DNA of 11,703 nucleotides, taken from the NCBI GenBank assembly GCA_039683575.1, contig JBDKRC010000015.1:1-11703 (forward strand), written 5' to 3'. The stretch is from Armatimonadia bacterium (lineage in GTDB: Bacteria; Armatimonadota; Zipacnadia; Zipacnadales; UBA11051). Under the pieces are notes generated by a model, which was given only the letters and a program-made list of their open reading frames with translations, had not been told where the DNA came from and searched no databases. Made by a program: the position numbers and the translations under genes. Every line of letters starts with the position of its first letter. Positions within the stretch are counted from its first letter, which is position 1. This document shows, one piece after another, positions 1 to 11,703 of this stretch.

Positions 1-268
1 CATCTGCCTGAAGGACCAGGACCCCCGCGAGGTCAGCAGTCCTCCCAGCGGCCTCTTTGAGCTACAGGACGCAGAAACCGGCCAGCGCCGCCTGATCAAC
101 CTGACACCCCGCCTCGCCGAGCAAATGCGGTTCAACGCCATGCAGCGCAACGCACAGCTAAAACAGGAACTGGCGCGCCACAAGGCGGACCTGGTCGAAC
201 TAGAGGCAGGCCAATCTCCGGCGGAACCGTTAGCAGCCTTCTTCCAGAAACGGTCGCGCCGCCGATGA
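1..268 (+). CDS. DUF58 domain protein (MoxR-associated), 3' partial
   Basis: Frame starting at base 2 reads ICLKDQDPREVSSPPSGLFELQDAETGQRRLINL...ELARHKADLVELEAGQSPAEPLAAFFQKRSRRR, TGA at 266-268. The DPRE..P..G...L.DAETG motif and the basic L..FF..R C-terminus are typical of DUF58 proteins. It lies directly upstream of the bat genes. Not in the ORF track because the start is outside the window. Confidence 0.9.
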   Translation, partial: ICLKDQDPREVSSPPSGLFELQDAETGQRRLINLTPRLAEQMRFNAMQRNAQLKQELARHKADLVELEAGQSPAEPLAAFFQKRSRRR

Positions 269-1431
269 GTACCCTCGCGTATCGCTCAACCTCAAGGTCG
301 CGTAGTGCGGGCGTCTCGCCCGCTGCCGTCCCTGGGTGCGCGGGGTCCCAACCCGCTGACGTTCGCACGTTCGCCATAGGTGCCGAAAAATGGGGACTGA
401 CCCCATCTTCGCAACCTTCCCGAACGCCTTCCGCCAAGCGCCATGCGAAAATGGGGTCTGTCCCCGTTTTCCTCGCCCTCCTGCTGCTGACGAGCCACGC
501 CTTCGCCGCCGCCACCATCAACTCGGCCATAGACAAGCCGCAGGTCACGGTCGGCGAGCCCTTCACCTACACCGTCACCCTGGTGCTCCCCCGTGGTGCC
601 ACAGCCAAGCTGCCCGGCGAGACCGTGAAGCTCAAGCTCCTCGAAGTCCGCGACTACAAGCCGCAGCAGGCCCCACAGGCCGACGGCTCGGTGCAACATA
701 CCCTTCAGTACACGCTCGTCAGCTTCGACACAGGCACCCAGGGCGTCAAAGACTTCAAAGTACCCGTGCGCATGGCCGACGGCACTTCCGAAACGTGGCT
801 GGCCCCGCCGGTCGAGATCAAAGTCGCGAGCGTCCTGCCCCCACAGGGCAAAGTCGAGCCCAAGGGCTTCTACGGCCCGATAACGCTCAAAGCCTGGTGG
901 GCAGACTGGCTGCTGCCGGTACTGATCGCACTGGCAATCCTCGCTGTGGCTGCCATGGTAATCTGGCGCCTCCGCAAGCGCCGCCCGGCGGCCACCGTAG
1001 ACGCTGCGCCTGAAGTCATCCTCGCCCCTGACCAGGCCGCTCTGCGCGCTTTGGAGCGGCTCCGCGAAGACGATCCCATCGCGGCGGGTGACTTCCTGGG
1101 CTTCTACCTGCGCCTCGATGAGACCCTCCGCGCCTGGCTGCAGGCCCGCTTTGACGTTCCGGCGATGGAACGCACCACGATGGGCATCATGTACCTGCTC
1201 CGTGTCCGCCGCGACACCGACGAATGGCGCGCGGAGTATCTCGACCTACTCAAGGCCGCCAATCGCGTCAAGTACGCCAAGCTCCTGCCAACCGACGGCG
1301 AGGCCCATGACCACCTTGACCAGGCCCAGGCAGTAATCGAGCAAGCGGTCGCAATTGCCACGATCCCGCCCGCTGTTCCCGGGAGCGCGGGCATCCCTGC
1401 CCGCTCGGATGACCGGGGTGAGGCCAAATGA
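265..1431 (+). CDS. BatD-like/DUF4381-type membrane-anchored protein of Bat operons (signal peptide, Ig-like domain, TM helix, helical cytoplasmic domain)
   Basis: Signal-like segment FLALLLLTSHAFA, BatD-like beta domain (IDKPQVTVGEPFTYTVTL...YTLVSFDTG), TM WLLPVLIALAILAVAAMVIW followed by RLRKRR, and C-terminal FY..L...LR.WL..RF...AME.TT and A..VKYAK motifs. ATGA overlaps with the DUF58 stop (265-268) and the batA start (1428-1431). An alternative start is ATG 451. Confidence 0.85.
   Translation: MSTLAYRSTSRSRSAGVSPAAVPGCAGSQPADVRTFAIGAEKWGLTPSSQPSRTPSAKRHAKMGSVPVFLALLLLTSHAFAAATINSAIDKPQVTVGEPFTYTVTLVLPRGATAKLPGETVKLKLLEVRDYKPQQAPQADGSVQHTLQYTLVSFDTGTQGVKDFKVPVRMADGTSETWLAPPVEIKVASVLPPQGKVEPKGFYGPITLKAWWADWLLPVLIALAILAVAAMVIWRLRKRRPAATVDAAPEVILAPDQAALRALERLREDDPIAAGDFLGFYLRLDETLRAWLQARFDVPAMERTTMGIMYLLRVRRDTDEWRAEYLDLLKAANRVKYAKLLPTDGEAHDHLDQAQAVIEQAVAIATIPPAVPGSAGIPARSDDRGEAK
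302..356 (+). repeat. Two tandem REP-like hairpins inside the 5' part of the 265-1431 ORF
   Basis: GTAG-T-GCGGGCG-TCT-CGCCCGC (302-323, perfect 7-bp stem), then a degenerate copy GCGGGGT-CCC-AACCCGC (340-356) 33 nt downstream with the same 7-3-7 geometry. Confidence 0.75.
385..471. repeat. REPIN/MITE-like inverted doublet of GGGG(A/T)CTG(A/T)CCCC palindromes
   Basis: 385-413 GAAAAATGGGGACTGACCCCATCTTCGCA nearly matches the reverse complement of 444-471 (GAAAACGGGGACAGACCCCATTTTCGCA). Each arm is itself a hairpin. The spacer is 30 nt and the total length is 87 nt (29 codons). Confidence 0.8.
1367..1404 (+). repeat. REP-like hairpin inside the 3' end of the 265-1431 ORF
   Basis: GGAG-C-GCGGGCA-TCCC-TGCCCGC (1382-1404). 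1367-1391 aligns to 317-344 at 22/25 with one 3-nt gap. Confidence 0.75.
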
Positions 1432-2435
1432 CCTTCGCCAACCCCTACGCTTTCCTGTTGCTCATACTCCTGCTGCCGATGATCTGGTGGCTCGTACGCA
1501 ACTCCCGCGAAGCCACCGCCGTCGCCGGCTACCCTGACCTGCGCCTGCTCGGCCCGCGCCGCGCCAATCTGCGCCTCTTCCTGGCGCGCTACTGGCCGTG
1601 GCTGCGCCTGCCTGCCCTGGTCCTGCTCATCGTGGCCCTCGCCCGCCCGCAGGTCTCGGCCGGGGTCAAGGAGACCAGTGGGTCCGGCATAGACATCATG
1701 CTGGCACTGGATATCTCGGGCAGTATGCAGGCCGAGGACTTCAAGCCCAAGAACCGCTTCACGGTGGCCCGCGAGGTCCTGCGGGAGTTCATCAGCCAGG
1801 CCGGAGCCAACCGCCTCGGCCTCGTGGTCTTCGCGGGTCAGGCCTTCACGCAAAGCCCCCTCGCCGCTGACCACACTATCGTGTCCCAGCTTCTGGAGAG
1901 CGTCGAGATGGGGATGCTGCAAGATGGCACGGCCATCGGCATGGCCATCGCCACTGCTTCCAGCCGGCTGCAGGCCTCCAAGGCCCGCAGCAAGGTCATC
2001 ATCCTGCTGACTGACGGGGTGAACAACCGGGGAGAGATTGACCCTCCAACCGCCGCGGAAGCCGCTGCGGCCATGGGGATCAAGATCTATGCCATCGGGG
2101 TAGGCAAGCAGGGCGGGGCGCCGATCCCCATCCCCGACCCGATGTTCGGCAAGCGTTACCTGCGCGACGCCGCGGGCAATCTGGTCATGACCAAGCTCGA
2201 CGAGGACATGCTCAAGAAGATCGCCTCGCTCACCGGCGGGCAGTACTTCCGTGCCACCGACGCGACGACCCTTCGGCAGATATATACCCACATCGACAAG
2301 ATGGAGAAGTCCGAATTCACGGCCAAACGGGAGCAGAAGTTCAACGAGCTCTTCCCCCGCTATCTGTGGCCCGGCCTGATCATTCTGATGGTACAATTCC
2401 TTCTAGGGGTAACCTGGCTGCGCAGAGCCCCGTAG
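1428..2435 (+). CDS. batA: BatA, VWA domain membrane protein
   Basis: N-terminal FANP..LLL BatA segment, ALARPQ, MIDAS DISGS, then FAG, GTAIG, LLTDG, GG.YFRA and a C-terminal TM helix. SD-like GGTGAGG at 1417-1423. Confidence 0.95.
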   Translation: MTFANPYAFLLLILLLPMIWWLVRNSREATAVAGYPDLRLLGPRRANLRLFLARYWPWLRLPALVLLIVALARPQVSAGVKETSGSGIDIMLALDISGSMQAEDFKPKNRFTVAREVLREFISQAGANRLGLVVFAGQAFTQSPLAADHTIVSQLLESVEMGMLQDGTAIGMAIATASSRLQASKARSKVIILLTDGVNNRGEIDPPTAAEAAAAMGIKIYAIGVGKQGGAPIPIPDPMFGKRYLRDAAGNLVMTKLDEDMLKKIASLTGGQYFRATDATTLRQIYTHIDKMEKSEFTAKREQKFNELFPRYLWPGLIILMVQFLLGVTWLRRAP

Positions 2436-2459
2436 CGTTGCGCAGTTGCCAATGCCGTC

Positions 2460-2495
2460 CCTGATACCTGGTTCCTGACACCCTGAAACCTGCCT
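2460..2495 (+). repeat. Degenerate heptamer tandem repeat (CCTGnnn x5) in the batA-batB spacer
   Basis: CCTGATA CCTGGTT CCTGACA (C) CCTGAAA CCTGCCT. Confidence 0.7.
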
Positions 2496-2498
2496 TCC

Positions 2499-3524
2499 AT
2501 GACTAGTTACTTCCGTTGGAACAATCCTGAACTCCTGATCTGGCTCTGGCTGGCGCCTGTGGTGCTGCTTCTTGGCTGGAGGGCCATCCGCCTGCGCATC
2601 GCCGCCGCCCGCCGGTTCTGTCCGGAACTCGGTGACGAGCGGTTGTCTTTGCGCCCACTATGGGAGCGTCTCTACATCAAGACCATCGTGATCGCACTGG
2701 CCCTGCTGCTGCTGGTCATTGCTCTAGCCCGTCCGCAGGTGGGTCTGCATCGCGAGCGCGCCCAGCGCAAGGGCGCGGACATCATCATCGTGGTGGACAC
2801 CAGCCTGAGCATGCAGGCCCAGGACATGCAGCCCAACCGCCTCGAGGCCGCCAAGCTGGCCGCCGCCAACCTTGTAAACCGCCTGCCTAATGACCGCTTC
2901 GGGATCGTGGTCTTCTCGGGCGACGCGCACCTCTACTGCCCGATCACGGTTGATCACGACGCAGTTCAGATGTTCATCGACTCTCTGACGACGCAATCTT
3001 CGCCCCAGCCCGGCACTGCACTATCGGAAGCCATGAAGGCTGCAGGCTCGGCCCTTGCCAACAGTGAAAGCAAGCACCGTGCCATCGTTCTGCTGAGCGA
3101 TGGCGAGGACCATGTTTCCGACACCCTTGAGGTGGCTGGGAAGGTTGTGCGCGAGACTGCCGCGCGGGTGGAGGTACTGGGCTTCGGAAGCCTCGAAGGC
3201 GAGCCGATCCCGGTGATAGACGAGGGCGGCAACGTCCAGGGCTTCAAGCAGGACGAGAAAGGCCAGCAGGTGCTCTCCAAGCTGGGTGAGGACGAACTGC
3301 GAAAGCTGGCCACCATCGGCAAGGGTATGTACTACCGGGCCATGGACCGCGGCGCGGCCGACCAGTTGGCCTCGCGCCTCGAAGCCATGGAGGGTTCGCA
3401 GGTGGGGACGATGCTCTACACGGACTATGGCGAGAGGTTCCAGTGGCCGCTGACCATCGCGCTCGTGCTGCTGGCGCTGGAGTGGCTGCTGCCGGAGCGT
3501 GGAAGGAGCCGGAAGAATGCGTAG
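2499..3524 (+). CDS. batB: BatB, VWA domain membrane protein
   Basis: ALARPQ, MIDAS DTSLS, P.RLEAAK, DRFGIVVFSG, PIT.DH, GTAL, LLSDGEDH, G..IP, and a C-terminal ERFQWPL plus TM. Second VWA gene after batA. Confidence 0.93.
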   Translation: MTSYFRWNNPELLIWLWLAPVVLLLGWRAIRLRIAAARRFCPELGDERLSLRPLWERLYIKTIVIALALLLLVIALARPQVGLHRERAQRKGADIIIVVDTSLSMQAQDMQPNRLEAAKLAAANLVNRLPNDRFGIVVFSGDAHLYCPITVDHDAVQMFIDSLTTQSSPQPGTALSEAMKAAGSALANSESKHRAIVLLSDGEDHVSDTLEVAGKVVRETAARVEVLGFGSLEGEPIPVIDEGGNVQGFKQDEKGQQVLSKLGEDELRKLATIGKGMYYRAMDRGAADQLASRLEAMEGSQVGTMLYTDYGERFQWPLTIALVLLALEWLLPERGRSRKNA

Positions 3525-4182
3525 TCCGCTCTATCTACGGCGTGTCATCGCACTCATGCTTGCTCTGCCATTGCTCTGGGGCTTCACCTTCCCGGGCAGT
3601 GTGCAGCGCACCTGGCGGCAGGCGGACCGCGCCTTCAACCGCAAGCAATACGCTGAGGCCGAGAAGCTCTATGAAAAGGCGCGGACCGAACACCCGCAGG
3701 AATGGCGGTTGTTGTATAATACGGCCGTAGCCCAGGCGGGCAACAAGAGCTTCGACAAGGCCATTGAGAACCTGCAGAAGGTGGCGGCGAACGGACCGCA
3801 GGAGTTGCGGGAGGCCGCGGAGTTCAATACCGGGAACTGCTATCTCGCCCAGCAGAAGCCCAAAGAGGCCATCGAGCACTATAAGCGGGCCCTGTATCTC
3901 AAGCCCGACGACGTGAACGCCAAGTGGAACCTGGAGTTGGCCAAGCGCCAACAACAGCAGCAGCAGAAGCAACAGCAACAACAGCAGAAACAGCAACAGA
4001 AACAGAAGCCCAAGCCTGACAAGCAGCAACAGAAGCCGCAACCGCAGCAGAAGAAGATGGACAAGGAACAGGCCCAGCGCCTGCTGCAGTCGCTCAGCCA
4101 GGCCGACAAGGACCTGCAGAAGAAGCTCTCCAAATACCGCAACCAGCCCACCAGCGACAATCGTCCAGCCCGGGACTGGTAA
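3517..4182 (+). CDS. batC: BatC, TPR protein with Q/K-rich linker
   Basis: Start set at ATG 3517 (SD AAGGAG 3503-3508, overlaps the batB stop) rather than 3499. Signal/TM segment, TPRs (AEKLYEKA; FNTGNCY...AIEHYKRALYLKPDD.NAKWNLELA), a polyQ tract, QA.RLL.SL and the terminal RDW typical of BatC. Confidence 0.9.
   Translation: MRSPLYLRRVIALMLALPLLWGFTFPGSVQRTWRQADRAFNRKQYAEAEKLYEKARTEHPQEWRLLYNTAVAQAGNKSFDKAIENLQKVAANGPQELREAAEFNTGNCYLAQQKPKEAIEHYKRALYLKPDDVNAKWNLELAKRQQQQQQKQQQQQQKQQQKQKPKPDKQQQKPQPQQKKMDKEQAQRLLQSLSQADKDLQKKLSKYRNQPTSDNRPARDW
3949..4056 (+). repeat. CAG/CAA/AAG low-complexity coding repeat (Q/K/P linker of BatC)
   Basis: Encodes QQQQQQKQQQQQQKQQQKQKPKPDKQQQKPQPQQKK with mixed codons. 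Confidence 0.9.
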
Positions 4183-4194
4183 AAGCACCCGCCG

Positions 4195-5979
4195 ATGCAG
4201 ACACGCCACTTTCTCCAGATCGCGACAATGACCCTGGTTTGCCTGCTGGGGGCCGCCATGGCGGCCTCCGCGCAGGTGAGCGTCAGCGCGAGTGTCAGTC
4301 AGGACACAATCGGCCGCGGGGACATGCTCGAACTGACGGTGCGCATCAGCGGCGCCCGTGTCGGCGATGACAACGCGCCGGCCGTGCCCAACATGCAGGG
4401 CTTCGAGGTTGTCTCAACCTCTACCAGCCAATCCGTCTCGATCATCAATGGACAGGTAGCCAGCCAGAGCAGCTTCATCTACATGCTGATGCCCAAGCGG
4501 TCCGGCAAGCTGCAGATCCCCCCCATCGCCGTGACCGTGCGAGGCAGACGCTATGCAACCCAGCCGATCTCGGTAACCGTAACGGGCTCCGGATCGAGCA
4601 CCCGCAACCAGCCACTCCTGCCCCAGTCTGCTCAGAACCCCTTCGCCCCCGGCCCGCTGAGCCAGGCAGACGCCGGTAAGGCGGTCATCGTCCGGCAGTC
4701 GGTTGACCACAAGACCGCGTACGTCGGCCAACAGATCACGTACACTTTCTCCTTCATGCAGTCCGAACAGCTTTACAGCGAGGTTGAGTACGCCCAGGCA
4801 AGCACGTCCGGGTTTGTGGTCGAGGACCTGCCCAACCCACCGCAGTCGATGCAGACCGTCAACAACCGCCCCTACAACGTCCAGCGGCGCATGAAAGCCC
4901 TCTTCCCCACCGCGCCCGGCAAGTACACCATTGGCAAGGCCTCCGTCACCGTGACCACAGACCCTCTGATCGGCGCGGAGGAACTGGTGGCCGATCCGAT
5001 CACCATAACGGTGCTGCCCCTGCCCGCCGCAAACCGGCCCGCTGACTTCACGGGAGCCGTGGGCTCGTTCCAGGCGTTGGTGAGCGTCGACGGCGGGGTC
5101 GTTAGAGCCGGCGAAACACTCAACTGCCGCGTCGAGATACGCGGCACCGGCAACATCAAGTCACTCGGTGCCCCGCAATTGAACGCTCCGGCCTCGGTAC
5201 GGGTATACAAGGCCGGGGAGAAGCGCAACGCGGTTCCCGGCGGCGTGGGCACGTCAAGCAGCACCCTCGGCGGCGTGGCCACCTTCACCTACCTCCTGCT
5301 TCCTCGCGAGGCCGGCTCCTTGACGATCCCCTCGGTGCGCTACCCGTACTTCGACCCAGAGCAGGGCGTGTACCGCTACGCCGAGAGCAAGCCCCTGGCC
5401 ATCACGGTCACTCCTGGCACGGGCGGAACGACGACAGCGCCAGTTCTGCCCACTGATGACCTGCGGCCTGTGAAAGCCAATCCCGGTCACCCGACGCCTA
5501 CGCCTGTTACCCGCAGGCTGTGGTTCTGGCTTCTGCAGGCCATTCCGCTGGCCCTGGTGCTGGTGGCCGGCTGGCGCCGTTGGGAAGAGCATCGCGTCAT
5601 AGTAGCGCCCGATCTCGCACGGTCCGGAAGTGCGCTCGGGTTGGCGCGGCGGCGGTTTGACCTGGCCACCAGATCACTCGACACCGGTGGCACCGATGCC
5701 CTGTATTCCGAGGTAAATGCCGCCCTCGCCGACTACATAGCCGACCGCACTGGTGCGCCTCCGGCTGGGCTCACCGCAGACACAGCAAAGGAGTTGCTGC
5801 TCCAGCACGGTGCGGACCCGGCCCTCGCAGATAAGGCTTACGGGTTACTGAGCCGCTCGGCGGCAGGACGCTTCGCGCCCGGCGGAGCGGAAGCGGGGAA
5901 TGCGCTGGCGCTGGTCCGGGAAGCCCGGGAACTGGTCGATGCGCTGCAAAGGCAGGTGAGACCGCGTGACGAAGAGTAG
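4195..5979 (+). CDS. batD: BatD family protein
   Basis: Signal peptide ending ASA-Q, repeated Ig-like units (STSQSVSIING; Y.L.P...G.L.IP; AYVGQQI; FTGAVGSF; GTGNI; F.YLLLP...G.L.IP; YFDP..G.Y), TM WFWLLQAIPLALVLVAGW and a C-terminal RFAP motif. Confidence 0.93.
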   Translation: MQTRHFLQIATMTLVCLLGAAMAASAQVSVSASVSQDTIGRGDMLELTVRISGARVGDDNAPAVPNMQGFEVVSTSTSQSVSIINGQVASQSSFIYMLMPKRSGKLQIPPIAVTVRGRRYATQPISVTVTGSGSSTRNQPLLPQSAQNPFAPGPLSQADAGKAVIVRQSVDHKTAYVGQQITYTFSFMQSEQLYSEVEYAQASTSGFVVEDLPNPPQSMQTVNNRPYNVQRRMKALFPTAPGKYTIGKASVTVTTDPLIGAEELVADPITITVLPLPAANRPADFTGAVGSFQALVSVDGGVVRAGETLNCRVEIRGTGNIKSLGAPQLNAPASVRVYKAGEKRNAVPGGVGTSSSTLGGVATFTYLLLPREAGSLTIPSVRYPYFDPEQGVYRYAESKPLAITVTPGTGGTTTAPVLPTDDLRPVKANPGHPTPTPVTRRLWFWLLQAIPLALVLVAGWRRWEEHRVIVAPDLARSGSALGLARRRFDLATRSLDTGGTDALYSEVNAALADYIADRTGAPPAGLTADTAKELLLQHGADPALADKAYGLLSRSAAGRFAPGGAEAGNALALVREARELVDALQRQVRPRDEE

Positions 5980-6760
5980 AATTGCGGTCGCCCTGGCCGC
6001 CATCACCCTGGTAGGGGCTGTGCTACTACCTGGCCTGTGCTTCAGTCAGACCCCGTTCGCGAATGGCAATACGTACTTCCAGCGCGGAGAGTACCCCCAG
6101 GCGCAGCAACAGTACCTGGCCCAGCTTCAGCGCGGGCCGGTGACAGCGCCGCTCCTGTACAACCTCGGCAACACCTGCCTCCGCCTGCAGCAACTCGGCT
6201 GGGCGATTCTGTACTATGAGCGGGCGCTGCTCGCCACGCCGCGGGATGCCGACCTGCGGGCGAATCTGGCCCTGGCCATCGCCAGCCGCCAGGCTCCGCC
6301 AAGCACTGAGGCACCTGGATGGACGCAGGTAGTCCTGCGCGGCATCCTCGACCGCTTCTCGCTCAATGAGCTGGCCGGCGCCGCCTCGCTGATGTACTTC
6401 GCGGCGTGCGCCATGCTGCTATGGCGACTGCGCAGCCGCAATTTCCGGCGGCGCTACATGTGGGTATTGGGAATTGTCAGTCTGCTGGCGGTACTGCTGA
6501 TCTTCCTCGGAGCCACGAAAGCCCACCTCGACCACAATCCCCGTCGGGCGGTCGTGGTAACAAGCGGCAACCTCATGAGCGGGCCGGGCGACAGTTTTCA
6601 GGCCGTCCGAAAGGTATACGAGGGGGAGATGGCGCAGATAACGGGGCATCAGGGAGTGTGGCGTGAAGTGCGGCTCGAGACGGGGACCGTGGGGTGGCTG
6701 TCACAGGGGGCTGTCGAGACGGTGGTCGCGCCTCAAGCCGGCAGAGAGGCCGGGCATTAG
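5966..6760 (+). CDS. batE: BatE-like TPR + TM + SH3b protein
   Basis: GTG start overlapping the batD end with AGGTGAG upstream. F..GN.YF..GEY, YNLGN...LG.AILYYERAL...PRD.DLRANL, two TM helices, and C-terminal SGP...YEG...W.EVRL..G.VGWL (SH3b-like). Confidence 0.88.
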   Translation: MTKSRIAVALAAITLVGAVLLPGLCFSQTPFANGNTYFQRGEYPQAQQQYLAQLQRGPVTAPLLYNLGNTCLRLQQLGWAILYYERALLATPRDADLRANLALAIASRQAPPSTEAPGWTQVVLRGILDRFSLNELAGAASLMYFAACAMLLWRLRSRNFRRRYMWVLGIVSLLAVLLIFLGATKAHLDHNPRRAVVVTSGNLMSGPGDSFQAVRKVYEGEMAQITGHQGVWREVRLETGTVGWLSQGAVETVVAPQAGREAGH

Positions 6761-6844
6761 CCGGTCCAGGACTACCGCAACGTAATGCGTCGTTGGGGCG
6801 GGCGGCCCGTGAGACCCTTCGTGGCCTCGGCCCCACCTCACGGC

Positions 6845-6850
6845 GGGAGG
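6845..6850 (+). promoter_or_regulatory. Shine-Dalgarno sequence for the TTG start at 6858
   Basis: GGGAGG, 7 nt upstream of TTG. Confidence 0.7.
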
Positions 6851-6857
6851 GCCCTCG

Positions 6858-9125
6858 TTGACTGGCGAACGGCTTCGGCCATACTACTTTATTGCTGCCG
6901 GTGTAATCCTCCAGGGCCTATCGCCCGTCCTGACCAAGCTCCTGCTGAACGCCTCCCTCGCACCTGCCACCATCGTCGCAGTACGCTACCTGATCGCCGT
7001 GTTGGTGCTGCTGCCGTTTGGCTGGCGCCACCGCAATCCCACTGAGCATCTGCCGCCGCGACAGCGTGACTGGGTGGCCCTCTTCCTCGTCGGCGCCCTC
7101 GGCTCCGGCATCGCTTCGCTGCTCTTCGCGCAGGCCATCTTCCTCACCTCGGCTGGCGTAGCAACCGCCCTATCCAAGACCGCCCCCATCTTCGTGGCCT
7201 TCTTCGCCTACTTCACGCTCCGCGAGCGTGTCACCGCTTCACGCCTGGCCCTCGTGGGGCTGATGGTGGCCGCGGATGTGCTTATCGGTGCCGGTGAGAT
7301 GAGCGTGGGGCCCAGGGCCATGTCTCTACGCCTTACGGGCGACGGCCTCGCGCTTGGCGCGGGGATGCTGAGGGCCTTTGCGGAGATACTGAGCAAGGCT
7401 TCGCTGCGACGCTTCTACCCGTCCACGGTCGCAATGTGGCGGTTTGGCGTCGGCTTCCTGGTCACGGGCGTGATTGCACTCGGCGGCAAAGATCTACATG
7501 CGGTACTGCGGCTCAGCCTGGAGAACTGGGGCATCATGCTCGCTCTCGGGCTGCTGTGCACAAGTCTTTCCATGTCGCTGTACTATCGTGGCCTGCGAGA
7601 CATTCCGGCGCATGTAGGGGTTACCCTGCGCCTTTTGAGCGCGGTGGTGACTGTCGGCGCCTCGTGGTTGTGGATTGGGGAGAAGCTCAATGGCCTGCAT
7701 CTGGCGGGCATCGCCGTGCTCATGGCGGGGGCGTACCTGATCGTGGTGCGCACCACCAGGCAGCCCGCGCTGAGCCCGGTGCTCGAGGCGGTACGGCCGC
7801 CGCAACCATGGTCTCCCACCCGCACCCTCAAAGGCCGTGTGGCTCTCATGGTGGCCCTGATGATCGCCTTTTCGGTCTCAGCGACCACCGTGCTATCAGT
7901 GCGCCATGCCACCCAGGTGCTGCGGCACCAGATCCAGAACAACGGCGCGATGTTGGCCAGCAACATTCTCCAGCTGCAGGCCTTGGGCGCTGACCAGTCC
8001 CTCTTCCGTCAGTATCTCCACCGGCTCATGAATCTGCGCATTACCACCAGTGGTGAGGCGCAGACGGAGGGCCCCGGGCAGCATCCCCTGGGCATTATGT
8101 ACCTCATCGTTCAGGGGAAGTACGACGAAGTCCAAGCGTCAGCCATCGACCCCGACTTCATTGTCACCGATCGCGACGGGAACGTGCTACCGCCTCGTGG
8201 TATGCCTGCGGCGAGACGCATTTTGGAGATGGAGCAAGATGGAGAACTGCGCCGCCACGACGTATATCCGCTGGTGGCACCCCTGATTGGCGAGGACGGG
8301 AAGATCGGGACTGTGCGCATGGGCAGCAAGCGCAGCGTTATCTGGCACGACGTCCGAGCCATCACGCTTAGGAACTTGAGCCTGGCGGTGCTGCTGATCA
8401 CGCTGGGGGTGTTCGTTTCCTACTACCTGACCGACTATCTGGCTCGACCGCTGGAGCGCCTGAGCAGCATGGTGCGCCGGATCTCGAACGGTGAGCTCAA
8501 CGTGCCGGTGGTGGCTCTCGGCGGGACGGAAATCGAGAGCCTTGGCGCCTCGGTGGCCCGGATGGCCGAGGAATTGCGTCAGGGCCAGATGCTGCGGCAG
8601 TCACTCTCGCGGTGCATCTGCCCGTCCGGAGACACCGATGAACCCCTGGGCGCGGTGTGCCTGCTGGCCCGGCTGGGCGGCAGTACCAGAAAGGCGCAGG
8701 TGACGCAGTTCGATGCGCTCCTCGAAGCCGTAGCGCGCAATGAGGGCAGCGTCGGGGGGTTCGCTCCGGGATATGTGCTGGCCACTTTCGGCGGCGCCGA
8801 GCCGGAGCAGGATGACGTGCTGCGCGCGGTGGTGGCAGCGTTGGAATGGCGGGCCGTGTGGCGGGATGAGCCAGACCGCGCCCAGCCGCCGGCGGCGCTG
8901 ATAGGGCTGCGCGAAGAACCGGTGGCCGGTGGCGTGCGCCTCGAGGAAATGGCCGCCCAACTGCTCGTCGCACCTGAGACGGATGGCATGCCGATATACC
9001 TGAGCGCCGACGCGGCCGCGGCGGTCGCGGTGCATCTGGATACCCAGTCGCTCGAGGGATCAACGCTGCGCCTGGTGACAGAGCCAGAGGGCGAACTGGC
9101 GGCCGAGGACCTCGGCGAAACCTAA
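6858..9125 (+). CDS. EamA/DMT transporter fused to an extracytoplasmic sensor, HAMP and a degenerate class III nucleotide cyclase domain
   Basis: aa ~8-297: ten hydrophobic helices in two EamA repeats (AP.FVA.FA..TLRER; GD.LAL; G...T.L...LYY.GL; L.AVVTV..SWL..GEKL...LAG). aa ~328-348 TM, ~350-505 soluble domain, ~506-528 TM. HAMP RPLERL...VRRI.NGEL.V......EI..L......M. C-terminal cyclase-like segments VLATFGG...DDVLRAVVAAL and IYLS. Single uninterrupted ORF. Confidence 0.85.
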   Translation: MTGERLRPYYFIAAGVILQGLSPVLTKLLLNASLAPATIVAVRYLIAVLVLLPFGWRHRNPTEHLPPRQRDWVALFLVGALGSGIASLLFAQAIFLTSAGVATALSKTAPIFVAFFAYFTLRERVTASRLALVGLMVAADVLIGAGEMSVGPRAMSLRLTGDGLALGAGMLRAFAEILSKASLRRFYPSTVAMWRFGVGFLVTGVIALGGKDLHAVLRLSLENWGIMLALGLLCTSLSMSLYYRGLRDIPAHVGVTLRLLSAVVTVGASWLWIGEKLNGLHLAGIAVLMAGAYLIVVRTTRQPALSPVLEAVRPPQPWSPTRTLKGRVALMVALMIAFSVSATTVLSVRHATQVLRHQIQNNGAMLASNILQLQALGADQSLFRQYLHRLMNLRITTSGEAQTEGPGQHPLGIMYLIVQGKYDEVQASAIDPDFIVTDRDGNVLPPRGMPAARRILEMEQDGELRRHDVYPLVAPLIGEDGKIGTVRMGSKRSVIWHDVRAITLRNLSLAVLLITLGVFVSYYLTDYLARPLERLSSMVRRISNGELNVPVVALGGTEIESLGASVARMAEELRQGQMLRQSLSRCICPSGDTDEPLGAVCLLARLGGSTRKAQVTQFDALLEAVARNEGSVGGFAPGYVLATFGGAEPEQDDVLRAVVAALEWRAVWRDEPDRAQPPAALIGLREEPVAGGVRLEEMAAQLLVAPETDGMPIYLSADAAAAVAVHLDTQSLEGSTLRLVTEPEGELAAEDLGET

Positions 9126-9140
9126 GGCATCCCGGCAACG

Positions 9141-9159
9141 GCAGGCGCAGGCCGCCTGC
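9141..9159. other. GC-rich intergenic stem-loop without a U-tract
   Basis: GCAGGCG-CAGGC-CGCCTGC, 15 nt after the stop at 9125. Confidence 0.4.
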
Positions 9160-9195
9160 TCTGCCGCCAGGCTACAGTCTATAGGGGAGTGCGCC

Positions 9196-11493
9196 ATGAG
9201 CATTCGCTGCCAACTATTGGTCGTGAGCCTGCTGGTGGGGCTGGGAGTGGGGCACTGCGCCGACAGTGGCTGGCTCAACGTGCAGGACCTCGGGGCCTCC
9301 GGGTCGGAGTTCCAGACAAAGGCGAGCGTGACTGCCGGGTCAAGGGATGTAACGGTGGACGACGTTGGGGACTTCAGGGTGGGCCAGGGAGTCGCAATCG
9401 CCGGAGCCAACCCGCACTTCGAGCGACCGAGCTTGTGGGGGCCGGGAACCCAGTACATCGCCAAATCCGGTCTGCCCACCAAGTACATCGAGCTGCGCGG
9501 CTGGGACAACAACGGCAAAAGCTCCACGGTCTACATCATCGACTTCGACCGCAAAACCCCCACCTCATTTCGCTGGAGTGACGACATAGGCCGCACCTGG
9601 CAGCCAGCCCAGCAGGTGACTGGCGACTGGCAGACACTGCGGGGGACGCTGCAGGTCAAGGTTCTCCCCTACGAGTGGGAGAAGGGCTGGACGTTCACCT
9701 TCAGCGCCAAAGACTACCTCATCACCACCATTGAGAAGATTGAGGGCAAGACGTTGACCGTGCGCGATCCGGCGACCGCGACCACCGCCACCGCGCTGGT
9801 GAAGCACACCGATACGCAGGCCCTGCAGGCTGCCATTGACAGGGCGCTCAAGGAGAAGAGGAACCTCTTCCTCCCCGCCGGGCGCTATCGCCTCACGAGC
9901 GGGCTCCGCGTCGAGAACCCGACCGGCATCACCATCGAGGGCGCCAATGCCGGAACCACGATGCTCGATATCAGCGAGGGCACCGGATGCTGCGTGCAGT
10001 TCCGCGGCGGCACGGAGGGGACGGTACGCAACCTCAGCATGGTCGGCAGCGCGGGGTTTGCCGAGCGCGACCAGTGTGGGACCATCCGCATGCAGGGCAT
10101 CGGCTACATCTGGGGCCAGGACCTGCACACCACCTTCGCGACCGGTGTCGTCGGCACCGAACGCGTGCTGGTCGAAAATGTCCACGCAACCCGCATGTCG
10201 CTGGAGGCCTTCTGGTCCGGCGGCCCCGGCCGCGTGGGCACCAAAGAGCCGCCGCCACAATACACCCGCGCGCTCAACTACATCCGCTGCTCTGCGATCG
10301 ACTGCGGTCGCAACGGCTTCAACAACAACGATTACGCCGAGAACACCAGCATCCAGTACTGCCGCATCGTGGACGTGGGCGGTTGCGCGTGGGAGGGGGC
10401 GTCGCGGTTTGTGAAAATCGTGGGCAACTACGTCCGCAACGCCGGGACGGTCGCCGTCGGCAATATGAGCAACCGCTCCCCCGAGGTCGAGCAGCTTGGT
10501 TCGGCCCAGCACATAATCGAGGACAATGTCTTCGAAAGCAACGTCCCCTACGGAGGCTGCGCGATCCGTGCAGCGCACGGTGCGACGCAGGTAATCATCC
10601 GCAACAACCTCTTCATCAACTTCAATTCCTCGGCCATCGAGGTCTGGGGTCAGGGCGATGAGCGCCATCTCGGGAGCGGCATGGTCACTGTTGCCGGCAA
10701 TATCATGGATATGACATGCCTCGATCCCACCCCCAAGCAGCGCTGGGCCATCTACGCCAGCACTCCCGAGACCGTGATCGCGGATAACCAGATCTATGTG
10801 CGCGGGGCCGTGGACCCGCTGGTGACCGGGATCAAACTGATCGAGGGCCCGTCCGACCTGACAGTCCACGACAACCTGCTACGCAACCTGGGGCAGGGGC
10901 TGACGGTGGAGCGGGCAACGGCGCGAGTCGGCGAGGTGGTGGACGACCGCAGCTTCATCCAGAGCTCCGGCACGGTATCGCAGGAACGGCGTCAGTCACA
11001 CCGGTTCCAGGGCTGGAAGATCGTCTGGACAGCCGGAGGCAAGCCGCTCGGCGTGTCCACTATCGCCGAATTCGATCCGGAAAAGCGGGTATTTCGTCTG
11101 ACAGAGCCGAAGGCCATGAAGCCCGGCGATACCTTCGAAATCCAGCCTCCGTACGGCACGAACTGGAACCTCCATCACAATACCTTCGCCGGATGCCAGA
11201 TTCCGGTAGTGCTGGATGGCTACGGAAGCGCGACGTGCGCCTTCGACGACAACATACTGAGCCGTGAGGCAGCGACCGGCGTGAAGAGCGCAGTCGAGGT
11301 AAAGGGGCTGTTCGGCCTGAATGGCAACGTCTTCAGCGGCTTCGACGAGCCGGAAACGGTCGCAGTGATGCTCCATCCCGACCGGTTCGGCCAGCCCCTG
11401 CCGCTGCTAATGCGGGGGAACACGTACGAAGCCTGTACTGCTGCGGTGGGCGAGGCAACGCCGGGCCTGGCGAAAGCGGTAAGACAGCAGTAG
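9196..11493 (+). CDS. Secreted right-handed parallel beta-helix protein (pectate lyase 3/tailspike-like), probable polysaccharide-active protein
   Basis: SD GGGGAG 9184-9189, signal peptide, NVQDLGASG ... DTQALQAAID...LFLPAGRY...ITIEG cap motif, and many beta-helix rungs (IVGNYV, IIEDNVF, IIRNNLF, VAGNIM, IADNQI, VHDNLL, LHHNTF, LNGNVF). Confidence 0.88.
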   Translation: MSIRCQLLVVSLLVGLGVGHCADSGWLNVQDLGASGSEFQTKASVTAGSRDVTVDDVGDFRVGQGVAIAGANPHFERPSLWGPGTQYIAKSGLPTKYIELRGWDNNGKSSTVYIIDFDRKTPTSFRWSDDIGRTWQPAQQVTGDWQTLRGTLQVKVLPYEWEKGWTFTFSAKDYLITTIEKIEGKTLTVRDPATATTATALVKHTDTQALQAAIDRALKEKRNLFLPAGRYRLTSGLRVENPTGITIEGANAGTTMLDISEGTGCCVQFRGGTEGTVRNLSMVGSAGFAERDQCGTIRMQGIGYIWGQDLHTTFATGVVGTERVLVENVHATRMSLEAFWSGGPGRVGTKEPPPQYTRALNYIRCSAIDCGRNGFNNNDYAENTSIQYCRIVDVGGCAWEGASRFVKIVGNYVRNAGTVAVGNMSNRSPEVEQLGSAQHIIEDNVFESNVPYGGCAIRAAHGATQVIIRNNLFINFNSSAIEVWGQGDERHLGSGMVTVAGNIMDMTCLDPTPKQRWAIYASTPETVIADNQIYVRGAVDPLVTGIKLIEGPSDLTVHDNLLRNLGQGLTVERATARVGEVVDDRSFIQSSGTVSQERRQSHRFQGWKIVWTAGGKPLGVSTIAEFDPEKRVFRLTEPKAMKPGDTFEIQPPYGTNWNLHHNTFAGCQIPVVLDGYGSATCAFDDNILSREAATGVKSAVEVKGLFGLNGNVFSGFDEPETVAVMLHPDRFGQPLPLLMRGNTYEACTAAVGEATPGLAKAVRQQ

Positions 11494-11497
11494 TGCT

Positions 11498-11522
11498 GTA
11501 GGGCGGGGGCTCGTACCCCGCC
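11498..11522 (+). repeat. GTAG-type REP
   Basis: GTAG-GGCGGGG-GCTCGTA-CCCCGCC, 4 nt after the stop codon at 11493. Confidence 0.75.
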
Positions 11523-11547
11523 GGCCGTTATCCATGACTAACCACGC

Positions 11548-11566
11548 GTAGGGGCGGACCGTACCC
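11548..11566 (+). repeat. GTAG-type REP, apparently truncated by an IS end
   Basis: GTAGGGGCGGACCGTACCC directly followed by the IS terminal repeat at 11567. Confidence 0.6.
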
Positions 11567-11701
11567 CTACCCATTGCACACATCTATGTTCTTTGCAATC
11601 ATGACGCCTAGGACGATGTTGTGCAGTCTCTCCAGGCCAGCCCAGAGCACTTTGATACCGGGTTCGCCGTCGCCTTTGCGGCCCAGGAACCCGCCTAACT
11701 T
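11567..11701 (-). CDS. IS4/IS50-group transposase, 3' partial (dimerisation region)
   Basis: The minus strand reads KLGGFLGRKGDGEPGIKVLWAGLERLHNIVLGVMIAKNIDVCNG then stop (TAG = CTA at 11567-11569). LGGFLGRKGDGEPG..LW.GL..L is the characteristic C-terminal motif of Tn5-like transposases. Confidence 0.92.
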   Translation of the reverse strand, partial: KLGGFLGRKGDGEPGIKVLWAGLERLHNIVLGVMIAKNIDVCNG

Positions 11702-11703
11702 GC
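11567..11703 (-). mobile_element. End of an IS4-family (IS50/Tn5 group) insertion sequence, extending beyond the window
   Basis: Terminal 19-mer CTACCCATTGCACACATCT (11567-11585) matches the Tn5 mosaic end CTGTCTCTTATACACATCT at 13/19, and the transposase C-terminus runs into it. Confidence 0.88.

Follow-up and report, generated by a model that had tools for sequence, protein, structure and literature searches.

Fusions of a transporter with a receptor are rare and offer a way to study the coupling of flux and signalling; among them CbrA and CrbS carry an SLC5 domain. The mycobacterial Rv3645-type enzymes are further examples of membrane-bound, HAMP-linked class III cyclases with an outside sensor; in class III cyclases, mammalian and bacterial, two Asp residues bind the metals, a Lys specifies the substrate, and an Asn and an Arg act on the transition state. 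TRAP and TTT systems are the known secondary transporters that depend on a solute-binding protein (SBP). One long-standing suggestion for the Bat operon is an export of reducing equivalents to the periplasm. The literature describes the eukaryotic GPR155 as a transporter plus a GPCR domain, has HptA signal through a Cache-like sensor (review), places the VWA domain of BB0173 on the periplasmic side, and states that the Bat operon has been without a defined function since its description in 1999 and that bat mutants of Leptospira biflexa had no phenotype (PMC3557215).

The gene analysed here lies in a window (the whole stretch of DNA under study) of 11,703 nt, where it is the last gene of a same-strand MoxR-DUF58-DUF4381-BatABCDE array. 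Its product is one 12-TM inner-membrane polypeptide that runs from a 10-TM carrier through to a class III cyclase homology domain. We could confirm the ORF and its domain layout; the membrane protein is genuine and conserved among uncultured Armatimonadota. The features of the locus are collected in Table 1.

Table 1. Features of the window (nucleotide positions) with the corresponding residues of the fusion protein and the basis of each assignment; L008 is a related locus.
Feature	Position	Strand	Residues, basis or remark
DUF58-like gene, 3' end, cut by contig start	2..268	+	matches C-terminus of the L008 DUF58 ORF
Membrane protein, no Pfam match here	265..1431	+	L008 homologue matches DUF4381
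BatA (BatA N-terminal domain + VWA)	1428..2435	+	domain matches
BatB-like VWA protein	2499..3524	+	domain matches
BatC-like TPR protein with N-terminal hydrophobic segment	3499..4182	+	domain matches, segment scan
BatD	4195..5979	+	PF13584, E 5e-47
BatE-like TPR + TM + SH3 protein	5966..6760	+	adjoins fusion gene, 97-nt gap
GGGAGG Shine-Dalgarno-like site	6845..6850	+	7 nt 5' of TTG start; read from sequence
Whole gene, DMT-sensor-HAMP-pseudocyclase protein	6858..9125	+	755 aa; stop codon 9123-9125; relatives and translation
DMT/EamA carrier, two EamA repeats, 10 TM helices	6882..7748	+	aa 9-297; Pfam, model, Foldseek
Cytoplasmic linker, variable	7749..7832	+	aa 298-325; low pLDDT; unbroken in 77 relatives
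TM11	7833..7895	+	aa 326-346; hydropathy, model, K+R counts
PDC/Cache-like sensor domain, extracytoplasmic	7896..8357	+	aa 347-500; model, structure comparison
TM12	8358..8432	+	aa 501-525; hydropathy, model
HAMP domain	8436..8582	+	aa 527-575; Pfam E 6.8e-10; PDB HAMP matches by profile
Helical connector from HAMP to cyclase-like domain	8583..8651	+	aa 576-598; model helix 557-587
Degenerate class III cyclase homology domain	8652..9083	+	aa 599-742; alignment, profile, fold
Acidic C-terminal tail	9084..9122	+	aa 743-755; alignment

The domain order given in an earlier note on this DNA (two EamA repeats, linker, TM helix, Cache/PAS-like region, TM helix, HAMP, cyclase-like domain) is borne out by Pfam, hydropathy and the AlphaFold2 model, and its coordinates were correct within a few codons. 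The TTG is the start codon of the ORF, and the translation contains no internal stop. A stop or frameshift in the linker, which the same note had suggested looking for, was not found: the linker is unbroken in 77 of 77 aligned relatives (34-90% identical), with a length of 22-54 residues. Contigs from two additional runs, both belonging to one study, also bridge it: a 2285-nt contig spans 6198-8482 without gaps, and a 2526-nt contig, which carries one in-frame insertion of 6 nt, spans 6447-8966. Nor are the two halves encoded as separate genes in close relatives, where the short high-identity matches lie on short contigs or are marked as partial, with the exception of P0233 (251 aa, on a 103-kb contig); a close stand-alone carrier was not found, as below the partial fragments the identity falls to ≤ 34%. 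Parts of the fusion gene are matched with 0-5 differences by contigs of two RNA libraries, which is not proof of transcription. The promoter and terminator scan of 6500-9400 yielded no terminator-like site and a sole promoter-like match, which overlaps the start codon and is uninformative.

Ten helices are found within aa 2-300 by hydropathy and in the AlphaFold2 model; the model continues with 23 non-helical residues (aa 301-323), a helix that begins at 324, then an alpha/beta domain that ends near residue 491 and, from 492 to 543, one unbroken helix, with HAMP (PF00672) directly behind the TM helix. The mean pLDDT of the full-length model is 86.7 and its pTM 0.56, the inter-domain arrangement being uncertain. 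The predicted inner loops hold 17 Lys and Arg residues versus 3 on the outer loops and therefore aa 347-500 are placed outside; this agrees with the 12 TM helices and the outside region of about aa 350-505 that had been predicted.

The carrier part matches EamA (PF00892; E 5.9e-39, 133.9 bits with a cut-off of 28.2) in two stretches, of which aa 9-143 is the best, and reaches 69.6 bits on NCBIfam TIGR00950, whose cut-off is 230. Foldseek recovered the DMT fold of various structures: LicB (7paf), SLC35B1 (9i20), a triose-phosphate translocator (5y78) and 5i20, which we take to be YddG, with TM-scores relative to the target of up to 0.78-0.80 (7paf_A: 0.78, E 1.1e-6; 5y78_A: 0.77). The mean pairwise identity within the family is highest for this part (EamA 0.61, sensor 0.39, HAMP 0.35, cyclase-like domain 0.27, tail 0.21), and its invariant columns include K27, R43, K107, E123, R172, E176, K180, H252 and H281. 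The linker of the window protein has 6 Pro in 28 residues; the idea that the SH3 domain of BatE binds this stretch was dropped, since the linker is variable and the median Pro fraction in the family is 0.15.

The sensor domain, modelled in isolation, has a pLDDT of 87.3 and a pTM of 0.81. A Cache Pfam profile was not matched by the window protein; sCache_3_2 was matched by P0096 and P0102, two more distant relatives of the receptor half. A Foldseek search with the isolated model gave nothing at E ≤ 0.001 (best: WalK, E 1.9e-3). The top rows of VIA-align are almost all PDC/Cache sensors, at Z-scores of 6-8.4, a range which the tool calls a possibly common arrangement, and the first of them is LuxQ complexed with LuxP (2hj9_C; Z 8.4, rmsd 3.4, 134 residues). 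The agreement with the PDC fold is therefore no more than moderate. The sensor is also the most family-diverged domain of the window lineage relative to each domain's own average: it is 27% identical to the other relatives versus a family mean of 39%.

By sequence, the receptor half finds stand-alone sCache_3_2-HAMP-cyclases of about 450-470 aa (Pfam: P0096, sCache_3_2 + HAMP + Guanylate_cyc; P0097 and P0103, HAMP + Guanylate_cyc). PF00211 had no match in the window protein even at E ≤ 1 (Pfam); the C-terminal ~160 aa can be aligned to the PF00211 domains of relatives of ~840 aa, and the relative at locus L015 scores 86.6 bits on this profile. A profile of all 77 aligned sequences matched 6fht at 5.6e-11 and Cya2 (2w01) at 1.8e-10, a profile of the 66 degenerate rows alone matched 2w01 at 4.4e-5, and Foldseek recovered the cyclase folds 3r5g_B, 2w01_C, 4wpa_A and 1wc1_A at E 1-3e-3. 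The cyclase-like output domain that had been proposed thus stands as far as homology and fold are concerned and falls as an enzyme, all five checked catalytic residues being lost: R, G and G replace Asp, Asp and Lys, and the segment with Asn and Arg is deleted. The complete set (D, D, K, N, R) is present in 9 of the 77 aligned sequences, which form one clade, and missing in 68, that of the window among them; the motif E-x-D-D-x-L-R-A and the pseudo-cyclase fold are kept in 77/77 rows. Judged by its sequence, the window protein cannot synthesise cAMP or cGMP through the known two-metal mechanism, because both metal-binding Asp, the Lys and the Asn/Arg segment are all gone. The tail is poorly conserved in sequence, yet acidic in most relatives; the idea that it forms a docking motif was set aside on account of this poor conservation.

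In the phylum sample of Armatimonadota the fusion family is confined to the order of the window, where 19 of 27 genomes have it, as against none of the 273 genomes from outside the order. Every genome that allowed a copy count, 25 in all, has one copy: 20 positive genomes show a single match at E ≤ 1e-40 and 5 show a single match at E ≤ 1e-20. Literature searches for the EamA-sensor-HAMP-cyclase architecture retrieved no paper, in agreement with the earlier statement that no characterised protein of this kind is known; what emerges is a conserved, order-restricted family rather than an isolated case.

The full gene array, including MoxR and DUF58, is seen in L008; the window's own MoxR gene is not visible because the window begins inside the DUF58-like gene. 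Of the 41 relatives with assessable upstream DNA, 34 have a BatE-like gene as the immediate upstream neighbour, on the same strand; the gap measures 27-216 nt in 33 of these Bat-linked loci and 681 nt in L040. The Bat proteins of the window carry signal or anchor segments, which speaks for a periplasmic side. None of the 28 complete Bat-linked genes has the catalytic motifs, and the four motif-bearing loci with an apparently intact cyclase (L014, L015, L017 and L038) all carry the fusion without Bat. The Bat link is frequent and not obligatory, because degenerate fusions are also found at loci that are unlinked to Bat (L012, L013, L037) or in genomes in which BatD was not found (G304, G305, G113, G271). 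Bat without the fusion occurs as well, in G041, G301-G303 and 31 sampled BatD-bearing genomes outside the order.

Directly after the fusion gene, 34 of the 37 relatives with downstream DNA, covering all three gene contexts, have an orphan gene for an FbpA/AfuA/HptA-like SBP, an adjacency that persists over the three upstream contexts at 37-45% protein identity. In L008 the fusion ORF ends at 10265 and the SBP ORF starts at 10272, a gap of 6 nt, and no ABC permease follows the SBP gene. The SBP occurs in 19/19 fusion-bearing genomes of the phylum sample versus 0/273 outside the order, and its profile matches the HptA entries 6lkg and 6lki; solved relatives of the SBP point to Fe(III) with anions, sugar phosphates, phosphonates and pyridoxal phosphate as candidate ligands. 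The gene is not adjacent to the fusion in the window or in its nearest kin (L001-L003, G235, G250, G227), and the orthologue of the window genome is a lipoprotein gene on another contig (G000:C264; L052:7330-8352). Since the SBP gene is non-adjacent and the sensor unusually diverged, the coupling to the SBP may be weakened or lost in the window lineage. The correlation of SBP distances with those of the domains ('mirror tree') was mixed, with Pearson and partial correlations favouring the sensor and Spearman favouring EamA, and carries little weight because the phylogeny is shared; the complex prediction for window aa 1-530 and the genome's own mature SBP scored 0.00 against a mark of 0.32, which is no evidence either way.

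As no enzyme remains, the carrier would be the only output left in the polypeptide, and the EamA part is the most conserved (61% versus 27-39% for the other domains); our interpretation is accordingly that of a signal-regulated carrier and not of a maker of cAMP. In full, the reading that we put forward, with confidence and doubt about evenly balanced, is that of a DMT carrier serving Bat, whose activity is set by a cue at the PDC domain, received directly or via the SBP and passed on by HAMP and the pseudo-cyclase domain. The ancestor would have been an adenylate cyclase receptor under ligand control that was joined to a carrier; one clade still looks catalytically intact, and the Bat-linked lineage would have lost the enzymatic output and kept the sensor-HAMP-pseudocyclase stalk. 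The PDC domain may sense a periplasmic cue, either on its own or by way of the SBP in the manner of LuxP-LuxQ or HptA-HptS; the signal would then pass via TM12 and HAMP to the pseudo-cyclase domain, presumably dimeric by analogy to class III cyclases, and change the activity of the carrier. The carrier, which might be fed by the binding protein, would transport a small solute that the periplasm-facing Bat complex uses or that is made for it. A bolder form of this model, which we regard as doubtful, holds that the fusion is an SBP-gated or SBP-fed DMT carrier, a counterpart of TRAP and TTT, in which the stalk couples SBP occupancy to the carrier, that it moves a small molecule required by Bat, and that the intact clade is the first SBP-dependent adenylate cyclase. 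If true, an SBP-gated carrier would give a first handle on what Bat operons do, and an SBP that talks to the sensor of the intact clade would extend SBP-dependent signalling to adenylate cyclases, which the abstract of a review on SBPs does not list among SBP-dependent receptors (PMC8050422).

Several other explanations have to be weighed; the two readings offered in the earlier note, a gated exporter and a transceptor, are still the foremost candidates. The protein could be a transceptor, in which the DMT part, the PDC domain or both sense a solute and the pseudo-cyclase domain signals to a cytoplasmic partner, e.g. the MoxR ATPase or DUF58; in this way the periplasmic Bat proteins would be connected with the cytoplasmic ATPase. 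This reading fits the presence of cytoplasmic MoxR and DUF58 in one operon with periplasm-facing BatA-E, the fact that, among the operon members here, the fusion alone combines an outside sensor with a folded cytoplasmic domain, and the retention of fold and motif in every row. However, conservation is lowest in the cyclase-like domain and the tail, which is not what one would expect of a specific docking surface, and degenerate members also occur where BatD was not found, so that we consider this explanation rather unlikely. We also doubt that the Bat and SBP links merely reflect inherited gene order without shared function, the protein being an autonomous small-molecule receptor-carrier: the SBP stays beside the fusion across contexts at the protein identities given above, the same-strand gaps to batE and to the SBP gene are short, and no fusion-bearing genome of the sample lacks the SBP, although Bat without fusion, fusion without Bat and fusion without adjacent SBP all occur, and the genomes are not independent samples because all come from one order. 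A domain that is still an active nucleotide cyclase with non-canonical residues is very improbable: the retained fold and dimer-forming class are all that speaks for it, and against it stand the metal Asp pair turned into R and G, the Lys turned into G, the deleted Asn/Arg strand segment and the absence of a PF00211 match. An ORF produced by an artefactual fusion, or a functionless gene in decay, is hardly credible even for a window from a metagenome-assembled genome of 352 contigs, given the identical unbroken layout in all 77 relatives, the contigs of two runs across the linker, the many invariant carrier residues and the RNA-library contigs, with the reservation on transcription made above.

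The signal-regulated carrier that we favour can be compared with known systems at several levels. The order TM-sensor-TM-HAMP-cyclase is shared with stand-alone HAMP-linked class III adenylate cyclases, to which the window protein adds the 10-TM EamA carrier in front while having lost the catalytic residues. The apparently intact-cyclase clade and the larger pseudo-enzyme clade joined to the Bat operon therein form a natural before-and-after pair. Stand-alone EamA/DME-family DMT carriers are likewise built of two EamA repeats with 10 TM helices in the DMT fold; they are without a receptor module and at most 34% identical to the window protein. With LuxP-LuxQ and HptA-HptS, most fusion relatives have in common a presumably PDC/dCache-like outside domain and a neighbouring orphan SBP gene; the outputs of LuxPQ and HptSA are histidine kinases, whereas the fusion family has the cyclase of the intact clade or a pseudo-cyclase with a fused carrier, and the gene adjacency is absent in the window genome, where the SBP gene is unlinked. 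MoxR, DUF58, DUF4381, BatA, B, C, D and E follow one another as in Bat/MoxR-vWA operons; the available parts of the accounts of described Bat operons report no carrier-receptor gene, and, unlike the operon of the window, the 31 BatD-bearing genomes of the phylum sample outside the order have none. A carrier-receptor and an FbpA/HptA-like SBP attached to the Bat operon are concrete, expressible proteins for ligand screening. Finally, as in CbrA/CrbS and GPR155, one polypeptide unites an entire carrier domain with a receptor module; the window fusion differs from these in its carrier family, its receptor type and the lack of an enzymatic output, and it adds DMT as a new carrier family to the transporter-receptor fusions.

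The earlier note had read a single polypeptide as an EamA (DMT) carrier joined by a linker to a receptor with a sensor, HAMP and a cyclase-like output, and this layout with its coordinates was borne out by Pfam, hydropathy and the AlphaFold2 model (see the table). Pfam matched EamA over two stretches (E 5.9e-39) and HAMP at aa 527-575 (E 6.8e-10), with Guanylate_cyc unmatched even at E ≤ 1; in NCBIfam the 2A78 carrier family remained sub-threshold (69.6 bits vs a cut-off of 230) and the HAMP region weakly matched sensor kinases. The full-length model, made from a 77-row alignment of the family (A1), had a mean pLDDT of 86.7 and a pTM of 0.56. In Foldseek its N-terminal part matched the DMT carriers LicB (7paf_A; E 1.1e-6, TM-score 0.78 on target), SLC35B1, the triose-phosphate translocator and 5i20. 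With the modelled helices taken as transmembrane, the predicted cytoplasmic loops carry 17 K+R and the outer loops 3, which places HAMP, the C-terminal domain and both ends of the carrier inside and aa 347-500 outside, much as the earlier note had expected (aa ~350-505).

Features of the fusion gene, its product and the neighbouring or related loci; identities are mean pairwise values within A1, and positions are in the window unless a protein (aa) or another locus is indicated
Feature	Position	Strand	Identity	Remark
Fusion ORF	6858-9125	+		755 aa, TTG start, open throughout
GGGAGG site	7 nt before TTG of fusion ORF	+		
Ten helices	aa 2-300			hydropathy + AlphaFold2
Linker, low confidence	after the aa 2-300 helices		0.27	hydropathy + AlphaFold2
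Long helix	from aa 324			hydropathy + AlphaFold2
Alpha/beta domain	up to about aa 491			hydropathy + AlphaFold2
Helix continuing into HAMP	aa 492-543			hydropathy + AlphaFold2
Beta-alpha domain	aa 600-740			hydropathy + AlphaFold2
EamA part			0.61	
Sensor			0.39	
HAMP			0.35	
Cyclase-like domain			0.27	
Tail			0.21	
Genes upstream of fusion				DUF58-like 3' end, membrane protein, BatA, second VWA protein, TPR protein, BatD, TPR-SH3 protein
Membrane protein	265-1431	+		388 aa
BatE-like protein	5966-6760	+		
Downstream gene	9196-11493	+		765 aa
SBP gene of the window's genome	L052:7147-8355 = G000:C264, about 28147-29355			lipoprotein
SBP ORF of locus L008	L008:10272-11408			starts 6 nt past fusion ORF end (10265)
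DUF6785/DUF6784 protein	L048:6341-8356			671 aa
Alpha-2-macroglobulin-like gene	L037:2860-7602	-		1580 aa

That the fusion is real, as the earlier note had held, is supported by its relatives. A word-indexed search recovered 84 proteins of 415-1322 aa (one identical, one 90% and the others 37-60% identical), nearly all of 720-860 aa with EamA, and most with HAMP. A1 contains the query and 76 of these; the eight omitted are the identical P0002, the short or marked-partial P0033, P0074, P0077, P0082 and P0085, and P0009 and P0014, whose contigs are barely longer than the gene. The linker (window 7749-7832) is variable, of 22-54 residues (median 28), and uninterrupted in all 77 rows. Separately encoded halves were not encountered: a search with aa 1-300 for shorter proteins gave high-identity matches on short contigs or marked partial, with a 251-aa protein encoded on a 103-kb contig (P0233) as the single exception, and beyond these only ordinary stand-alone EamA proteins at ≤ 34% identity. 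The carrier-receptor junction is also bridged by contigs from two DNA runs within a single study, which are not fully independent since one of them may be the source sample: a contig of 2285 nt aligns without gaps over 6198-8482 and has 23 substitutions, and one of 2526 nt, spanning 6447-8966, has 88 substitutions and, behind 7989, a single in-frame insertion of 6 nt. The insertion, in the contig of run X2, falls within the sensor domain (about aa 377), where the relatives' proteins are two residues longer than the window's, and looks like a strain variant of a sensor loop. Five parts of the gene were matched by contigs from two RNA libraries, which is not proof of transcription.

Identity within A1 is highest in the EamA part and, on this comparison, the carrier is the core of the protein. 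The window's sensor shares only 27% identity with the others; against the 90% relative P0003 it is 81% identical and the other domains 92-94%, so that by these alignments the sensor has drifted in the window's lineage. Modelled by itself from an alignment of 38 rows taken from the loci (A2), it gave a pLDDT of 87.3 and a pTM of 0.81. Foldseek returned no match to this model at E ≤ 0.001 (best WalK, 1.9e-3); in a second, independent structure search the top rows were almost only PDC/Cache-type sensor domains, led by LuxQ with LuxP (2hj9_C; Z 8.4, rmsd 3.4, 134 residues aligned) and including KinD (Z 7.9), CusS (7.9), WalK (7.8) and CitA (7.0). Because these Z values are middling, and values below 8 can, by the tool's own warning, reflect a common arrangement, we call the predicted outside domain PDC/Cache-like with moderate confidence. 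Searched exhaustively, aa 321-755 yielded 351 matches at E ≤ 0.001, including 16 at ≤ 1e-10; the 15 scanned with Pfam included three stand-alone HAMP-Guanylate_cyc proteins of ~450-470 aa, one of which (P0096) also has sCache_3_2, and one sCache_3_2-HAMP histidine kinase.

In class III cyclases two Asp bind the metal ions, a Lys serves the substrate, and an Asn and an Arg act in the transition state. Of the 77 aligned proteins, nine with a length of about 840 aa contain PF00211, and aa ~599-742 of the window protein align with it; the five catalytic columns read D, D, K, N, R in the nine and R, G, G, gap, gap in the window protein. The set is absent from 68 of the 77 rows, P0046 and P0062 retaining the first Asp alone. 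Homology is nevertheless detectable: against solved structures the 77-row profile matched a phytochrome-cyclase fusion (6fht, 5.6e-11) and Cya2 (2w01, 1.8e-10), one made from just the 66 degenerate rows (A3) matched the same two (5.9e-5 and 4.4e-5), and Foldseek with the full model found CyaB (3r5g_B, E 1.2e-3), Cya2, Ma1120 (4wpa_A) and CyaC. The cyclase-like output of the earlier note thus holds for homology and fold; the catalytic residues are lost, and this cyclase homology domain has turned into a pseudo-enzyme. In unrooted trees from the columns of aa 1-590 (FastTree; IQ-TREE quick) the nine intact and the two half-degenerate sequences form one clade, and the degenerate P0034, P0060, P0080 and P0083, which are not Bat-linked, form another; the nesting of P0046 and P0062 shows at least one separate loss of catalysis.

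The family was found at 43 loci of the genome collection, all in metagenome-assembled genomes titled Armatimonadota, Armatimonadia, Candidatus Zipacnadia, candidate division WS1 or uncultured bacterium. When 301 genomes were sampled evenly across the phylum, it occurred (E ≤ 1e-40) in 20, including the window's own with one copy: 19 of the 27 other genomes of the order vs 0/273 elsewhere. Full-text searches, mostly of open-access journals, returned no paper describing an EamA-receptor-HAMP-cyclase fusion.

The relatives share the upstream array of the MoxR-vWA (Bat) operon with unchanged order and strand (tblastn with the window's proteins), which at locus L008 begins with MoxR (AAA_3), DUF58 and a DUF4381 protein. 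Where the locus extends 650 nt or more upstream (41 loci), a BatE-like gene immediately precedes the fusion gene in 34 (gaps of 27-681 nt) and is absent there in seven, which include all the motif-keeping loci (L014, L015, L017 and L038). All 28 complete Bat-linked genes lack the catalytic motifs; a further six are truncated at a contig end. Three of the four intact-type genomes were searched, and those of L015, L017 and L038 have one family copy each and a Bat operon elsewhere without fusion. At L048, in a genome with an intact-cyclase fusion unlinked to Bat, a DUF6785/DUF6784 membrane protein follows batE and may be another membrane protein occupying the slot at the operon end. BatD occurred in 50 of the 301 sampled genomes: together with the fusion in 17 of the order, alone in one (G041), and without the fusion in 31 outside it; two genomes of the order (G113, G271) have the fusion only. 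The window's downstream gene, whose product combines a hydrophobic segment at the N-terminus with a right-handed beta-helix region, had no tblastn match in any of the 43 related loci, so that in the window the conserved array stops at the fusion gene. Upstream of the non-Bat family member at L037 lies a bacterial alpha-2-macroglobulin-like gene.

The window's Bat proteins have N-terminal signal or anchor segments, and in Borrelia a BatA-like protein has its VWA domain on the periplasmic side (PMC5700661); therefore the outside domain of the fusion is in the compartment of the Bat proteins. In the BatE-like protein an N-terminal hydrophobic segment and TPR repeats are followed by a second hydrophobic segment (aa 165-183) and then an SH3 domain, which may therefore lie across the membrane from the TPR part. 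The 388-aa membrane protein has no Pfam match, its L008 homologue just reaching DUF4381; since some 60 N-terminal residues as called are unmatched in relatives, the true start may lie further downstream. According to PMC3557215, Bat was originally proposed to export reducing equivalents to the periplasm (Tang et al. 1999, as cited there), Leptospira biflexa bat mutants had no phenotype, and a periplasmic signalling complex was floated as an idea; a carrier-receptor ending the operon fits either proposal.

An extracellular solute-binding protein (SBP) gene, first seen right after the fusion gene at L012 and L037, was matched by tblastn at 34 of the 37 loci with downstream DNA, in each case on the fusion gene's strand and downstream of it. 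It is FbpA/AfuA/HptA-like and spans the Bat-linked, intact-cyclase and other non-Bat contexts; at L008 it is followed by an MBL-fold gene, with no ABC permease or ATPase genes. An adjacent SBP is missing in the window and its nearest kin (L001-L003). The window genome's orthologue (44% identity, E 8.9e-94) lies on another contig, with a translated lipoprotein-type signal ending LLSGC and an MBL-fold neighbour as in relatives: the gene has moved in this genome and its nearest kin, and the neighbour was kept. In the phylum sample the SBP occurred in 22 of the 27 other genomes of the order and 0/273 elsewhere, and in all 19 fusion-bearing ones, adjacent by coordinates in 15, 35 kb off in G158 and unlinked in G235, G250 and G227 (the window's own and a sister genus). 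The sensor drift fits, but does not prove, a loosened tie to the SBP. SBP matches in NCBIfam were all far below the cut-offs; an alignment profile (A4) matched solved Fe(III)-type SBPs (8x1a, 1e-28; 4r72, 1.7e-28), the pyridoxal-phosphate binder 6wce, the phosphonate binder 4r6y, and 6lkg and 6lki. According to an SBP review the latter two are HptA, which partners the sensor kinase HptS; adenylate cyclases are absent from the list in the review's abstract.

By its sequence features, the protein is a transporter-receptor fusion with a pseudo-enzyme output and a conserved Bat and SBP context, its function being putative. The earlier interpretation, a ligand-gated exporter or a transceptor coupling flux to signalling, is supported in part. 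A Cache-HAMP-cyclase receptor would have become fused to a DMT carrier and catalysis would have been lost in most lineages, leaving the stalk with the carrier or a partner protein as its only possible targets. The cue is probably periplasmic and might be relayed by the SBP, as happens in LuxPQ and HptSA.
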